Notes: generated by a model not told the origin, from the letters alone. Counted from the stretch's first letter, positions 1 through 64,000 are shown. The stretch: 64,000 bases of DNA from Candidatus Nanohalarchaeota archaeon (GCA_017610385.1 JAFCCC010000003.1:1-64000); one strand, 5' to 3'. Numbers and translations: made by a program.

Positions 1-5
1 AAAAT

Positions 6-145
6 GAGCTTTTCAGATAAAAGCTCACGGAAACTTGTTAAGTTTCCTAAATCGGAAATTAATGCATTTCCAATTCAAGCAAAATAAGCCTTTTAGTAAA
101 GGCTTAAGCGAAAAGAAAAAGCTGTTCAATAAGGTTTTAAGCAAA
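6..145. repeat. Cluster of short palindromic intergenic hairpins (dispersed repeat family A)
   Basis: GAGCTTTT-cagat-AAAAGCTC, GGAAACTT-gtt-AAGTTTCC and AAGCCTTT-tagt-AAAGGCTT followed by AAGCGAAAA; similar units occur at about 26192, 27016 and 41885. Confidence 0.6.
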
Positions 146-196
146 ATACACCGAACTAAGAACCGTAACTTACAATAAACTTGCGTTAGAATGAAT

Positions 197-1435
197 TCAT
201 GGATAGAGAACCTTTAGAACATCTAGATTTTCCCATTCAACTTTTTGATTTAAAACTTCAGAAACATTTGGTTTTGTTCTTCCTTCGTCTCCTGTAATAA
301 ATTCTTTAACGTAAAATCCTGCTTCAGTTTTTAATGTTAACCTTAGTTTGTTATTTGAGAGCTTCTTCCAAGAAATACTTTTCAGTTTTCTTTTTCGTAT
401 TAAGTTCGCTCTTCGTTTTTCCACCCTTATCGGCGTTCTTTGTTTGATTACACCAACTAATTTATCTAGTTTTTTTAATTCGTTTCTAGAAATCTTTTTC
501 TCCAATTTTAAAATTATTCTATAAACTTTATCTGGTTTAGCCTCTTTTAATTTTCGGATTTCGTTTTTATTAGAAAATCTCAAATTAAAAATTTTAACTC
601 GCCCTTTGTTTTTTTTATTAATTTCTTTTTGCAATTTTTTCAAATTAATTTTTCTAATTTCCGGTTCTAAAATTTCCATCACAAAAGGTCTTTTTCCGAA
701 ACACCGCGCATCAACATCTTCTCTTCCGCAACCATGGAATTTCGTGTCTGTTCCTTTAGTAAATTTGAGGAACTTTTTTGCTAAAAGCTCTTGAACGCTT
801 TCTTTATAGAGTCTTCCTTCCCAGTTACATTTAGAACAGCCCCTTCCTTTACAAATTGGACAATATGTTCTAGTTTGAGCAATTCCGCGTTCTAATTTAT
901 TATATTTTCCAAAAATAAAAATCGAATTTATATATAAATTCAAATGCTCTTTTTCCAAATTAATTACTGCATTAATGTGTGGTCGCTTAAAATCAACTCT
1001 TTTTTTAATTAATGTGCTAACTTTTTTCCCAATTAATCTATTTATTTCTGATTTCATCGGTTCTGTTTCTTCAAAACCATATGTTTCCCAAAGCTCCTCC
1101 TCTTTTCTTTTTAATTCTAATGGAATTTTACAACCAATCAAAAATGTTTCAAAATCATATTTTTTTAATCCTATTGAAATAAACTCTGCGAAATACTCTA
1201 TTTTTTCAAAATAATCTCTGCATAGAAAACAATTCTTTTTTACTTCTAAATTTGGAATATTTTCTCTTTTGAATAATTTTTCTTTAATTTTCTTTTTTCC
1301 TTTCAAAGCAGTTCTAATAATTAAACCTCTTTCAAAATTTTCTAAACCGTGGCCTAATTGTGCAAATTGTCGTCCGAGACAATGGTCACAAAGCCCCAAT
1401 TTTAAAAGTGCCTTGGCTTTTTTTGTTAATTCCAT
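197..1435 (-). CDS. pus10: tRNA pseudouridine(54/55) synthase Pus10
   Basis: N-terminal LCDHCLGRQF zinc motif, THUMP-like region, FHGCGREDVDAR catalytic motif, GFYVKEFITGDEGRT. Confidence 0.95.
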   Translation of the reverse strand: MELTKKAKALLKLGLCDHCLGRQFAQLGHGLENFERGLIIRTALKGKKKIKEKLFKRENIPNLEVKKNCFLCRDYFEKIEYFAEFISIGLKKYDFETFLIGCKIPLELKRKEEELWETYGFEETEPMKSEINRLIGKKVSTLIKKRVDFKRPHINAVINLEKEHLNLYINSIFIFGKYNKLERGIAQTRTYCPICKGRGCSKCNWEGRLYKESVQELLAKKFLKFTKGTDTKFHGCGREDVDARCFGKRPFVMEILEPEIRKINLKKLQKEINKKNKGRVKIFNLRFSNKNEIRKLKEAKPDKVYRIILKLEKKISRNELKKLDKLVGVIKQRTPIRVEKRRANLIRKRKLKSISWKKLSNNKLRLTLKTEAGFYVKEFITGDEGRTKPNVSEVLNQKVEWENLDVLKVLYP

Positions 1436-1512
1436 TTTAATCTAAATTAAGCGTATATTTCTTGGTAAATTTATTATAATAGTCAATTGTATTTTATGGT
1501 TCGTTTGTAGTT

Positions 1513-2328
1513 TTATAAATCATCTAAAGGACTTTGAATATTTTTTAATTTGCTGTTTGCAACATGAGTATAAATTTGGGTTGTTTGTAATCTTGAATGA
1601 CCCAACAAAGTTTGTATATATCTTATGTTTATTCCTTTTTCCAATAAATGGGTTGCGAAACTGTGTCTTAATGTGTGACAACTTACCTTCTTTTTAATGT
1701 TTGCTTTTTTTGCAGCATATTCAAATATTTTTTGAACAGCTTTTATAGAATATTTGTTATTTCTTCCTAAAAATAAATATTTTTGATGCTGTTCAAGCGC
1801 AATATAATTTCTAAGGTCTGGTTTTAGTTTTTCCGGAAGCATAACATACCTTTGTTTATTTCCCTTTCCTAATATTTTTACTACATTTCTTTCAAAATCT
1901 ATATTATTTACTTCTAGATTTACAAGTTCTGAAACCCTTAAACCCAAACCATAGAGACATTTTAATACTAATTTGTGTTTCGTGTTATTTGCAGAATTTA
2001 TTATCTTTTTTACTTCTTCTTTTGAAAGTACGGTTGGAAGTTTATTTTCCCGTTTTGGTCGTTTTATATTTTTACAAATATCTTTTTTTAAGACGTTCCC
2101 GAAAAAGAATTTTAGTGAACTTATGGCCAAATTTGCAGTGATATTGGTATAATGTTTTTTTATAATTAAATACCGAAGATATTTTTTAATATCTCTTTCT
2201 TGAATTTGTGGTATTTCTTTTTTGATAAATTTTAAGAAATCTTTTACAAAATAACTATAAGATTTTTTTGTTTTTTTGCTAAGGCCTCTACAATCCAATT
2301 CGAGTTCCAGTTTCTCAAGTTCGTCCAT
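1513..2328 (-). CDS. Xer-family tyrosine recombinase/integrase (XerA/XerD-like), putative cassette-array integrase
   Basis: SAM-like N-domain; catalytic residues in GLRVSE, GKGNK, HTLRHSFATHLLE, LLGH and TTQIYTHV; likely start is MDELEK at 2328; no IntI-specific insertion. Confidence 0.93.
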   Translation of the reverse strand: MDELEKLELELDCRGLSKKTKKSYSYFVKDFLKFIKKEIPQIQERDIKKYLRYLIIKKHYTNITANLAISSLKFFFGNVLKKDICKNIKRPKRENKLPTVLSKEEVKKIINSANNTKHKLVLKCLYGLGLRVSELVNLEVNNIDFERNVVKILGKGNKQRYVMLPEKLKPDLRNYIALEQHQKYLFLGRNNKYSIKAVQKIFEYAAKKANIKKKVSCHTLRHSFATHLLEKGINIRYIQTLLGHSRLQTTQIYTHVANSKLKNIQSPLDDL

Positions 2329-2358
2329 ACATACATTTTTAATTGATTTATATATAAA

Positions 2359-2386
2359 AATGTGCATATAAGTTGTTATGTCTAAT
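2359..2386 (+). repeat. Recombinase-proximal dif-like site (attI-equivalent), 6-bp spacer
   Basis: AATGTGCATAT-AAGTTG-TTATGTCTAAT; resembles E. coli dif GGTGCGCATAA-TGTATA-TTATGTTAAAT. Confidence 0.75.
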
Positions 2387-2399
2387 TTTCTCGGGTGCC

Positions 2400-3044
2400 T
2401 TATAGCTTTTCCATAAAGAAATAGTTCCCAATATGTTCTTTTTTGCCTGCAGTCATGGTAATCAATTTGGCTTCAATTATACGAAAATGCGACTCAAATA
2501 ATTGTTTCATTTCTTCAAATGAAGAATAATATAATTTTGTTCCAGCAGGCATTTTTGCACCTTCAGGAATTATTCTTAAATCTTTACCTTTCGCTCCGAA
2601 ATCAGGATTTTGATTATTGAAACAAATTGATAGATATTTTCCTTTTTCATTCAAAATCCTTTTAATATTCTCTAAATATTTGTTTCTTTGCTCAGGTGGT
2701 ATGTGGTGCAAAATTGCCCATTCCAATACAAAATCAAATTTATTATTTATTTCATCTAAATCAGCAACATCAAGAGACATAAATTTGATTTTTACATTAT
2801 GTTTCGCCGCATTTCCTTTTGCTAGTTTTATTGCATTTTCTGAGATGTCTATCCCTGTTACATCAAAACCTTTTGAAGCCAAATAAATAGCATAGAATCC
2901 TTCGCCACATCCAACATCGAGAACTTTACATGGTTTAATTTTTTCACTCTCAATTAGTTTTACTAATTCTTTTGGTGGCTCGGATTCTGTCCAGACTGCT
3001 CCTTCTTCATATATTTCTTCAAACATTTCTTTATCATTACTCAT
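2400..3044 (-). CDS. Class I SAM-dependent methyltransferase (cassette 1)
   Basis: VLDVGCGEG motif I, GIDIS, FDFVLE; TehB/TPMT-like. Confidence 0.9.
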   Translation of the reverse strand: MSNDKEMFEEIYEEGAVWTESEPPKELVKLIESEKIKPCKVLDVGCGEGFYAIYLASKGFDVTGIDISENAIKLAKGNAAKHNVKIKFMSLDVADLDEINNKFDFVLEWAILHHIPPEQRNKYLENIKRILNEKGKYLSICFNNQNPDFGAKGKDLRIIPEGAKMPAGTKLYYSSFEEMKQLFESHFRIIEAKLITMTAGKKEHIGNYFFMEKL

Positions 3045-3152
3045 AATTTAGTTAATTGTTCCATATTATATAAAATTAGTGATTGACGGCACCCGAGAAA
3101 ACTCTGCGGTTTTTTGCTACGCAAAAAATCCCCAAATTCTGACTTCGTCAGA

Positions 3153-3182
3153 ACTTCAGATAATCGCGATGTTAGTTGTAAT
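3153..3182 (+). repeat. Cassette core site 1
   Basis: ACTTCAGATAA-TCGCGATG-TTAGTTGTAAT. Confidence 0.8.
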
Positions 3183-3192
3183 TTTTGGGCAA

Positions 3193-3555
3193 TCAAATAT
3201 AGACTTCGATTTTTTGTTTAGAATATTCTTTCTTCAAAAAATCTAGTTTATCTTTATCTAGAACTTTTTTCCTTTTCATATCAAATAGCAATATGTTTAT
3301 AAAATCGTCAAGAAACGGTTCGGCAAATGCTATCTGAAATTGTTCACTATTTTCCAAAATTAATTCTTTTATAATATCAATAAAATTTTTTGGTTGTTCA
3401 ACCAGATGAACAATTTCAGGCAAAGCTCCTAATATTTGCTTTTCAAGCTCATCCATTAACTTTTTATCCGCATTTGCCATATCAATACGTTCTTGCAGTG
3501 TTGATCGCTCTACATATAGACCTACAACCTTCTTGACGATTTCTTTTGAACCCAT
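3193..3555 (-). CDS. Hypothetical protein (cassette 2)
   Basis: 120-aa ORF exactly filling the space between a 13-bp inverted repeat pair; upstream TATA-like box. Confidence 0.75.
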   Translation of the reverse strand: MGSKEIVKKVVGLYVERSTLQERIDMANADKKLMDELEKQILGALPEIVHLVEQPKNFIDIIKELILENSEQFQIAFAEPFLDDFINILLFDMKRKKVLDKDKLDFLKKEYSKQKIEVYI

Positions 3556-3772
3556 ATTATAATGTTAATTTTAAAGTTCTTATATATCTGTCGATTGCCC
3601 AAAAACTCTTCGGGATTTTTTGCTTCGCAAAAATCGTTGCACTATCCCTCGGTCTTTTCTATGAAAAGACGCAACTAACAGGAATTTAACGGTTCCGAAA
3701 CCTTGCAGGTTTCTACACCCAAATTTGATTTTCCAGCTCTGTTCCGCCTTCGGCTCCACGAGGGAAAATCAA

Positions 3773-3802
3773 ACTTCGCTTAATCCTGATGTTATACGAC
3801 AT
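3773..3802 (+). repeat. Cassette core site 2
   Basis: ACTTCGCTTAA-TCCTGATG-TTATACGACAT. Confidence 0.8.
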
Positions 3803-3850
3803 TCGCTCGCAGGCACAAAATTATTAAATGATTTAAGTTAACTAATTTTT

Positions 3851-4369
3851 ATGGATGATAAAACTAGAAAAAAGATTGAAGAATATGCAAAATCAATGAG
3901 ATGGACACCTAAAGATTTTTATTGGAAACATGCATTTATGGTTAGAGAATTCGCTCTAATGATTCAAAAAAGAGTCGGCGGAGATAAAGATATTGTTGAA
4001 GTTTCAGCACTTTTACATGATATTGGAAAATCAAAATTGCTCGGTCCTAAACACGAGGAAATTAGCGCAAAATTAGCAAAGGAATTTCTTGAACAAGTAG
4101 GATTTGATATAAATAAAATCAAGAAAATTGTCGAGTGTATAGAGTATAAAAATTTTAAGTCTATTGAAGCAAGAATTTTGCGCTCCGCCGACTCTATGAG
4201 TCTACTCAGGGACAAGGAAGGTCAAAATTGGTATTTTAAGACTATCTTAAAGAATAATAATGAGCGAATTCTCAAAGAGCTAAAAAAATCTTATTCTGAA
4301 ATTGAGTTTGATTTTGCAAAGAAGTTTGTTGAAGAAAATTACAAAAAATTAGTTAAAAAATATGAATAG
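3851..4369 (+). CDS. HD-domain phosphohydrolase (cassette 3)
   Basis: H...ALLHDIGK...H...D (RSADS) HD-family motifs. Confidence 0.88.
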   Translation: MDDKTRKKIEEYAKSMRWTPKDFYWKHAFMVREFALMIQKRVGGDKDIVEVSALLHDIGKSKLLGPKHEEISAKLAKEFLEQVGFDINKIKKIVECIEYKNFKSIEARILRSADSMSLLRDKEGQNWYFKTILKNNNERILKELKKSYSEIEFDFAKKFVEENYKKLVKKYE

Positions 4370-4415
4370 AGTGCCTGCTCGCGGACGCTGCGCTTAAAAT
4401 TCTTTCTGAATTTTA

Positions 4416-4445
4416 CACTCGTATATCCCTAACGTTAGACGTAAT
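4416..4445 (+). repeat. Cassette core site 3
   Basis: CACTCGTATAT-CCCTAACG-TTAGACGTAAT. Confidence 0.7.
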
Positions 4446-4502
4446 CGTAAGAGATGCCTACAAGAAAGAAAGATTTATTAATGCCCCAATTTTACTAAAT
4501 TT

Positions 4503-4985
4503 ATGGAGAAAAAAACACTTTTAGATTTTATAGCAAGGGCACACAGACATACTTATGCCGCACCAAAAGAAGTCAGAAAACAACATAGGTGTGAGGTGCC
4601 CATTCAAGAAGGTCATAAAGATTATGAATTTGTAGAAGGAGATTTAAGATATCACGATTCCTATGCAGGAAGCCAGTGGGCACCTGGAAGAGAAGTTGTT
4701 TTCTTTCAAGGAAATCCTATTTGGTGTATGGCATATCAAGGACAGCATAATTCAAAATATAATGACGCTTTTTTCCACGAACAAGCATTTCCATTTTTGA
4801 AAAAAGCTTTAATGAATTTTGATGACAGCATGCCTTTTAGAGGTCCTAAAGAATTCTCAGATGGTGCTTTCAAATATACTTTTGAAATGGAAGGAAATTA
4901 TGATTATTTCAAAGGGCAAGAGAGAATTCTTTACAAAGGAGAAAGTGTTTTTTTCCAAGATGTTATGGGTTCATTAATAACATAG
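4503..4985 (+). CDS. DUF5680-like protein (cassette 4)
   Basis: YHDSYAG...GREVVF....PIWCMAY.G and PFRGP..F..G.F.Y pattern recalled for DUF5680. Confidence 0.7.
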   Translation: MEKKTLLDFIARAHRHTYAAPKEVRKQHRCEVPIQEGHKDYEFVEGDLRYHDSYAGSQWAPGREVVFFQGNPIWCMAYQGQHNSKYNDAFFHEQAFPFLKKALMNFDDSMPFRGPKEFSDGAFKYTFEMEGNYDYFKGQERILYKGESVFFQDVMGSLIT

Positions 4986-5135
4986 AACGACATCTCTTAC
5001 GACTTCTTCGGAGTTTTTTCAAAACTCCTCGACCACGCCTTGCAGGCTCTCCTTCGGATCGGGGGCAATTAACAGCAATTAAGAGGAAAATCCCTTGCAG
5101 GAATTTTCCCAAATTTGCTCCACTCCGTTACGCAA

Positions 5136-5165
5136 ACTTCTTATAATCATGATGTTATACGATAT
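5136..5165 (+). repeat. Cassette core site 4
   Basis: ACTTCTTATAA-TCATGATG-TTATACGATAT. Confidence 0.8.
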
Positions 5166-5216
5166 TTGTAATTGTGCATAGCAAATTTTATAAAATTAAT
5201 AAATAACTATATTTTT

Positions 5217-5477
5217 GTGAGACATGAAAAAAAAGTTTGGCCAGAATATTTTCAAAAAATCCTTGATGATAAAAAAACTTATGAGCTTCGTCTTGCTGAT
5301 TGGGAATGCAACGAAGGAGATATTTTAGTTTTGCGGGAATGGAATCCGGAAACTAAAGAATACACTGGAAGAGAAATTGAAAAGAAAGTTACTTATGTTG
5401 GCAAAACTAAAAATTTTACATTCTGGCCAAAAGAAGATGTTGAAAAATATGGTTATCAAATCATAGCTTTCAAGTAG
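5217..5477 (+). CDS. ASCH/PUA-fold (DUF3850-like) protein (cassette 5)
   Basis: HEKKVWPEYFQKILDDKKTYELR...GDILVLREW...YTGR; probable GTG start at 5217. Confidence 0.85.
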   Translation: MRHEKKVWPEYFQKILDDKKTYELRLADWECNEGDILVLREWNPETKEYTGREIEKKVTYVGKTKNFTFWPKEDVEKYGYQIIAFK

Positions 5478-5520
5478 AACGGCACATTACAAACGCTAAA
5501 GAGGACGCTACGCTCCAGAA

Positions 5521-5550
5521 ACTTCTCATAAGCCTGGTGTTATACGCAAT
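5521..5550 (+). repeat. Cassette core site 5
   Basis: ACTTCTCATAA-GCCTGGTG-TTATACGCAAT. Confidence 0.8.
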
Positions 5551-5566
5551 TTTTCGATGGGCGGAT

Positions 5567-5896
5567 CTAGTGTGGGAACAAAATCTCTGCAAGAATCCCT
5601 AGTAAAACAAAAAAACCTAAGATTGTAGATATAAATATCAAAACAGAATAATCTTTCTTTTTTGTAATGCCAATAATACCGCAAAAAAAAGCAGCAATAC
5701 CAGAAAAGAACCCGACTAACATCGGCAAGGCTATTCCAGGTCTAACTAGAATATCCTGTGGTATTGTTCTCCCAGCTGGAATAGATTCATAAAGATCTAC
5801 AAAGGATATGCCGATATAAATAAATATTGGCGTAAAAACAAGTAATGCAAATGATAATTTACCTAAATTACTCTTTGGTATAAACTTTATTTTCAT
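5567..5896 (-). CDS. Small 3-TM membrane protein (cassette 6)
   Basis: Three hydrophobic segments; enclosed by a 14-bp inverted repeat pair. Confidence 0.8.
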   Translation of the reverse strand: MKIKFIPKSNLGKLSFALLVFTPIFIYIGISFVDLYESIPAGRTIPQDILVRPGIALPMLVGFFSGIAAFFCGIIGITKKKDYSVLIFISTILGFFVLLGILAEILFPH

Positions 5897-6063
5897 ATTC
5901 TAATAAGAAATATTAATGAGACATATTATTAAGTAAATAACTGTTTGTTTTGATACTATCCCTCGTCCATCGAAAAACTTCTTCCGCTTCGCTCCAGAAA
6001 CTTCTCTTCCAGATTTATTCATTTACCCTTTTAGATTTAATCAAACAAAGTAATAGTATACTT

Positions 6064-6495
6064 ATGTTGGCTAGAATTAAAAATTTCCTGAGTTTCCTGA
6101 ATGGCCTTTTGAATTTTATTCTTTATGGGCGTTATGACTGTGTAGCCGCGATTATACTTACAAAAGATAATTGTATTTGGCTTGTTAAGTTTGCAAAGGA
6201 ATATGGATTGCCTGGAGGAATCGTAAAACATGATGAATCTTTAGAAGAAGCCATTAAACGAGAAGTAAAAGAAGAAACTGGAATTATTGCAAACTCTGTA
6301 AAGTTATTTTATTCTGAAGAACGTTCTGGCATTTCTAAAACGTTCAATGTATATGAAATTACAAATTATGAATTAACCTTAAAATCTTCTCTAGAAGGTA
6401 AACCCGTGAAAGTAAATTTAGTTCATCTCCCTAAACGGATGAGAGGAAGTCATGAAAAAATAATTAAACTATGGTTAAATCAGGAAAAATCTTAA
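6064..6495 (+). CDS. NUDIX hydrolase
   Basis: GLPGGIVKHDESLEEAIKREVKEETG Nudix box; likely start at ATG 6064. Confidence 0.85.
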   Translation: MLARIKNFLSFLNGLLNFILYGRYDCVAAIILTKDNCIWLVKFAKEYGLPGGIVKHDESLEEAIKREVKEETGIIANSVKLFYSEERSGISKTFNVYEITNYELTLKSSLEGKPVKVNLVHLPKRMRGSHEKIIKLWLNQEKS

Positions 6496-6524
6496 AATAC
6501 TTGTTCTTAAAATAAATACTACAC

Positions 6525-7553
6525 ATGAAGAAATTAAAATATTCCCTATTCAGTTTTGGAATGGCAATTGCCCTTTTAGTATTTTTTATGAATTCTGTAG
6601 GTTGGGGAGAATTATTAAGAGTATATAGAAACACAAACCCGCACATTTTGTCTTTTGCATTACTTCTTTCTTGTTCTGGGTTTTTTCTAAACACCCATGT
6701 TTGGAAAAATATTTTGGAATTTTTAAAAGTTCACATGCCCTTTAGAACCCTTTTAAGGTTATTTTATATGAGTCTATTTGCAAATTATGTAACTCCCTTT
6801 GGTCAAGCTGGTGGAGAACCATTTATGGCTTATATTTTATCCAAAAAATCAAAAATACCTTATGGACAGGGTTTAGCTACAATTATGTCTGCTGATATTA
6901 TTGGCGCAATAGCACCCATATTTTTTTCAGCGATTGGATTAGTTTACTATATTTTAACACAGAATGTGACCACAGTAATGTTTGAAGTTATTCTTGCTTT
7001 AATTTGCCTTGGCATTTTAATTATTTTTGGAATCATTATTCTTCAAACCAAAAGGAAATTTATTGAAAAAATAATTATTGCTGTTTCAAGATGGATTAGA
7101 CGGGTCTTAAGAGCAATTAAGTGGGATAAAAAAAGAATTGATCGGTATTTTGGTTATAAGCCCACCGTAGAAAGAATAAATATATTTTATAAGACATTTA
7201 CTGCAGTTATTGCTGAAAAACGATGGAGTATTGTTTCTTTTACCTTACTTTCAACTCTTGCACAGGTTTTAGCATTGTATTATTGTGTTTTAGCTTTAGG
7301 ATATACTCCAAAATTATTAGTATTTTTAGCTGTTTTGCCATTGGCCTCTCTATCAAGTTATTTGCCTTTGCCAGGGGGATTAGGTGGTATGGAGATTTCA
7401 ATAGCTTATTTGTTGGTGCTGCTTTGTAATTTGCCTATTGGTATCGCCACCGGTTCTGCTTTGTTATTTCGAGTTATTACTTATTGGATTCCATTGGGAG
7501 TTGGTGGTACATTAATGGCATATACTCTAAGAAGACCAATAATTGAAATCTAA
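6525..7553 (+). CDS. Lysylphosphatidylglycerol synthase TM / AglD2-like flippase-family membrane protein
   Basis: Multi-TM protein with NYVTPFGQAGGEP and PLPGGLGGME motifs. Confidence 0.85.
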   Translation: MKKLKYSLFSFGMAIALLVFFMNSVGWGELLRVYRNTNPHILSFALLLSCSGFFLNTHVWKNILEFLKVHMPFRTLLRLFYMSLFANYVTPFGQAGGEPFMAYILSKKSKIPYGQGLATIMSADIIGAIAPIFFSAIGLVYYILTQNVTTVMFEVILALICLGILIIFGIIILQTKRKFIEKIIIAVSRWIRRVLRAIKWDKKRIDRYFGYKPTVERINIFYKTFTAVIAEKRWSIVSFTLLSTLAQVLALYYCVLALGYTPKLLVFLAVLPLASLSSYLPLPGGLGGMEISIAYLLVLLCNLPIGIATGSALLFRVITYWIPLGVGGTLMAYTLRRPIIEI

Positions 7554-8857
7554 TTTAATCCAAATTGTTTCATAAGTTTCTTCATTGGCCCTCTTCTCAA
7601 ATTTTTTCCAGAAAATTTATTAACCATATTTTTAACTTGACGATATGTCTTTAATAATTCTCTTACGTCTTTTTCAGAAGTTCCAGAACCTTTAGAAATT
7701 CGTAATACTCTATTTCTATTTATTAATGACGGATCAGCCCTTTCTTTTGTAGTCATAGATTCAATAATATATTTAAATTTCTCAATTTTATCTCCTTCCA
7801 AATCTAAGACATTTTCTGGCATTTTCATTCCACCAGGAAGCATATCCTTAATTTGTGAGAACATCCCTGATTTTTTAGCAGTTGCTAATTGATCATAGAA
7901 TTCTTCTATGCTAAAGGTTCCTTCTAATATTTTTTTAGCTTTATCTTCGTCAAAGTTTTCCTTTGCTTTTTCTAAAAGTGATTTTAAGTCTGGAATTCCA
8001 AGCATTTTGGAAACAAACGGAACTGAATCATAAATTTCAAGATTATCTATTTTTTCTCCAGTACCAACAAATAAAACTGGAACATTTGCATGAAAACATG
8101 ATGAAAAAACCCCACCCGCCTTCGCAGAAGAATCTGTTTTTGTTACAATAATTCCTGTTATATCAATAGCATCATTAAAAGCCTTTGCCTGATCTCCGGA
8201 GGTTTGTCCAAGATCTGCAGGAACAATCAAGTATTTTTCATCTGGCTTAAATTTTTTAGAAATCTCTTTTAATTCTTCTATCAAATTAGTGTTTAAAGAA
8301 TCTCTCCCGGCAGAATCTACAATTATTAAGTTGCACTTATTCTTCTTTAGAGTTTTTAAACCATTTTTTACTATTTTTATTGCGTCTTTTGATTTTTTTT
8401 CTCCGTAAAAATCAACTTTAATTTTATCTGCTAATTGTTTTAATTGATCATATGCACCAGCCCGATAAATATCACAAGAAATAACGCCTACTTTATTTCC
8501 CTTTTTTCTGTAAAAATTAGCTAATTTTGCGGTTGTGGTGGTTTTGCCTGAACCAAATAAACCACATAGTAAGATTAATCCCCTTTCTAATTTTATTTCA
8601 GGTTTTTTCCCTAAGAATTCAATTAATTTATCATAAACTAAATTTAAAACATATTCTTTTCTTGTTAAGCCCTTTGGTAATTCTTTTTTTAATGCTTCTT
8701 TTTTAATTTTATTACTTAATTCAAAAACTAATTCTACTTCAACGTCGGATTTTAAGAGTTCTCTTTGAAGATCTTTAATTAAGGCTTCAACTTCTTCTTT
8801 ATCTACTAAACTCAATCGAGAAAACTTTCTTATACCTTCTTTTAACTTTTCAAACAT
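7550..8857 (-). CDS. srp54: Signal recognition particle protein SRP54
   Basis: GLFGSGKTTT, DSAGR and TKTDS GTPase motifs; M-domain IIESMT..ER, RISKGSG. Confidence 0.95.
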   Translation of the reverse strand: MFEKLKEGIRKFSRLSLVDKEEVEALIKDLQRELLKSDVEVELVFELSNKIKKEALKKELPKGLTRKEYVLNLVYDKLIEFLGKKPEIKLERGLILLCGLFGSGKTTTTAKLANFYRKKGNKVGVISCDIYRAGAYDQLKQLADKIKVDFYGEKKSKDAIKIVKNGLKTLKKNKCNLIIVDSAGRDSLNTNLIEELKEISKKFKPDEKYLIVPADLGQTSGDQAKAFNDAIDITGIIVTKTDSSAKAGGVFSSCFHANVPVLFVGTGEKIDNLEIYDSVPFVSKMLGIPDLKSLLEKAKENFDEDKAKKILEGTFSIEEFYDQLATAKKSGMFSQIKDMLPGGMKMPENVLDLEGDKIEKFKYIIESMTTKERADPSLINRNRVLRISKGSGTSEKDVRELLKTYRQVKNMVNKFSGKNLRRGPMKKLMKQFGLN

Positions 8858-8917
8858 AAAAGTGAATTTGGGGCCAAAGAATAAAAAGATGAATTGAGTC
8901 TTTTTGTTAAGTTCGAT

Positions 8918-9175
8918 GCGGCCATGGTCTAATGGCTATGACCCCGGCCTTCCAAGAAGCTGAATTATCAGCTTGCACTAAAAGACGTTTCGTTCGTAAA
9001 AACGAACTTAATCGCCTGCAAAAGTTTATACTTTTGTTTACCCTTTTCGAAGAAAGCCGGTGATGCGGGTTCGATTTAGCCTTTACCCAAAGTGCGGAAG
9101 CTTAATTTCCGCTAACGCTTTTTTGCGTTTACTTTTGCGAAAAAAGGTTAGGTTACGAAAATCCCGCTGGCCGCA
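8918..9175 (+). tRNA. tRNA-Gly(TCC) with two introns (37/38: 8955-9054; T-loop 59/60: 9076-9161)
   Basis: GCGGCCA/TGGCCGC acceptor stem, CCGGC-CTTCCAA-GCCGG anticodon arm, GCGGG-TTCGATT-CCCGC T arm; both introns form BHB motifs. Confidence 0.88.
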
Positions 9176-9244
9176 CTAATTTTTTTAAAATCAAAAATAC
9201 ATGGACTTTATAAAAAGCAGTAACTAAACCAAAATTGCATATTT

Positions 9245-9754
9245 TTAATCAAAAATCCCCTTCTTGGTAGAAACTGAAACTAAATTTCCCTTGATTGTGA
9301 GAAATTCAGTAGTTTTGAGAGGCAACCTTTGGATGAACTTTTCGGCGAAATTAATGTGCTCATTTTCTGGTAGGAAATTGGCCTTGTAGAGGTTAATAAT
9401 TCTGGCTCCGTCCTTGATTGATTTAAGAGCGCTTTCTGTAGCTTGAAATACTTTGATTGTCTCCAAGTTCACAGTATTAAACACAACATCAATATCTGTT
9501 ATTTGTTCCCAAACTGAATTCTCCATAGGGTTCCCGATTATAATTTCTAAATTTGGAATTTTACTTTTGAGTTGATCCAAATTCCTTTTGAATAAAGGAT
9601 TAATTTCAATTCCAATTATTTTTCCTTCCTTGATTTTTTCCGCAGCGTATTTTAAAGCAGAACCAGCTCTACAACCAACATTAACAAAATTTTTAGAATC
9701 TCTCAACAGTTTGAATTTCTCATCTAATTCTTTTAGAATATCATAAAGTTCCAT
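9245..9754 (-). CDS. FtsJ/RlmE-like Rossmann methyltransferase (divergent)
   Basis: LKELDEKFKLLR...VNVGCRAGS..YAAE....G.IIGIEI resembles the RlmE N-terminus. Confidence 0.6.
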   Translation of the reverse strand: MELYDILKELDEKFKLLRDSKNFVNVGCRAGSALKYAAEKIKEGKIIGIEINPLFKRNLDQLKSKIPNLEIIIGNPMENSVWEQITDIDVVFNTVNLETIKVFQATESALKSIKDGARIINLYKANFLPENEHINFAEKFIQRLPLKTTEFLTIKGNLVSVSTKKGIFD

Positions 9755-9812
9755 AATATTTTCTTTGCAAAGGAATGATAAATATTTAAATATATACTAC
9801 TACGAGAAGGTT

Positions 9813-10265
9813 ATGTTTGGAAATATGAACGATAAAGTTTATGCAACACTTGCTCCTTTTGCATATAATATTATAGAAACTTGTATTTTGGATCGCTCAG
9901 ATTATACGCCATTCTTAAGACGATCTCATGAGTCTATTATGAAAATTGATTATTTTTCTATGAATCTTCGCGCAATTAATTTAACTACTTCAAGAAGATA
10001 TTCTGTTTTAGAATCTGTTAAATCGTTATTGCATATAGATGCCGCGGATGTTTCTATTGTGCCTACATTTGGAAATAGAATTTATTTGAGGTACCGAAAG
10101 TACGAAAAGAACAGAGAAATACTTGATGAATTAGTAACTCTTTTATCTAATGATCCTACTACTATATTAACGATTCAAGAAGTAACTGGATTTCTTTCTA
10201 GAAAAAGAGAAATTCCATTAGATGAATTTAGCGTGCTTAGTAGAACAGAACAGACAAAAACCTAA
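9813..10265 (+). CDS. Hypothetical protein
   Basis: Open frame of about 150 aa; start uncertain. Confidence 0.55.
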   Translation: MFGNMNDKVYATLAPFAYNIIETCILDRSDYTPFLRRSHESIMKIDYFSMNLRAINLTTSRRYSVLESVKSLLHIDAADVSIVPTFGNRIYLRYRKYEKNREILDELVTLLSNDPTTILTIQEVTGFLSRKREIPLDEFSVLSRTEQTKT

Positions 10266-10282
10266 TTGCTTGTGTGATGTTA

Positions 10283-10394
10283 AGCCCCAGGCGAGATTTG
10301 AACTCACGACCTTTACCTGATTGGCGCAACTGGTTACCAAGGTCTAGCGGGATTGGGTCTTATCCTAACGCTCTACCAGCTGAGCTACTGGAGC
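10283..10394 (-). tRNA. tRNA-Thr(GGT) with two introns (anticodon stem 28/29: 10344-10366; 37/38: 10319-10334)
   Basis: Reverse complement reads GCTCCAG...GAGCG TT^ACC TTGGTA^A GGTAA AGGTC GTGAG TTCAAAT CTCGC CTGGGGC; BHB-like junctions. Confidence 0.88.
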
Positions 10395-10597
10395 AAATTT
10401 TTGAAAGATTAATTACATTTTAATTGATTATAACCTTTCACAATAAACAGACTATTAATAGAAATCTATAAAATGTTAGTGTCAGATTTTAGGTTTTTTA
10501 GAATAATCTAGAATTAAATAACGAGCAAATAAAATTAAATGAACACATTAGCGAATTAAATGAAACGAACACATTAGTTATCTTGAGAAGATATCTA

Positions 10598-10759
10598 TTA
10601 TGCTTTAAGATGCTTGTGCTTTAATCTTAAAGATTTGCTCTGGCATTTCCTACATTTAGCTCCTTTTAAGGTCTTTAGCCTATTTTTAGCATTACATCGT
10701 TGACAAATGTATACCTGACTAAAAAGTCTTTTATCTGCAATTTCGAATCGCTTTGCCAT
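10598..10759 (-). CDS. rpl40e: 50S ribosomal protein L40e
   Basis: ICQRCNAKN...CRKCQSKSLRLK zinc knuckle; start at MAKRF. Confidence 0.9.
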   Translation of the reverse strand: MAKRFEIADKRLFSQVYICQRCNAKNRLKTLKGAKCRKCQSKSLRLKHKHLKA

Positions 10760-10827
10760 TTTAACCTCAGAATTTAATTGACCGTTACATTTATAAAATG
10801 TTTGACTGTTTGTTTTTAAGAATGCGT

Positions 10828-11367
10828 TTAGAAGTAAGATGAATAACCTGTCCAATCAATTTTTCCTGGTTTAAACGGTTCTCTTGATTCAGGTTCTTGA
10901 ATTATTTTAATTATATCTGCTGCAACAGTTCTAATCGGCCTTTTAGTTGAATCTACTTCATAAACGTCCTTATGCAATTGAACTGCTTCTTGAAGTATGA
11001 TATCTAAAATTTCTGCTTGGACATTTTCGATTATTTTTCCTTTGGCCCAACCCTTTGTTTCTAATCTTCTTCGTAAATCATTTGGATTTGTTCTAAGAAT
11101 AATAACTAAATCTAATTCTTTCAAAAAATGACCTAAATGCCCATCTAAAAGAACATTCTTGGTTTTTTTCAATTCTTTTTGAACTACTTCATTTAATTTT
11201 TCCGCATCCACAACATGAGTATCTCTTTTTTCATCATAATCCTCAAAAAGATCATTTTTTTCAGCTATGTCTGTCAAACTAATTAATTTATATTTCAATT
11301 TTTCAGAAACCATTTGCGATGCAGAGGTTTTACCAGTTCCGGGAGTTCCCGTAATTGCAACTTTCAT
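10828..11367 (-). CDS. Atypical adenylate kinase (AK6/Fap7 family)
   Basis: ITGTPGTGKT, LLDGH, LRT.P..L..RL..KGW...KI.EN..AE. Confidence 0.9.
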   Translation of the reverse strand: MKVAITGTPGTGKTSASQMVSEKLKYKLISLTDIAEKNDLFEDYDEKRDTHVVDAEKLNEVVQKELKKTKNVLLDGHLGHFLKELDLVIILRTNPNDLRRRLETKGWAKGKIIENVQAEILDIILQEAVQLHKDVYEVDSTKRPIRTVAADIIKIIQEPESREPFKPGKIDWTGYSSYF

Positions 11368-11395
11368 ACTTTAGAATTAGTTTCTAATTTTAAAT

Positions 11396-12286
11396 TCATT
11401 TCTTTCTTTTAGGTTTTTTGTCAGTTTTAGTTTGTTTTTTAATTGGTTTCTTAATACGGGTATTCTTTTTTTTGTTGTAGTTCATATAGAATTTAGTATA
11501 AACTAATCCTTTAATTGGAGCGACTATAAACACAAAAATCAGAATAATAAAATTATCTAAATAAATAATTCTTGAAAATTGGTTCAATAGAATTGTTGCA
11601 ACAAAGAAAATTATAACCAGGCCTAAGAATTCAATAAAGTTCTTTTTTACTGTTTGGTAACTTAATAAAATCGCATTACGTGTGTTAGCATTGCTTACCG
11701 CTAAAGATTGTGCAGTTAGACTTAAGAACATTCTTAATAATATATTTCCAAGTATAACAAGTATAATTGTTGTAGTTATGATTCCAATTATATTTGTATA
11801 CGCAAAAGTGATGATTAACGCCAAAGAAACCACGATCGCAACAATGAAAATTAAGTAAAGCAATAACATAGTTCCTACAGAGCTTTTAAACTTTTCTTTA
11901 GCGTATTTAAACATTAAGTCGAGTTTAACTTTTTCACCTTTTAGTGCTTCTTGATACAGTTTTGTTAAGCCAACCTTAAGTGGAAATATTAACGCTCCTG
12001 CAATTGCTATTCCTAATATGATGAAAAATACCTTAAACATGAAGCCCCTCATTAATTCAAAATAGGGTTCAAATAGGTTGTTAGAAGGCATAGTTTGTTG
12101 TTGTTGTATTACTTTTCCTAATTGGGTTAGTGCTACGTTATTTGCTTGAGCATATTGTGCAAGAGGTATTCCAAATGGAAGTGCTATAATTGCTGCGACA
12201 ATTCCGATTATTATTATTCCCAAAATCAATGCCGGAAAATTTTTCTTATACGCTTTCCACGCACTTCCAAAACATTCAGAACGCAT
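11396..12286 (-). CDS. Polytopic membrane protein
   Basis: Several TM helices and a basic C-terminal tail. Confidence 0.75.
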   Translation of the reverse strand: MRSECFGSAWKAYKKNFPALILGIIIIGIVAAIIALPFGIPLAQYAQANNVALTQLGKVIQQQQTMPSNNLFEPYFELMRGFMFKVFFIILGIAIAGALIFPLKVGLTKLYQEALKGEKVKLDLMFKYAKEKFKSSVGTMLLLYLIFIVAIVVSLALIITFAYTNIIGIITTTIILVILGNILLRMFLSLTAQSLAVSNANTRNAILLSYQTVKKNFIEFLGLVIIFFVATILLNQFSRIIYLDNFIILIFVFIVAPIKGLVYTKFYMNYNKKKNTRIKKPIKKQTKTDKKPKRKK

Positions 12287-12429
12287 AACCTAAAATTGAA
12301 TTTTATGATTTATAAGCGTTAGTCCCTATACTACTTTTTGGACAATTTACGATTCTTGGTGTAAAATATGATAGAAATTTGGACACAGAAATTAAAAATT
12401 TCTTATTCCAAATTCTATGGAGAAGCTAA

Positions 12430-13380
12430 ATGATAGAAATTTGGACAGAAAAATACAGACCAAAAAGTCTTACAGAGGTTATAGGACAAGAAAAAATAGT
12501 TTCACGCCTGAAAGCGTTTGTAAAAACTAAAAGCGTTCCACATTGTTTATTTGCGGGTTCCGCAGGTATTGGTAAAACCACTTGTGCCCTTGCTCTAGCT
12601 AAAGATCTTTATGGAGAGCACTGGAAACAGAATTTTCTGGAAACAAATGCATCAGATGAACGAGGAATTAATGTTGTTAGGTCAAAAATCAAAGATTTTG
12701 CGAGAACTGCTCCGCTAAATGCACCTTTTAAGATAATATTTCTAGATGAAAGTGACGCATTAACTTCTGAAGCCCAGCAAGCGCTTAGAAGAACCATGGA
12801 AAAATATTCTAATACGTGTAGATTCATACTTTCTTGTAATTATAGTAGTAAGGTCTTAGAGCCTATTCAATCTAGAACCGCTGTTTTTCGATTTAATAGA
12901 TTAACTGATGACGATGTTCATAAGTATATCATGCGAATTGCTCAGGCAGAAGGATTTACTTTAACACCAGATGGATTAAATGCGGTAACAAAAATATCTT
13001 ATGGAGACTTGAGAAAAGCTACGAATGTATTACAAGCAGCATCTATTGTAACTGAAGAAATTAGCGAAAAAACAATATTTGATGTTTCTGCATCTCTAAG
13101 ACCAAAAGAAGTTAAAGCAATTTTAACTGATGCGTTGTCTGGCAAATTTCTAAGTGCTAGAAATAAATTAAATACTTTGATGATTGATCGTGGTTTGGAT
13201 GGTTTAGATATTATTAAAGCGATTCATAGAGAGGTTTACTCTTTAGAGATCCCTGAAAAGCAGAAATTAAAGTTTATTGAACTTTTAGGAGAATATGAGT
13301 TTAGAATTACTGAAGGAGGAACTCCGGATATCCAAATAGAAGCTTTGTTGGCGCAATTAACTTGCCTTTCTAAAACATAA
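12430..13380 (+). CDS. rfcS: Replication factor C small subunit
   Basis: WTEKYRP, GIGKT, NASDERGI, LDESDALT..AQQALRRTME; no intein. Confidence 0.97.
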   Translation: MIEIWTEKYRPKSLTEVIGQEKIVSRLKAFVKTKSVPHCLFAGSAGIGKTTCALALAKDLYGEHWKQNFLETNASDERGINVVRSKIKDFARTAPLNAPFKIIFLDESDALTSEAQQALRRTMEKYSNTCRFILSCNYSSKVLEPIQSRTAVFRFNRLTDDDVHKYIMRIAQAEGFTLTPDGLNAVTKISYGDLRKATNVLQAASIVTEEISEKTIFDVSASLRPKEVKAILTDALSGKFLSARNKLNTLMIDRGLDGLDIIKAIHREVYSLEIPEKQKLKFIELLGEYEFRITEGGTPDIQIEALLAQLTCLSKT

Positions 13381-13394
13381 ATTAAGGTGTTTTT

Positions 13395-14600
13395 ATGAAT
13401 CAATTATGGACTGAAAAATACAGACCAAAAGATTTGAAATCATTTAAAGGAAATAAGAAGGCAATTGAAGAAATAATTCTTTGGATTCAAAATTGGAAAG
13501 AATCTAAAAATAAGGCCGTGTTATTACATGGTGCTCCGGGTGTTGGTAAAACGTCTCTATCTTTCTTATTGGCTAAATCCTTGAATTATGAACTTTTAGA
13601 TACAAATGCGTCAGATATTCGAACAAAGGATAAATTAAAAGAAAAAGTAGAACAAGCGGTCAAACAAAAATCATTGTTTAAAAAAGGAAAAATTATTTTG
13701 ATTGATGAAGTAGATGGAATGGGTTCCTCTGATAGGGGTGGCGGCGCAGAACTAGTTAGACTTATTTCTGAAACGAAATTCCCATTAATTTTCACTGCAA
13801 ATGATGCATATAATCCAAAATTATCTACTTTAAGAAATAAATGTAAAATAATAAAATTTAATTCAGTACACCAAAATTCAGTTGCTGCTCGACTAAAAGA
13901 GATTTGTGATATGGAAAAAATTAACTTTGACCCGGAGGCATTAAAGGCAATCGCAAGAAGAGCTTCTGGGGACCTTAGATCTGCAATAAACGATCTTGAA
14001 TCTTTATTTTCAAATAATCACGAAATAACATTAGAAATTGTCAATGAATTAAATTTTAGAGATTTAGATCAAAATATTTTTCAGGCATTACTTATTATTT
14101 TCAAAACTAAAACATATTCTACTGCATTAGATGCCACCAATAATCTAAGTGAAAATTTTGATATGTTATTTAATTGGATTCGCGAAAATGTTCCATTAGA
14201 ATATGAAAAAAATGAGGAGATCGCGTTAGCTTACAATTTTGTTTCCAAAGCGAATATTTTCAAGGGCAGGATACGAAGAAGACAGAATTGGAGTTTATTA
14301 AAGTACGCGTATGAATTATTGTGTGCCGGCGTTGCAATTTCTAAAGATGAAAAATATTCCAAATTTACTCGATATAGGTTTCCAACTATAATTAAAAAAA
14401 TGTCTTTAGCGAGGTCTAAAAAATCAATAAGAATTTCTATGTGTTCTAAGTTCTCTAAAAAATTACATATTTCTTCTAAACACATAATGAAAGATATAAA
14501 ATTCTTTAAAATTTTAATAAATAATCCAGAAACCCGTAATAATTTAATAGAGCAGTTATATCTTGAAAAAGAAGAAATTAAATATTTAGAAGATTTTTAG
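13395..14600 (+). CDS. rfcL: Replication factor C large subunit
   Basis: WTEKYRP, GAPGVGKT, NASD, IDEVDG, GDLRSAINDL; follows rfcS. Confidence 0.95.
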   Translation: MNQLWTEKYRPKDLKSFKGNKKAIEEIILWIQNWKESKNKAVLLHGAPGVGKTSLSFLLAKSLNYELLDTNASDIRTKDKLKEKVEQAVKQKSLFKKGKIILIDEVDGMGSSDRGGGAELVRLISETKFPLIFTANDAYNPKLSTLRNKCKIIKFNSVHQNSVAARLKEICDMEKINFDPEALKAIARRASGDLRSAINDLESLFSNNHEITLEIVNELNFRDLDQNIFQALLIIFKTKTYSTALDATNNLSENFDMLFNWIRENVPLEYEKNEEIALAYNFVSKANIFKGRIRRRQNWSLLKYAYELLCAGVAISKDEKYSKFTRYRFPTIIKKMSLARSKKSIRISMCSKFSKKLHISSKHIMKDIKFFKILINNPETRNNLIEQLYLEKEEIKYLEDF

Positions 14601-14947
14601 CAAATTTCTTTTTCTAATTCGAAATATACTGATTTTAGTTTTATTTGATCACAAGAACTTAAATTAACCTCTAATAAATATCCTCTTTGGAAAGCCCAAT
14701 CTTCTAGATGTTTTTTTAGTTCTTTTTCTTGATTTGACGGTGTATTTGGCGTTTCTCTAAATGTTTTAGCTTCGGAAAATTTATTTTCTATGTTGTGAAT
14801 AGTAAAACCGACTCCAAATCTTTTTACTTCGTTTAAATCAAAATTAGAATATGCTATAAAGACTTTGGCTGTGGAGAAAAGTACAGAGATTATCATAACC
14901 GCGGTTATTATGAAAAACTGACCTTTTCTTATCATAAATACCACCAC
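14597..14947 (-). CDS. Class III signal peptide (pilin-like) protein
   Basis: RKG/QFFIITAVMII prepilin-type cleavage motif. Confidence 0.7.
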   Translation of the reverse strand: MVVFMIRKGQFFIITAVMIISVLFSTAKVFIAYSNFDLNEVKRFGVGFTIHNIENKFSEAKTFRETPNTPSNQEKELKKHLEDWAFQRGYLLEVNLSSCDQIKLKSVYFELEKEIC

Positions 14948-16590
14948 ACAGTATTTATAGTATATGGCAAATAAATGCCTTCATTAAAAGTTCCTAAATA
15001 CGGAACACCTACTGCTTCTGAACTAATTAATGTACTTTTTATTGAGCTTTCTTTTGTGCCTAAATATAATATTATTCCCCTTAATAAAGAATAATCTTCT
15101 GCATAGAATTCTTTTTTTGGAATTTGTACTACAATTCCGCTGCCATTATATACTCTTGTATTGGCATTGATCGTATAAACATTAGGATCCTCTGAGTCAT
15201 GATAAAAGTAATTTTTTCTTTTTAATATTCCATAATCAGAGCTAATATTTTTAAAATAATAATCCGAGAAATAATACGGTTTCTTTGGTTTCAATTCTAG
15301 TGGATAAATTTTTATAATTTCATAGGAATTTTTTCCAGAGGTTATAGTACCTCCTACACCATATCCAGAATTATTATCAAATATAGAATTTTCTGAGAAG
15401 TAGGCTTCATTGTAATTTGTTGATTTATTGGCTAAAACGATATTGTATGTTCTATTTCCTATATTTATGCTCTGTGTTAAATAAAAATTATCATAAGAAT
15501 TTATTCCTGAAACATTCCATCCCGCATAATACAAGATATCCGACCCTGATGTAAAATCTGTGTTAAAAGTATCTACTTTAATTGGAATATCATAAAAATA
15601 TTTGCTAACATAATATCCTATTTGTTCTGGATCCTCTGACGAAACAAATATATTTTCAGTATCTCCGAATCCCAATATTTGCTTTTCAACATTAGTGAAA
15701 TTAAATATTTCTTGAATTGGTTCATTCATTTGTGTCTCATTAATATTCTTAATTTCAATAATTGATTTATCTTGTAATAAAAAGTTCTTGATAGTTTCTA
15801 CATGAGAAGTTAATTCAGATAATGGAATTTCATCAATTAATAAAATGTCTTGATTAGAAAGTCCTTCATAATTGAGATTTAAGTTATCAATGGTATAAAA
15901 TACATTAAAATATGGTGAAATAATTGATTTTAAATTATTACTTAATTCTTTTGAATATGTGGCATTAAAAAGAACCAATTTGTCTGTAATCGGGCCGATT
16001 TCATAATAATTACCATAGCATGAGTCATTGCTTACCCCAAATGTTTTTTTACATTTGAATACACCATTAAATTCATAGGGTCCTTCAAAAACGTCATTAA
16101 ATTCTGTATCGTTATTCAAGTCAAAATTAACTGTATCATATTTTTCTTTATTATCTATTTGTGTATCTGAAACCACAAATCTAATTCCAAATATTTCTCC
16201 TTTGCGATACCATTCATTTTCTGAAGGTGGAAATCCTGTTCCTTCCCACGTACCTGCTACAGTATCTGCTATTTGAACTTGTTCTTCACGTATTAAATTC
16301 CCGATTTTGATAGATCTCTTTGGAACACCTCTAATATTTATATAATGTCCTGTGTTTGGAACCAAATCTGAAAATAAAGTTCCTAAAACGTCTAAATCCT
16401 TACTGACTATGACTTTTCCCAAAATTCCTGAATGATCTAAAGCAGTTAATAAATCTTCAGCTTCTTTTTGAATATGAACCCCCTTCCAATCGATAGTCTT
16501 GGGATTTGGGAAAATTGTTGATAGAAATACTAATAACAGTAAACTTCCAATAACAGCGTCTGTTGCATGTAGAAAGCCCTTTCTTACCAT
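14932..16590 (-). CDS. Large pilin-like/adhesin protein with class III signal peptide
   Basis: MVRKG/FLHATDAVIG followed by a hydrophobic helix; beta-rich, Asn-rich body. Confidence 0.7.
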   Translation of the reverse strand: MVRKGFLHATDAVIGSLLLLVFLSTIFPNPKTIDWKGVHIQKEAEDLLTALDHSGILGKVIVSKDLDVLGTLFSDLVPNTGHYINIRGVPKRSIKIGNLIREEQVQIADTVAGTWEGTGFPPSENEWYRKGEIFGIRFVVSDTQIDNKEKYDTVNFDLNNDTEFNDVFEGPYEFNGVFKCKKTFGVSNDSCYGNYYEIGPITDKLVLFNATYSKELSNNLKSIISPYFNVFYTIDNLNLNYEGLSNQDILLIDEIPLSELTSHVETIKNFLLQDKSIIEIKNINETQMNEPIQEIFNFTNVEKQILGFGDTENIFVSSEDPEQIGYYVSKYFYDIPIKVDTFNTDFTSGSDILYYAGWNVSGINSYDNFYLTQSINIGNRTYNIVLANKSTNYNEAYFSENSIFDNNSGYGVGGTITSGKNSYEIIKIYPLELKPKKPYYFSDYYFKNISSDYGILKRKNYFYHDSEDPNVYTINANTRVYNGSGIVVQIPKKEFYAEDYSLLRGIILYLGTKESSIKSTLISSEAVGVPYLGTFNEGIYLPYTINTVWWYL

Positions 16591-17402
16591 AATGTAAATA
16601 TCACCTCAACCATCTGATTTTCCATTTCTGCAAATCTCCTAAAAACATATATTCTTTCATTTACTATGGTTGTTGTTCCTCCATAATCAAAATACGGTCT
16701 TTCTAAAATTAGTAATTTTCCATTTGAATTTTTGATGGTTTTCCCATTTTTTACATTAAACGTTAAGGAATTAAATGATATTTCAGAAGATGTCCAAGAA
16801 GGATCATATTCTGTGAAGGCACTAAAATTAGAATATTGGCTTACAAATACTCTATAATCTTGATTTTGTGTAGCAACTAAGAAATAAAATGTTGTCCCAT
16901 TGATGATTTTAGTTCCAAAATGAATCAGGGATTCCGCATTAGCATAAAAACCACTGTTTGGTTCACCTGAAATTATAACTCCTTCTAGATCTCCCTTTTC
17001 AAAAAATCGCAGTGTTTCAATTATCACATATTCTTTTATATTGATCTGAAAATTTTCTTTTAAACCCAAGAGATACCGCAGTTGATTGTAATTTAAAGAA
17101 CCTAATGCATTAATTTTGTTCGGATCTAATTGTTGAAATTCTTTAACTAAACCCACTACCTTTATATGATTTATATGGTTTTCCCAATCTGTTCCATTTG
17201 TGCTACTATTTTTCCAGTAACCAGAATCACTTAAAAGTACATCGGTCAATGCCCAGCCAAGATTTTCCATTTTATTTTGTTCTGTTGTAGCAACATATTT
17301 TGGTAATATTGAAAATGCAGTTGTAATTACGAAAATCAATGTCAGGAAAAAAAGAACTGCCCCTGCTGTAAATTCTATATTAATTTGCCCTTTTTTGTAC
17401 AT
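16584..17402 (-). CDS. Class III signal peptide (minor pilin-like) protein
   Basis: KKG/QINIEF followed by a TM segment. Confidence 0.72.
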   Translation of the reverse strand: MYKKGQINIEFTAGAVLFFLTLIFVITTAFSILPKYVATTEQNKMENLGWALTDVLLSDSGYWKNSSTNGTDWENHINHIKVVGLVKEFQQLDPNKINALGSLNYNQLRYLLGLKENFQINIKEYVIIETLRFFEKGDLEGVIISGEPNSGFYANAESLIHFGTKIINGTTFYFLVATQNQDYRVFVSQYSNFSAFTEYDPSWTSSEISFNSLTFNVKNGKTIKNSNGKLLILERPYFDYGGTTTIVNERIYVFRRFAEMENQMVEVIFTLW

Positions 17403-17454
17403 GAATATAACCCTACAAATTAATTGCTCTTTTTAGTTTATGTAATTTTCAAGA

Positions 17455-18357
17455 TTAGACAATTAAAAGATAAATTAGAACTCCTATTGTGGCCATTATA
17501 AAGGAATGTTTAAATCCTGCTGAAATTTTTCCAGAACCAACCTGACCTCCAACTAACCCATTAAATATACCTTGAATTAAAACCATCATTAGGAATAAGA
17601 CCTTATAATAACAAAGTTTGTTTGCGGCGTTACCAAAGCCGAAAGTAGGACATAAATTACACATTGGTTTCGCAACACTCAAAGAACACATATTTATATT
17701 TGCACCGAACATTCCGTTAGAACCCAGACTTGCTCCCAACATTTTTTCTATACCTAGCTTATATAGCACAATAATTATTATAACAAATACAAAATATATT
17801 ACATAGATAATAACAACTTGCTGACTTAACATCGCTTTTCTTTGAACTTCTGCTTCTTTGATGCTAAGAACGTCCCTTGAAATTGTTTCTATTGTTTTAC
17901 TAATATTTCCTCCTGAATTATATGATTGAAGTAAAACCGCCAGAGAACGTTTAATTAATGCACTATCTTCCATTTTTTTTGCCAGACGCTCTAAAACTTC
18001 TGGTAATGGAATTCCCCATGAAATTTGATTTGCACTTTTAACAATTAAGGGAGTTAATCTCCCATATGTTCTTTCTGAGGCCGCTTGAAATGCTTGTGGA
18101 ATTGTTAGTCCACTTTTAATGGATTCTGACAAATCTCTTAAAAACGCTGGAAAGTTCTTTTCAATATTTTCAATTTTTCTTTGTTTGAAATATATATAAA
18201 ATCCATAAGGTAGTGCCCCACAAACAATTGCAGCTAAGAATAATGTTGAGCCAATACTTCCTAAACCCACTGATGATAAAACTATTGACAATATTATTAA
18301 AATGCCTCCGGCCCCAAAACTTCCGTATTTAATTTTTTGATCTTTTGTCAATTGCAT
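17455..18357 (-). CDS. Type II secretion F-domain / TadC-like pilus platform protein
   Basis: NFPAFLRDLSESIKSG...YG.L motif; multi-TM. Confidence 0.88.
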   Translation of the reverse strand: MQLTKDQKIKYGSFGAGGILIILSIVLSSVGLGSIGSTLFLAAIVCGALPYGFYIYFKQRKIENIEKNFPAFLRDLSESIKSGLTIPQAFQAASERTYGRLTPLIVKSANQISWGIPLPEVLERLAKKMEDSALIKRSLAVLLQSYNSGGNISKTIETISRDVLSIKEAEVQRKAMLSQQVVIIYVIYFVFVIIIIVLYKLGIEKMLGASLGSNGMFGANINMCSLSVAKPMCNLCPTFGFGNAANKLCYYKVLFLMMVLIQGIFNGLVGGQVGSGKISAGFKHSFIMATIGVLIYLLIV

Positions 18358-19251
18358 TTAATCCACCGGTGATATACTTTTTACTAGTAAAATAAACATG
18401 AGAGAGGCTAATGGTAGTAATATAAAAATACCTACCAATTGAATTGATAAAATTGTAGCATAACTTCCTAATACCATTGTGCCCATTATTGCAGATAAAA
18501 CCATCATGAATACTGAACCCACAATGACTAATGTAATGTAAATTTCTACAAATAAAGAAAGTGTTCTAGAAAATTTTTCTAAATCTCTCATATACCCATT
18601 CATTAAATTTCTAGAGTGTTCATATAAAAAATCTCGTAAATTCCCCCCAGAACTTAAAATATTGTGTATACCCCATAATAATTCTCGGAATTTAATACTA
18701 GGTGTTCTTTGTGCAGCTCTTTTTAATGCGGTATTAATATCTTCTCCAAATGAAGTTATATCTCGTGAAATTCTTTTACATTCCTTTGAAACTTCGCCGT
18801 ATTGCTCAAATTGTGCTAATAGGTTAAAAATCGCTGCTGGGGGAGTTCCTGTTCCAGCTAATGTAGATAAATACATTGTAGCAAATGGCAGGCTATTGTC
18901 TATTTTTTTACGTCTATTGCTTATTTTTAAAGAAGGATAAATATAAAATCCCATAAACGTAAGTGACGCTAAAACTATGCTTATGAATAGACCAGCAATT
19001 AATCCTGAAATAATTCCAGATAATCCTCCAACAATAATTCCTACAATTACACTTATAATTGGAACTAGAACTACAAAAGAAAACGCACTACTCACGATTG
19101 CAGTTGAAATATACTCTATTAAAGATAATTTAATGTCTGCTTGTTTTAATTCTTCTTTAATATCTTGAAAAAGAGGCACAAGCTTTTCTGAAATTCCTTT
19201 CGTTGTCTTATAAGCAAATTTTGTATAAAAACTACTTTTCAAAGCTCTCAC
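18358..19251 (-). CDS. Type II secretion F-domain / TadB-C-like pilus platform protein
   Basis: IDNSLPFA..Y...LAG.G, YGEVSKE, AA.RTPS. Confidence 0.88.
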   Translation of the reverse strand: MRALKSSFYTKFAYKTTKGISEKLVPLFQDIKEELKQADIKLSLIEYISTAIVSSAFSFVVLVPIISVIVGIIVGGLSGIISGLIAGLFISIVLASLTFMGFYIYPSLKISNRRKKIDNSLPFATMYLSTLAGTGTPPAAIFNLLAQFEQYGEVSKECKRISRDITSFGEDINTALKRAAQRTPSIKFRELLWGIHNILSSGGNLRDFLYEHSRNLMNGYMRDLEKFSRTLSLFVEIYITLVIVGSVFMMVLSAIMGTMVLGSYATILSIQLVGIFILLPLASLMFILLVKSISPVD

Positions 19252-19254
19252 CTC

Positions 19255-21123
19255 TTATGCGTTATTAACAACGTCCATGACTCTTTTTGGATCCTGATAA
19301 TAATAACTCAAAATTTTTCCAACTTGGGTATATTCTTGAATCCCTTGTTGTTTCATCCATTCTAATACCTTTTTTCTTCTAACAAGTTCTCCTTGTAATT
19401 TGGCAGCAGCAACACCGGTTTCATGAGAGATTTTAGATAATAATCTACTTTCTTTTCGAGCTCTGAACGTATCTGTAATTGGATCCCATTTAAAAACAGT
19501 ATTTGTAACTGGCACATTTTTATTTCTATCGTATTTTATAATTTCCATAATATTATGAACTTTTCTTACTTGCTTTTGGTTTCGTCTAACTGAGCCAATA
19601 AATATGATTAGATCCAAACTTGCGATTAATGAAGGTGATAATTCAATTGGTTTTGTGGTTAATCTATTCATAACCTTATCAATAGAGGATGCGTGAATCG
19701 TTGAGAGTCCAGGATGACCTGTAGCGATCTGTTGAAATAGAACGTATGCTTCTGAACCTCTTACTTCTCCCACAATAATGTAATCTGGTCTTTGTCTTAA
19801 ACTTTCTTTTAATAAATCATCTAGGGTTACTTCTCCCTCTCTTTCTCCACCGAAACCAAATCCAGATCGTGCTACTTCTGGAACCCAATTTGGGTGTGGT
19901 AATCTTAATTCAGGAGTGTCTTCTATGGAAATGATTTTAGATTCTGGTCTTATAAACAGAGAAAGTGCGTTTAATAAGGTTGTTTTGCCTGATGCAGTTG
20001 GTCCCGCAATCATAATTGATTTTCCTTTATCAATTGCAATCCATAAATACGCCAACATAGTAGCGCTAATTCCTCTATAATTCAGTAAATGAATGGGGGT
20101 TAGTGGTTTTTCTGTAAATTTTCGTATTGTAAAATTAGAACCCCGTCTAGCGATATCTGTTCCCAGAGTCGCTTGTACTCTTGAACCATTTGGGAGTGCT
20201 CCATCTAATAGCGGATTCGCAACAGAGATAGATCTTCCACATCTTTGAGCTAGTTTGATTACAAAAGAGTCCAATCGTTTATTATCCGTAAACATTATGT
20301 TTGTTTTTACTGAGGATATAATTGGATTTCTATGATAAACATATACTGGTATTCCAGTTCCATCACAGCTGATATCTTCTAAGTTAGAATCATTCATTAT
20401 TGGCTCTATTTTGCCCAACCCAATAAAGTCTCTGAATGCATAATAGATAAGAACTTCTTTATCTTTCTCAGTAATTTTGAATCCATAATAATCTAAAATT
20501 TTGTTGATTCTTTCCTCTAAAAACTTTTTAGATTCACTCTTTTTTAGTTCACCGAAATCTACATCAAGTGTTTCTTTTAAAATTTCCTCTACTTGTTCTA
20601 GTAATTTTTTGTTCTTTTCAGAAAGATTCGGTTCAACTAAAAAATAATTTAATTCATTTTTTTTAGAATTATATTTAATCTCAGTATACGCTTGAATTTT
20701 TTCCCCATCTTTTGGTTTCTTTGGTATTAACGGGTATTTTAAATTAACAGGGATTCTTTTAGGGAGTTTTAATTCTGGAACATCTACATTTATTTTAGTT
20801 TCAGAAGGAATTTCTATTCCTTTTACATATTCTTCTTCATAATAATTTTCAAAAAACTCTTCTTCTTCTTTTTCGCTGGGCGATTGTTTTGTAGGTGATG
20901 AAATAGGTGTTGGAGTGTGCTTTTGTTTTTTTGGTGGGGTTTTTACAGATTTTTCTCTAATTGCGGTTTTTTGAATGTTTCTTTCGACTGGTGGCGCTTC
21001 CATAATAATTGTATGCGGAACCGTGAGTGTTTCTTCAGAACTCATCAATTTAGATTTTCTTAATTCATTACTCCTTCTCAATTTTTTAATTAAAATACCG
21101 ATATCAAAAGTACTTTCTATCAT
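19255..21123 (-). CDS. Type II/IV secretion ATPase (VirB11/TadA/ArlI-like pilus ATPase)
   Basis: GPTASGKTT, SIEDTPEL, LRQRPDYIIVGEVRG, TGHPGLSTIHA. Confidence 0.95.
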   Translation of the reverse strand: MIESTFDIGILIKKLRRSNELRKSKLMSSEETLTVPHTIIMEAPPVERNIQKTAIREKSVKTPPKKQKHTPTPISSPTKQSPSEKEEEEFFENYYEEEYVKGIEIPSETKINVDVPELKLPKRIPVNLKYPLIPKKPKDGEKIQAYTEIKYNSKKNELNYFLVEPNLSEKNKKLLEQVEEILKETLDVDFGELKKSESKKFLEERINKILDYYGFKITEKDKEVLIYYAFRDFIGLGKIEPIMNDSNLEDISCDGTGIPVYVYHRNPIISSVKTNIMFTDNKRLDSFVIKLAQRCGRSISVANPLLDGALPNGSRVQATLGTDIARRGSNFTIRKFTEKPLTPIHLLNYRGISATMLAYLWIAIDKGKSIMIAGPTASGKTTLLNALSLFIRPESKIISIEDTPELRLPHPNWVPEVARSGFGFGGEREGEVTLDDLLKESLRQRPDYIIVGEVRGSEAYVLFQQIATGHPGLSTIHASSIDKVMNRLTTKPIELSPSLIASLDLIIFIGSVRRNQKQVRKVHNIMEIIKYDRNKNVPVTNTVFKWDPITDTFRARKESRLLSKISHETGVAAAKLQGELVRRKKVLEWMKQQGIQEYTQVGKILSYYYQDPKRVMDVVNNA

Positions 21124-21546
21124 TTAAATCTCCAAAGTTATTTGTTCTCCTTTTAAACTCAATGTAGCCTTTTTAACTGTGCTTTCTACAGACCCCTGTA
21201 GATTATATTTGTTTTCTAAACCAAAAACTGAGCTTATATAGGTTTTATTGTTTTTTGTTTGTATAAATATCCCCTTGGAATTTAGTTTCAAAAGATATTC
21301 ATTTCCACCAATAGACGGTGGAAGGCTAAATTCAATTTTACCTGTTGTATTTGTCTCAACTAATTCAAGTATATTTGAAGAGACAATTTGTCCTAGTATT
21401 CTTAGTTGTTCATCTCCTGTCTGATTTTTCGCTTCTTTTTCAAATACCTGAAATACTGCTAAAAAACTAAATGCAATTATTAAGCCCAGCGAAAATAATA
21501 TTATTTCCTCAACAACCAAGTATTGGCCTTTTCTTTTTTTTATCAT
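21124..21546 (-). CDS. Class III signal peptide (pilin-like) protein
   Basis: KRKG/QYLVVEEIILF. Confidence 0.72.
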   Translation of the reverse strand: MIKKRKGQYLVVEEIILFSLGLIIAFSFLAVFQVFEKEAKNQTGDEQLRILGQIVSSNILELVETNTTGKIEFSLPPSIGGNEYLLKLNSKGIFIQTKNNKTYISSVFGLENKYNLQGSVESTVKKATLSLKGEQITLEI

Positions 21547-22172
21547 AACATCTGAATCGAAACCCTAATCTTTCTTAAATCTCCTTGTGTTTTAGAAGCT
21601 GACGGAACGATTTCCTCCCCCTCATACTTAATAACTATTCGATATTTGCCACCAGTTTTCTCTGTATCGCCCACTGCTTCTAATGAAATTATTTGTCCTT
21701 TATTCGAATTTACATCTTCTAGTTCTCTGAATTCTAATCTAAACTCATTTTGGTATTGATTTGTGATTAGTCTGGCTTTGGCAAGCAAAACTCCTGGACG
21801 ATCTTCTCCTAAAAGTCCATATCCTTCTGGTAAAATGAAGGTTCCCTGAGTATCATCTTCATTTAATGCAACCCAATCTGTTGTTGCGACATACGCTGCT
21901 TTCGAATTTGTAATATAATTTATGCTGTTATTTTCTGTATCCAATCTTAAAAACCCATCTACCTTAAATTCAACAGTTCGAGAACCTTTATTTATTGAAA
22001 CGGTTTCAATCTCATTCGCAAGTTCCTTCAGACTCGAAATTGCGATATTAATACCATTTACATCTTGGTTTTTTTGAAGTAGCGGTACACCCCACAAATA
22101 TGCAGATGCGATGCCCGCAGCTAAAATACCAACTAAAAGAATTGCACTAACAACTTGAACTTGCCCTTTCAT
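21543..22172 (-). CDS. Class III signal peptide (pilin-like) protein
   Basis: MKG/QVQVVSAILLVGI..A...AYLWG.P. Confidence 0.78.
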   Translation of the reverse strand: MKGQVQVVSAILLVGILAAGIASAYLWGVPLLQKNQDVNGINIAISSLKELANEIETVSINKGSRTVEFKVDGFLRLDTENNSINYITNSKAAYVATTDWVALNEDDTQGTFILPEGYGLLGEDRPGVLLAKARLITNQYQNEFRLEFRELEDVNSNKGQIISLEAVGDTEKTGGKYRIVIKYEGEEIVPSASKTQGDLRKIRVSIQML

Positions 22173-22220
22173 AGTGTAAATTTAACTTATCTAGCATAAA
22201 AACGTTATCTTTCTACTTCT

Positions 22221-22697
22221 TTATTGTGCCTGGCAAGTTGTTTCAATTTCATAATCTGCTTCTGGGAATCTCAATAAAATAGAAGAATAATATTCTCCCT
22301 CAATAAAATCATCATTCATAGTTATGGTAACTTCACCAGTATATCCTCCTGGCGTTTGAGCCTCTTTCCAAGCAGCTGAATCACTTATATACGTTTCATT
22401 TACCCTAGTTCTGGTTAACGAAGTTACTTTTCCACCAGAATTATAAACAATAATGTCGAATGGGATCATATCTACAGGTCTTTTTCCAGAATTAATTAAG
22501 ATTAAGTTTAGATTAGGAGTTCCCGCCTCACAATCACTCTGTAAAACTTCTAATTTAGTTTCAAGTCGCTTTATGGTGGTTGTTTTTAAATCGTTTTGAA
22601 TATGCATTATCCAAACACCCGCAGCACCGGCTCCGGCCACGGTTATCATTAGTAAAAGAATAATTGCTATTACCGGCGTTATACCTTTTCTGTTCAT
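22221..22697 (-). CDS. Archaeal type IV pilin / archaellin-like major subunit
   Basis: MNRKG/ITPVIAIILLLMITVA, a typical archaeal pilin N-terminus. Confidence 0.85.
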   Translation of the reverse strand: MNRKGITPVIAIILLLMITVAGAGAAGVWIMHIQNDLKTTTIKRLETKLEVLQSDCEAGTPNLNLILINSGKRPVDMIPFDIIVYNSGGKVTSLTRTRVNETYISDSAAWKEAQTPGGYTGEVTITMNDDFIEGEYYSSILLRFPEADYEIETTCQAQ

Positions 22698-22716
22698 TTT
22701 TGCCCCTTCCTTCCTT

Positions 22717-23283
22717 TCAGATTAATTGATTTCCTATGGGTTTTTGAGGAACTTCTCTATGTTTTTGTAATGTAGTAGGTTTAAAGAAATCTCCTCGTCT
22801 TTGAGTTGCATAAAGTCGTCTTAGTCTTTTATCTAGTTTTTCTAAACCAGAAGCCATATTTGTATTAGATTCTTTTATGCCATCTACCATTTTTTCAATG
22901 TGATCTGAAACCTCTGTTAATTTATCTGCAATTGGATTAATTATATTTGTTCCTAGCTCTGAAGTAACTTCTGATTCTAAAGACGTTTCAGACGCTTCTT
23001 TTAATAGATCCATAAATGAATTAAGATTATCTACAACAGAATCCATTTTTGCAGTCAGGTTTTCCACATTATTTCTTAATTGAGTGTTGCTTTCGACCAT
23101 ATCATTAACAATCTTCTGATTGGATTTCATTATGTCTAAAATATCTCTTATAAGAGATTCATCTCTAGAAAGAGAATTACCACTTTCCAATTTTGTTAAC
23201 CGATTTTCTATGCGTCTTAAGGGACCTAAAGGAACTACTTCGTATTCCTCTGAATCTAAATTGAGCTCCACTTCTTTTGCCAT
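22717..23283 (-). CDS. Coiled-coil protein heading the pilus operon
   Basis: EYEVVPLGPLRRIE.R motif followed by heptad-rich sequence. Confidence 0.7.
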   Translation of the reverse strand: MAKEVELNLDSEEYEVVPLGPLRRIENRLTKLESGNSLSRDESLIRDILDIMKSNQKIVNDMVESNTQLRNNVENLTAKMDSVVDNLNSFMDLLKEASETSLESEVTSELGTNIINPIADKLTEVSDHIEKMVDGIKESNTNMASGLEKLDKRLRRLYATQRRGDFFKPTTLQKHREVPQKPIGNQLI

Positions 23284-23412
23284 AAATATCTTTCTCCGAA
23301 TAGAGTTATGTAAAAATCTTGGTTAGCGTGGTATAAATATCTTTGCTCCAAACTTCGAGAATTTAGTTACCATAGCGCGTTGTAAATAACCCAATAGCCT
23401 TTGTTTAATGGG

Positions 23413-24084
23413 TTACTTGATTATTTTCTCGACATGGCTCCAAATCTCTGAAAAAATTTCTTCTTTGCTTTTTAGAGTCCCATTTGCATTCATACATGCA
23501 ATAACGACCCAATTTGCTCTTTCTTGTGCAATCTCTAAATAATTTTCATTTGCATTTATTTGAAAATTTAATGATTCCTCATGTATATCTCTTTTTAATC
23601 CTTTAAGATATGCTCTTAGATCTTTGTGAGCATTAAGTTCAAATGCTGTTGAAGGAGATACATTTAGAACAAAAACCAGATCTGCTTGAGGCAATCTTTC
23701 TTCCACCTTTTCAATCCAAGACACAGCAACTTTTCTTTCTTGACCAAAATACTCTAATGGTTGAAAACCCATATTTGATTGAGTAAATCTATTAGAAACT
23801 ACGATTTTTCCTTCTGCAATGGCTTCTTGATATTCATTTTTGAACTGATAACGGTCTATTGCATAAAGTAAACATCTTATTTCAAATGGAATTTCATCTT
23901 TTTTCCCAAAATCTCCTCTCAAATAGGCTGCAACCAATTTACCGAATTTTGTTTCATAAGATGGAAAATCCGCATAAATTACACTTTTATTTAATTCTTG
24001 CAGTTTTGTTATCAGCTTCTTGGCTTGAACTGTTTTACCAGATGCGTCAATTCCTTCAATAACGATAAATGTTCCCTTTCCCAA
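23413..24084 (-). CDS. tmk: Thymidylate kinase
   Basis: FIVIEGIDASGKT, LLYAIDR, NRF..S. Confidence 0.9.
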   Translation of the reverse strand: MGKGTFIVIEGIDASGKTVQAKKLITKLQELNKSVIYADFPSYETKFGKLVAAYLRGDFGKKDEIPFEIRCLLYAIDRYQFKNEYQEAIAEGKIVVSNRFTQSNMGFQPLEYFGQERKVAVSWIEKVEERLPQADLVFVLNVSPSTAFELNAHKDLRAYLKGLKRDIHEESLNFQINANENYLEIAQERANWVVIACMNANGTLKSKEEIFSEIWSHVEKIIK

Positions 24085-24148
24085 CTCGAAATCCCTCTAT
24101 TTTCTTACTTGTTTTAAAAGAATAAAAAGTTAAAGTCCATTGCAGACT

Positions 24149-25792
24149 TTAATATTCTGGAGGCATTCCGCCAGGACCCATATTGGGTGGCATTCCTCCA
24201 GCACCACGAGAACCAGAAGCTGCGATGATATCATCTATCCTCAATATTAATTCTGACGCTTCTGCTGAACTTTGGATTGCCTGTACTTTAATTTGCAATG
24301 GTTCAACAACCCCTTGGGCATATAAGTCTTCCGCCTTTCCTGTAAACACATTTACACCAGCCCAAAGCATTCCTGATCCATGTTTAGCTCTTAAATCCAC
24401 CAATAGATCAATAGGATCTAAACCAGCGTTCTCTGCTAAAGTTCTTGGAATAATTTCTAAAGCGTCTGCAAATGCATTAATTGCTAGTTGTTCTCTTCCT
24501 CCAATTGAATCTGCAAAAGATCTTAATCTACGTGACAATTCAATTTCAACTGCCCCGCCACCCCCAACAATCTTTCCTATTCTTAATGAAGAAACAACTC
24601 CACCAATTGCATCTTCCATTGCACGTTTCACTTCATCAACAACATGTTCTGTACTTCCTCTAACTAAGATAGTTACTGCTTTTGCATTTTTGCAACCCTT
24701 TACAAAAATCATATTATCTCCAGAAACTTTTTTCTGCTCAACAACGCCCGCGTATCCCAAGTCCGTTGGATTAATTGGCTCAGATAAAGATGTTAAAATA
24801 GAACCGCCAGTTGCTCTTGACAATCTTTCCATATCCGATTTTTTAACCCTTCTAACAGCCAAAACGTTATGTTTAGACAGGTAGTGCTGCGCTAGTTCAT
24901 CAATTCCTTTTTGACATAATACCACGTTTGCTCCAGAGGAAACAATTTTCCCTGTTAATTCTTTCAGAGTTTTTTCTTCTTGATCTAAAAATTCTTGTAA
25001 TCTAGATGGATCTGTAATCTGAATTTGTGTGTCTGTTTCAGTATCTTTAATTTCTATAGGAACATTTAATAGTGCTACTTTGGCGTCTTTAATCAAATTT
25101 GGCATTCCCGGATGCACTTTTTCTTTATCTATAACAACACCATCAATTAATTCTGTATTTTCTGTTGATTCACCTTGTTTTTTCTCTAATTTTATATTGT
25201 CCATATCAAATTCATAACCATTTTCTGTTTGTTCTGAAACTTGTTTTACAGCCTTAACTGCAATCTGTGCCAAGTGAGTTTTGGACGTCTCTGCATTTTT
25301 TCCAGTCATAGCTGTAATCGCAACATTAACTAAGGTTTGATCATCATTAAACGTTACTTTTGTACTAATTTCTTCCAGAATCTGTAAAGTTTTTTCTTTT
25401 GCTAGTCTATATCCGGAAGCGATAACTGTTGGATGTATCTTTTGTTCTAACAATCCTTCTGCTTTTTTTAGTAATTCTCCCGCAATAATAACAACTGTAG
25501 TTGTTCCATCACCAACTTCTTCATCTTGTGTTTTTGCAATATTTACCATCATTTTAGCTGCAGGATGTTCGACTTCCATTTCTTCTAATATGGTTACCCC
25601 GTCATTTGTTACAACAACATCACCAATTGAATCCACCATCATTTTGTCCATTCCTCTTGGACCTAGTGTGGTTCTAATTGCATCTGCAATTGCTTTACAG
25701 GCTGAAATATTATTTATTTGTGCATCTTGACCGGTTTGCCGTAATGCATCTTTGTCTAAAATAAAAATAGGTTGTCCACCAACTTGTGCCAT
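24149..25792 (-). CDS. ths: Thermosome (group II chaperonin) subunit
   Basis: [19 protein letters not shown]-rich C-terminal tail. Confidence 0.97.
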
Positions 25793-26062
25793 AATTTAAT
25801 CACCTCTTAGATTAAGCATAAATTTTATTTTTGTATGAGAATAACTCGTGCGCAAATTTTTAAAGATATCCTTTTCTTTACGTTATACCTTTCGGTAATT
25901 TCTAAATAATACTTTAATCATAAAAATATTTAAAGTAGTAGTACTATTCTAATGCTTCTTGATTTTTGGTTTTATTTAAAAACGATTAATCTTTTTCTTT
26001 CTTTGGCGCCTTTAATATAAATTACACATTTAAATCTTATTCTTTGTATAAATTTTAATGAT

Positions 26063-26185
26063 GGACCCGTAGCTCAGCTGGTTAGAAATCTTTAGAGATT
26101 AGCTAGAGCGCCAGTCTTATATGGCTTCGTTTTGTATGTTGCCGAAGTAAGCTGGAGGCCGTGGGTTCAAATCCCATCGGGTCCA
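26063..26185 (+). tRNA. tRNA-Ile(TAT) with two introns (D-arm 22/23: 26086-26106; 37/38: 26122-26149)
   Basis: GGACCCG/CGGGTCC-A acceptor; CCAGT-CTTATA^A-GCTGG anticodon arm; GTGGG-TTCAAAT-CCCAT T arm. Confidence 0.82.
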
Positions 26186-26191
26186 ATTAAG

Positions 26192-26225
26192 TAAGCTTTT
26201 TAGATAAAAGCCCAAGCGAAAAGGA
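26192..26225. repeat. Palindromic repeat family A copy downstream of tRNA-Ile
   Basis: TAAGCTTTT-tagat-AAAAGCCC-AAGCGAAAA. Confidence 0.55.
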
Positions 26226-26306
26226 GTCTCACTCGTTTGAGTTTATTAAATAAGTTAATTTGAATTTAGGGATATATTCAGGTCCTTGCATAAGCAGGTA
26301 ATTGAA

Positions 26307-26939
26307 ATGAAAATTTTTGCGGTAGGAGATCTTCATGATCAGGAAAAAGTAGAAAAAGGAATTTTAAAGGAGTTAGAGACTGGTGACTATGAGCTTTTTA
26401 TTGGTTTAGGGGATTATACAAAGAAAAAGTATTTTGAAGACCTAATGAAAAAAATTAAAATCCAAAAAGCTTGTTTAACTGGTAATTGGGATTTTAATTT
26501 TAAAATGCCGGAAAATGGATCTATTCCAAATTTGTTTAATTTTGTGAAAGTTAATTTAAAAGCAAAAGACGGAGAATACAAAATAGTTTTATTAGGAGCA
26601 CAAATTCCACCGGATTTCCAAAAGGACATTAAGGACTGGTTAGATGATTTTGATCGCTCTAAATTAATTATTTGTTCACATTATCCTCCCTATTTATTAA
26701 GAGATCTTGCTGAGAATGGAGATCATGCTGGCATTAAAGAATTTCGGGACACTATCCTAAGATTAAAGCCTGCATTGTGGTTGTGTGGACATATCCATGA
26801 AGCTTCTGGATTCACTAAATTTTTGAGAACAACAATATTAAATGCTTCAGCATGTGATATAAATTATAAGCCAATTCGAGCAGGATATTCCATTGATATA
26901 AGTGAGAATGGCATTACGATTCAGGAGATTAAACTTTAG
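26307..26939 (+). CDS. Calcineurin-like metallophosphoesterase
   Basis: GDLHD, GLGD, GNWD, SHYPP, CGHIHE. Confidence 0.9.
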   Translation: MKIFAVGDLHDQEKVEKGILKELETGDYELFIGLGDYTKKKYFEDLMKKIKIQKACLTGNWDFNFKMPENGSIPNLFNFVKVNLKAKDGEYKIVLLGAQIPPDFQKDIKDWLDDFDRSKLIICSHYPPYLLRDLAENGDHAGIKEFRDTILRLKPALWLCGHIHEASGFTKFLRTTILNASACDINYKPIRAGYSIDISENGITIQEIKL

Positions 26940-27012
26940 GGCCTGTAGATCAGTCTGGTAGATCGCTACCTCGGCATGGTAGAGGCCTCGGGTTCGAATC
27001 CCGACAGGTCCA
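26939..27012 (+). tRNA. tRNA-Ala(GGC), intronless
   Basis: GGGCCTG/CAGGTCC acceptor with G3:U70; anticodon arm CTACC-TCGGCAT-GGTAG; TTCGAAT T-loop. Confidence 0.9.
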
Positions 27013-27015
27013 TTT

Positions 27016-27098
27016 GAGCTTTCACAAAGCTCAAGCAAACAGCGAGTTACGAGTGTAACTCACTAAGCCTTTTTAATAAAAGACGTAAGCCAAAAGAA
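27016..27098. repeat. Palindromic repeat cluster downstream of tRNA-Ala
   Basis: GAGCTTT-cac-AAAGCTC-AAGCAAA, GAGTTAC-gagt-GTAACTC, and a further AAGCCTTTT...AAAAG unit. Confidence 0.55.
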
Positions 27099-27130
27099 TA
27101 ACTAGTTAACTTTACTTAACTCATTTCACA

Positions 27131-27355
27131 ATGATCATCATGTCAGAGGATATTTTTGATGAAGTAATGAAAGAATTTGAACAGGAAATAGAATGGAAAA
27201 AAGAGAAAAAACCATTAAATGTTGAATTTACACCTGTTGAAACGGACGGTGATGAGGAGAACAAGTTTCATAAGCACAATCTAATCTTAGCTAAGGTTAA
27301 TATAATCAAAAAGCAACTCAATGAATTAAGAGAGCTTTTAAGCGCTGTTAAATAA
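27131..27355 (+). CDS. Small hypothetical protein
   Basis: 74-aa ORF with a C-terminal coiled coil. Confidence 0.55.
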   Translation: MIIMSEDIFDEVMKEFEQEIEWKKEKKPLNVEFTPVETDGDEENKFHKHNLILAKVNIIKKQLNELRELLSAVK

Positions 27356-27395
27356 CACTTTAATAACGCTTAAACGAATCAGAATAAATTCTCAA

Positions 27396-28901
27396 TTAAA
27401 TAAACGCTTCTGTGTCTTTGTTCAAATTCGCTTTTTTCTGGGCGTAGTCTTTAGCGACCTGTTCTAGATTTCTACCGGTTTCAAATTCTTTAGAACGCCG
27501 TTTTCTTACAGAAACGAAGATTGGATTTGTTACGGCCTCTCCAACAACAATACAATCTCCAACCCGTAATCCTGGAATGCTTTTTCGTACATCCGCGGTT
27601 ATGCCTTCAGAACTTTCTTCTATATGTTTTAAATCATAGGGATTTGTTACTCTCAAAAAAATGTGTGTATTACATTGAGAAAGCGCGGTTGTTGATAATC
27701 CTGCAGGTCTTTGAGAAATCAACCCCAAACACGCTCCGAATTTCCTTCCTTCTCTTGCAATTTTTATTATAATCCCTCTACTTATTGCAGAAGCTCTATT
27801 GATTCCTTCTGGGGCAAAATTATGCGCTTCTTCCACAAGCACAAAAAACGGAGGTATTTTATTTTTTTGACGTGCTCTAAATAGCCTTTTCATGAATTGA
27901 TCCACTATAATTTGTTTTTTAGTTTGATCTGTAGTATTTGATAAATCTAAAACAATCATCTTGCCTGCTTCAATTTTTTCCAAAGACGGATTGTCATATT
28001 TTCCAAATAAATAAAGCCTTTGTAATCTATCAAGTTTGTCTAAGAGGATTTCTTTTGTTTTTGTGTTAATATTAGAATCCATTAATTTATTTTCAATATC
28101 CTTTAAACCAAATGGTCCAGAATTCTCCTTGCTGTTGTGCTTTAGTTCATTTAAAATTCTTCCTAATTCTCTTTTTTGAGCTGGTTTCAAATCTGGAAAA
28201 ATATGTTCAAATTCCTGGGCACTTAATTCCATAGCACTTAATTTGATATCTCTTGCAGAATAAACTAAGATTTTATTCATATATTTTTCATCTTTTGCAA
28301 AACCAGAATACTCTCCATGTGGATCTATCGCAATTATCGCAATTTGCCCTTTTTCTGGTTCCCGGTCTAGTAATTCCTCTAATAAAACAGATGCAAGATA
28401 TGATTTGCCTGCACCAGATTTCGCCAAAATTGCAATGTGTTTTTGTAAAGTTTTTGTTAAATTTAAAACAGCTTCTAATTTGTGGTGTTGTAATGTACCA
28501 ATATTTAATCCGTAGGCCGGATCTAAACCCAAAAATTTAGATAATCTTTGCGGTTCCGCCATATAAATTTTAGTTCCTGGAGATGGCGGAAAGCAAGATC
28601 TTCTTTGAATTTTATTATCATAAATTCCTAAGATTATGCCATCACCTACTAAATATTCCCAATCTTGAGTTGGGAATAAATTTTCCATTGTTAACCCGCT
28701 TTTTTCATATTCATTGACGCTCTCTGCTTGCATAAAATACCTGTTTGTTTTCGTAATTTCAGAAACACGCGCAATTGCCTTTCCTTCTTCTGTATCAAAC
28801 TCAACAAATTGATCTTTTCGAATTGGACCTCTTATAATAAATTTAAATCTGTCTGTCGTAGGACTATCAAATGTAGAAATTATTGTTCCAACTTCTTCCA
28901 T
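27396..28901 (-). CDS. herA: HerA-family helicase/ATPase
   Basis: HAS-barrel N-terminus, HIAILAKSGAGKS, EEAHNFAP, IAREGRKFG, SQRP. Confidence 0.9.
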   Translation of the reverse strand: MEEVGTIISTFDSPTTDRFKFIIRGPIRKDQFVEFDTEEGKAIARVSEITKTNRYFMQAESVNEYEKSGLTMENLFPTQDWEYLVGDGIILGIYDNKIQRRSCFPPSPGTKIYMAEPQRLSKFLGLDPAYGLNIGTLQHHKLEAVLNLTKTLQKHIAILAKSGAGKSYLASVLLEELLDREPEKGQIAIIAIDPHGEYSGFAKDEKYMNKILVYSARDIKLSAMELSAQEFEHIFPDLKPAQKRELGRILNELKHNSKENSGPFGLKDIENKLMDSNINTKTKEILLDKLDRLQRLYLFGKYDNPSLEKIEAGKMIVLDLSNTTDQTKKQIIVDQFMKRLFRARQKNKIPPFFVLVEEAHNFAPEGINRASAISRGIIIKIAREGRKFGACLGLISQRPAGLSTTALSQCNTHIFLRVTNPYDLKHIEESSEGITADVRKSIPGLRVGDCIVVGEAVTNPIFVSVRKRRSKEFETGRNLEQVAKDYAQKKANLNKDTEAFI

Positions 28902-29085
28902 ACTTTTCAATTGTTGAAAAAAGTTAAATAAACAACGAATATGCATTACAAAACCGAAAATGCACTACGTAAAAACTACGCATTACACTTAAATTCGGAA
29001 AAAGCTTATAAACCTTGTCCTTATAGCCGAAATCTTTTTATATTATGCGTTTAATTTTGAATTAAACTCACAGAGATGATTTTAT

Positions 29086-29316
29086 ATGAGTGTTAAACAA
29101 GAGATTACTAACCTTCAAAAAGGGTTTTTGAACGCCTACATTGATGAAGCAACTTCTATGGACAAATTAAAAGAACTTTTCGAAGATTTAATCGAAGACT
29201 ATGAGGTAGAAGATATTCAAGCACTTTTAACTGGTATGAAATTGGATCCAGAGTTCAAAGATGTGGTACTTCATGCTTTTGAAGAATTTGAGGAAACTTT
29301 AGCAATTGTAATGTAA
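29086..29316 (+). CDS. Small acidic hypothetical protein
   Basis: 76-aa ORF with a GAGATGA ribosome-binding-like motif upstream. Confidence 0.6.
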   Translation: MSVKQEITNLQKGFLNAYIDEATSMDKLKELFEDLIEDYEVEDIQALLTGMKLDPEFKDVVLHAFEEFEETLAIVM

Positions 29317-29364
29317 TTGGTTGCTGAACTTATTACTCATTTAGAAGTTACCTTTCTCCTGCAA

Positions 29365-29958
29365 TTAAGAATCAAGCGCTAATAATGTTTTATATGCTTC
29401 TTCAATATTTTCTTTTGCATTTTCTATAACAACATCATCATGTCCTGGATATATGGTGCTTATATCCAGTTTTCTTAATTTTCTGATTGATTCTATAAGA
29501 TCCACCCGTGATCCTCCGTTCAAATCGAAACGACCGAAATTTCCATTTGAAAAGATAGTATCTCCTGAAAACAAGATTTTACTTTTTCTATCATAAAGAC
29601 AGATTCCTCCTGAAGTGTGACCTGGCGTAGGTATTACTTCCAAATATTCAAAATCACCTAGTTGAATTCGATTCCCAATTTTTTCAGCAGGGAAACGTAA
29701 TGAGGATAAATCTAGTTCGTGAATATAGACTGGGCATTCGTATTTCTGGCTCAATTTATATGCTCCACCAGCATGATCTGGGTGATTGTGCGTTAGAACA
29801 ATTGCAGATAATCTGCCTGTGATTTTGTCTATTTCCGATATAATTTTGTGCCCGGATTTATAGCCTGAATCTATTAATACAGGATTTTCTGCTTCAATCA
29901 AGTATATATTAGTCTTCATTCCAAAGAAAGTGCGATCCACTATCTTGTGAATTTTCAT
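29365..29958 (-). CDS. MBL-fold metallo-hydrolase (glyoxalase II-like)
   Basis: THNHPDH, TPGHT.G, FSGD, PGH. Confidence 0.92.
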   Translation of the reverse strand: MKIHKIVDRTFFGMKTNIYLIEAENPVLIDSGYKSGHKIISEIDKITGRLSAIVLTHNHPDHAGGAYKLSQKYECPVYIHELDLSSLRFPAEKIGNRIQLGDFEYLEVIPTPGHTSGGICLYDRKSKILFSGDTIFSNGNFGRFDLNGGSRVDLIESIRKLRKLDISTIYPGHDDVVIENAKENIEEAYKTLLALDS

Positions 29959-30143
29959 ATCATTGTTTTGATTTTATAAGATAAATATGCTATGAGATAT
30001 TATCTAAAAATCCAGATTTTTACTGAATTTACATATTAATTTTTATTTAACCGCACTTTGACCGAAACATTTATATAGTTATTATGAATATATATGCAGT
30101 ATCTGTTATGAATAAAAATTCATAATAGTTGAGGTGAATAAGA

Positions 30144-30455
30144 ATGCCAAGAGGCGATCGGACAGGACCAGATGGATTTGGTTCAAGAACAGGAAGAGGA
30201 TTAGGTTACTGCTCAGGATATAATAGTCCTGGGTTTACAAGAGGAACTCCTAGAGGTGGAGGATTTTTTGGAGGTCGAGGCCGAAATTTTGGTCAAGGGC
30301 GCGGTTTTGGGTTTCAGAGAAATTTGAGTCCACAAACCGTCTATGATCCCCTGACTCTAACAAAAGAAGAACAGAAGAAAATTCTTCAAGAAGATAAGAA
30401 AGAATTAGAAGAAGAATTAAAAAGAATAGATGATAAACTTAAAGAGTTAAAGTAG
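30144..30455 (+). CDS. DUF5320 family Gly/Arg-rich protein
   Basis: MPRGDRTGP.G.G.RTGRGLGYC. Confidence 0.85.
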   Translation: MPRGDRTGPDGFGSRTGRGLGYCSGYNSPGFTRGTPRGGGFFGGRGRNFGQGRGFGFQRNLSPQTVYDPLTLTKEEQKKILQEDKKELEEELKRIDDKLKELK

Positions 30456-30465
30456 GAGGTATAAA

Positions 30466-30774
30466 ATGCCAAGACCAAGAAGGTGCAGGAGGGTGTGGGG
30501 AGAACCCCGATTTAATACATTTAAACCCTCCGGAATTCCTTCTAATATGTTAGAACAAGTAATTTTAACAGTAAATGAGTACGAAGCAATTAGATTAAAA
30601 GATCTTGAAAACTTAGATCAAGAAAGAGCTGCTGAAAAGATGAATATTTCTCAGCCAACCTTTCACAGGCTTTTAACTTCTGCGCGTAAGAAAATTACAG
30701 AGGCCATTGTCAACGGAAAGTCAATTAGAATTGAGGGCGGAAATTATGAAATTCAAAAAAGAAAATTAATATGA
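30466..30774 (+). CDS. DUF134 family HTH protein
   Basis: MPRPRRCRRV...FKP.G...EYEAIRLKD...M.ISQPTF.R. Confidence 0.9.
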   Translation: MPRPRRCRRVWGEPRFNTFKPSGIPSNMLEQVILTVNEYEAIRLKDLENLDQERAAEKMNISQPTFHRLLTSARKKITEAIVNGKSIRIEGGNYEIQKRKLI

Positions 30775-30825
30775 ATTTTATATTTATTTTGCCTATGTGT
30801 AATGCTTTTGGAATTACTAGAAAAG

Positions 30826-31179
30826 TTATCTGCTTAGAACTATTTTATATGTTAAGTCAGTTTCATCTCCTGTAAGATATGGCAATATTCTTCCAGCAAC
30901 TTCGGTGCCGTAGTGTATAGAACCAGGATAGCGAGGTAGATTAAAATAACCATTTAAAATATCTTCTAATTCGTTAGGAGAGTTTGGAACCCCATTTTCC
31001 TCAAGATACTCTGCAATCTTTAAACAAGTTTCTTCAAAGCCAGGTCTAACTATTGTTAGTGATTTAAGACTTAACCACAAGGTTCGGGCGACGTCATTTT
31101 CAAATACTTCTCTGATATTTTCATCAGCACCTTTAGGATCAAAAGCTAAAGGAACTGGATTTGGAATGCCTAATCTCAT
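30826..31179 (-). CDS. Hypothetical protein
   Basis: 117-aa ORF; no motif recognised. Confidence 0.55.
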   Translation of the reverse strand: MRLGIPNPVPLAFDPKGADENIREVFENDVARTLWLSLKSLTIVRPGFEETCLKIAEYLEENGVPNSPNELEDILNGYFNLPRYPGSIHYGTEVAGRILPYLTGDETDLTYKIVLSR

Positions 31180-31395
31180 TTTTGGTCACAAAGCAATTAT
31201 GTTCTTAAAATTATTTAACTTCGCGTAGTGGTTGTTAAGTATTTACTCTAAATTTATAAAATTTCATTATAAATAAAAAACATGATAATTATAAATGCGG
31301 ATTGCATTTCTAATTGATAATACACATTTTTTATAGTTTCAACTGTTTTCTAAAAACCCATTTAAAATAATGCGTTCAATTAAATTGTGGAAGTT

Positions 31396-32862
31396 ATGAA
31401 AAAAACTGTAAAAGAATTCAAAATTAGCAAAGAGAAAAATTTTAATGATTGGTTTAATTCAGTTGTTAAACGATCAGATTTAGTAGATCAAGATTATGGT
31501 GCAAAAGGCTTCGTAGTTAAAAAACCAATGACCATGATGATTGTTGAGACGATTAGGAATATGTATGAAGCAGAATACAAAAATACAGGACATTTGCCAG
31601 TTCATTTTCCTACAGTGGTTCCTGAAAAGAATTTTGAAAAAGAGAAAGACCATGTAGAAGGATTTGCTCCAAATGTATTTTGGGTTACAGAAGCTGGTGC
31701 AGAAGGTAAAAAATTAGAGGAACGATTAGCTTTGAAACCAACTGGTGAAACTGCTATTTATCCATCTTATTCAAAATGGGTTCGTTCTTATCGAGATTTA
31801 CCTATTAAATACTATCAATTTGGTACTGTTTTTAGATATGAAACAAAGGCGACTAAGCCATATATGCGAGAACGTGAATTTCTTTGGTTTGAGTCTCACA
31901 ACGTTTATGAAACCAAAAAAGAAATGAAAGCTCAAATTAAAGAGGATCTTAAAATTACAGAAAAGATTGTTCATCAAAAGTTAGGTGTGCCGTTTTTGTA
32001 TGTTAAAAGACCACAATGGGATAAATTTCCTGGCGCAGATAACACGTATGTTGCTGATGTTCCTTTAGTTAATGGGCACGTTGTACAAATTGCTTCTACT
32101 CATGAATTAGGACAAGGATTTGCCAAAGCTTTTGATATAAAATTTACAGATAAAAACGAGAAAGTTAAATACGCTTGGCAAACATGTTATGGTCCTGGAA
32201 TTGCTCGGATGGTGGCTTCCTTAGTTTGTGTTCATGGAGATGATAAGGGGTTAGTTTTACCTTTTGAGGTGGCTGCCACACAAATTGTTATAATTCCTAT
32301 TTTGTTCGGAAAAAATAATGAAAAAGTTTTGAAGAAAGGTATAGAATTAAAGAAAAAATTAAAGAAATTTAGAACAGTTTTTGATAATTCTGATGCATCT
32401 CCAGGAGAAAAATACAATGAATGGGAATTAAAAGGAGTTCCAATTAGAATTGAGATTGGTCCAAGAGAGGTTGAAAACAAAGAATTAACATTAGTTCGCA
32501 GGGATACAAAAGAAAAAATTAAAATTAAAGAAAAAGATCTTCTGATTGAAATTAATAAATTAAAAAAAGATATTTTACAAAATATTAAAAAGACCGCAGA
32601 AAAATTGATGGAATCCAAGATTGTAACTGCGGAAAATTACAAAGATATTGTTAAAAAACTCAAAGAAGGTAAAATTGTCAAAGCACCATTTTGTTCAACT
32701 GATTTCGAAGGAGAAGATTGTGCAGACAAAATTAAAGAAGATAGTTCCGCGTTAGTTCGAGGAACCGCATTAAACGTAAAAGACAAATTAAATAAAAATT
32801 CTAAGTGTATTGTTTGCGGTAGGCCAGCAAAGGAATTGGTTTATATTGCAAAGGATTACTAG
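31396..32862 (+). CDS. proS: Proline--tRNA ligase (archaeal/eukaryotic type)
   Basis: KEKDHVEGFAP, FRYETKAT, REREF, WELKGVPIRIEIGP, C-terminal zinc motif and AKDY end. Confidence 0.95.
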   Translation: MKKTVKEFKISKEKNFNDWFNSVVKRSDLVDQDYGAKGFVVKKPMTMMIVETIRNMYEAEYKNTGHLPVHFPTVVPEKNFEKEKDHVEGFAPNVFWVTEAGAEGKKLEERLALKPTGETAIYPSYSKWVRSYRDLPIKYYQFGTVFRYETKATKPYMREREFLWFESHNVYETKKEMKAQIKEDLKITEKIVHQKLGVPFLYVKRPQWDKFPGADNTYVADVPLVNGHVVQIASTHELGQGFAKAFDIKFTDKNEKVKYAWQTCYGPGIARMVASLVCVHGDDKGLVLPFEVAATQIVIIPILFGKNNEKVLKKGIELKKKLKKFRTVFDNSDASPGEKYNEWELKGVPIRIEIGPREVENKELTLVRRDTKEKIKIKEKDLLIEINKLKKDILQNIKKTAEKLMESKIVTAENYKDIVKKLKEGKIVKAPFCSTDFEGEDCADKIKEDSSALVRGTALNVKDKLNKNSKCIVCGRPAKELVYIAKDY

Positions 32863-33043
32863 GGTACTTCTAATTTATTTAGAAATAGCCCTATAAAATC
32901 TAAGATAAATTTTATTTAAACATAAGAATTATTTTTTAAAACTGTAAATCTGTTTAATAAAGAAAAAGATCATATTAAAAAAACACGATTGAAACTAACT
33001 ACTAACTCTCTATTTTAAAAGAATAATCTATTAAATAAGATAT

Positions 33044-33580
33044 ATGAAAAACGCAATAAATGTTTCAGAAGGAATAATGACAGAAAATTACAAACGTTTT
33101 GCATCAATAATATTTATTATAATTACCTTTATTTTTTTAGTGACCTTTGTCTCCTTTTATATAAAAGAATATTCTCCGGGTTTTTGCTATTGTGGCCTAC
33201 CTTTGTGGGTTATTGTACTTGTTATTTCTTCCTCAGGACTTTTTATCGGAGGATTTGTTTACTATCTATTCAATAAAGATCACATCAAAGAAAAAAATAA
33301 GATCGTAAAAGGAATAAAAAAGACATTATGTTTTCTAGAAAGAGAGGAAAAAAACATTATTACAGCCCTAATTGAGCATTCTGGAGAAATAACCCAAAAA
33401 AATCTTTCTGATCAAACTGGTTTTAATAAAGTGAAAATATCACGAGTGATCAACAAACTTGAGGTTAAGGGATTAATCAAAAAAATGAAATACGGAATGA
33501 CTAATAAGATTGTTTTAAATGAAGACTTGAAAAATTTATTTGAGAAAGTGACTGTTTCAAAATCTGAAACCAATGTTTAA
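33044..33580 (+). CDS. Membrane-anchored winged-HTH protein
   Basis: Two N-terminal TM segments, then GEITQK.L....G..KVKISRVINKLE.KGLI. Confidence 0.8.
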   Translation: MKNAINVSEGIMTENYKRFASIIFIIITFIFLVTFVSFYIKEYSPGFCYCGLPLWVIVLVISSSGLFIGGFVYYLFNKDHIKEKNKIVKGIKKTLCFLEREEKNIITALIEHSGEITQKNLSDQTGFNKVKISRVINKLEVKGLIKKMKYGMTNKIVLNEDLKNLFEKVTVSKSETNV

Positions 33581-33662
33581 AAGGAGTTTCATACAAAAAA
33601 CAAGTATGAAATTTAAACAAAATCAAAATAGAAGTTCGTATAAGAGAACAAGGTGTCAGTAT

Positions 33663-34214
33663 ATGAAAATAGTATTCTTGAGTGCAGTATTATTATTAGC
33701 AATTATTTCATTTACTTTGCCAAAAGTTTCTGCATTGGAAAATGAAAGCAAAGTAATATTGTATCTTTTTTGGGGAAACGGATGCCCTCACTGCGCGCAG
33801 ATGGATCGTTTTTTGAATGGCCTAGAAGAAAAATACCCCGTATTTGAGGTTAAAAAATTTGAAGTCTATTCTAACCAGACAAACAGGGAATTATTTGAGA
33901 GCATTGCTAAAGCACATCATTCAAAAATTCAAGGAGTTCCAACCGCGTTTATTGATAAAAAAATTTTTGTAGGATATAGTAATGAGATCGGAATTGAATT
34001 AGAAAATAGAGTTATAGACTGTATAAAAAATGGTTGTGTTTCTCCACAAGAGATTTCAAATGACAATGAAAGTGCGAGTGGAAATATAAGTAGTTTTTCT
34101 TCGTATGAAAATACAAAATCTGGGTTAACTATCTTTATTGTTATGGTCGTTTTATTTGTAAGTTTAATAGTGTCACTAGGTTTCTTAAAAAAAATAAGGG
34201 GCATTAAAAAATGA
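33663..34214 (+). CDS. Exported thioredoxin/glutaredoxin-like protein
   Basis: Signal peptide, FWGNGCPHC, GVPT cis-Pro motif, C-terminal TM. Confidence 0.85.
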   Translation: MKIVFLSAVLLLAIISFTLPKVSALENESKVILYLFWGNGCPHCAQMDRFLNGLEEKYPVFEVKKFEVYSNQTNRELFESIAKAHHSKIQGVPTAFIDKKIFVGYSNEIGIELENRVIDCIKNGCVSPQEISNDNESASGNISSFSSYENTKSGLTIFIVMVVLFVSLIVSLGFLKKIRGIKK

Positions 34215-34912
34215 TCGTAGGTGGTCTTACCTGGACAACGCTTATAGGCGCAGCAGCAGTTGATTCAATTAATCCTTGTACTTTAGCTATTTTATTGATG
34301 TTATTGACAACTCTAATACTGGCTGAAAATAAGAATAAAATTTTAGGAGTTGGAATTGTATTTTCATTAGCGATATATATTTCTTATTTTCTTATGGGTT
34401 TAGGACTTTATTCTGCTGTTCAAATGGCAGGAAATTTACACATATTTTATTATTTTGTAATTGGAATCGCCATACTTGTTGGCTTGCTAAGTATCAAAGA
34501 TTATTTCAATTATCAACCAGGAGTTTTGGCTGTAGAAATTCCTATGAAGTGGAGATCAACATTAAAAAGCTTAATCGGACGAGTTACGTCTATTCCGGGA
34601 GCGGCAGTAATTGGATTTTTTTGTTCTTTATTTTTAATCCCTTGTTCTTCTGGCCCATATCTCGTAATCCTTGGATTATTAGCAAAAACATCAACAAGAC
34701 TTGTAGCTATGCCTTTATTATTATTTTATAATTTTATTTTTATTTTGCCTATGCTTATAATGACGTTGTTAGTTTATTTTGGAACGACTAGTGTTGAACA
34801 AATCTCTGCATGGAGAGAAAAATACATAAAACTAATTCACTTAGTATCTGGTGTTATAATGCTTGCATTAGCAAGTCTTCTAGTTTATGCTATATGTGCA
34901 GGATGGGTTTAG
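34211..34912 (+). CDS. CcdA/DsbD-like cytochrome c biogenesis / disulfide-transfer membrane protein
   Basis: DSINPC and PCSSGPY membrane cysteines; about 6 TM segments. Confidence 0.82.
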   Translation: MIVGGLTWTTLIGAAAVDSINPCTLAILLMLLTTLILAENKNKILGVGIVFSLAIYISYFLMGLGLYSAVQMAGNLHIFYYFVIGIAILVGLLSIKDYFNYQPGVLAVEIPMKWRSTLKSLIGRVTSIPGAAVIGFFCSLFLIPCSSGPYLVILGLLAKTSTRLVAMPLLLFYNFIFILPMLIMTLLVYFGTTSVEQISAWREKYIKLIHLVSGVIMLALASLLVYAICAGWV

Positions 34913-35128
34913 TGGCATATGGTTAAAACAATTTATAAAATAAAAATGATTGCCATTTGGATTTAACAGGATTGCTTGTAATTTATTTGTGGCTTATTGT
35001 AGGCTTAACGCAATCGCTTTGTATCATATTCTTAATAAGGTACAAAGCCGCAATCAGAGAAATCTTTTTATATATGCTACTGTAAGAAATATGTATAGAT
35101 TCTATAGATCCTTTCTGAGGTTTTATAA

Positions 35129-35752
35129 ATGGAAAAAGATATGAAAAAATTTAATACAGGAACGACAACTATAGGGCTTGTCGGAAAAAATGCAGTTGTT
35201 TTGGCTGCAGATAAGCAAGCGACTATGGGATACTTGAAAGCGTCAAAAAACGCTCAAAAAATATTTCAACTAGACGAGCATATTGGACTTACTATTGCAG
35301 GTTCTGTTGGAGATGCTCAACGTTTAATTCGATGGGTTAAATCTGAATTAAAATTACGAAAGTTAGAAGTTGGAGAAATGAGTGTTAAAGGCGTTTCAAC
35401 ATTGTTAGCCAATGTATTGCAATCAAATAAATTTACACCCTTTTTTAATCAGTTTATAACCGCGGGAGTAGATAAAAACGGACCAGTTTTATATGATTTA
35501 GATATGGCTGGGGGATTAATAGAGCACAGAAAATTTGTTTCAACTGGGTCTGGTTCTGTAATTGCATATGGTGTTTTAGAAGATGCATTTAGAGAAAACA
35601 TGAAAAATGAAGATTTAATATCTTTAGCAATTAGGTCCGTTAAAGCAGCTAGTCAAAGAGATGTGAATTCTGGTGAAGGTTTCAATATTTCCTTGATTAC
35701 TAAAACCGGTTATAAAGCATTATCTCCCAAAGAAATTGGAACTTATTTGTAA
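35129..35752 (+). CDS. psmB: Proteasome beta subunit
   Basis: TG/TTTIG propeptide cleavage site, AADK, GSGS, RD..SG. Confidence 0.95.
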   Translation: MEKDMKKFNTGTTTIGLVGKNAVVLAADKQATMGYLKASKNAQKIFQLDEHIGLTIAGSVGDAQRLIRWVKSELKLRKLEVGEMSVKGVSTLLANVLQSNKFTPFFNQFITAGVDKNGPVLYDLDMAGGLIEHRKFVSTGSGSVIAYGVLEDAFRENMKNEDLISLAIRSVKAASQRDVNSGEGFNISLITKTGYKALSPKEIGTYL

Positions 35753-35786
35753 CTTAATTGTAAATTGAATTCTTAAAAGGACAAAA

Positions 35787-37649
35787 ATGAAAGAACTTGA
35801 AGACTTAAAGAAGGAGTTACCTGCTGACGCAATGCTTGTTGAGGCATGTTATGAAGGATGTAATGTTGTTTTTTACACTAAAAATAAGAACTTCTTTATA
35901 AAAAACGAACAAGTTGTAAGGCAATTAGTTTCAAAGCTAAGAAAACGTGTTGAAATTAGACCTGCTTCTACAATAACCACGGAACCAGACAAAGCCAAGA
36001 TAAAAATTAAGAAAATTATTCCTACGGATGCGGGATTATCTGAATTAATTTTTCAACCAGAATTCGGTAAAGTTATTCTTAGAGCGAAAAAGCCTGGTTT
36101 AGTTATTGGTAGAAATGGCGAAACACTAGATAAAATTAAAAAAGAAACCTATTGGTTGCCTGTTGTTGAAAGAGTTCCCGCAATTGATTCTAAAATTGTG
36201 GATAAAGCAAGAGAATTAACTGTAGGAAATCCCTCCTTCAGAAAAAAGTTTTTGAATTCTGTAGGCAAGAAAATCAGATTAACTAAAAGCGTCGGAAACG
36301 AATGGGTAAGAATAACTGCGTTGGGGGGTTATAGAGAAGTAGGTAGATCTTGTACTTTGTTACAAACAAAAGGAAGCAAAGTCATGTTAGATTGCGGAAC
36401 AGGATATGGTTCTAAAACATCTTATCCTTATTTGGATGCCCCTGAATTTAATTTACAAGATTTAGATGCAGTCATTATTTCTCACGCGCATTCAGATCAC
36501 TGCATTTTTTTACCATATTTGTATGAATACGGGTATACTGGTCCAGTGTATTGTACAGAACCAACAAGAGATTTAATGATTTTAATGCAATTAGATTTTT
36601 TAGATGTTATTAAACGTGACGGCAGAAAAGCGCCATATTCTAGCCAAGCAATAAAAAAATCAATAGAACATTGTATTCCTTTAGGTTACGGAGAAGTTTC
36701 AGATATTACCGATGATATGCGTTTGACTTTGAATAATGCGGGACATATTCTAGGTTCAGCTTCTGCTCATTTGCATATTGGAGAAGGATTGCATAATATA
36801 GTATATACCGGAGATATTAAATTCGGCAAATCTGAGTTATTAGACTCTGCAGATCCTAATTTTAATAGAGTTGAAACATTAATTTTGGATAGTACTTATG
36901 GAGCACAAAGAAATCCGATGCCACCAAAAAAGGAGTCTAATGCAGGATTTATTAAGTCTGTAAAAGATACCTTAGATAAAAAAGGAAAAGTAATTGTTCC
37001 TGCTTTTTCTATTGGAAGATCTCAAGAAGCAATGTTAGTTTTGTATGATCACTTGGAACAATTCAATGTTCCTGTTTATTTAGATGGTATGATATGGGAT
37101 GCAACTGCATTACATACTGCATATCCTGAATACTTATCCAAGTCTTTACAAAAAAGGATTTTTCATCAAGGAGAAAATCCGTTTTTATCTGAACATTTTA
37201 AAAGAGTCGGTAGTAGTACCGAAAGAGAAAATGTAATTAATGGTGAGTCTTGTATTGTGATTACTACGTCTGGTATGTTGTCTGGTGGACCAGTTTTATC
37301 TTATTTAGAAAGATTAGGCGAAGATTCTAAAAATAAATTAATATTTACAGGATATCAGGCTTCAGGAACTCTTGGGAGAAAAATCCAGAGAGGGTGGAAA
37401 GAAATTCCAATCAATGGTAACAAAACAGTTCGGTTGAATCTAGAAATCGGAGCAGTTGAAGGATTTGGAGGACATAGTGATAGAGCTCAAACTATAAATT
37501 ATGTTGGAAAATTAGGTAGCAGACCAAAGAAAATCATTTGTCAACATGGCGATGATGCAGCAACCTTTAATTTAGCTTCCACGTTACACAAAATTTATAA
37601 CGTAGACACGTGTGCACCACAGAATCTAGAAACAGTGAGATTAGTCTAA
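35787..37649 (+). CDS. Beta-CASP ribonuclease aCPSF1 / FttA
   Basis: N-terminal KH domains, GGYREVGRS, SHAHSDH, AGHILGS, GHSD; adjacent to psmB. Confidence 0.93.
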   Translation: MKELEDLKKELPADAMLVEACYEGCNVVFYTKNKNFFIKNEQVVRQLVSKLRKRVEIRPASTITTEPDKAKIKIKKIIPTDAGLSELIFQPEFGKVILRAKKPGLVIGRNGETLDKIKKETYWLPVVERVPAIDSKIVDKARELTVGNPSFRKKFLNSVGKKIRLTKSVGNEWVRITALGGYREVGRSCTLLQTKGSKVMLDCGTGYGSKTSYPYLDAPEFNLQDLDAVIISHAHSDHCIFLPYLYEYGYTGPVYCTEPTRDLMILMQLDFLDVIKRDGRKAPYSSQAIKKSIEHCIPLGYGEVSDITDDMRLTLNNAGHILGSASAHLHIGEGLHNIVYTGDIKFGKSELLDSADPNFNRVETLILDSTYGAQRNPMPPKKESNAGFIKSVKDTLDKKGKVIVPAFSIGRSQEAMLVLYDHLEQFNVPVYLDGMIWDATALHTAYPEYLSKSLQKRIFHQGENPFLSEHFKRVGSSTERENVINGESCIVITTSGMLSGGPVLSYLERLGEDSKNKLIFTGYQASGTLGRKIQRGWKEIPINGNKTVRLNLEIGAVEGFGGHSDRAQTINYVGKLGSRPKKIICQHGDDAATFNLASTLHKIYNVDTCAPQNLETVRLV

Positions 37650-37697
37650 TTCTTTTAGAAAGAAACGCTAGAATACAAAAAATAATTTAGGGTAAAA

Positions 37698-38045
37698 TCA
37701 CCTATGAACTCTGGCAAAAGATGGGCATGCAACAATCCAATCTTCGTCAACACCCGCAATATCTCCATTCAGTGCAGAAACAGTCTTCTTTAATCTATCA
37801 ATTGCTCTTTTTAAATCAGTCATATCCTTGTCTTTTAATGGTTTGATCTTAATCCAAACGATATTATTCTCTCTTAACATATTTTGAACACGTTCGACAT
37901 CACCAAATTCATTTAAAGTAGCAACTCGGATTTTAACAGTCTTTTCTCCACTATCTGTTACTGCATCTAATTCCACATATTCTTCTTCATTAGAATCATA
38001 TTCCCTAGAAGCTTTTGAGGTGCCAGTTAACCATTTTAAACCCAT
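37698..38045 (-). CDS. sepF: Cell division protein SepF (archaeal)
   Basis: EEYVEL, NIVWIKI, LKRAIDRLK....GDIAGV.EDWIVACP. Confidence 0.88.
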   Translation of the reverse strand: MGLKWLTGTSKASREYDSNEEEYVELDAVTDSGEKTVKIRVATLNEFGDVERVQNMLRENNIVWIKIKPLKDKDMTDLKRAIDRLKKTVSALNGDIAGVDEDWIVACPSFARVHR

Positions 38046-38101
38046 CGAAAATCACTAATAATCTAATTATTTCGAACATATTTAATATTATTGTTTAGTT
38101 A

Positions 38102-38341
38102 CTATACCGTCTCTAATAAAGACGCTATACTCCAAATTTCTGTTCTAGAATATTGTGTTAAATTTGGATCATTACTAGCATCATCTAAAATAGAAATAAC
38201 AGTATTTACTCTGACTGAAACTTCCTCTGTTTCATCCTTTAATGAGATTAAGGCTTCTTTCATCATTTTCTTTACGTTGCTTGGAACTGCTCGGTCTTCG
38301 CAAAGTAAATCCAATTTTTCAGTAATGATTTGTACAGTCAT
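38102..38341 (-). CDS. UPF0147 family protein
   Basis: EDRAVPSNVK, ISILDDASNDPNL..YSRT.IW. Confidence 0.88.
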   Translation of the reverse strand: MTVQIITEKLDLLCEDRAVPSNVKKMMKEALISLKDETEEVSVRVNTVISILDDASNDPNLTQYSRTEIWSIASLLETV

Positions 38342-38362
38342 TTTAATTTTCCTCAGTTCTAC

Positions 38363-38665
38363 TTAGCTATCGTTTTTTAATTTATCTTGCAATTGTTTTT
38401 CTCTTAATTCAAGTGATTTGATTTTAGAATCAAAATCTTCTACTTGATCTTTTAGTTCTTTAGATATTTCTATATAATTCTTTTTAATTATTAACATTCC
38501 TATTGCTTTGTAGATTTCATCTTTTTCTTTTATAGAATTTAAAGATTCCTCTAATTCTGCTTTTTGGACTTTCAAATTTTCTTTTTGTAATAGAATGTTT
38601 TGTACTTGTTGATTTAATAGCTGAATATGCATTGTTTTTTGTTCGTCATTTTTCATTTTAATCAA
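38363..38665 (-). CDS. pfdB: Prefoldin beta subunit
   Basis: Coiled coil with IYKAIGMLIIK hairpin; conserved position in the exosome superoperon. Confidence 0.85.
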   Translation of the reverse strand: MIKMKNDEQKTMHIQLLNQQVQNILLQKENLKVQKAELEESLNSIKEKDEIYKAIGMLIIKKNYIEISKELKDQVEDFDSKIKSLELREKQLQDKLKNDS

Positions 38666-38867
38666 ATTCCATAATTTTTGAGCTCATTTTTGCTAATCTA
38701 ATTGCCGTGTTAACATATGCCCGTAACAAGGAAAGAGTTTCACTTTTAGTTTCTATTATAATTTTATTTTTTTTAACTGTGATTCTATGTGATTCTAAAC
38801 TTGGTTGAATTGCCTTTGCAATTTGCCCAGCATTTTTCACATCTAATTCTATTTTAGCAATATGCAT
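38658..38867 (-). CDS. pcc1: KEOPS complex Pcc1-like subunit
   Basis: LRAYVNT..RL motif; lies between rpoP and pfdB. Confidence 0.8.
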   Translation of the reverse strand: MHIAKIELDVKNAGQIAKAIQPSLESHRITVKKNKIIIETKSETLSLLRAYVNTAIRLAKMSSKIMEFD

Positions 38868-38869
38868 AA

Positions 38870-39010
38870 TTATCTTGCTTTAATTGTTTTAGCTATTTCA
38901 GGTCTTTTTTTAAGTAATATTCTTCCTGAACAGTTTGGGCAAATTATTCGATCCACCTTCGGATCAATTTCGATTTCTTTTTCACATTTCGCACAAATAT
39001 ATCCTGCCAT
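38870..39010 (-). CDS. rpoP: DNA-directed RNA polymerase subunit P (Rpo12), not in the ORF track
   Basis: Translated by hand: MAGYICAKCEKEIEIDPKVDRIICPNCSGRILLKKRPEIAKTIKAR. Confidence 0.92.
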   Translation of the reverse strand: MAGYICAKCEKEIEIDPKVDRIICPNCSGRILLKKRPEIAKTIKAR

Positions 39011-39011
39011 T

Positions 39012-39260
39012 TTATGCCTCCCTATGTAATCTAGCTAGTAATTTTTCTGAACCAGTATCCACCTGATATGCCCCGCCAATCATTTTGGCACCACAAGACT
39101 TACAAATCCAAATGCCTGCAGCATATCTTTTAAACGCCAACTTTCCGCATTTTGGACATTTCTTTTTTGAGTTCTGTAACTTACTTACCGTAATAACAGC
39201 ATCTCTAACTTTTTTCCCATACTTAGATCCAAACCGTCCAGCACCTTTCTTTTTTGCCAT
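39012..39260 (-). CDS. rpl37ae: 50S ribosomal protein L37Ae
   Basis: AGRFGSKYG, CPKCG...R.AAGIW.C..CG...GGAY. Confidence 0.95.
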   Translation of the reverse strand: MAKKKGAGRFGSKYGKKVRDAVITVSKLQNSKKKCPKCGKLAFKRYAAGIWICKSCGAKMIGGAYQVDTGSEKLLARLHREA

Positions 39261-39264
39261 AATC

Positions 39265-40062
39265 TCACTTATCAATCTTTATGTTTTTAAGTTTTTTCCT
39301 TATTATCTTGCTCTGATCTGAACTTTTTTTCATTAAATCTAGAATTTCATCTTTCGTTATTGGCTCAGAACCACCCTTTTGCATTGCACAAATATTTCCG
39401 TTTTCTTTAAATGCAAAGGTTAATCTTGAGTCCACAAGTTCTTCTTCCTCTGCATTAGGATCAAAAACTATTTTTCCACTAATTTTTCTCGCAGTAATTG
39501 AAATTGGAACTTCATTTAACTCTAGTTTTCCAGAATACTTTTCGAAATCGATTTTTTCCGTTTTTAAATCATATGTTGGAATTTTAGTATTCATTAATGC
39601 TACAACAGCACCCAGTGCTGCGGCATCAAAGAGATTTCCGTCATAATCTAATATCTGAATATCTAAAAATACCAGCCAAACTGCTTCGCGTTCTTTAATA
39701 CATAGAGCTTTTGTATTAATCATTTTTGATTCTCTAATGCCTCTATCAACAACACGAGCTAATTCAATTGCTGCTTCTCTTGGTGGCCCAGATTCAAATT
39801 CTGGAGCCGCAATAGGAGATAACTCCGCACCAGTCATTAATACTCCTTCATCAGGACTGTCTTGATATGGTTTACCAACACCCATTTTTACCCCAACCAA
39901 AACCTTTGTTTTTCCTATTTTTACTAGTGCACAACCTTCTGGATTTTTGTTAATATAATTCGGAATAATTTCAATATCTCTAAATTCCTCTAATTTTCTG
40001 CCATCTAATCTTATTCCTTTTTGAATGGAATTGATAATAACACTTTTATTTATCTTCATCAT
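39265..40062 (-). CDS. rrp42: Exosome subunit Rrp42
   Basis: RLDGRK..EFR, GPP...AIELARVVDRGIRES, DGNLFDA, AMQKGG. Confidence 0.95.
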   Translation of the reverse strand: MMKINKSVIINSIQKGIRLDGRKLEEFRDIEIIPNYINKNPEGCALVKIGKTKVLVGVKMGVGKPYQDSPDEGVLMTGAELSPIAAPEFESGPPREAAIELARVVDRGIRESKMINTKALCIKEREAVWLVFLDIQILDYDGNLFDAAALGAVVALMNTKIPTYDLKTEKIDFEKYSGKLELNEVPISITARKISGKIVFDPNAEEEELVDSRLTFAFKENGNICAMQKGGSEPITKDEILDLMKKSSDQSKIIRKKLKNIKIDK

Positions 40063-40787
40063 TTTTGATCACCTACTTTATACGTATTTTTTAATACGTT
40101 CTTTTGCTGATCGAATAATATCTTACAACCTTTCTGCGCGAGATCTAAAGCGGGTTTCATTTCTTTTTGATTAAGATCCCCATCCAGTTGTAATAAGGTA
40201 ATTTCGTCGCCTCCGTTTATCATCGCAATCGGAAAATCAGCACCACCATAAGAATCTTCTGCTCCCGCAACATCTAAAATTAATTTATCCTGAATTTTAC
40301 CAACTGCGCAAGCAGAAATTAAACCTTTCATTGGAATTCCTGCATCAGCTAATGCTAATGATGCTGCAGTTAATCCAGTTACTCTTGTAGATGCATTTGC
40401 TTGTATAACTTCAATTTCAATTTGAATATCTGCTCTTGGAAATTCTTCTAAAAATATAATTGGTTCCAATGCTTTTTTAATTACCAATCCGATTTCAATT
40501 GATCTTCTGTTTGGTCCTGGTCTGCACCTATCTGTTGTTGAAAATGGCAACATTTGATACCTAACACTTAAAACCGCTTTTTTAGGTTGTTGTCTGTGTT
40601 GAGGATGTAATTTAGTTGGTCCGTAAACCGCGGCTATAACCTTTGTTTCTCCTAGTTCAATTGCTGCTGAACCATCTGCCCGGTCTAAAACCCCTAGTTC
40701 CATTTTTAATGGTCTCATTTCTTCCATATCGCGACCATCTAGTCTTTTTCCATTTTTTATTAATTTAATATCTAATCCCTTTGCCAT
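40059..40787 (-). CDS. rrp41: Exosome subunit Rrp41
   Basis: RLDGR..EEMRP, ADGSA, VYGP, RRSIEI, LADAGIPM. Confidence 0.95.
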   Translation of the reverse strand: MAKGLDIKLIKNGKRLDGRDMEEMRPLKMELGVLDRADGSAAIELGETKVIAAVYGPTKLHPQHRQQPKKAVLSVRYQMLPFSTTDRCRPGPNRRSIEIGLVIKKALEPIIFLEEFPRADIQIEIEVIQANASTRVTGLTAASLALADAGIPMKGLISACAVGKIQDKLILDVAGAEDSYGGADFPIAMINGGDEITLLQLDGDLNQKEMKPALDLAQKGCKILFDQQKNVLKNTYKVGDQK

Positions 40788-41480
40788 TTATTTCACCTTT
40801 TTTGATTCCTCATCTAACCAATGAGTTATTTTATCTGTTAAACCAGAAGTATGTGCTTCAGCTTCAACCTTTTTAATGGCCCGAACTGCCAATTCTTCGT
40901 TATTTCCTTTTAACCACACTCTTCCATTTTGACCCACAATAATTACACAACCAGTCTTGTCTTTTATTGTACCAACCATTGTACCACTTTTACCAATTAA
41001 TCTGGGAACCTTTGTATGAGAAATTTCAATTATTCGTCCTCCAATTAACTTCTTGGCTCTTCTATCTTTCATAGTTAATTGAACATCTTTCGTTTGTGTT
41101 ACTTTTTTAATTTTTACAACAATCGTGTCGTCTATATCGTAGAAATCCTCTAAAGATTTCTCATTTAAATCAATAAACTCTTCAGTTCCCTCACTCAATG
41201 GCAAAATTCCTTCATATGGTGAATTTAAATCCACCTGCCAAATCGCGTGAGATACCCTACTAATGTAACCAATAACAAAATCATTCTCTCGTGGAATGTA
41301 TTTCCCTTTTAACGGAATTACTCTTACTAATCTATTATTCTTAAATTCTGCGACTCCCAAATATTTGGAGACAATTTTTTTATCATTTCTATAAGTTCCT
41401 GGTCCCGGCAAATAATCCATTCCCTCGAATAGAGCTTCACCAGGTATAACCAAACTTTTATCTTTTACTAATTCTGACAT
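40788..41480 (-). CDS. rrp4: Exosome RNA-binding subunit Rrp4
   Basis: VIPGE, YIP..D.VIG S1 domain, VPRLIGK.G KH domain, VGQNGRVW. Confidence 0.95.
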   Translation of the reverse strand: MSELVKDKSLVIPGEALFEGMDYLPGPGTYRNDKKIVSKYLGVAEFKNNRLVRVIPLKGKYIPRENDFVIGYISRVSHAIWQVDLNSPYEGILPLSEGTEEFIDLNEKSLEDFYDIDDTIVVKIKKVTQTKDVQLTMKDRRAKKLIGGRIIEISHTKVPRLIGKSGTMVGTIKDKTGCVIIVGQNGRVWLKGNNEELAVRAIKKVEAEAHTSGLTDKITHWLDEESKKVK

Positions 41481-41660
41481 ATTATCACTTTATTAAGAAT
41501 CGAGGTTACCTAAAATCATTCTTTATCAACGGTCTGAACTCAATTCTATTTTTCCTTTTTCACTTACTACTAAGAATCGAAAGCTTTATTAACGTAACGG
41601 CCAGCTTCGTTGATGTGCTTGTTGAAGTAATTTATAGTTTATTTTATTTTGTATGTGTAT

Positions 41661-42010
41661 AAGTGAGGGGACTTTCGAAGGGCTGTTACCTAACAGCTGA
41701 AATGCCAGCTGGCACCAACAGCGAGTTAACTGAATGTTAACTCACTTCACTTTTTGCATAATTAAATAAAGAGTGCTTTATAAAGTGCGTATAGCCTAAA
41801 GCGTTGATTAACTTGACCGGAAAATATAATTTAAGGTTAAGTTAGCCCAATCACGTTAATCAATTAACCGGTTTCGCGGTTAATTTTGCTTGAGCTTTTA
41901 CTAAAAAGCTCACGCGTTAACCGATTTCCCGGTTACTTTTGTGAAGGGAACTTCTGAAGGAACGTCGCATAAAGTGCTGCCTGATTTTGCAGGCATCCGA
42001 GCGCTCGGAG
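41661..42010. repeat. Structured intergenic region with repeat families A and B
   Basis: Many hairpins; 41941-42003 matches 63905-63967 at 46/63; 41739-41755 is identical to 63879-63895; family A unit at about 41885-41912. Confidence 0.6.
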
Positions 42011-42051
42011 TTAAACACAACTTTAATAGAATATACTTCTAAAAATTATTT

Positions 42052-43758
42052 ATGAAATATTCTAAATTAGCTAAAATTTATGAAAAATTAGAAAGTAATG
42101 GTTCAAGTTTAAAGAAAACAGAAATATTAGCTAATTTTTTAAAAGATAAGAATGCGGAAGTTTTAGATAAATTAATTCTTTTAGCAATGGGACGACCTTT
42201 TCCAGAATGGAGTGAACTTGATTTAGGAATTGCAGCTCAATTAATGATTGAAGCAATTTCAAAGGTAAGCGGTATTTCTAAAAAAAAGCTTAATAATTAC
42301 TGGAGGGAACAAGGAGACTTAGGTTTAGTCGCTGAAAAAGTTTTACAAAATAAAACTCAAAGAACCTTATTTTCCCGGTCTTTAAACATTGAAGAAGTTC
42401 ACAGAAATTTTCAAAAAATTGCAGTAACAGAAGGTTTAAATTCACAATCTCGAAAAATTGCATACATTTCAGAGTTGTTGGCCAATGCAGAACCCTATGA
42501 AGCAAAATATCTTGTAAGAACGATTTTACAAACTCTACGAATTGGTGTAGGTTCGGGAGTTGTTCGAGATGCCATTGTACAGGCATTTGATGTTGAAAAG
42601 GATTTAGTTGAAAGAGCCCACGAGGTTAGTAATGATTTTTCGAAAGTGGCAGTAATTGCAAAAGAAAAAGGAAATGAGGGATTAAAAAAAGTCAAAATGG
42701 AGCTTTTTAAGCCGGTTAGATCCATGGATGCTCAAAAAGTTAGAGATGTAGAAGAAGGATTCAAACGCGTTCAGAATAAAGATGGATTTTTGGTTGTAGA
42801 ACATAAATTAGATGGAATGCGTTGCCAAATACATAAAAACAAAGATAAAATACGTATATTTACAAGACGCCTGGAAAATGTTACAAAACAGTTCCCAGAA
42901 ATTACTAACTTTATTAGAGATCATGTTTCTGCTGAAAAATGTATTATAGATTCAGAACTTACTGCGTATGATCCACAAACAGGGAATAACTTGCCTTTTC
43001 AAGAACTCTCAAAGCGCATTAAAAGAAAATATGATATTGAATTAATAGTAAAAGCGATTCCCGTTTTTATCAACGCATTTGATCTCTTATTCTTAAATGG
43101 AAAAAATTTGATTACGAAACCATACAAAAAGAGATGGAATGAATTAAACGAGATTGTTGAAGAAAAAGAAAAAGAATTTGTTTTAGTTACTCATTTAGAA
43201 ACAGATAAGCCCGAAAACGTTAAAAAATTTTACAAAAGATCTTTAGAACTTAAAAATGAGGGTATTATGTTCAAAAATCTAGATGCAGAGTATAAGCCTG
43301 GTTCTAGAGTTGGTCATATGGTTAAATTAAAGCCGATTATGGAAACATTGGATTTAATAATAGTTGAAGCCGAATGGGGTGAAGGAAAACGATCTAATTG
43401 GCTATCTTCTTTTAAATTAGCGTGTCAGAATGAAACAGGAACCCCCGTAACTATTGGTAAAATGGCTACCGGATTGACAGAAGAACAATTTAGTGAAATA
43501 ACAGAAAAACTAAAACCGCTAATTCTTGAAGAAAGTGGTCGAACAGTTAAGTTAAAACCTCAAATTGTGTTAGAGGTGGCTTATGAAGAGATTCAAAGAA
43601 GTCCAACTTATGAATCGAGGTTTGCATTGAGATTTCCTCGGTTAGTACAATTCAGAGACGATCTAAGCCCAGAAGAGATAGATGACATTAAAAAAGTGAA
43701 AAATTTGTATGATGCACAGAAGCAACACAGAAGTATGGGGGTTAAGAAACGCATTTAA
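42052..43758 (+). CDS. lig: ATP-dependent DNA ligase
   Basis: EHKLDGMR (KxDG), EGIMFK, VKLK, ALRFPR. Confidence 0.96.
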   Translation: MKYSKLAKIYEKLESNGSSLKKTEILANFLKDKNAEVLDKLILLAMGRPFPEWSELDLGIAAQLMIEAISKVSGISKKKLNNYWREQGDLGLVAEKVLQNKTQRTLFSRSLNIEEVHRNFQKIAVTEGLNSQSRKIAYISELLANAEPYEAKYLVRTILQTLRIGVGSGVVRDAIVQAFDVEKDLVERAHEVSNDFSKVAVIAKEKGNEGLKKVKMELFKPVRSMDAQKVRDVEEGFKRVQNKDGFLVVEHKLDGMRCQIHKNKDKIRIFTRRLENVTKQFPEITNFIRDHVSAEKCIIDSELTAYDPQTGNNLPFQELSKRIKRKYDIELIVKAIPVFINAFDLLFLNGKNLITKPYKKRWNELNEIVEEKEKEFVLVTHLETDKPENVKKFYKRSLELKNEGIMFKNLDAEYKPGSRVGHMVKLKPIMETLDLIIVEAEWGEGKRSNWLSSFKLACQNETGTPVTIGKMATGLTEEQFSEITEKLKPLILEESGRTVKLKPQIVLEVAYEEIQRSPTYESRFALRFPRLVQFRDDLSPEEIDDIKKVKNLYDAQKQHRSMGVKKRI

Positions 43759-43891
43759 AACTAAAAAGTAATAATATCAAAAGAACTAATTAATAATACA
43801 AGACATAGGAAAGGTTTATATCTAATGAATAACTTATTTTAATTAGGTCGAAACAGTAATAACGCTAAAAAATTTTTTGGTGAAATAAAAA

Positions 43892-44704
43892 ATGGTCGCT
43901 TCAAAAGAAACATTAGATGCATTAGGGTCCATTGGACTAAATATGTATCAAAGGAAGATTTATTCTGCCCTTTTAAGTCGGGGTGTTTCAACTGCAGGAG
44001 AATTAAGTGAAATGACTGGTGTTCCTAGGTCCAGATCCTATGATGTTCTAGAATCTCTGGCCGATATGGGCTTTGCAATTTTAAAACCATCTAAACCTAG
44101 AGAATATGTCGCAATTCCACCTTATGAAGCTTTGGAGAATGTAAAGGAACTACAAAAAGGAAAATTAAAAGATAAATTGGCTAAGATCGAAAAATTGAGA
44201 AACAGCGAAGCTGTTCAGGAGTTAAACATTTTATATAATGAAGGAGTCAGTTTAGTGGATCCAGCAGATCTGTCTGGTGCTTTGAAAGGGCGTTATAATC
44301 TCTATCAGCATTTAGGAAATCTAATTAAGTCTGCTGAACAAGAAGTTAAATTGCTTACAACCGAAACCGGATTAAAAGAATTAGCAGAGAATTATTCAGA
44401 TATTCTGAGTAAAGCAAAAGCAAGAGGGGTACGTATTAAAATTATTGCGCCGATTACATCGGAAAATAAAGAATCCTATTTAACTCTCAAAGACTTTGCG
44501 GATGTAAGATTACCTGAAAGAGAAAATTTAAGTAGAATCTCTATTATAGATGGAAAAAGAACAACAATGGCTTTAACACATGAGAAAGTACATCCAACTC
44601 AAGATACAGCTTTTTGGACAGATTCTTCTCATCTAGCTTCAGGAACCCTAAATCCACTATTTGATATGCTTTGGAATTCTGGAAAGATCCCTGAAAAACC
44701 TTAA
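43892..44704 (+). CDS. TrmB-family transcriptional regulator
   Basis: TAGELSEMTGVPRSRSYDVLESL wHTH plus effector domain. Confidence 0.9.
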   Translation: MVASKETLDALGSIGLNMYQRKIYSALLSRGVSTAGELSEMTGVPRSRSYDVLESLADMGFAILKPSKPREYVAIPPYEALENVKELQKGKLKDKLAKIEKLRNSEAVQELNILYNEGVSLVDPADLSGALKGRYNLYQHLGNLIKSAEQEVKLLTTETGLKELAENYSDILSKAKARGVRIKIIAPITSENKESYLTLKDFADVRLPERENLSRISIIDGKRTTMALTHEKVHPTQDTAFWTDSSHLASGTLNPLFDMLWNSGKIPEKP

Positions 44705-44839
44705 AAAGTTTTCGGGGGAAACTATTTTATTCTAATTACCTAAATCAGACTAAAATTGATTATTTCAGTTTTAGAACTCAATCTAAAAACGAGTTTATTT
44801 TAATAGCTCAAATCAAATTATATTTCCTAGAGTGATTTC

Positions 44840-45862
44840 ATGTTAACACAAAAACAAATAATTCAGATTAGAGCGTTATTGGAAAAAGCAAAAACCCCAT
44901 TTTATTTTTTCGATGGGGATCCTGATGGACTATGTTCTTTTCTATTACTAATGAAAAAATATGAGAAAGGGGATTTTGAATGTGCAAATTTTCCTGTTGA
45001 TGATGAAAGACCTTATTTGGAAAAATCAAAGGAAATCTATTCTGATCTTATTGTTATTCTAGATCGTGCGTATATGACTCAAAAGGCAATTAATTCATTC
45101 AGAACAAAAGTTCTGTGGATTGATCATCATCCACCACTTAAACGAAATAATGTATTTTATTTTAATTCGCGTTTAAATAGAAAAGAAGTTCCGACAACGT
45201 ATATGGCATATCAAATTACTAGAGAAAATGAATGGTTGGCCACTGTGGGTACTATTGCAGATTATCATCTTCCAGCCTTTTCTAATAATTTTTCCAGACA
45301 ATATCCTGAAATTCTTCCAAAAAAGATTATTAATCTCGATGAAATCTTGTTCGATACGAAAATGGGCCAATTAATTGATGTATTTAATTTTAATTTGCAT
45401 GGCGCGGAAAATTCCATAAGAAAAAATGTGAATTATCTCTTAAAAATTAAAGATCCCTTGGAAATTTTAGAACAGAAAAATAAAGCAGGGAAATTACTTT
45501 ACAAAAATTATCAAAAGTTAAATAAAAAATATCAAAGACTCTTGAAACTGGCTTTGAAAGAAGAAAATGAAAAATTTATGTTTTTTACATACTCTGGAAA
45601 AGTTGGATTTACTGGAAAATTGAGTATGGAACTAATGTATAGAAAAGATCCAGAAGTGTCTATAGTCGCTAAAGAAGAAAAAGATTCTAATATAATTTCT
45701 ATGAGCCTGAGATCTAGGACTAAAGATGTATCCAAATTGTTAAAACAAGCTTTAGTTGGTTTAGAAGGAGGAGGAGGGGGTCACGAGCATGCTTGTGGCG
45801 CACATATTAAAAAAGAAGATTTTGAGAAGTTTATTAATACTTTTAGAGAGCTTGTTTCGTAA
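44840..45862 (+). CDS. DHH/DHHA1 phosphoesterase (RecJ/NrnA-like)
   Basis: DGDPDG, ILD, IDHH, SLRS, GGGHEHACG. Confidence 0.9.
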   Translation: MLTQKQIIQIRALLEKAKTPFYFFDGDPDGLCSFLLLMKKYEKGDFECANFPVDDERPYLEKSKEIYSDLIVILDRAYMTQKAINSFRTKVLWIDHHPPLKRNNVFYFNSRLNRKEVPTTYMAYQITRENEWLATVGTIADYHLPAFSNNFSRQYPEILPKKIINLDEILFDTKMGQLIDVFNFNLHGAENSIRKNVNYLLKIKDPLEILEQKNKAGKLLYKNYQKLNKKYQRLLKLALKEENEKFMFFTYSGKVGFTGKLSMELMYRKDPEVSIVAKEEKDSNIISMSLRSRTKDVSKLLKQALVGLEGGGGGHEHACGAHIKKEDFEKFINTFRELVS

Positions 45863-45897
45863 AAAGTTATATAAACAAAATCAGACAAAAGTAAACT

Positions 45898-46437
45898 ATG
45901 ATAAAATGGTCTAAAGCAATATTATTGGAACTTGTTCTGTATATTTTATTTTTTGTTGAGATGGTTTTGATAAGTTTAATTGGACTTACAGTTACAGGCT
46001 ATATAATTGTATATTTAGCAATTTCGCCATTAATTGTCTTGTTTTGTGCCCACAGTTATTTTAATAACCGTAAATTCAATATCCAAGAAGCCTTTTACTT
46101 AGGACTTTTCTGGGCAATTAGTACATTACTTTTAGATTCTTTGTTTACTACGATGGTATTTAAATTGCCACTAATTTATGAATTTTTAAGTTGGGTTATC
46201 TGGTTCTCCTTATTTGAAATTTTAATATTCACCACATTTTCAGGTTCTTTGATGAAAGAAGTAATTCGAGATATTCATGCAGTTAAGGAAAAACCTTCAA
46301 AGAAAACAGTTGTTAAAAAACAGATTCGAAGAACAATTAAAAAACCTGCGAAAAAGACAATCGCAAAGAAAACCAAATCTAAATCAAATTCTGTTAAAAA
46401 ACCTGCGAAAAAGAATAAATCAACAAAGAAAAAATAA
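45898..46437 (+). CDS. Membrane protein with Lys-rich tail
   Basis: Four TM segments followed by KKPAKK repeats. Confidence 0.7.
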   Translation: MIKWSKAILLELVLYILFFVEMVLISLIGLTVTGYIIVYLAISPLIVLFCAHSYFNNRKFNIQEAFYLGLFWAISTLLLDSLFTTMVFKLPLIYEFLSWVIWFSLFEILIFTTFSGSLMKEVIRDIHAVKEKPSKKTVVKKQIRRTIKKPAKKTIAKKTKSKSNSVKKPAKKNKSTKKK

Positions 46438-46438
46438 A

Positions 46439-46693
46439 TTAATCTACGACAAAGTCGATTTTCAAATGAAATATATGTGGATAATTCGGATTTTGCCTTG
46501 AACCCTTGATTCTTGGATCCTTAACACAGATTCGAATATCTCTTTTCTTTTCTAATAAATAATCTCTGAAACTTTTCCCACCGAAAATTTCTCTATTTAA
46601 AAAATGACCAACAGCTTTTTCAGCTGAAATATCTATAAAGTGAAATCGATGATATTTTCCATAACCATACTCCCAAACTTCAAAATTTTTCAT
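46439..46693 (-). CDS. Hypothetical protein
   Basis: 84-aa ORF whose start overlaps the adk stop (ATGA). Confidence 0.55.
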   Translation of the reverse strand: MKNFEVWEYGYGKYHRFHFIDISAEKAVGHFLNREIFGGKSFRDYLLEKKRDIRICVKDPRIKGSRQNPNYPHIFHLKIDFVVD

Positions 46694-47319
46694 TTTATTT
46701 TATTCACGATTTCTTGAATATCTTTCCAAACCTCCTTAAGTTCTCTATTGGCATCAATCCTTTTCAAAATACTTCTTTTTTCATAGTATTTTATAACTGG
46801 TTTGAGACTTTTATTAAAAACTCTAGTTCTTTTTCTGATAATTTTTGGTCTATCATCCTCTCTTTGAGTTAATTTTTCTCCACATACGTCACAAATACCT
46901 TCTTTTTTTGGAGGTTTTAATTTAATGTGATAGGTGATATCACAGTTTCTACAAATCCATCGGCCAGAAATTCTTTCTATTAATTCTTTTTGATTCACTT
47001 CTAAATAAAGTGCAATATCAATTGCTGTAATTTTCTCTAAAAGTTTAACTTGTTTTAAACTTCGCGGAAATCCGTCTAAAATGAAATTTTGTTTGGCGGC
47101 CCGTTTAATGAATGGTAAAATAAATTCTATGACAATGTAGTCTGGGACTAATATCCCTTTTTTAATGTATTTGTGTGGAGTTCCTTTTTTTGTTTTAGTG
47201 TTCTCATTTTTTCTTAAAATTCCGCCAGTATCAATATATTGCAATTTATATTTTCTACTGATTTTTTCTGCTTGTGTACCTTTACCTGCGCCCGGTGGAC
47301 CTAATAGTACAATTTTCAA
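46690..47319 (-). CDS. adk: Adenylate kinase (bacterial type, zinc lid)
   Basis: GPPGAGKGTQA, LDGFPR, C..C...C..C lid, QREDD. Confidence 0.93.
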   Translation of the reverse strand: MKIVLLGPPGAGKGTQAEKISRKYKLQYIDTGGILRKNENTKTKKGTPHKYIKKGILVPDYIVIEFILPFIKRAAKQNFILDGFPRSLKQVKLLEKITAIDIALYLEVNQKELIERISGRWICRNCDITYHIKLKPPKKEGICDVCGEKLTQREDDRPKIIRKRTRVFNKSLKPVIKYYEKRSILKRIDANRELKEVWKDIQEIVNKIK

Positions 47320-48687
<1,368 letters not shown>

Positions 48688-48750
48688 AATTAATAAAGGT
48701 GTTTCTCTTAATTTATAAGTTAAGCTTGAGTAGAGTAAATTGTGATATAA

Positions 48751-49440
48751 ATGCCTAAATTCCAAGTAATTTTAGATTTAGATAATACTCTTTACCCTTT
48801 TCGGGAGAATTTAACACAACTTATGCAGAAGCATTTTGTAGGAAAGGATTTAATGAAGGATTATGTGCACTCTAAACACTATCTCAACGGATCTTTTTTT
48901 GAGTGGGCATTTAGAACTGGTTATGGAAAATTAAATAAACTTCCTAGTTGGAGTCAAAACTTAAGAGAATTAGGGAATACAAGACTTTTTACTCATGGAA
49001 AGCCATACGACGGTGCGCAAGAATTAACTGACAAAATAAGTTCTTTGGATGGGCTTGTTTTCATTTTAACACACAGAGGCACCATAGATTCTCCAGACAT
49101 TTATTTTGATAATGGATTTGAAAAAACCAAACAATGGCTTGCAAATTATAATATTAAACATCATCGGCTGATTTTTACTCAGAAAAAAGTTGAAACCATG
49201 AGAAAATTGGAACAAGAATATAATTTGCCAATTTTAATTAGTTTAGAAGACGCAAAAGAAAATGCAGTGCAGATGGCTCAAGCAGGATTTACAACTTTGC
49301 TTTTAGAAAAAACTTACAATAATATAAACTCTGACTCTCTTGCTCAAGAGTTAATTTCAAACGGAAAATTAATTCTTGTTAAAGATTTGCATGAAGCCCG
49401 CGAAAAATTAGAAGAAATAGCTCATAAATTCGAAAACTAG
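48751..49440 (+). CDS. HAD-superfamily 5'(3')-nucleotidase-like protein
   Basis: LDLDNTL, ILTHR, T.QWL, LED. Confidence 0.75.
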   Translation: MPKFQVILDLDNTLYPFRENLTQLMQKHFVGKDLMKDYVHSKHYLNGSFFEWAFRTGYGKLNKLPSWSQNLRELGNTRLFTHGKPYDGAQELTDKISSLDGLVFILTHRGTIDSPDIYFDNGFEKTKQWLANYNIKHHRLIFTQKKVETMRKLEQEYNLPILISLEDAKENAVQMAQAGFTTLLLEKTYNNINSDSLAQELISNGKLILVKDLHEAREKLEEIAHKFEN

Positions 49441-49477
49441 GAAAATTAAAAGAAAAAATGAATGAGTTAATTATAAC

Positions 49478-49846
49478 TTATTCTAATAATTTTCTACCTT
49501 CTATATCCCAGAAAGTAATTTCCTCTCCCGCACTTACTTTTTTATCACCTATTTCTAGATCCATCATTTCATAGGTCTTCAGATCCATTACCTGAGCGAC
49601 GGCTCCACTAATAGAAACTACTTGACCAACCTTTTTTACGACATCTGGAGCCATAAATGGTGTGTGGCCTGGTTTTAAAAGATTTCTAGTTCTTTTATCA
49701 AAGAGACCTTCTGCCATAATTCTATATTTTGCATGTCCGTGTTTTCCCGGTGCGGATCTCTCGATTTTCTTGATTTTGCACGGTTCATTTTCCAAAATAA
49801 CATAAGATCCCACCTTTAAATCTCCAATATCTATTTGTGTAGCCAT
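49478..49846 (-). CDS. eif5a: Translation factor aIF5A
   Basis: PGKHGHAK hypusine motif. Confidence 0.95.
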   Translation of the reverse strand: MATQIDIGDLKVGSYVILENEPCKIKKIERSAPGKHGHAKYRIMAEGLFDKRTRNLLKPGHTPFMAPDVVKKVGQVVSISGAVAQVMDLKTYEMMDLEIGDKKVSAGEEITFWDIEGRKLLE

Positions 49847-49945
49847 AATTTCACCTTAATTTACTTTATAATATTTGAAGTATATTTAAAAGAGTTTCTA
49901 TCAGCTCGTATTTGTTTTATATATAAATTTACCTAAATTTAATGA

Positions 49946-50677
49946 ATGCCTTCTGAGGAACAAGTAAAAGATTATATTTTACAACAACTTGCTACAGGAA
50001 AGAATATTTTAAAGATCAGGCAAAATCTCATTAATGCAAACTGGTCACCTGCGGCTGTAGATAAACTTTTAGATGAAGTTCTTACTGTAAAAAAATCTCA
50101 GACAAAGTCTAAACCAAATACTGATAATTTTATTCATTTTTGGTTGCATTCAATTAGTGGAATTATCTTGCATCCAAATGAATTTTTCCAGAATCTTCCA
50201 GAATTAAAATTTGGCAAAATTATTTTAATTTCTCTTTTAAATTTTCTTGTACCGATTTTAGTTAATGTGGCAATAACTTCTCTTTATGTGTTGCTTTTAC
50301 CATTTTTAGCTTTCTTTGTTGGTTTTGGCATTGGTATAAGTTTGTTATATGTTTTAGTTGTTGGAATTCCAACTGCAATTCTTAGCCTTTTTGTTGGAGC
50401 AGCATACTTACATTTATTTGTCAAATTATTCAAAGGAAAAGGTACGTATAAAAAGAGCTTAGAAATTGTGGCGTTTTCATCTGCTGCGTCCCTATTGGGA
50501 TTAATTCCAATTTTAGGGGTTATCGCAGCCATTATTTTTACAATTCGCGCGCAAATAAAAGGTATTGCAACTTTACATCAAATGACTTCAAAGAAAGCGG
50601 CAATAGTTTTACTTACTTCCTGGATTTTACCAACTATTCTTATAGGGATTTATTTACTTTTTGTATTTTTAGCCTAA
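49946..50677 (+). CDS. Yip1-domain membrane protein
   Basis: P.EFF..L, HLFVKLFKGKGTY, multiple TM segments. Confidence 0.75.
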   Translation: MPSEEQVKDYILQQLATGKNILKIRQNLINANWSPAAVDKLLDEVLTVKKSQTKSKPNTDNFIHFWLHSISGIILHPNEFFQNLPELKFGKIILISLLNFLVPILVNVAITSLYVLLLPFLAFFVGFGIGISLLYVLVVGIPTAILSLFVGAAYLHLFVKLFKGKGTYKKSLEIVAFSSAASLLGLIPILGVIAAIIFTIRAQIKGIATLHQMTSKKAAIVLLTSWILPTILIGIYLLFVFLA

Positions 50678-50726
50678 AATTTTGTCGAGTTTTTTTGTTT
50701 AAATTTTTTTAAGTACACACTCTTAT

Positions 50727-51218
50727 TTACAATTCTTTCTCAAAAACTAAAGTTTTGTGTCCTTTTCCGTTGCGCACATCATCTAAAAACTCAGTTTTAA
50801 TCCTCGTGTCAAATTTTTTACTGAGATGTTTAACGATTTCATTAGCATCTTCACATACATAATTAACTTTCTTGTAACCTTCTGATCGAAGTTTTTGCAA
50901 TGCAATTCTAAACAATTTTGTTCCAATACCTCTATTTCTTTGTTGTTTTTGAACTGCTTCATTGGTTATGACCCCTGTGTCTGAATTTTCATCATCTTTT
51001 TTCCACGCCACGAACCCAATAATTTTTTTATTTTCAATAACTAGAACTGCACGTTCTTTTCTATTAAGAAGATCTTCAATCTCAGTTTCTTGTTTTTCAT
51101 CTGAAAAAGGTGGCGAATAGTTTTCTCTAACTTCTATTAAAAATGTATTCAGTTCTTTCGCGTTTTCAGGAAAAAAGCTTTGAAATTCTATTGTCATATT
51201 CTTACTTTGTGCCACCAA
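50727..51218 (-). CDS. GNAT acetyltransferase
   Basis: V....RNRGIGTKL acetyl-CoA motif A. Confidence 0.82.
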   Translation of the reverse strand: MVAQSKNMTIEFQSFFPENAKELNTFLIEVRENYSPPFSDEKQETEIEDLLNRKERAVLVIENKKIIGFVAWKKDDENSDTGVITNEAVQKQQRNRGIGTKLFRIALQKLRSEGYKKVNYVCEDANEIVKHLSKKFDTRIKTEFLDDVRNGKGHKTLVFEKEL

Positions 51219-51239
51219 GATAAAAAGAACTATTATTTT

Positions 51240-51669
51240 TTATAATAACTCTTGATAGCTTCCTTAATCGCATCTGGTCCACAGTTTACCCAAATTTTTT
51301 TAATAGCTTCATCAAAATCCATCCATTTATATCCTATATGCTCCTTTTCTCATAGTTTAACAGCTCCAGAAATGTAGTCACATGCATAAGCGACAGCGCG
51401 AATTTTTAAAAAACCATCTTTGACGGGTTTTCATCCCAATAAACTTTAAGAACTTTTCCAAGAATTTTTACTTTTATTCCTACTTCCTCATCAACTTCTT
51501 TAAGTACCGCTTGCTCTTCTGTCTCTTCGAAATGCATGGCACCTTTAATAAACTCCCAACCTGTTTCCTAATCTTCTCCCCGTCGATCAAACATGAGAAT
51601 TTTATTTTCTTTAAAAACAATAGCAGTTATAGCGTGTTGCATTCCGTCAATTATTTTGTTATTTTCCAT
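51240..51669 (-). pseudogene. Disrupted NUDIX hydrolase
   Basis: MENNKIIDGMQHAITAIVFKENKILMFDRRGED*ETGWEFIKGAMHFEETEEQAVLKEVDEEVG, then a frameshift and a further stop (KL*EKEHIGYKW). Confidence 0.8.
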
Positions 51670-51850
51670 GATTAAATTTTGATTTCAAGAAATAAAAAAG
51701 AAAGAAAAGAGAAGCTCCCAATAATTTAGCTAATTAAAGCCAAATCATTGAGGAAAGTGAACTCGAAGGTATTGGGGGAAGGGTTAGATTGTGAGTTCAC
51801 TAACGAAGCACCGATAACGGTTACGCTTCAGCACCTCCTTCAGCATGAAT

Positions 51851-52909
51851 TCAGCGAATGACTTTTAAGCCTAAATCGCTGATATTTGTGATTTTAGTAG
51901 GACTGTCCTCTAATTTTCCAAGTATGTACGGAGAATTAACTCCTGTGATAATTGATATTACTTGGATTCGTCCTTCTAATTCTGGATCAACTCTAGCGCC
52001 CCAGATAACTTGAGCTTGTGCATCTAGTTTTTCAATGACTGCTTGACCTACGTCATTGATTTCTCTTAAGGTCATGTCATTTCCTCCGGAAATATGTAGT
52101 AAAGCGCCATTTGCTCCTTCGATGTCCACATCTAATAACGGATTTGTCAACGCTTCAACAATCGCTTCTTTACCTCTGTTTCTCGTATTAGATTCACCAT
52201 ATCCTACAACTGCTACTCCACCAGAGTGCATAACTGCTTTTACATCAGCATAGTCTAAATTGACTAAGGATGGTTTGGAAATAGTTTCTGTAATTCCTTT
52301 AATCATGGTTGTAACTAATTCATCCGCAACGCCAAAGGCTTGTTCTAATGGTAAATCTCCTGCAATACCTAACAAACGGTCATTTTCAATTACAATTACT
52401 GTGTCAGCGTATTTTCTTAATTTATAAAGACCTTCTTCTGCTTTTGATATTCTGGCGCCTTCAATTTTAAATGGCATCGTAACGCTAGCAATAACAATAC
52501 AATTTTCTTCCTTAGCAATTCGTGCGACTACTGGAATCGAACCTGTACCGGTTCCACCACCCAAACCACATACTACAAAGACCATGTCAGCTTGTTTAAA
52601 AAGTTCCTTTAATTCTGAACGACTTTCTTCCGCGGCTTTAGCACCAATTTCAGGATGCCCTCCAGCACCCAAACCTTTAGTTAGGTCCTGTCCAATTAAT
52701 ATCCTTTTATCTGCACTTGAAATTAATAAATGTTGTTTATCTGTGTTTATTGCGACGGTTTCTGCGCCAGCAATTCCTTTTCGATACATTCTCGTAACGA
52801 TGTTGTTACCGCCGCCTCCGCAGCCCACGACGAGAATTCTCGCATCTTTAACATCAGCAAAATCTTGCTCATGATTATTTTCTATGACATTTCGAATGAA
52901 TGATTCCAT
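51851..52909 (-). CDS. ftsZ: Cell division protein FtsZ
   Basis: GGGGNN, GAGGHP, GGGTGTG, NLDYADV. Confidence 0.97.
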   Translation of the reverse strand: MESFIRNVIENNHEQDFADVKDARILVVGCGGGGNNIVTRMYRKGIAGAETVAINTDKQHLLISSADKRILIGQDLTKGLGAGGHPEIGAKAAEESRSELKELFKQADMVFVVCGLGGGTGTGSIPVVARIAKEENCIVIASVTMPFKIEGARISKAEEGLYKLRKYADTVIVIENDRLLGIAGDLPLEQAFGVADELVTTMIKGITETISKPSLVNLDYADVKAVMHSGGVAVVGYGESNTRNRGKEAIVEALTNPLLDVDIEGANGALLHISGGNDMTLREINDVGQAVIEKLDAQAQVIWGARVDPELEGRIQVISIITGVNSPYILGKLEDSPTKITNISDLGLKVIR

Positions 52910-53368
52910 ATTATCTCCTCTGATTTATATTTTGTAGGAACATAATGCTTTTTTAATACTGAAAGCAAATACATCTATAGAACTAGATTTAAGCGCCAAC
53001 TTAAACTGGTTTCATTCGATATTACTTCGAATACTTGAGAATTCAAATACATACAATATGGATTTACTCGATAACAACTTACTCTTAGTTCGCCAAAACT
53101 AAGTTTTGTTTATAAAGTTGTTTTGTAGCGTATGTCGCCAAACATAAGTGACTACAAATGAGTTAATTTACAATCCATAATTAGTTATTTCTGAATATAT
53201 AAAGATTTTCATAACCTCTTTTTCTTATGGAGAAATTCTGCTCCAGTGGAAATGTGGGTTCTGTTCAAAAGAAATAAAGGTTATTCCATAGGAAATAATG
53301 TAGATCAAATTCTAAATATTAGTGACAATAAATTAACTTTTTTAATTGTGCGGGTTTAATTAGTTATT

Positions 53369-54649
53369 ATGAAAATTGCAGATATTGAAAAAATGAAAGA
53401 AGGCCAAAAAGTTGAGCTTAAGGGCTGGATATACAGACAAAGAGCTTCTAAAAATGTTGCCTTTATTGTTCTAAGAGATTCAACAGGAATAATTCAGATA
53501 GTTTATGGAAAAGAAGTTGGAAATAAGATTTTTGAAAAAGCATCCACAATTTTAATTGAAAGTTCTATTAAGATTAAAGGCATAATTAAAAAAGATGCAC
53601 GTGCTCCTAGCGGATTTGAAATCGAGGGAACTGATTTTGAAATTATTAATAAAGCTGAACGATTTCCAATTACAAAAGATCAAAGTACTGAATTTTTATT
53701 AAATATGAGGCATCTATGGATTAGATCCCAAAAATTAACTAATGTTTTTAAAATTAAAGATACTCTATTCTATGCTGCTCGAGACTACTTACGAAAAGAT
53801 GGCTGGTATGAAACACAGAGTCCTATGATTACTGCTTGTGCAGGGGAGGGTGGTTCTACATTATTTAAAATGGATTACTTTGGACACAAGGCATATTTAG
53901 CTCAAACAGGTCAATTATATTCTGAAGCACTCATTTTTGCTCTAGAAAAAGTTTACTGTTTTGCTCCCTCTTTCAGAGCTGAAAAATCTAAGACAAGAAA
54001 GCATTTAACTGAATATTGGCATTTAGAGCCAGAAGGTGCTTGGATAACTCATGAACAAAACATGAAAATTCAAGAGGGATTAATTTCTTATATTTGTCAA
54101 ACGGTTGCAAAAAAGTATCCGAAAGAACTTTTGGCATTGGGCCGGGATCCAAAAGACCTTTTATTAGTTAAACCGCCTTTTAAAAGAATTACGTATGAAG
54201 AAGCGATTAAACAATTGCAAAAACGTGGTAGCAAAATAAAATATGGTGAAGATTTTGGAGTCGCAGAAGAAAAATTATTAATGAAAGGAGAAAAAGCGCC
54301 CATGTTTGTTGAGCGATGGCCTGCTGAAATGAAGGCGTTTTATATGAAAAGAGACCCAAAAGACAAGAAAATTGTTCTTTGTGATGATTTATTTGCTCCA
54401 GAAGGATACGGAGAAATTATTGGAGCTAGCGAAAGAGAAACTGATAATTCTATTCTAATTAAAATGCTAAAGAAAGAAGGTGCAAATTTAGATGATTATA
54501 AATGGTATTTGGAACTAAGAAAATTTGGATCAGTTCCGCATTCTGGATTCGGCGTTGGAATGGAAAGAGTTCTTAGTTGGATCTGCAAATTAGATCATAT
54601 TAGAGACGCGATTCCCTTTCCACGATTAACAAACAGATTTTATCCTTAG
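53369..54649 (+). CDS. asnS: Asparagine--tRNA ligase
   Basis: OB fold, FRAEKSKTRKHLTEYW, APEGYGEIIGAS.RE, VPHSGFG.G.ER. Confidence 0.92.
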   Translation: MKIADIEKMKEGQKVELKGWIYRQRASKNVAFIVLRDSTGIIQIVYGKEVGNKIFEKASTILIESSIKIKGIIKKDARAPSGFEIEGTDFEIINKAERFPITKDQSTEFLLNMRHLWIRSQKLTNVFKIKDTLFYAARDYLRKDGWYETQSPMITACAGEGGSTLFKMDYFGHKAYLAQTGQLYSEALIFALEKVYCFAPSFRAEKSKTRKHLTEYWHLEPEGAWITHEQNMKIQEGLISYICQTVAKKYPKELLALGRDPKDLLLVKPPFKRITYEEAIKQLQKRGSKIKYGEDFGVAEEKLLMKGEKAPMFVERWPAEMKAFYMKRDPKDKKIVLCDDLFAPEGYGEIIGASERETDNSILIKMLKKEGANLDDYKWYLELRKFGSVPHSGFGVGMERVLSWICKLDHIRDAIPFPRLTNRFYP

Positions 54650-54683
54650 AACTATTTATATATTGTAAAGAGAAATTTATAGC

Positions 54684-55229
54684 ATGTACAATCCAAAAGA
54701 GAAAATTCTGTCATTGGCTATTGCATTTATTTTAGTTTTCTTTTTTATTTACGGAATAGATGTTTTTTATAGTGCACCAAGCCGAGAAGATTATTGTACT
54801 GATAAAATTTATGAACGAATCATAATAAATCAAACAGATTGTGTTCTAATGGGTGGTAAATGGAATACTTATGGCGGGCTTGCCAAACCCCTCCCAATTG
54901 AAAACGAAACAAATGGTTGGTGTATTCCTAGTTATAAGTGTGATCAAAATTATAACTTGGCTAGAACGGCTTATTACAGAGTTTTTTTTATTGTAATGAT
55001 TTTTCTTGGAACTCTTTGTCTTGTAGTGGGTGCAATAATGAAAATAGAAAGTATTGGTGTTGGTATAATGATAAGTGGTTTAATCACAACTATTTATGGT
55101 TTTATACGCTCTTGGAAGTTTTTATCTGATTCTGGTAAAGTTATAGCTCTTATACCCCTTATGCTGCTATCCTTAGTGGCCTTATTCTGGATCGGAACAA
55201 AAAAACTAAACCCAAAGAAGAAAAAGTAG
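54684..55229 (+). CDS. Membrane protein with Cys-containing extracellular loop
   Basis: N-terminal TM, C...GG.W...C loop, three C-terminal TM segments. Confidence 0.7.
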   Translation: MYNPKEKILSLAIAFILVFFFIYGIDVFYSAPSREDYCTDKIYERIIINQTDCVLMGGKWNTYGGLAKPLPIENETNGWCIPSYKCDQNYNLARTAYYRVFFIVMIFLGTLCLVVGAIMKIESIGVGIMISGLITTIYGFIRSWKFLSDSGKVIALIPLMLLSLVALFWIGTKKLNPKKKK

Positions 55230-55262
55230 CACAAGAATCTATTCGTTTGCTAAAACGAACAG

Positions 55263-56549
55263 TTACTTTTTAGAAAAATAGTCAGCTAATTTCTTTGTTT
55301 CAATAGTCTTTTCTTTTCCAGTCCCCAAATCTTTTACTTTTACTTTTTTGTCTTGAATTTCTTTTTCACCTAAAACAATTAAGTACTTAAAATCTTTAGA
55401 AACAGCGTATTTAATTTGCTTGCTTAAACTTCTTTTAATCAAAGCCATTGCTGATTTTATATTTGAATTTCTTAATTTTTGAACAAGTGCAATTCCACTT
55501 TCTTCTAATTCATTATTTTGAAGGGCTATGAAAACACCTTCATTTTTCAATTTAATTTTTTCCTTTAATATTTCACACAATCTATCAACGCCAAAAGAAA
55601 AACCTACTGCATGAGTTTTCAATGAACCATATGTTTCTATTAAATTATCATATCTTCCTCCTCCTGCACAAGAAAGTTCTAATCCCTCTCCTAAAATTTT
55701 TAGTTCCATGATAAATCCTGTATAGTAATTCATTCCCCGAATTAAACTCAAATCTATTTTAATTTTATCTTGTATGCCATAGGCTTTTGATAACTTTATA
55801 ATTCTTTCAACTTCCCAGATTCCTTCGATTCCAATTTCATTCTTAATTCTTTCTTTTAAAGCTGAAATAATAGTTTCATTTTGCCCTATGATTTTAATAA
55901 ACTCTAAAATCTGTTTGATTTTTTTTAGAGGGATTTTTTTGCTTATTAATTCTTTTTCAACGCCAGATTTACCTATTTTTTCTAATTTGTCTAATGAACG
56001 GAAGATATCTTCTTTTCTATCTTCTAATTCTAATTCAGTAATAATCCCATCAGCGATTTTTCTAGAATTAATTTTAATTACGTATTTATTCACTCCTAAT
56101 TCTTTCATACAATCACATAAAACACCTATTAATTCTGTATCTGCGCTCTGATCAGAAACTCCTAATATATCAACATCTGCTTGTGTAAATTCTCTATAAC
56201 GGCCTTTTCCAGGTCTATCGTATCGCCATACTTGTCCTATTTGAAATCTTTTATATGGTTTTGGAAGCGTGGGATTGCAAGCAAACATTCTTGCTAAAGG
56301 GACAGTAAAATCAAATCGCAAGCCTAGTTCTCTTTTACTTTTATCTTGAAAATAGTAAATTTCGTCTTTAATCGCGGTTCCTCCGCCACCTTTCATAGCT
56401 AAAACATCGAAATTTTCAAAAGCAGGAGTTCTAGCTTCCTCGAAACCATATTTTTCAAAACTTTTCCTAATTTTGCTTAAAACCAAAGTCATCAGTTTCA
56501 TATCTTTTCCTAATAAATCTCTTGTTCCTCGCGGTGTTTGTACTTTCAT
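55263..56549 (-). CDS. hisS: Histidine--tRNA ligase
   Basis: PRGTRD, LRFDFT, GRYREFTQ, RGMNYYTG, GGGRYD. Confidence 0.96.
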   Translation of the reverse strand: MKVQTPRGTRDLLGKDMKLMTLVLSKIRKSFEKYGFEEARTPAFENFDVLAMKGGGGTAIKDEIYYFQDKSKRELGLRFDFTVPLARMFACNPTLPKPYKRFQIGQVWRYDRPGKGRYREFTQADVDILGVSDQSADTELIGVLCDCMKELGVNKYVIKINSRKIADGIITELELEDRKEDIFRSLDKLEKIGKSGVEKELISKKIPLKKIKQILEFIKIIGQNETIISALKERIKNEIGIEGIWEVERIIKLSKAYGIQDKIKIDLSLIRGMNYYTGFIMELKILGEGLELSCAGGGRYDNLIETYGSLKTHAVGFSFGVDRLCEILKEKIKLKNEGVFIALQNNELEESGIALVQKLRNSNIKSAMALIKRSLSKQIKYAVSKDFKYLIVLGEKEIQDKKVKVKDLGTGKEKTIETKKLADYFSKK

Positions 56550-56761
56550 TTTCGCTCCTTCTTACTATTTGAAATATTATTCTTGTTAGTTAAATAAATG
56601 TTCTGTGGTTCAATTAAAACAAAAACTTCACTATTTTCTTTGAGTTTTAGTTTTTTGCGAATAGAACCTGGAATCAAAAGCCGTCCTTTGCGATCCATCT
56701 TAGAACTAAAGCTAACTGAGATGAACTGAATCATCTGTGTATCTTTTGATGATGAACGCAA
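56546..56761 (-). CDS. AbrB/MraZ-like DNA-binding protein
   Basis: KMDRKGRLLIP..IRKKL motif; start uncertain. Confidence 0.7.
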   Translation of the reverse strand: MRSSSKDTQMIQFISVSFSSKMDRKGRLLIPGSIRKKLKLKENSEVFVLIEPQNIYLTNKNNISNSKKERK

Positions 56762-56884
56762 CCACTTTTCATTTTGATCAACTTAGAAATAACAAACGAG
56801 ATATTTAAAGATAGGTGGGATTTAGCATTACAGAAGCTTTACAAAGTCCTTAGGTTTATAAGGGTTTAATTCAAACTAGTTTTT

Positions 56885-57298
56885 ATGGCTGTTGCTGAAT
56901 TCAAAACAGAACAAGAATTCCGAAGACATTTATCTGCAACAGAGTATGGAAAAAGAATTCTAGATATTTTTGATAAGTATGCAGAAGGACACGAAACAAA
57001 ATACAATACAGACAACTTGGGCGATTTAGTTGTTCTAGAGGGAGATGATTCTTCATTATCCCTTTCTCTGATGGATGAAGGAAAAAGAGCACAAATTTTA
57101 TTTGATCTTTATGGTTGTTTAGCAGAACCACATTTTAAATTGTGGGTTAACTTAGAAACTGGGCATGCACGTTACGGTGTAGGCAGAGAAGTTGACCCCG
57201 AACTAGACTATGTAACCGGTTTTTTAGACCGTGTTACTCGACTTGGCGGATTAAAAGCTGAGCTTTTAGGATTTGCTTCTGATGAAGACGTATTTTAG
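56885..57298 (+). CDS. Hypothetical protein (paralog A)
   Basis: Similar to 57435-57839 (KTEQ.FR..L.AT.YG..I.D.FDKYAEG.ET; ELLGFASDED). Confidence 0.8.
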   Translation: MAVAEFKTEQEFRRHLSATEYGKRILDIFDKYAEGHETKYNTDNLGDLVVLEGDDSSLSLSLMDEGKRAQILFDLYGCLAEPHFKLWVNLETGHARYGVGREVDPELDYVTGFLDRVTRLGGLKAELLGFASDEDVF

Positions 57299-57434
57299 TC
57301 TATTCATAATGCAATACAGCTTCCTGATTTGTTAGTTTTTATAACAACACACTCTGTAAGCTTTTTTACTTTCTTGCATTACAGAAGCTTTACAAAGTCT
57401 TTAGGTTTATAACGTTTTAATCTAATTTATTTTT

Positions 57435-57839
57435 ATGGCTGACGAGCTAATACAACCTAAAACAGAACAAGACTTTCGAGAACAATTGGCTGCAACACCG
57501 TATGGAGAAAAAATTATAGATTTTTTTGATAAGTATGCAGAAGGTTATGAAACACGATGGTCTGACGATGAGATTCTATTTGCTCTAGAAAACAATAGAG
57601 AGTCATTATCAATGTACTTAATGGGTGATGAGAAACAAGTTCTGCTTTCGTTTTATCTTTTTACGCCTTTAGCCGGTCCGGAGTTAACTATTCAGCTTGA
57701 TTTAAATACTGGACATACTCTCTATGGTGTAGACGGAAAATTTCCTTCAGATCCAACGCGTTTTTTAGATCACGTTGAAAAAATAGCGGAATTAAAAGAT
57801 GAGCTTTTAGGATTTGCTTCTGATGAAGACATACTTTAA
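57435..57839 (+). CDS. Hypothetical protein (paralog B)
   Basis: Tandem duplicate of 56885-57298, including the upstream region. Confidence 0.8.
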   Translation: MADELIQPKTEQDFREQLAATPYGEKIIDFFDKYAEGYETRWSDDEILFALENNRESLSMYLMGDEKQVLLSFYLFTPLAGPELTIQLDLNTGHTLYGVDGKFPSDPTRFLDHVEKIAELKDELLGFASDEDIL

Positions 57840-57840
57840 C

Positions 57841-58344
57841 TTACTCAAAATGTAAAACAGCCTCTTGATTTGTTAGTTTTTTTACAACGGTTCTGAAAGA
57901 AACCTCATTAAACGGAATCCGGCCTTTATCTTTTTGAGAAATCATAATCTTTTTCTTTTCACCGTCTTTAGAAAATAATGTATTGACGCCCAGAAGTTTT
58001 ACTGGGAAAACGAGGCTTTTTACGATCTCTTCAAACTTAGGAGATTTTTCTATAATTCTAATTGATTTTCCTGTTTTTTTAGCTAAAAGTTTGACGATTT
58101 TTCCGTTTTTACCAACTACCTTTGCCCCATCACCCTCTTCTGTTAGGATTACAATAGAATCTGAAGTTGGGATGATTTCGTGAATAGTCGCGCTTTTAAG
58201 TGAAGGAATTTCTTCACCGAGCCTAAATAATGTTCTTGAAACGTCAATTATGCTTTCTGTGAGTTCTCCTTTTAACAATTTTTGACTGCAACCACTACAC
58301 AAAAAATCAGATTTTAAACAAACAGAACAAAGCGGTGTTTTCAT
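57841..58344 (-). CDS. NusA-like KH-domain protein with N-terminal zinc finger
   Basis: PLCSVCLKSDFLCSGC and VVGKNG KH motif. Confidence 0.8.
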   Translation of the reverse strand: MKTPLCSVCLKSDFLCSGCSQKLLKGELTESIIDVSRTLFRLGEEIPSLKSATIHEIIPTSDSIVILTEEGDGAKVVGKNGKIVKLLAKKTGKSIRIIEKSPKFEEIVKSLVFPVKLLGVNTLFSKDGEKKKIMISQKDKGRIPFNEVSFRTVVKKLTNQEAVLHFE

Positions 58345-58406
58345 AATTCTAATTTCGAAACTAAAACATAAATAAATGTTCAATTATGTTTATATTGGAG
58401 GAAAAG

Positions 58407-59588
58407 ATGAAAGTAGGAATCATCGGAAAACCCAGTGCAGGAAAATCAACATTATTCAAAGCAATAACTCAAAAAGATGTAGAAATTGCAAATTATCCAT
58501 TCACGACCATCCAACCAAATCTGGGCGTTGCATTTGTTACTCAGGAATGTCCCTGTAAAGAATTAAATGTAATTTGTTCTCCCCAAAATTCTAAGTGCTT
58601 AAACCACATCAGATTAATTCCCATCAATGTTTTAGATGTTGCGGGGTTAGTTCCAGGCGCTTCAGAAGGCAAGGGTTTAGGAAATCAATTTTTAGACACT
58701 CTCCGAGAGGCTTCTGTATTAATTCACGTTCTAGATCTAAGTGGAAAAACAGATGAAAAAGGAGAGCAAACAGAAAACCATGATCCTGCTATAGATAAAG
58801 AATTTGTTGAACAAGAAATTGACGCATGGTTTTTAAACATTTTTCAAAAGAACTGGAGTGAATATTCAAAAAAAATTCACATGCAACACTTAAAATTAGA
58901 TGAATTTCTTGCGGAAAAAATGTCTGGATTAGGAATAACAAAAGAGTTAGTTCAAAATGCACTAAGAAATTTAAAATTAGATTCAGATCCGCTAACATGG
59001 ACTAAAGAAGACTTTCCAAAATTTATTTTACACATGAGAAAAGAATCAAAACCTATGATTTATGCATGTAATAAAATGGATTTAGACGGAGCAAATGAAC
59101 GATTTGAAGACTTAAAGAAAAAATACCCAAATGATTTGTTTATCCCAACAAGCGCAGAATGTGAATTGGCATTAAAGAATGCTGCAGATCACGGGTTTAT
59201 TTCTTATATCCCCGGAGCAGACACTTTTGAAATTACTCACGAGTTGAATGAAAAGCAAAAACACGCATTAGGAATAATCAATGATAAAATTTTGAAAAAA
59301 TATGGGAGTACCGGAATACAAGAGGCATTAAACAGAGCGGTTTTTGATTTATTAGATTATATTGTAGTTTATCCTGTAGAAGATGAAACTCATTACAAAA
59401 GCAAAAAAGGCAATATCCTTCCAGACGCAATTTTATTAAAAAACAAATCAACCGCCTTAGATTTAGCTTTCAAAATTCATACAGAAATCGGAGAGAAGTT
59501 CGTGAAAGCCATTGATGTTAGAACACATAGAATTATTGCAAAAGATCATGTTCTAAAGAACAGAGATATAATTAAAATTGTTGTCTAA
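58407..59588 (+). CDS. ychF: YchF/OLA1-related GTPase/ATPase (archaeal)
   Basis: GKPSAGKST, YPFTTI.PN, DVAGLVPGA..GKGLGNQFL, C-terminal TGS domain. Confidence 0.9.
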   Translation: MKVGIIGKPSAGKSTLFKAITQKDVEIANYPFTTIQPNLGVAFVTQECPCKELNVICSPQNSKCLNHIRLIPINVLDVAGLVPGASEGKGLGNQFLDTLREASVLIHVLDLSGKTDEKGEQTENHDPAIDKEFVEQEIDAWFLNIFQKNWSEYSKKIHMQHLKLDEFLAEKMSGLGITKELVQNALRNLKLDSDPLTWTKEDFPKFILHMRKESKPMIYACNKMDLDGANERFEDLKKKYPNDLFIPTSAECELALKNAADHGFISYIPGADTFEITHELNEKQKHALGIINDKILKKYGSTGIQEALNRAVFDLLDYIVVYPVEDETHYKSKKGNILPDAILLKNKSTALDLAFKIHTEIGEKFVKAIDVRTHRIIAKDHVLKNRDIIKIVV

Positions 59589-60139
59589 ATATCAAAGTGC
59601 CTTGTGCTACTGAGAAATGCATTTATGTCAAATTCCTCAAGATTTTCATTTCCAAACACCCATTCGATAGGCCATTTAGCCATATTTACAATTGAAAATA
59701 ATAATGGTCTGCTCCTATGTTTTCGATATCTCTCACCAATACTTCTAGCAAGTTCAAATACTGTTGGATATTCTGGAGCAGTATATCCTGTGTCCGAGTA
59801 TTGGCTTTTACCTACTGAGCCCCACCCCTCTTCAGTTCTAAATATTGCATTAACGTGACCTGGACCCCAAAGTACAAGATTTATTAATAATGGTGGATAA
59901 CCTAATTTAGAAAGAAAATACGCACCAACCAATGCTCCATCCACACACAATGCGTTACCTTCTTTTAATGTTCTTTCAACACTATTTACATAATAATTCC
60001 TATCTATTTTACAATAGCGATATTCTAATGTATCTAATACTGATTGTATTTCTTCAGGCGTGCTTAGTTTTAAATCAGGTATCATACTCATCACAGAATA
60101 TGCTTTAAGATTCTCTTTGAAGCGTGAACTTACCTTCAA
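59585..60139 (-). CDS. Transglutaminase/papain-like fold hypothetical protein
   Basis: ALCVDGAL..A..L..LGYPP...HV.A.F....GWG..GKS; putative Cys-His dyad. Confidence 0.6.
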   Translation of the reverse strand: MKVSSRFKENLKAYSVMSMIPDLKLSTPEEIQSVLDTLEYRYCKIDRNYYVNSVERTLKEGNALCVDGALVGAYFLSKLGYPPLLINLVLWGPGHVNAIFRTEEGWGSVGKSQYSDTGYTAPEYPTVFELARSIGERYRKHRSRPLLFSIVNMAKWPIEWVFGNENLEEFDINAFLSSTRHFDI

Positions 60140-60168
60140 GAAAATCTGTTCAGGTTTTTGTAGCTTCT

Positions 60169-60465
60169 TTATTCTTCCAAGTGAGCTGCGATTATTCGTG
60201 CCACATCTTCTTTATTTTCTTCTAAATAGGCCTTTACAGCTTCTCCAACTTCTTTTTTAAAAACCGATTCCATTGCGGCATCCAAGAAATGTTCTCTTTT
60301 TTTATACTGTTCTCACGCACTGTCATTACATTCTCGCATACTCTGGTATGGAGATCCAGAACTTACTAGGCTATTTACGTACGTTTCTCTTAACCATATT
60401 GAGAGGTGTATAAGTTCTGTATAACTGCGCTCTTCAAGATTCTCTGGTAAAGTACCAACTGGCAT
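60169..60465 (-). pseudogene. Possible disrupted hypothetical gene
   Basis: Two consecutive open segments in different frames (MPVGTLPENLEER...YARM*; ...EHFLDAAMESVFKKEVGE...HLEE*). Confidence 0.3.
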
Positions 60466-60595
60466 ATAATTTTCTTTAGAACAACTTAATTTAAACCTAG
60501 GTAATGCGCACTACCAGTCCATTATTTATTTAACTCTTGCAAGGTCAGGTTTATTTAATGTGTTTAGAAAGCAAATTATCTTAAATATCTAATGT

Positions 60596-61690
60596 TTATT
60601 TGAAATGAAGTTCCAAAACATCCTCATCTAATAAAATATGATGTCGGCCTTTATTTTGTCCTTCGAATTTTGCACTTTTACCCCAAACGCGTGCATAATT
60701 AAAATTCTTTTGGAATTCTTTGTGGATTTTTTCACAAACTTGATCTACTGTTGAACCAATTTTAATGATTAATGGCGCTTTTCGATCTGGTTCTTTTCCA
60801 ATTCTTTTCATGTATACTCTCATTAATTCTAGATTATTCCATAATTGTTCTACGAATCTATTCAAATTCCAAGATTTATCTGCTGAAATAAACGTCATTT
60901 TTGGGAAATCTTTTTTAATTTTTATTAATTCCCCTTTTGAGAGTTCATCAATTTTATTTAGAATTTCTATAAAATGAATATAAACCCGATTCCCTGCTAA
61001 AAAATCAATTAAAGTATCTATTGTTATGTTTTCGCGAATTAAAACATCCGCATTTGCTATTCCATATTCTCTAAAGAGTTCCTTTATTGTATCTTCATCT
61101 AAATCTAATTTGAGTGGCGTTAATAGATTAATACCTCCAGAAACCTTCTTTTTAAGTCTAATTAGCGGTGGTTGTTGATTTAATCTGATACCAGAGTTAT
61201 AAAGTTCTTGTTCTAGTTGTTTGACATCTTTTAATCTTTTATAATCTGTTATTAAAACAATCAAATCAGTATTTCTAATAACACTTAAAACTTCTTTACC
61301 TCTTCCTTTTCCTTTTGAAGCACCGATAATTAATCCAGGGACATCTAATATCTGTATTTGTGCTCCTTTGTAGTTTAAAACTCCTGGAATGACTTTGAGC
61401 GTAGTAAATTCATAATAACCTATTTCTGATTCTGCATTTGTTAATTTATTCAATAAAGTAGACTTGCCTGCAGATGGTGGACCCACTAGAGAAATGCTAG
61501 CATCTCCAGATTTTCTTAAACCATATCCTAGACCTTTTTTACCTGAAATTTTAGATTCATGTGATTCTTTTTTATCTTCTAATTTTGCTATATTAGCCTT
61601 TAATTTCGCTCTTTCCTTTTCTGTTCCTTTATTTACTGGTGTTTTACTCAATTTCAGTTTTAATTCATCTAGTCTATCTTGAATGCTCAT
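60596..61690 (-). CDS. DRG/Rbg-family OBG GTPase
   Basis: NKGTE..R..LK, GPPSAGKST, YEFTT, DVPGLI.GA..GKGRG, TGS domain. Confidence 0.92.
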   Translation of the reverse strand: MSIQDRLDELKLKLSKTPVNKGTEKERAKLKANIAKLEDKKESHESKISGKKGLGYGLRKSGDASISLVGPPSAGKSTLLNKLTNAESEIGYYEFTTLKVIPGVLNYKGAQIQILDVPGLIIGASKGKGRGKEVLSVIRNTDLIVLITDYKRLKDVKQLEQELYNSGIRLNQQPPLIRLKKKVSGGINLLTPLKLDLDEDTIKELFREYGIANADVLIRENITIDTLIDFLAGNRVYIHFIEILNKIDELSKGELIKIKKDFPKMTFISADKSWNLNRFVEQLWNNLELMRVYMKRIGKEPDRKAPLIIKIGSTVDQVCEKIHKEFQKNFNYARVWGKSAKFEGQNKGRHHILLDEDVLELHFK

Positions 61691-61743
61691 AGTGTATTAA
61701 GAGAAACCTTGTGTTTAAATTACTTTAGTTCCGTAGTCTTTTC

Positions 61744-62397
61744 ATGGAACGAAAAATTCAGAGAGTTATTGAAATCTGTGAAAATAATTATGGAAAACCA
61801 AAACCATTTAGATTAAGTAACTCATTAGATCTTTTAGTAGAAACAATTCTTTCTCAGAATACCAATGATAAAAATACGTTTAAAGCATTCTCTGCTTTGA
61901 AAAAATATTATGTAAATTACGAAGAAGTACTTGCGGCAAATGAAACAAAATTAGCAAAAATAATTTACAGTTCAGGATTTTATAATTTAAAAGCTAAAAG
62001 AATTCAAGAGGCTCTTCGAGCAATTAAGGAAGATCGAGGGTCTTTAAATTTAGATTTTTTAAAAAATAAGAGCAAATCTGTCGCGTTTAATTATCTAATT
62101 AAACTTCCAGGAATTGGTCCAAAAACCGCTGCCATTGTTCTTACTTTTGGTTTAAATCACGAAAGTATTCCAGTAGATACACATGTTTATAGGGTTTCTC
62201 AGAGATTGGGCTTAGTTCCTAAAACTTTTGACAGAACAAAAACTCAGGAATTTTTAGAGAACAACACAAAAAGAGGATTAAAAAATGCGCTACATTATTA
62301 TTTAATTAAGCACGGAAGAGAAGTATGTCGTGCTAGAAAACCATCTTGTTCTGAGTGTTTTTTAAAAAAAGAATGCAAGCATTTTAAAAATAAATAA
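61744..62397 (+). CDS. nth: Endonuclease III
   Basis: ILSQNT.D, LPGIGPKTA HhH motif, VDTHV.R, C-X6-C-X2-C-X5-C Fe-S motif. Confidence 0.93.
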   Translation: MERKIQRVIEICENNYGKPKPFRLSNSLDLLVETILSQNTNDKNTFKAFSALKKYYVNYEEVLAANETKLAKIIYSSGFYNLKAKRIQEALRAIKEDRGSLNLDFLKNKSKSVAFNYLIKLPGIGPKTAAIVLTFGLNHESIPVDTHVYRVSQRLGLVPKTFDRTKTQEFLENNTKRGLKNALHYYLIKHGREVCRARKPSCSECFLKKECKHFKNK

Positions 62398-62403
62398 GAT
62401 ATT

Positions 62404-63795
62404 TCAAAAGTAAGTAATAGCATGTTCAGAATTTCTTATTCTGTCTCTTTTTCTAAAGAAAAATTCAAATTGTGCTTTTGGCAATTTTACAGTACCTTCT
62501 ACTTTTAATATTGGTCTAAATTTATAACTCAAAATTCGTTCTTCACCAGGATTCAGATTTCCGATTTTCCATTCTATTTCTATGCCGCCTTTTTTATTTT
62601 TTATTGAAGTTGGCTTGGCCGCCTCAAATTTATTAGATAATTTCACGATTTCTGGAACATGGTCTATAACCCTAACTTTTGTTAGAAGTTCTTTGGTGTT
62701 GTTTTTAATATAAATGTAAATGGTATGTTCTCCTTTGGATATACGAGCAACTTTCATGATTTTTGGCACCTGAAACTCATACATCGCAAAGTATCCTGTT
62801 CCAAATACAAAAAGCGCAATTAAGAATAAAATCCAATAATTTATTCTGTATTTTACTAAAATTGTTTCACCAGGTTCTAAGTCTTTTATTACCCAATTGT
62901 ATTTTATTCCGCCACCAATTTTCTCTTTTGAGGCTATTTTCAAATTTGATTTCATTAAATACGATTTTAATCTGTTAATAGATCCACTAACTATCTGAGA
63001 CTCTTTCTTGACGTTTCCGGTATTTTTAATTTCAATTTTGTATGTATGCCAGAAAAAAAAACTTTTGTCTGATTTGTCAATACTTATGCTTTGTATTGGT
63101 GGAATATTAATTCTAATAGACTTTGAACTTTCGATTTCTCCTTCTGTGTTTATCACATTCAAAATAATGTTTTGAACGCCAACTAATTTTTCATCAACTC
63201 TTATAGGAATATTAAAATAAAATGTGCTTCCCGGTTTTAACATAGGAATTGAAACAGAATTATTTGTGTTATTTAATGTTCCCATTAAAGAATAACTTCC
63301 TATCTCATATGCTGCAACATTTTTTATTTGCCCAGTAAGATTAATTATTTCTCCTGGAACATAACTTGTTTTAGTTGTTCTAAGACCGGAAACTGATAAT
63401 TTTTCATCTCTTACGACGGTTATGAAAGCTTCTAATTTAAGATAATTCTCTAAATCGCTTTTAGGGTATATGTAAATAAAGAATCCTCTATTGCCTGCTT
63501 CTGCATTTTCATCTGGCGTTACATAAATTTTAGTAGTTTTTGTAGTATTTGGTAAAAGATCTAAAGAATAATCTTGTTGATAAAACCAACCAGGTTTCAT
63601 GCTTTGTGTGTAAATCGTAAATCTATCTGCTGTTGGCATTTCGTTTGTAACTTCTACTCTAAATTCCCCGACCTCTCCAGGGTAAACATTTTGTTTAATT
63701 GCATAAATGGTTCCCTTAAATCCTTCTACACATAGGCCAAAGGAAGATAATAAGACAAATAGAATTAATGGAACCAGAATTAATGATTTTCTCAT
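62404..63795 (-). CDS. Exported Ig-like/CARDB-type surface protein with TM segment
   Basis: Signal peptide MRKSLIL..., beta-rich domains, internal TM, C-terminal W.IG.L.PGEERIL.Y domain. Confidence 0.7.
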   Translation of the reverse strand: MRKSLILVPLILFVLLSSFGLCVEGFKGTIYAIKQNVYPGEVGEFRVEVTNEMPTADRFTIYTQSMKPGWFYQQDYSLDLLPNTTKTTKIYVTPDENAEAGNRGFFIYIYPKSDLENYLKLEAFITVVRDEKLSVSGLRTTKTSYVPGEIINLTGQIKNVAAYEIGSYSLMGTLNNTNNSVSIPMLKPGSTFYFNIPIRVDEKLVGVQNIILNVINTEGEIESSKSIRINIPPIQSISIDKSDKSFFFWHTYKIEIKNTGNVKKESQIVSGSINRLKSYLMKSNLKIASKEKIGGGIKYNWVIKDLEPGETILVKYRINYWILFLIALFVFGTGYFAMYEFQVPKIMKVARISKGEHTIYIYIKNNTKELLTKVRVIDHVPEIVKLSNKFEAAKPTSIKNKKGGIEIEWKIGNLNPGEERILSYKFRPILKVEGTVKLPKAQFEFFFRKRDRIRNSEHAITYF

Positions 63796-63878
63796 ATTCC
63801 CCCAAAACAGCATTATTCGGTAATTTTTATAAGTTTATGTGCTGAATGATGTCGTTAATATTGCCGCGAATTATAAGG

Positions 63879-63967
63879 AACTCACTTCACTTTTTCGTAT
63901 TTGCGTGAAGGGGGCTTCTGAAGGAATTTCACATAGAGCATTAACCGATTTTGCAGTTATTTGAGTG
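63879..63967. repeat. Repeat family B copy
   Basis: Homologous to 41739-41755 and 41941-42003. Confidence 0.6.
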
Positions 63968-64000
63968 AAGGTTGCCTTAAGAAGTGCTTGCCGCCTGAGT

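Follow-up and report, generated by a model that had tools for sequence, protein, structure and literature searches.

Why do the hairpins at the ends of the cassettes of a small archaeal gene array carry loops of a single polarity, whichever way the genes face? The array lies in the window, i.e., the whole 64-kb stretch of DNA of a Candidatus Nanohalarchaeota archaeon that was analysed here. On the top strand, nearly every such hairpin has a T-N-C cap, and the bottom strand accordingly reads G-N-A (GAA, GCA, or GTA). The genome is that of an archaeon, small, AT-rich and DPANN-like, and this part of it is an integron-type cassette array, made up of a recombinase gene, an attI-like junction and six cassettes, each with an attC-type site at its end. 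The cassette-end hairpins are parts of these sites, of which the GNA-capped bottom strand would probably fold for recombination.

Layout of the array and its recombinase

The tyrosine recombinase gene (1513-2367, minus strand) encodes a protein of 284 aa, the length of XerA, and was characterized with Pfam and NCBIfam models and by alignment to chains of known structure. Beside its 5' end lies the attI-like junction (2361-2381, plus strand) with the first core of the GTTRRRY type (GTTATGT, 2375-2381). As in integrons, the recombinase gene adjoins the array, its transcription leads away from the cassettes, the attI-type junction is found on its 5' side, and the cassettes follow on the plus side.

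All cassettes are given on the plus strand, and each cassette gene in the window is bracketed by an inverted repeat specific to its cassette. Cassette 1 (2376-3171) harbors a methyltransferase gene on the minus strand (2400-3044) between repeats at 2386-2399 and 3088-3101, hairpins at 3110-3128 (loop TAC) and 3137-3153 (TTC), and the core GTTAGTT (3171-3177). Cassette 2 (3172-3791) has its gene on the minus strand (3193-3555) and its repeat at 3182-3194 and 3593-3605, with hairpins 5' of R'' at 3617-3633 (TTC) and 3652-3670 (TAT, an exception); its attC (3673-3797) runs from R'' (AACTAAC, 3673-3679) to R' (GTTATAC, 3791-3797), and the predicted fold of its tip comprises a hairpin at 3697-3713 (TGC), the linker CCCAAATT at 3718 and a hairpin at 3724-3773 with an inner one at 3746-3754 (TTC). 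In cassette 3 (3792-4434), a plus-strand HD-domain gene (3851-4369) between repeats at 3809-3816 and 4371-4378 is followed by the mini-hairpin GCTGCGC (4387-4393), a hairpin with a 5-nt loop (4395-4413) and the core GTTAGAC (4434-4440). Cassette 4 (4435-5154) encodes a DUF5680 protein on the plus strand (4503-4985; repeat at 4445-4456 and 4991-5002) and presents hairpins at 5010-5028 (TTC), 5037-5047 (TGC) and 5050-5058 (TTC) ahead of its attC (5067-5160), which contains hairpins at 5085-5109 (TGC) and 5114-5136 and the core GTTATAC (5154-5160). Cassette 5 (5155-5539) carries a plus-strand DUF3850/ASCH gene that ends at 5477, the mini-hairpin GCTACGC (5507-5513) and the core GTTATAC (5539-5545); its repeat (5165-5177 and 5483-5494) has a 1-nt bulge that is missing from a relative in sequencing run X1. 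Cassette 6 (5540-6010), with a minus-strand gene (5567-5896), a repeat at 5550-5560 and 5967-5977 and the mini-hairpin GCTTCGC (5986-5992), ends in a degenerate site, AACTTC at 5999, which no R' core follows. From cassette 1 to 6 the genes therefore read minus, minus, plus, plus, plus, minus, i.e., three of six are reversed and the co-orientation typical of integrons is not found.

Further sites were obtained by scanning metagenomes with the L'-R' motif, which returned 80 loci, 45 of them with a canonical R''-L'' partner that was defined blind to the loops. Their order on the plus strand is R'' (ending in TAAC), one unpaired base, L'', a branched two-hairpin tip joined by CCAAATT, L', GAT and R' (GTTAKAC), and longer sites have an extra module of small hairpins between the gene and R''. 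As in the attC of integrons, structure is kept over sequence, with 18 distinct L' stems, each facing a matching L'', and R'' heptamers of 17 different sequences that end in AAC. In the window, both halves of the site are distinct in cassettes 2 and 4, and the left half is indistinct in cassettes 1, 3, and 5. In 30 of the 45 sites, the L duplex shows no interruption over 9 bp or more, counted from the seed. On the folded bottom strand, one extra A stands on the R''-L'' arm in 6/45 sites and on the other arm in 0/45, and 30/45 have no extrahelical base at all; cassette 2 of the window apparently has two, as read by eye. Strand choice by integron recombinases is usually explained by such extrahelical bases, read by an IntI-specific domain.

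Cassette boundaries lie directly at the core. Alignments of single-cassette relatives in other metagenome runs start at 3791/3792, 4433/4435 and 5154, and contigs in those runs diverge right after 3174 and 5157; none of the sequencing runs held more than 0.08 of the words sampled from the stretch, and no RNA run was listed as containing it. Indirectly, the sequence suggests a crossover between the G and the TT of the R' core, as in integrons, by which TTRRRY would move with the next cassette. In cassette 2, R'' (AACTAAC) is exactly complementary to the start of its own cassette (G followed by TTAGTT) and not to the downstream core. The same is true of both cassettes of a metagenomic array (L074), giving 3/3 informative cases; the R''-like heptamer of cassette 4, which matches neither core beyond TAAC, was left out of that count. 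The L' arm, the 7-nt spacer and the R' arm together also form a complete double-stranded site of the Xer type. Both arms resemble one motif of about 12-13 nt, and perfect palindromes of the same arm adjoin close homologues of the recombinase at three loci (L043, L046, and L050). A first model, in which the dyad ATAAnC...GTTA was a bare dif-like site and the gene-flanking repeats were the R box, was dropped because L074 and the metagenomic sites show the canonical R''-L'' partner.

Pfam recognizes a Phage_integrase domain and a SAM-like N domain in the recombinase. The NCBIfam model XerA_Arch (NF040815) scores 271.7, above its cut-off of 220, and the integron integrase model TIGR02249 scores 235.8, below its cut-off of 265; the full name of NF040815 reads "site-specific tyrosine recombinase/integron integrase." The protein is colinear with XerA of P. 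abyssi (4a8e), and its alignment to VchIntIA (2a3v) falls in two pieces, with 13 recombinase residues opposite 57 in the chain. The IntI-specific additional domain, located around patch III, is absent. This insertion has been called necessary for integron-mediated recombination (Ghaly, 2022, PMC9668308) and has been tied to the specialized single-strand pathway (Escudero, 2016, PMC4792948). Five array-linked homologues (L072, L074, L075, L088, and L104; 259-265 aa) also have no insertion. The attC family is present at only 5 of the 53 homologue loci having more than 400 nt upstream, and matches to the family core in relatives all (7/7) lie in antisense orientation upstream of the recombinase.

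Among the other 69 genomes of the order, the recombinase had no match at E<=1e-30, and it is thus not the housekeeping Xer of the lineage; the pattern of Xer/dif, with a lineage-wide gene and one dif per chromosome, is not found. Relatives were therefore drawn from collections beyond the order. A profile of the window cores used with nhmmer retrieved six cores at E<=6e-4 (five on contig C3 and one on C11), and the exact 23-nt motif also occurs once on C13. As a route to relatives in the 70 genomes of the order, the exact core motif was abandoned, its matches outside G000 being single mismatched sites with no arrays.

Loop polarity in the window and in metagenomic relatives

A preliminary description of this DNA had listed 11 hairpins with TNC loops on the plus strand, all of which were recovered. 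Eight have perfect stems of 3-8 bp around a 3-nt loop, namely the two of cassette 1, those at 3617-3633, 3697-3713 and 3746-3754 in cassette 2, and the three ahead of the attC in cassette 4. The hairpin at 5085-5109 is imperfect, with an inner CCT-TGC-AGG (5093-5101), a C/A mismatch and seven outer pairs. Those of cassettes 5 (5507-5513) and 6 (5986-5992) have stems of 2 bp only, and their bottom-strand forms match GCGNAGC. To these we add the TNC mini-hairpin of cassette 3 (4387-4393). Five exact GCGNAGC heptamers are found on the bottom strand of the window: GCGTAGC (3116-3122 and 5507-5513), GCGAAGC (3622-3628 and 5986-5992) and GCGCAGC (4387-4393). The stable exception to the TNC rule is the hairpin at 3652-3670, which has an 8-bp stem and the loop TAT; a metagenomic relative of it has the loop TGC. 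All six cassette ends carry TNC hairpins despite the mixed directions of the genes.

Chance was assessed on the 803 nt lying between genes and junctions, using 2000 dinucleotide shuffles. With stems of at least 3 bp, these 803 nt contain 10 TNC triloops, 11 others and no GNA, CNT or ANG, compared to a mean of 1.11 TNC in the shuffles, none of which (0/2000) reaches 10. With stems of at least 5 bp, five TNC are observed against a shuffle mean of 0.08, again reached by 0/2000. In the whole window, 18 triloop hairpins have stems of at least 7 bp; five of the six inside the array are TNC, against one of the 12 outside it.

Across related arrays, the loop count gives the strong TNC excess that the preliminary description led one to expect. 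In the 45 attC sites, triloops with stems of at least 4 bp comprise 75 TNC, 5 GNA, 2 CNT, 1 ANG and 69 others, and those with stems of at least 5 bp 44 TNC, 1 GNA and 24 others. Counted as distinct hairpin sequences, there are 46 TNC, 5 GNA, 2 CNT, and 1 ANG. The stems vary (e.g., TTTGC/GCAAA, TTGGC/GCCAA, and TTCGC/GCGAA) while the loops remain TTC, TGC, or TAC, and such covariation of stems with conservation of loops is a signature of selection. TGC and TAC together account for 43 of 74 TNC loops, the closing pairs are C:G in 42, T:A in 31 and A:T in one, and 48 loops are located within 200 nt upstream of R'' compared to 26 inside R''..R'. Some hairpins are identical in distant samples, e.g., GGAGTTTTTTCAAAACTCC in the window and L104, and GAAACCTTGCAGGTTTC in the window and L074. 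That the bias was inherited from one ancestral repeat, itself unselected, could be read from these identities and is nevertheless very improbable, given the 46 distinct TNC hairpins with many stems and constant loop ends.

The polarity had also been said to be independent of gene direction, and this holds in the larger set. The direction was taken at each metagenomic locus from the longest open frame, which is below 50 aa in 6/45 loci because the locus ends early in the sequence. On this basis the gene is reversed in 18/45 loci, and the counts are 40 TNC and 3 GNA for plus frames (27 loci) and 34 TNC and 3 GNA for minus frames (18 loci). These counts support that loop polarity is tied to the R''-to-R' polarity of the attC and not to gene direction, and the GNA loops consequently fall on the strand whose recombination is known from integrons. 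A naive count of hairpins within 6 kb on each side of 72 recombinase homologues (upstream 29 TNC and 8 GNA, downstream 26 TNC and 11 GNA) did not discriminate and was replaced by the attC-anchored counts. Since it is TNC-rich on both sides, a background TNC excess exists, and only the anchored counts, with CNT and ANG as controls, carry the claim.

With the DNA parameters of ViennaRNA, the bottom strand has the more stable predicted fold in 40/45 metagenomic attCs, by a mean difference of -1.7 kcal/mol. This parameter set gives GNA and TNC loops equal energy, so the asymmetry comes on top of any loop effect. The bottom strand is purine-rich, and single stem mismatches can be read as G-T wobbles 18 times on it versus five times on the top strand; as some of the counted items nearly duplicate one another, this is weak evidence.

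Possible roles of the hairpins

The proposal that we favor starts when array DNA becomes single-stranded or extrudes. The bottom strand would then fold faster and more stably through its G-N-A triloops, since these are proposed to form a sheared G-A pair. Such folding would favor the strand cut by integron recombinases, the GNA hairpins would keep the site folded against single-strand binding proteins, and the recombinase would exchange strands between the G and the TT of the R' core. Selection presumably acts on bottom-strand folding, and the recombinase would use folded single-stranded DNA. The preliminary description had gone further in holding that the substrate is structured single-stranded DNA of one strand and not RNA terminators. 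The membership of the sites in the attC type, the polarity tied to the site, GNA on the strand recombined by integrons, and hairpins that do not look like terminators agree with it; the folded substrate itself we word as probable.

Published work bears on this proposal in several ways. Of the 64 possible GCNNNGC loops, GNA alone forms a mini-hairpin, and GCGNAGC melts at 70-76 C (PMC13037366). The stability of d(GNA) depends strongly on the closing pair (PMC3201870), and the classic data on GCGNAGC do not extend to the 31/74 TNC loops closed by T:A; a G-N-A triloop closed by C:G on one strand is found in 42/74. A bottom-strand 5'-GAA-3' tip is conserved in most attCs of mobile integrons and was linked to strand selectivity (Nivina, 2016, PMC5027507). 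When the VCR tip was replaced by GAA or TTC and single strands were delivered, recombination changed only 1.6-fold up or 2.4-fold down (Bouvier, 2009, PMC2727003), and a change of GAA to TTC reduced the binding of IntI1 to attCaadA1 in vitro (quoted second-hand in PMC2727003). These small effects of tip swaps in the classical system, the T:A-closed loops and the few homologue loci with the attC family speak against the proposal, as do the missing IntI insertion and an L'-spacer-R' unit that can be read as an ordinary duplex core of the Xer type.

The last two points lead to an explanation that we consider unlikely, in which an enzyme of the Xer type would act on ordinary duplex cores (L' arm, 7-bp spacer, and R' arm), as in dif/IMEX, the hairpins serving for cruciform extrusion, spacing or the binding of another factor. 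It accounts for a protein that passes the XerA_Arch cut-off and not that of integron integrases, for the absent insertion, for arms that share one motif and form palindromes beside homologues, and for the 30/45 L stems without extrahelical base. Nevertheless, duplex cores need neither a covarying R''-L'' copy, of which 18 distinct matched stems exist, nor an R'' that tracks the start of its own cassette. Loop asymmetry would be meaningless in duplex DNA, and the lack of homologues at E<=1e-30 in the other 69 genomes of the order does not fit a resident Xer.

The position of many capped hairpins outside the site proper, upstream of R'', would suit single-stranded DNA signals for priming or for the exclusion of SSB, letting an excised or half-exchanged cassette strand be copied, rather than elements recognized by the recombinase. 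The hairpins resemble those at complementary-strand origins of single-stranded DNA phages and plasmids: GNA-type mini-hairpins occur at origins of the phage G4 type and at ssiA in a plasmid oriV, where the hairpin region is unbound by SSB (PMC13037366), and integron insertion is resolved through replication (PMC3458562). Integrons are not mentioned in that mini-hairpin review. Such a role seems quite improbable. Archaeal primases are not known to respond to hairpin signals of this kind.

A single polarity would equally follow if the hairpins acted in RNA, as terminators, processing sites or stabilizers of a read-through transcript of the array, since one promoter at the attI end would fix it. 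Some TTC loops lie within CTTCGG and can be read as the RNA tetraloop UUCG (in the window, 3746-3754 and 5050-5058). Most loops do not fit UUCG, however, given the share of TGC and TAC, and GCTTCGC and ACTTCGT fold in the triloop register only. Relative to the gene, the hairpin module is on the 5' side where the gene is reversed and on the 3' side in the other cassettes, T-runs are absent behind the hairpins, and Rfam gave no family match at E<=1. Between 2300 and 6100, two terminator-like sites are found against 2.1 expected, and just one of the two, on the minus strand, overlaps with a hairpin of the list; this supports the earlier claim that these are not RNA terminators. A role in RNA seems quite improbable.

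Returning to the folded bottom strand, the loops differ between the strands to an extreme and conserved degree, although the IntI-specific domain is absent and most sites have no extrahelical bases. Should strand choice or folding be set by the loops, they would be a simple and testable second route to strand selectivity, would show how integrons might have evolved from systems of the Xer type and would yield design rules for structure-specific recombination sites. Otherwise, the loops would cleanly extend the known GAA-tip rule to cassettes of archaea and CPR. Tentatively, and less likely than not, the observations might be joined in a separate integron lineage common to DPANN archaea and bacteria of the candidate phyla radiation. 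There, an insertion-less recombinase of Xer length would act on attCs mostly devoid of extrahelical bases, sets of GNA-capped hairpins would encode strand identity and folding, and the gene-bracketing inverted repeat would join flanking sites or lengthen the attC stem in the excised circle.

Comparison with known systems

The array shares with Xer/dif and Xer-exploiting elements (XerA, PDB 4a8e and 5hxy) the length and domain order of the protein, the match to XerA_Arch and two inverted arms around a short spacer. It differs in its many tandem sites, each with a covarying inverted copy and bounding single-gene cassettes, and in a gene that is absent from the other 69 genomes (E<=1e-30). The five bottom-strand heptamers of the window fit exactly the motif of the d(GCGNAGC)/d(GNA) mini-hairpins (Hirao, Yoshizawa and others; PMC13037366), whereas many of the loops sit on longer, AT-rich stems or have a T:A closing pair (31/74), outside the published melting data consulted. 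No link between attC loops and the mini-hairpin literature was found in a search that left out subscription journals, and the papers on attC triloops that it returned concern no integron sites.

For attC in DPANN archaea, the only relevant report found was that of Ghaly (2022, PMC9668308). It describes cassette arrays with attC in metagenome-derived archaeal genomes, including DPANN, with an attI-like site beside the recombinase gene as here, and the present attC family may already stand in its supplementary lists. According to that report, the additional IntI-specific domain is present in archaeal IntIs, and cassette genes generally share one orientation; here, on the contrary, the insertion is absent and genes are reversed in 3/6 cassettes of the window and 18/45 metagenomic loci.

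Another close likeness is to the mobile-integron attC with its GAA tip (PMC5027507 and PMC2727003), and the core idea of a bottom-strand GAA tip is already in print (Nivina, 2016, PMC5027507). Both have the order R''-L''-tip-L'-R', an R' of the GTTRRRY type, a purine loop on the recombined bottom strand, and a purine-rich bottom strand predicted to be the more stable one. What is new is that the loops generalize to GAA, GCA, and GTA, that several capped hairpins occur per site instead of one tip, and that this goes with a XerA-length recombinase without the IntI-specific insertion, with L stems mostly devoid of an extrahelical base and with cassette-specific inverted repeats bracketing the genes. 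Compared to the mobile-integron attC, the tip here forms a conserved branch of two hairpins linked by CCAAATT, a further hairpin module stands upstream of R'', the unpaired spacer measures 1 nt versus 3 nt, and most L stems (30/45) have no extrahelical base.

A cassette array beside a XerA-type recombinase

By its layout, the region from 1513 to about 6000 is an integron cassette array. The genome that harbors it (788 kb in 18 contigs, 32% G+C, 93.5% complete) also encodes an archaeal Pus10. A tyrosine recombinase of 284 aa, recognized by its protein domain matches, is encoded at 1513–2367 on the minus strand, and rightward of its gene core sites recur on the plus strand (GTTATGT at 2375, GTTAGTT at 3171, GTTATAC at 3791, GTTAGAC at 4434, GTTATAC at 5154, GTTATAC at 5539, and a degenerate last site near 6000), with one gene between successive cores. 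Cassette 1 carries a methyltransferase gene (minus strand), cassettes 3, 4, and 5 genes for HD-domain, DUF5680, and DUF3850/ASCH proteins (all plus strand), and cassettes 2 and 6 unknown genes (both minus strand).

The recombinase is of the XerA type, scoring 271.7 against NF040815 (cut-off 220) and failing TIGR02249 (235.8, cut-off 265). It aligns end-to-end with XerA of P. abyssi, and with VchIntIA in two pieces, 13 residues standing against 57 in the chain. Array-linked homologues of the same attC family (loci L072, L074, L075, L088, and L104) measure 259–265 aa and likewise lack an insertion. At the position of the IntI additional domain, archaeal array-linked homologues have no inserted residue, and two homologues on contigs labeled as Patescibacteria (L067 and L048) have insertions of 27 and 11 aa. 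The closest relatives, at 40–48% identity, belong to DPANN archaea, Magasanikbacteria or other Patescibacteria, and the other 69 genomes of the order yielded no match at E ≤ 1e-30. Among homologue loci with enough upstream DNA, 5 of 53 present this attC family.

Close homologues at L043, L046, and L050 have a perfect palindrome beside the gene in place of an array; in L043 it is organized as 13-4-13 and precedes the gene by about 300 nt. The palindrome looks like a dif-type site; its arm resembles both the L' and R' arms of the window sites, which hints at how the right half of attC may be related to a Xer site.

The same genome harbors a second array of this attC family on contig C11 (about 120300–122200; loci L005 and L013), beside tRNA-Leu(GAG) and without a recombinase. 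One of its cores is identical to the window motif, and the products of its cassette genes are a dCMP/cytidine deaminase-type protein, a HhH-GPD glycosylase, and a DUF2683 protein, the last accompanied by a small neighbor. The two other tyrosine recombinases of the genome score far under both cut-offs. On contig C14 (about 22900–24400; L011), a 484-aa tyrosine recombinase scores far under the cut-offs for XerA and IntI, and about 90 aa interrupt its catalytic-domain match; no attC core of the window type was found on that contig.

Architecture of the sites and cassette borders

The conserved dyad of the window sites (ATAAnC, five bases, GTTA) can be taken for a plain Xer-type site, a reading that was overturned by the relatives. 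On a Woesearchaeota contig (L074), two cassettes come after the gene of a homologous recombinase, and their long end regions hold GCATAAC and GTATAAC, the exact complements of their own cassette starts GTTATGC and GTTATAC; after each of these R''-type heptamers comes a stretch complementary to the sequence right before the core. Metagenome contigs were scanned with the L'-R' motif of the window, so that the resulting set of at least 80 loci samples one attC family only. Among the matches listed, 45 possess a left half, defined without regard to loops as AAC placed 1–4 nt ahead of the L' pentamer's complement and at most 300 nt upstream.

The top strand of these 45 sites reads R'', one unpaired A, L'', a first hairpin, the linker CCAAATT, a second hairpin abutting AACTTC, L', GAT, and R', which is the core. 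R'' comes as 17 different heptamers, all ending in AAC, and the 18 different L' stems are each paired by their own L''. In 30 of the 45, the L duplex shows no interruption over at least 9 bp counted from the seed; six have one extra A on the R''-L'' arm, the opposite arm has no added base in any (0/45), and the extrahelical base is apparently missing from most of these L stems. In the window, cassette 2 clearly follows this plan, with R'' AACTAAC (3673–3679) complementing its own start TTAGTT, and cassette 4 (5067–5160) follows it less well, its R''-like AATTAAC agreeing with the core in TAAC alone; in cassettes 1, 3, and 5 a left half is hard to make out. Between the tip hairpins lies the unpaired linker CCCAAATT, present at 3131–3138, 3718–3725, and 5108–5115 and in most of the metagenome loci L117–L196; it is conserved throughout the family and could be a recognition element.

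Contigs from four metagenome runs (X1–X4) were aligned to 2300–6100 at 85% likeness, and relatives of single cassettes were found in other contexts. Alignments start at 3792 (X3), 3791 (X4), 4435 (X1), 4433 (X4), 5154 (X1), and 3169 (X2), contigs covering a site to 3174 or 5157 continue into unrelated sequence, and contig depth peaks at the two long attC regions of the window. The cassettes thus appear to be mobile units bordered at the core, in the sense of boundaries rather than events in this genome, the contigs coming from other organisms.

A cassette-specific inverted repeat brackets all six cassette genes (2386–2399/3088–3101, 3182–3194/3593–3605, 3809–3816/4371–4378, 4445–4456/4991–5002, 5165–5177/5483–5494, and 5550–5560/5967–5977, for cassettes 1–6). 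The left arm begins about 11 nt past the G of the upstream core, and the right arm, just beyond the gene, has a terminal AA followed by C. For 23 two-core cassettes (from the window, L074, L075, and metagenome loci), each end region was compared with the start of its own cassette: the longest exact complement has a median length of 12 nt (range 7–17), against 8 nt (range 6–12; 22 of the 23 cassettes) when the next cassette's start is used as a control, and the arm starts at offset 11 in 14/23. Such a repeat would lengthen the attC stem in an excised circle and, in the array, would draw the two flanking sites together; we know of no description of inverted repeats flanking cassette genes. At 5476–5496, a relative of cassette 5 in run X1 lacks the 1-nt deletion of the right arm and has a perfect 13-bp repeat, after which its end region resembles that of cassette 3.

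Loop bias and its polarity

The preliminary description had named 11 hairpins with TNC loops on the plus strand, and all 11 were found in place. Eight have perfect stems of 3–8 bp, the one at 5085–5109 has a C/A mismatch in its stem, and those at 5507–5513 and 5986–5992 are 2-bp mini-hairpins; a further mini-hairpin (GCTGCGC, 4387–4393) had been omitted. A stable exception is the hairpin at 3652–3670, with a TAT loop, whose metagenome counterpart has a TGC loop. The 803 nt that separate genes from cores hold 10 TNC triloops with stems of at least 3 bp, along with 11 of other types, while GNA, CNT, and ANG are absent, dinucleotide shuffles giving a mean of 1.11 TNC and never 10 or more (0/2000). 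When stems of at least 7 bp are considered over the whole window (n = 18), TNC loops are found in 5/6 hairpins of the array vs. 1/12 outside.

The bias recurs in the related metagenomic attCs, where it had been proposed to count loops. Over the stretch running from 300 nt upstream up to L' in the 45 listed sites, stems of at least 4 bp carry 75 TNC, 5 GNA, 2 CNT, 1 ANG, and 69 other triloops, and stems of at least 5 bp 44, 1, 0, 0, and 24, respectively; CNT and ANG, which are TNC and GNA read backwards, control for base composition. As kinship among sites inflates these raw counts, distinct hairpin sequences are the safer figures (TNC 46, GNA 5, CNT 2, ANG 1, other 54). The "other" class consists chiefly of hairpins with A/T-only stems. 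Over a slightly different span, 74 TNC loops were counted, of which 26 fall inside the R''–L' interval and 48 within 200 nt upstream of R''; they read TTC (30), TGC (31), TAC (12), and TCC (1), closed by C:G (42), T:A (31), or A:T (1). Metagenomic mini-hairpins with both inner pairs G/C comprise 72 T..C, 6 G..A, 3 A..G, and 22 C..T, the last class being partly an adjacent register of GCTTCGC-type sequences. The 35 listed loci without a detected left half, a mixture of missed sites and chance matches in genes, gave TNC 17, GNA 2, CNT 2, ANG 1, and other 51 (stem ≥4). In a naive count around 72 recombinase homologues, TNC also exceeds GNA in the background on either side (29/8 upstream, 26/11 downstream).

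The polarity had been said to be independent of gene direction, and this holds in both sets. TNC loops occur at all six cassette ends of the window, though reversed genes make up three of the six. When direction was assigned by the longest open frame that the sequence upstream of R'' contains within up to 900 nt (shorter than 50 aa in 6/45 sites, where the locus ends early), 27 of the 45 listed loci had a plus and 18 a minus frame, about 40% of the genes thus being reversed, and the TNC/GNA counts were 40/3 and 34/3, respectively (stem ≥4).

Strand choice, rival readings and comparison with known integrons

Since the plus strand of a site opens 5' with R'' and closes 3' with GTTRRRY, it is the top strand in integron nomenclature and the G-N-A loops fall on the bottom strand, the one recombined by classical integrons (PMC5027507; PMC2727003). 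With DNA parameters under which GNA and TNC loops count equally, predictions make the bottom strand the more stable at 4/5 window cassette ends and in 40/45 listed metagenomic attCs (mean difference -1.7 kcal/mol). The top strand of the window cassette ends contains 190 C vs. 127 G. Single stem mismatches that are potential G-T wobbles number 18 on the bottom vs. 5 on the top strand, a weak figure as some entries are near-duplicates. According to a recent review, GNA alone among the 64 GCNNNGC heptamers forms a mini-hairpin, and GCGNAGC melts at 70–76°C (2026 review, PMC13037366). From sequence comparison, folding of the bottom strand aided by GNA caps is the reading that we consider probable. 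No other reading would account for a loop asymmetry that would be meaningless in a duplex, goes with site polarity, and falls on the reactive strand of the parent family.

The main rival, to which we accord a rather small probability, is a Xer-type enzyme without insertion acting on a duplex L'-R' site: the two arms are alike in following a motif of about 12–13 nt, which forms the perfect palindromes beside the homologues of L043, L046, and L050, but a duplex-only mechanism is at odds with the covariation of the R''-L'' half and with an R'' that follows the cassette's own start. It is unlikelier still that the hairpins serve the copying of a single-stranded intermediate, as signals for priming or SSB exclusion, by analogy with the phage and plasmid origins treated in the same review (PMC13037366). 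About equally improbable is an action in RNA. The hairpin module is found 3' of some cassette genes and 5' of others and lacks T-runs, which argues against terminators, as had been asserted earlier; terminator-like sites in 2300–6100 number 2 vs. 2.1 expected, and no Rfam family matches. Pure descent as the source of the bias is very improbable, as loop ends stay constant across widely differing stems in the listed metagenome sites, which points to selection on structure and loop identity rather than common descent alone.

The idea of bottom-strand folding with GNA caps has a precedent. Most mobile-integron attC sites have a conserved 5'-GAA-3' at the bottom-strand tip, which, its authors write, must contribute to strand selectivity (Nivina et al., 2016, PMC5027507), and its change to TTC severely reduced IntI1 binding to attCaadA1 in vitro (Sundstrom's group, cited in Bouvier et al., 2009, PMC2727003). 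With GAA or TTC in place of the VCR tip, recombination in the latter authors' own assay shifted by just 1.6-fold upward or 2.4-fold downward, and the tip was concluded to have no role in strand selectivity at that site (Bouvier et al., 2009, PMC2727003). As the GAA-tip rule is already in print, the GNA-loop idea extends a published rule and is not a new principle; in the searchable full-text literature no paper was found that ties attC loops to the work on d(GNA) mini-hairpins. Whereas archaeal IntIs were described with an additional domain (Ghaly et al., 2022, PMC9668308), the window recombinase has none. Unlike the GAA tip of mobile integrons, the loops are GAA, GCA, and GTA on the bottom strand, and each long site bears 3–5 capped hairpins, many of them outside R''..R'. 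The array and its attC family are set apart by their loop range, their several capped hairpins, a XerA-type recombinase, an apparent scarcity of extrahelical bases and the share of reversed genes.
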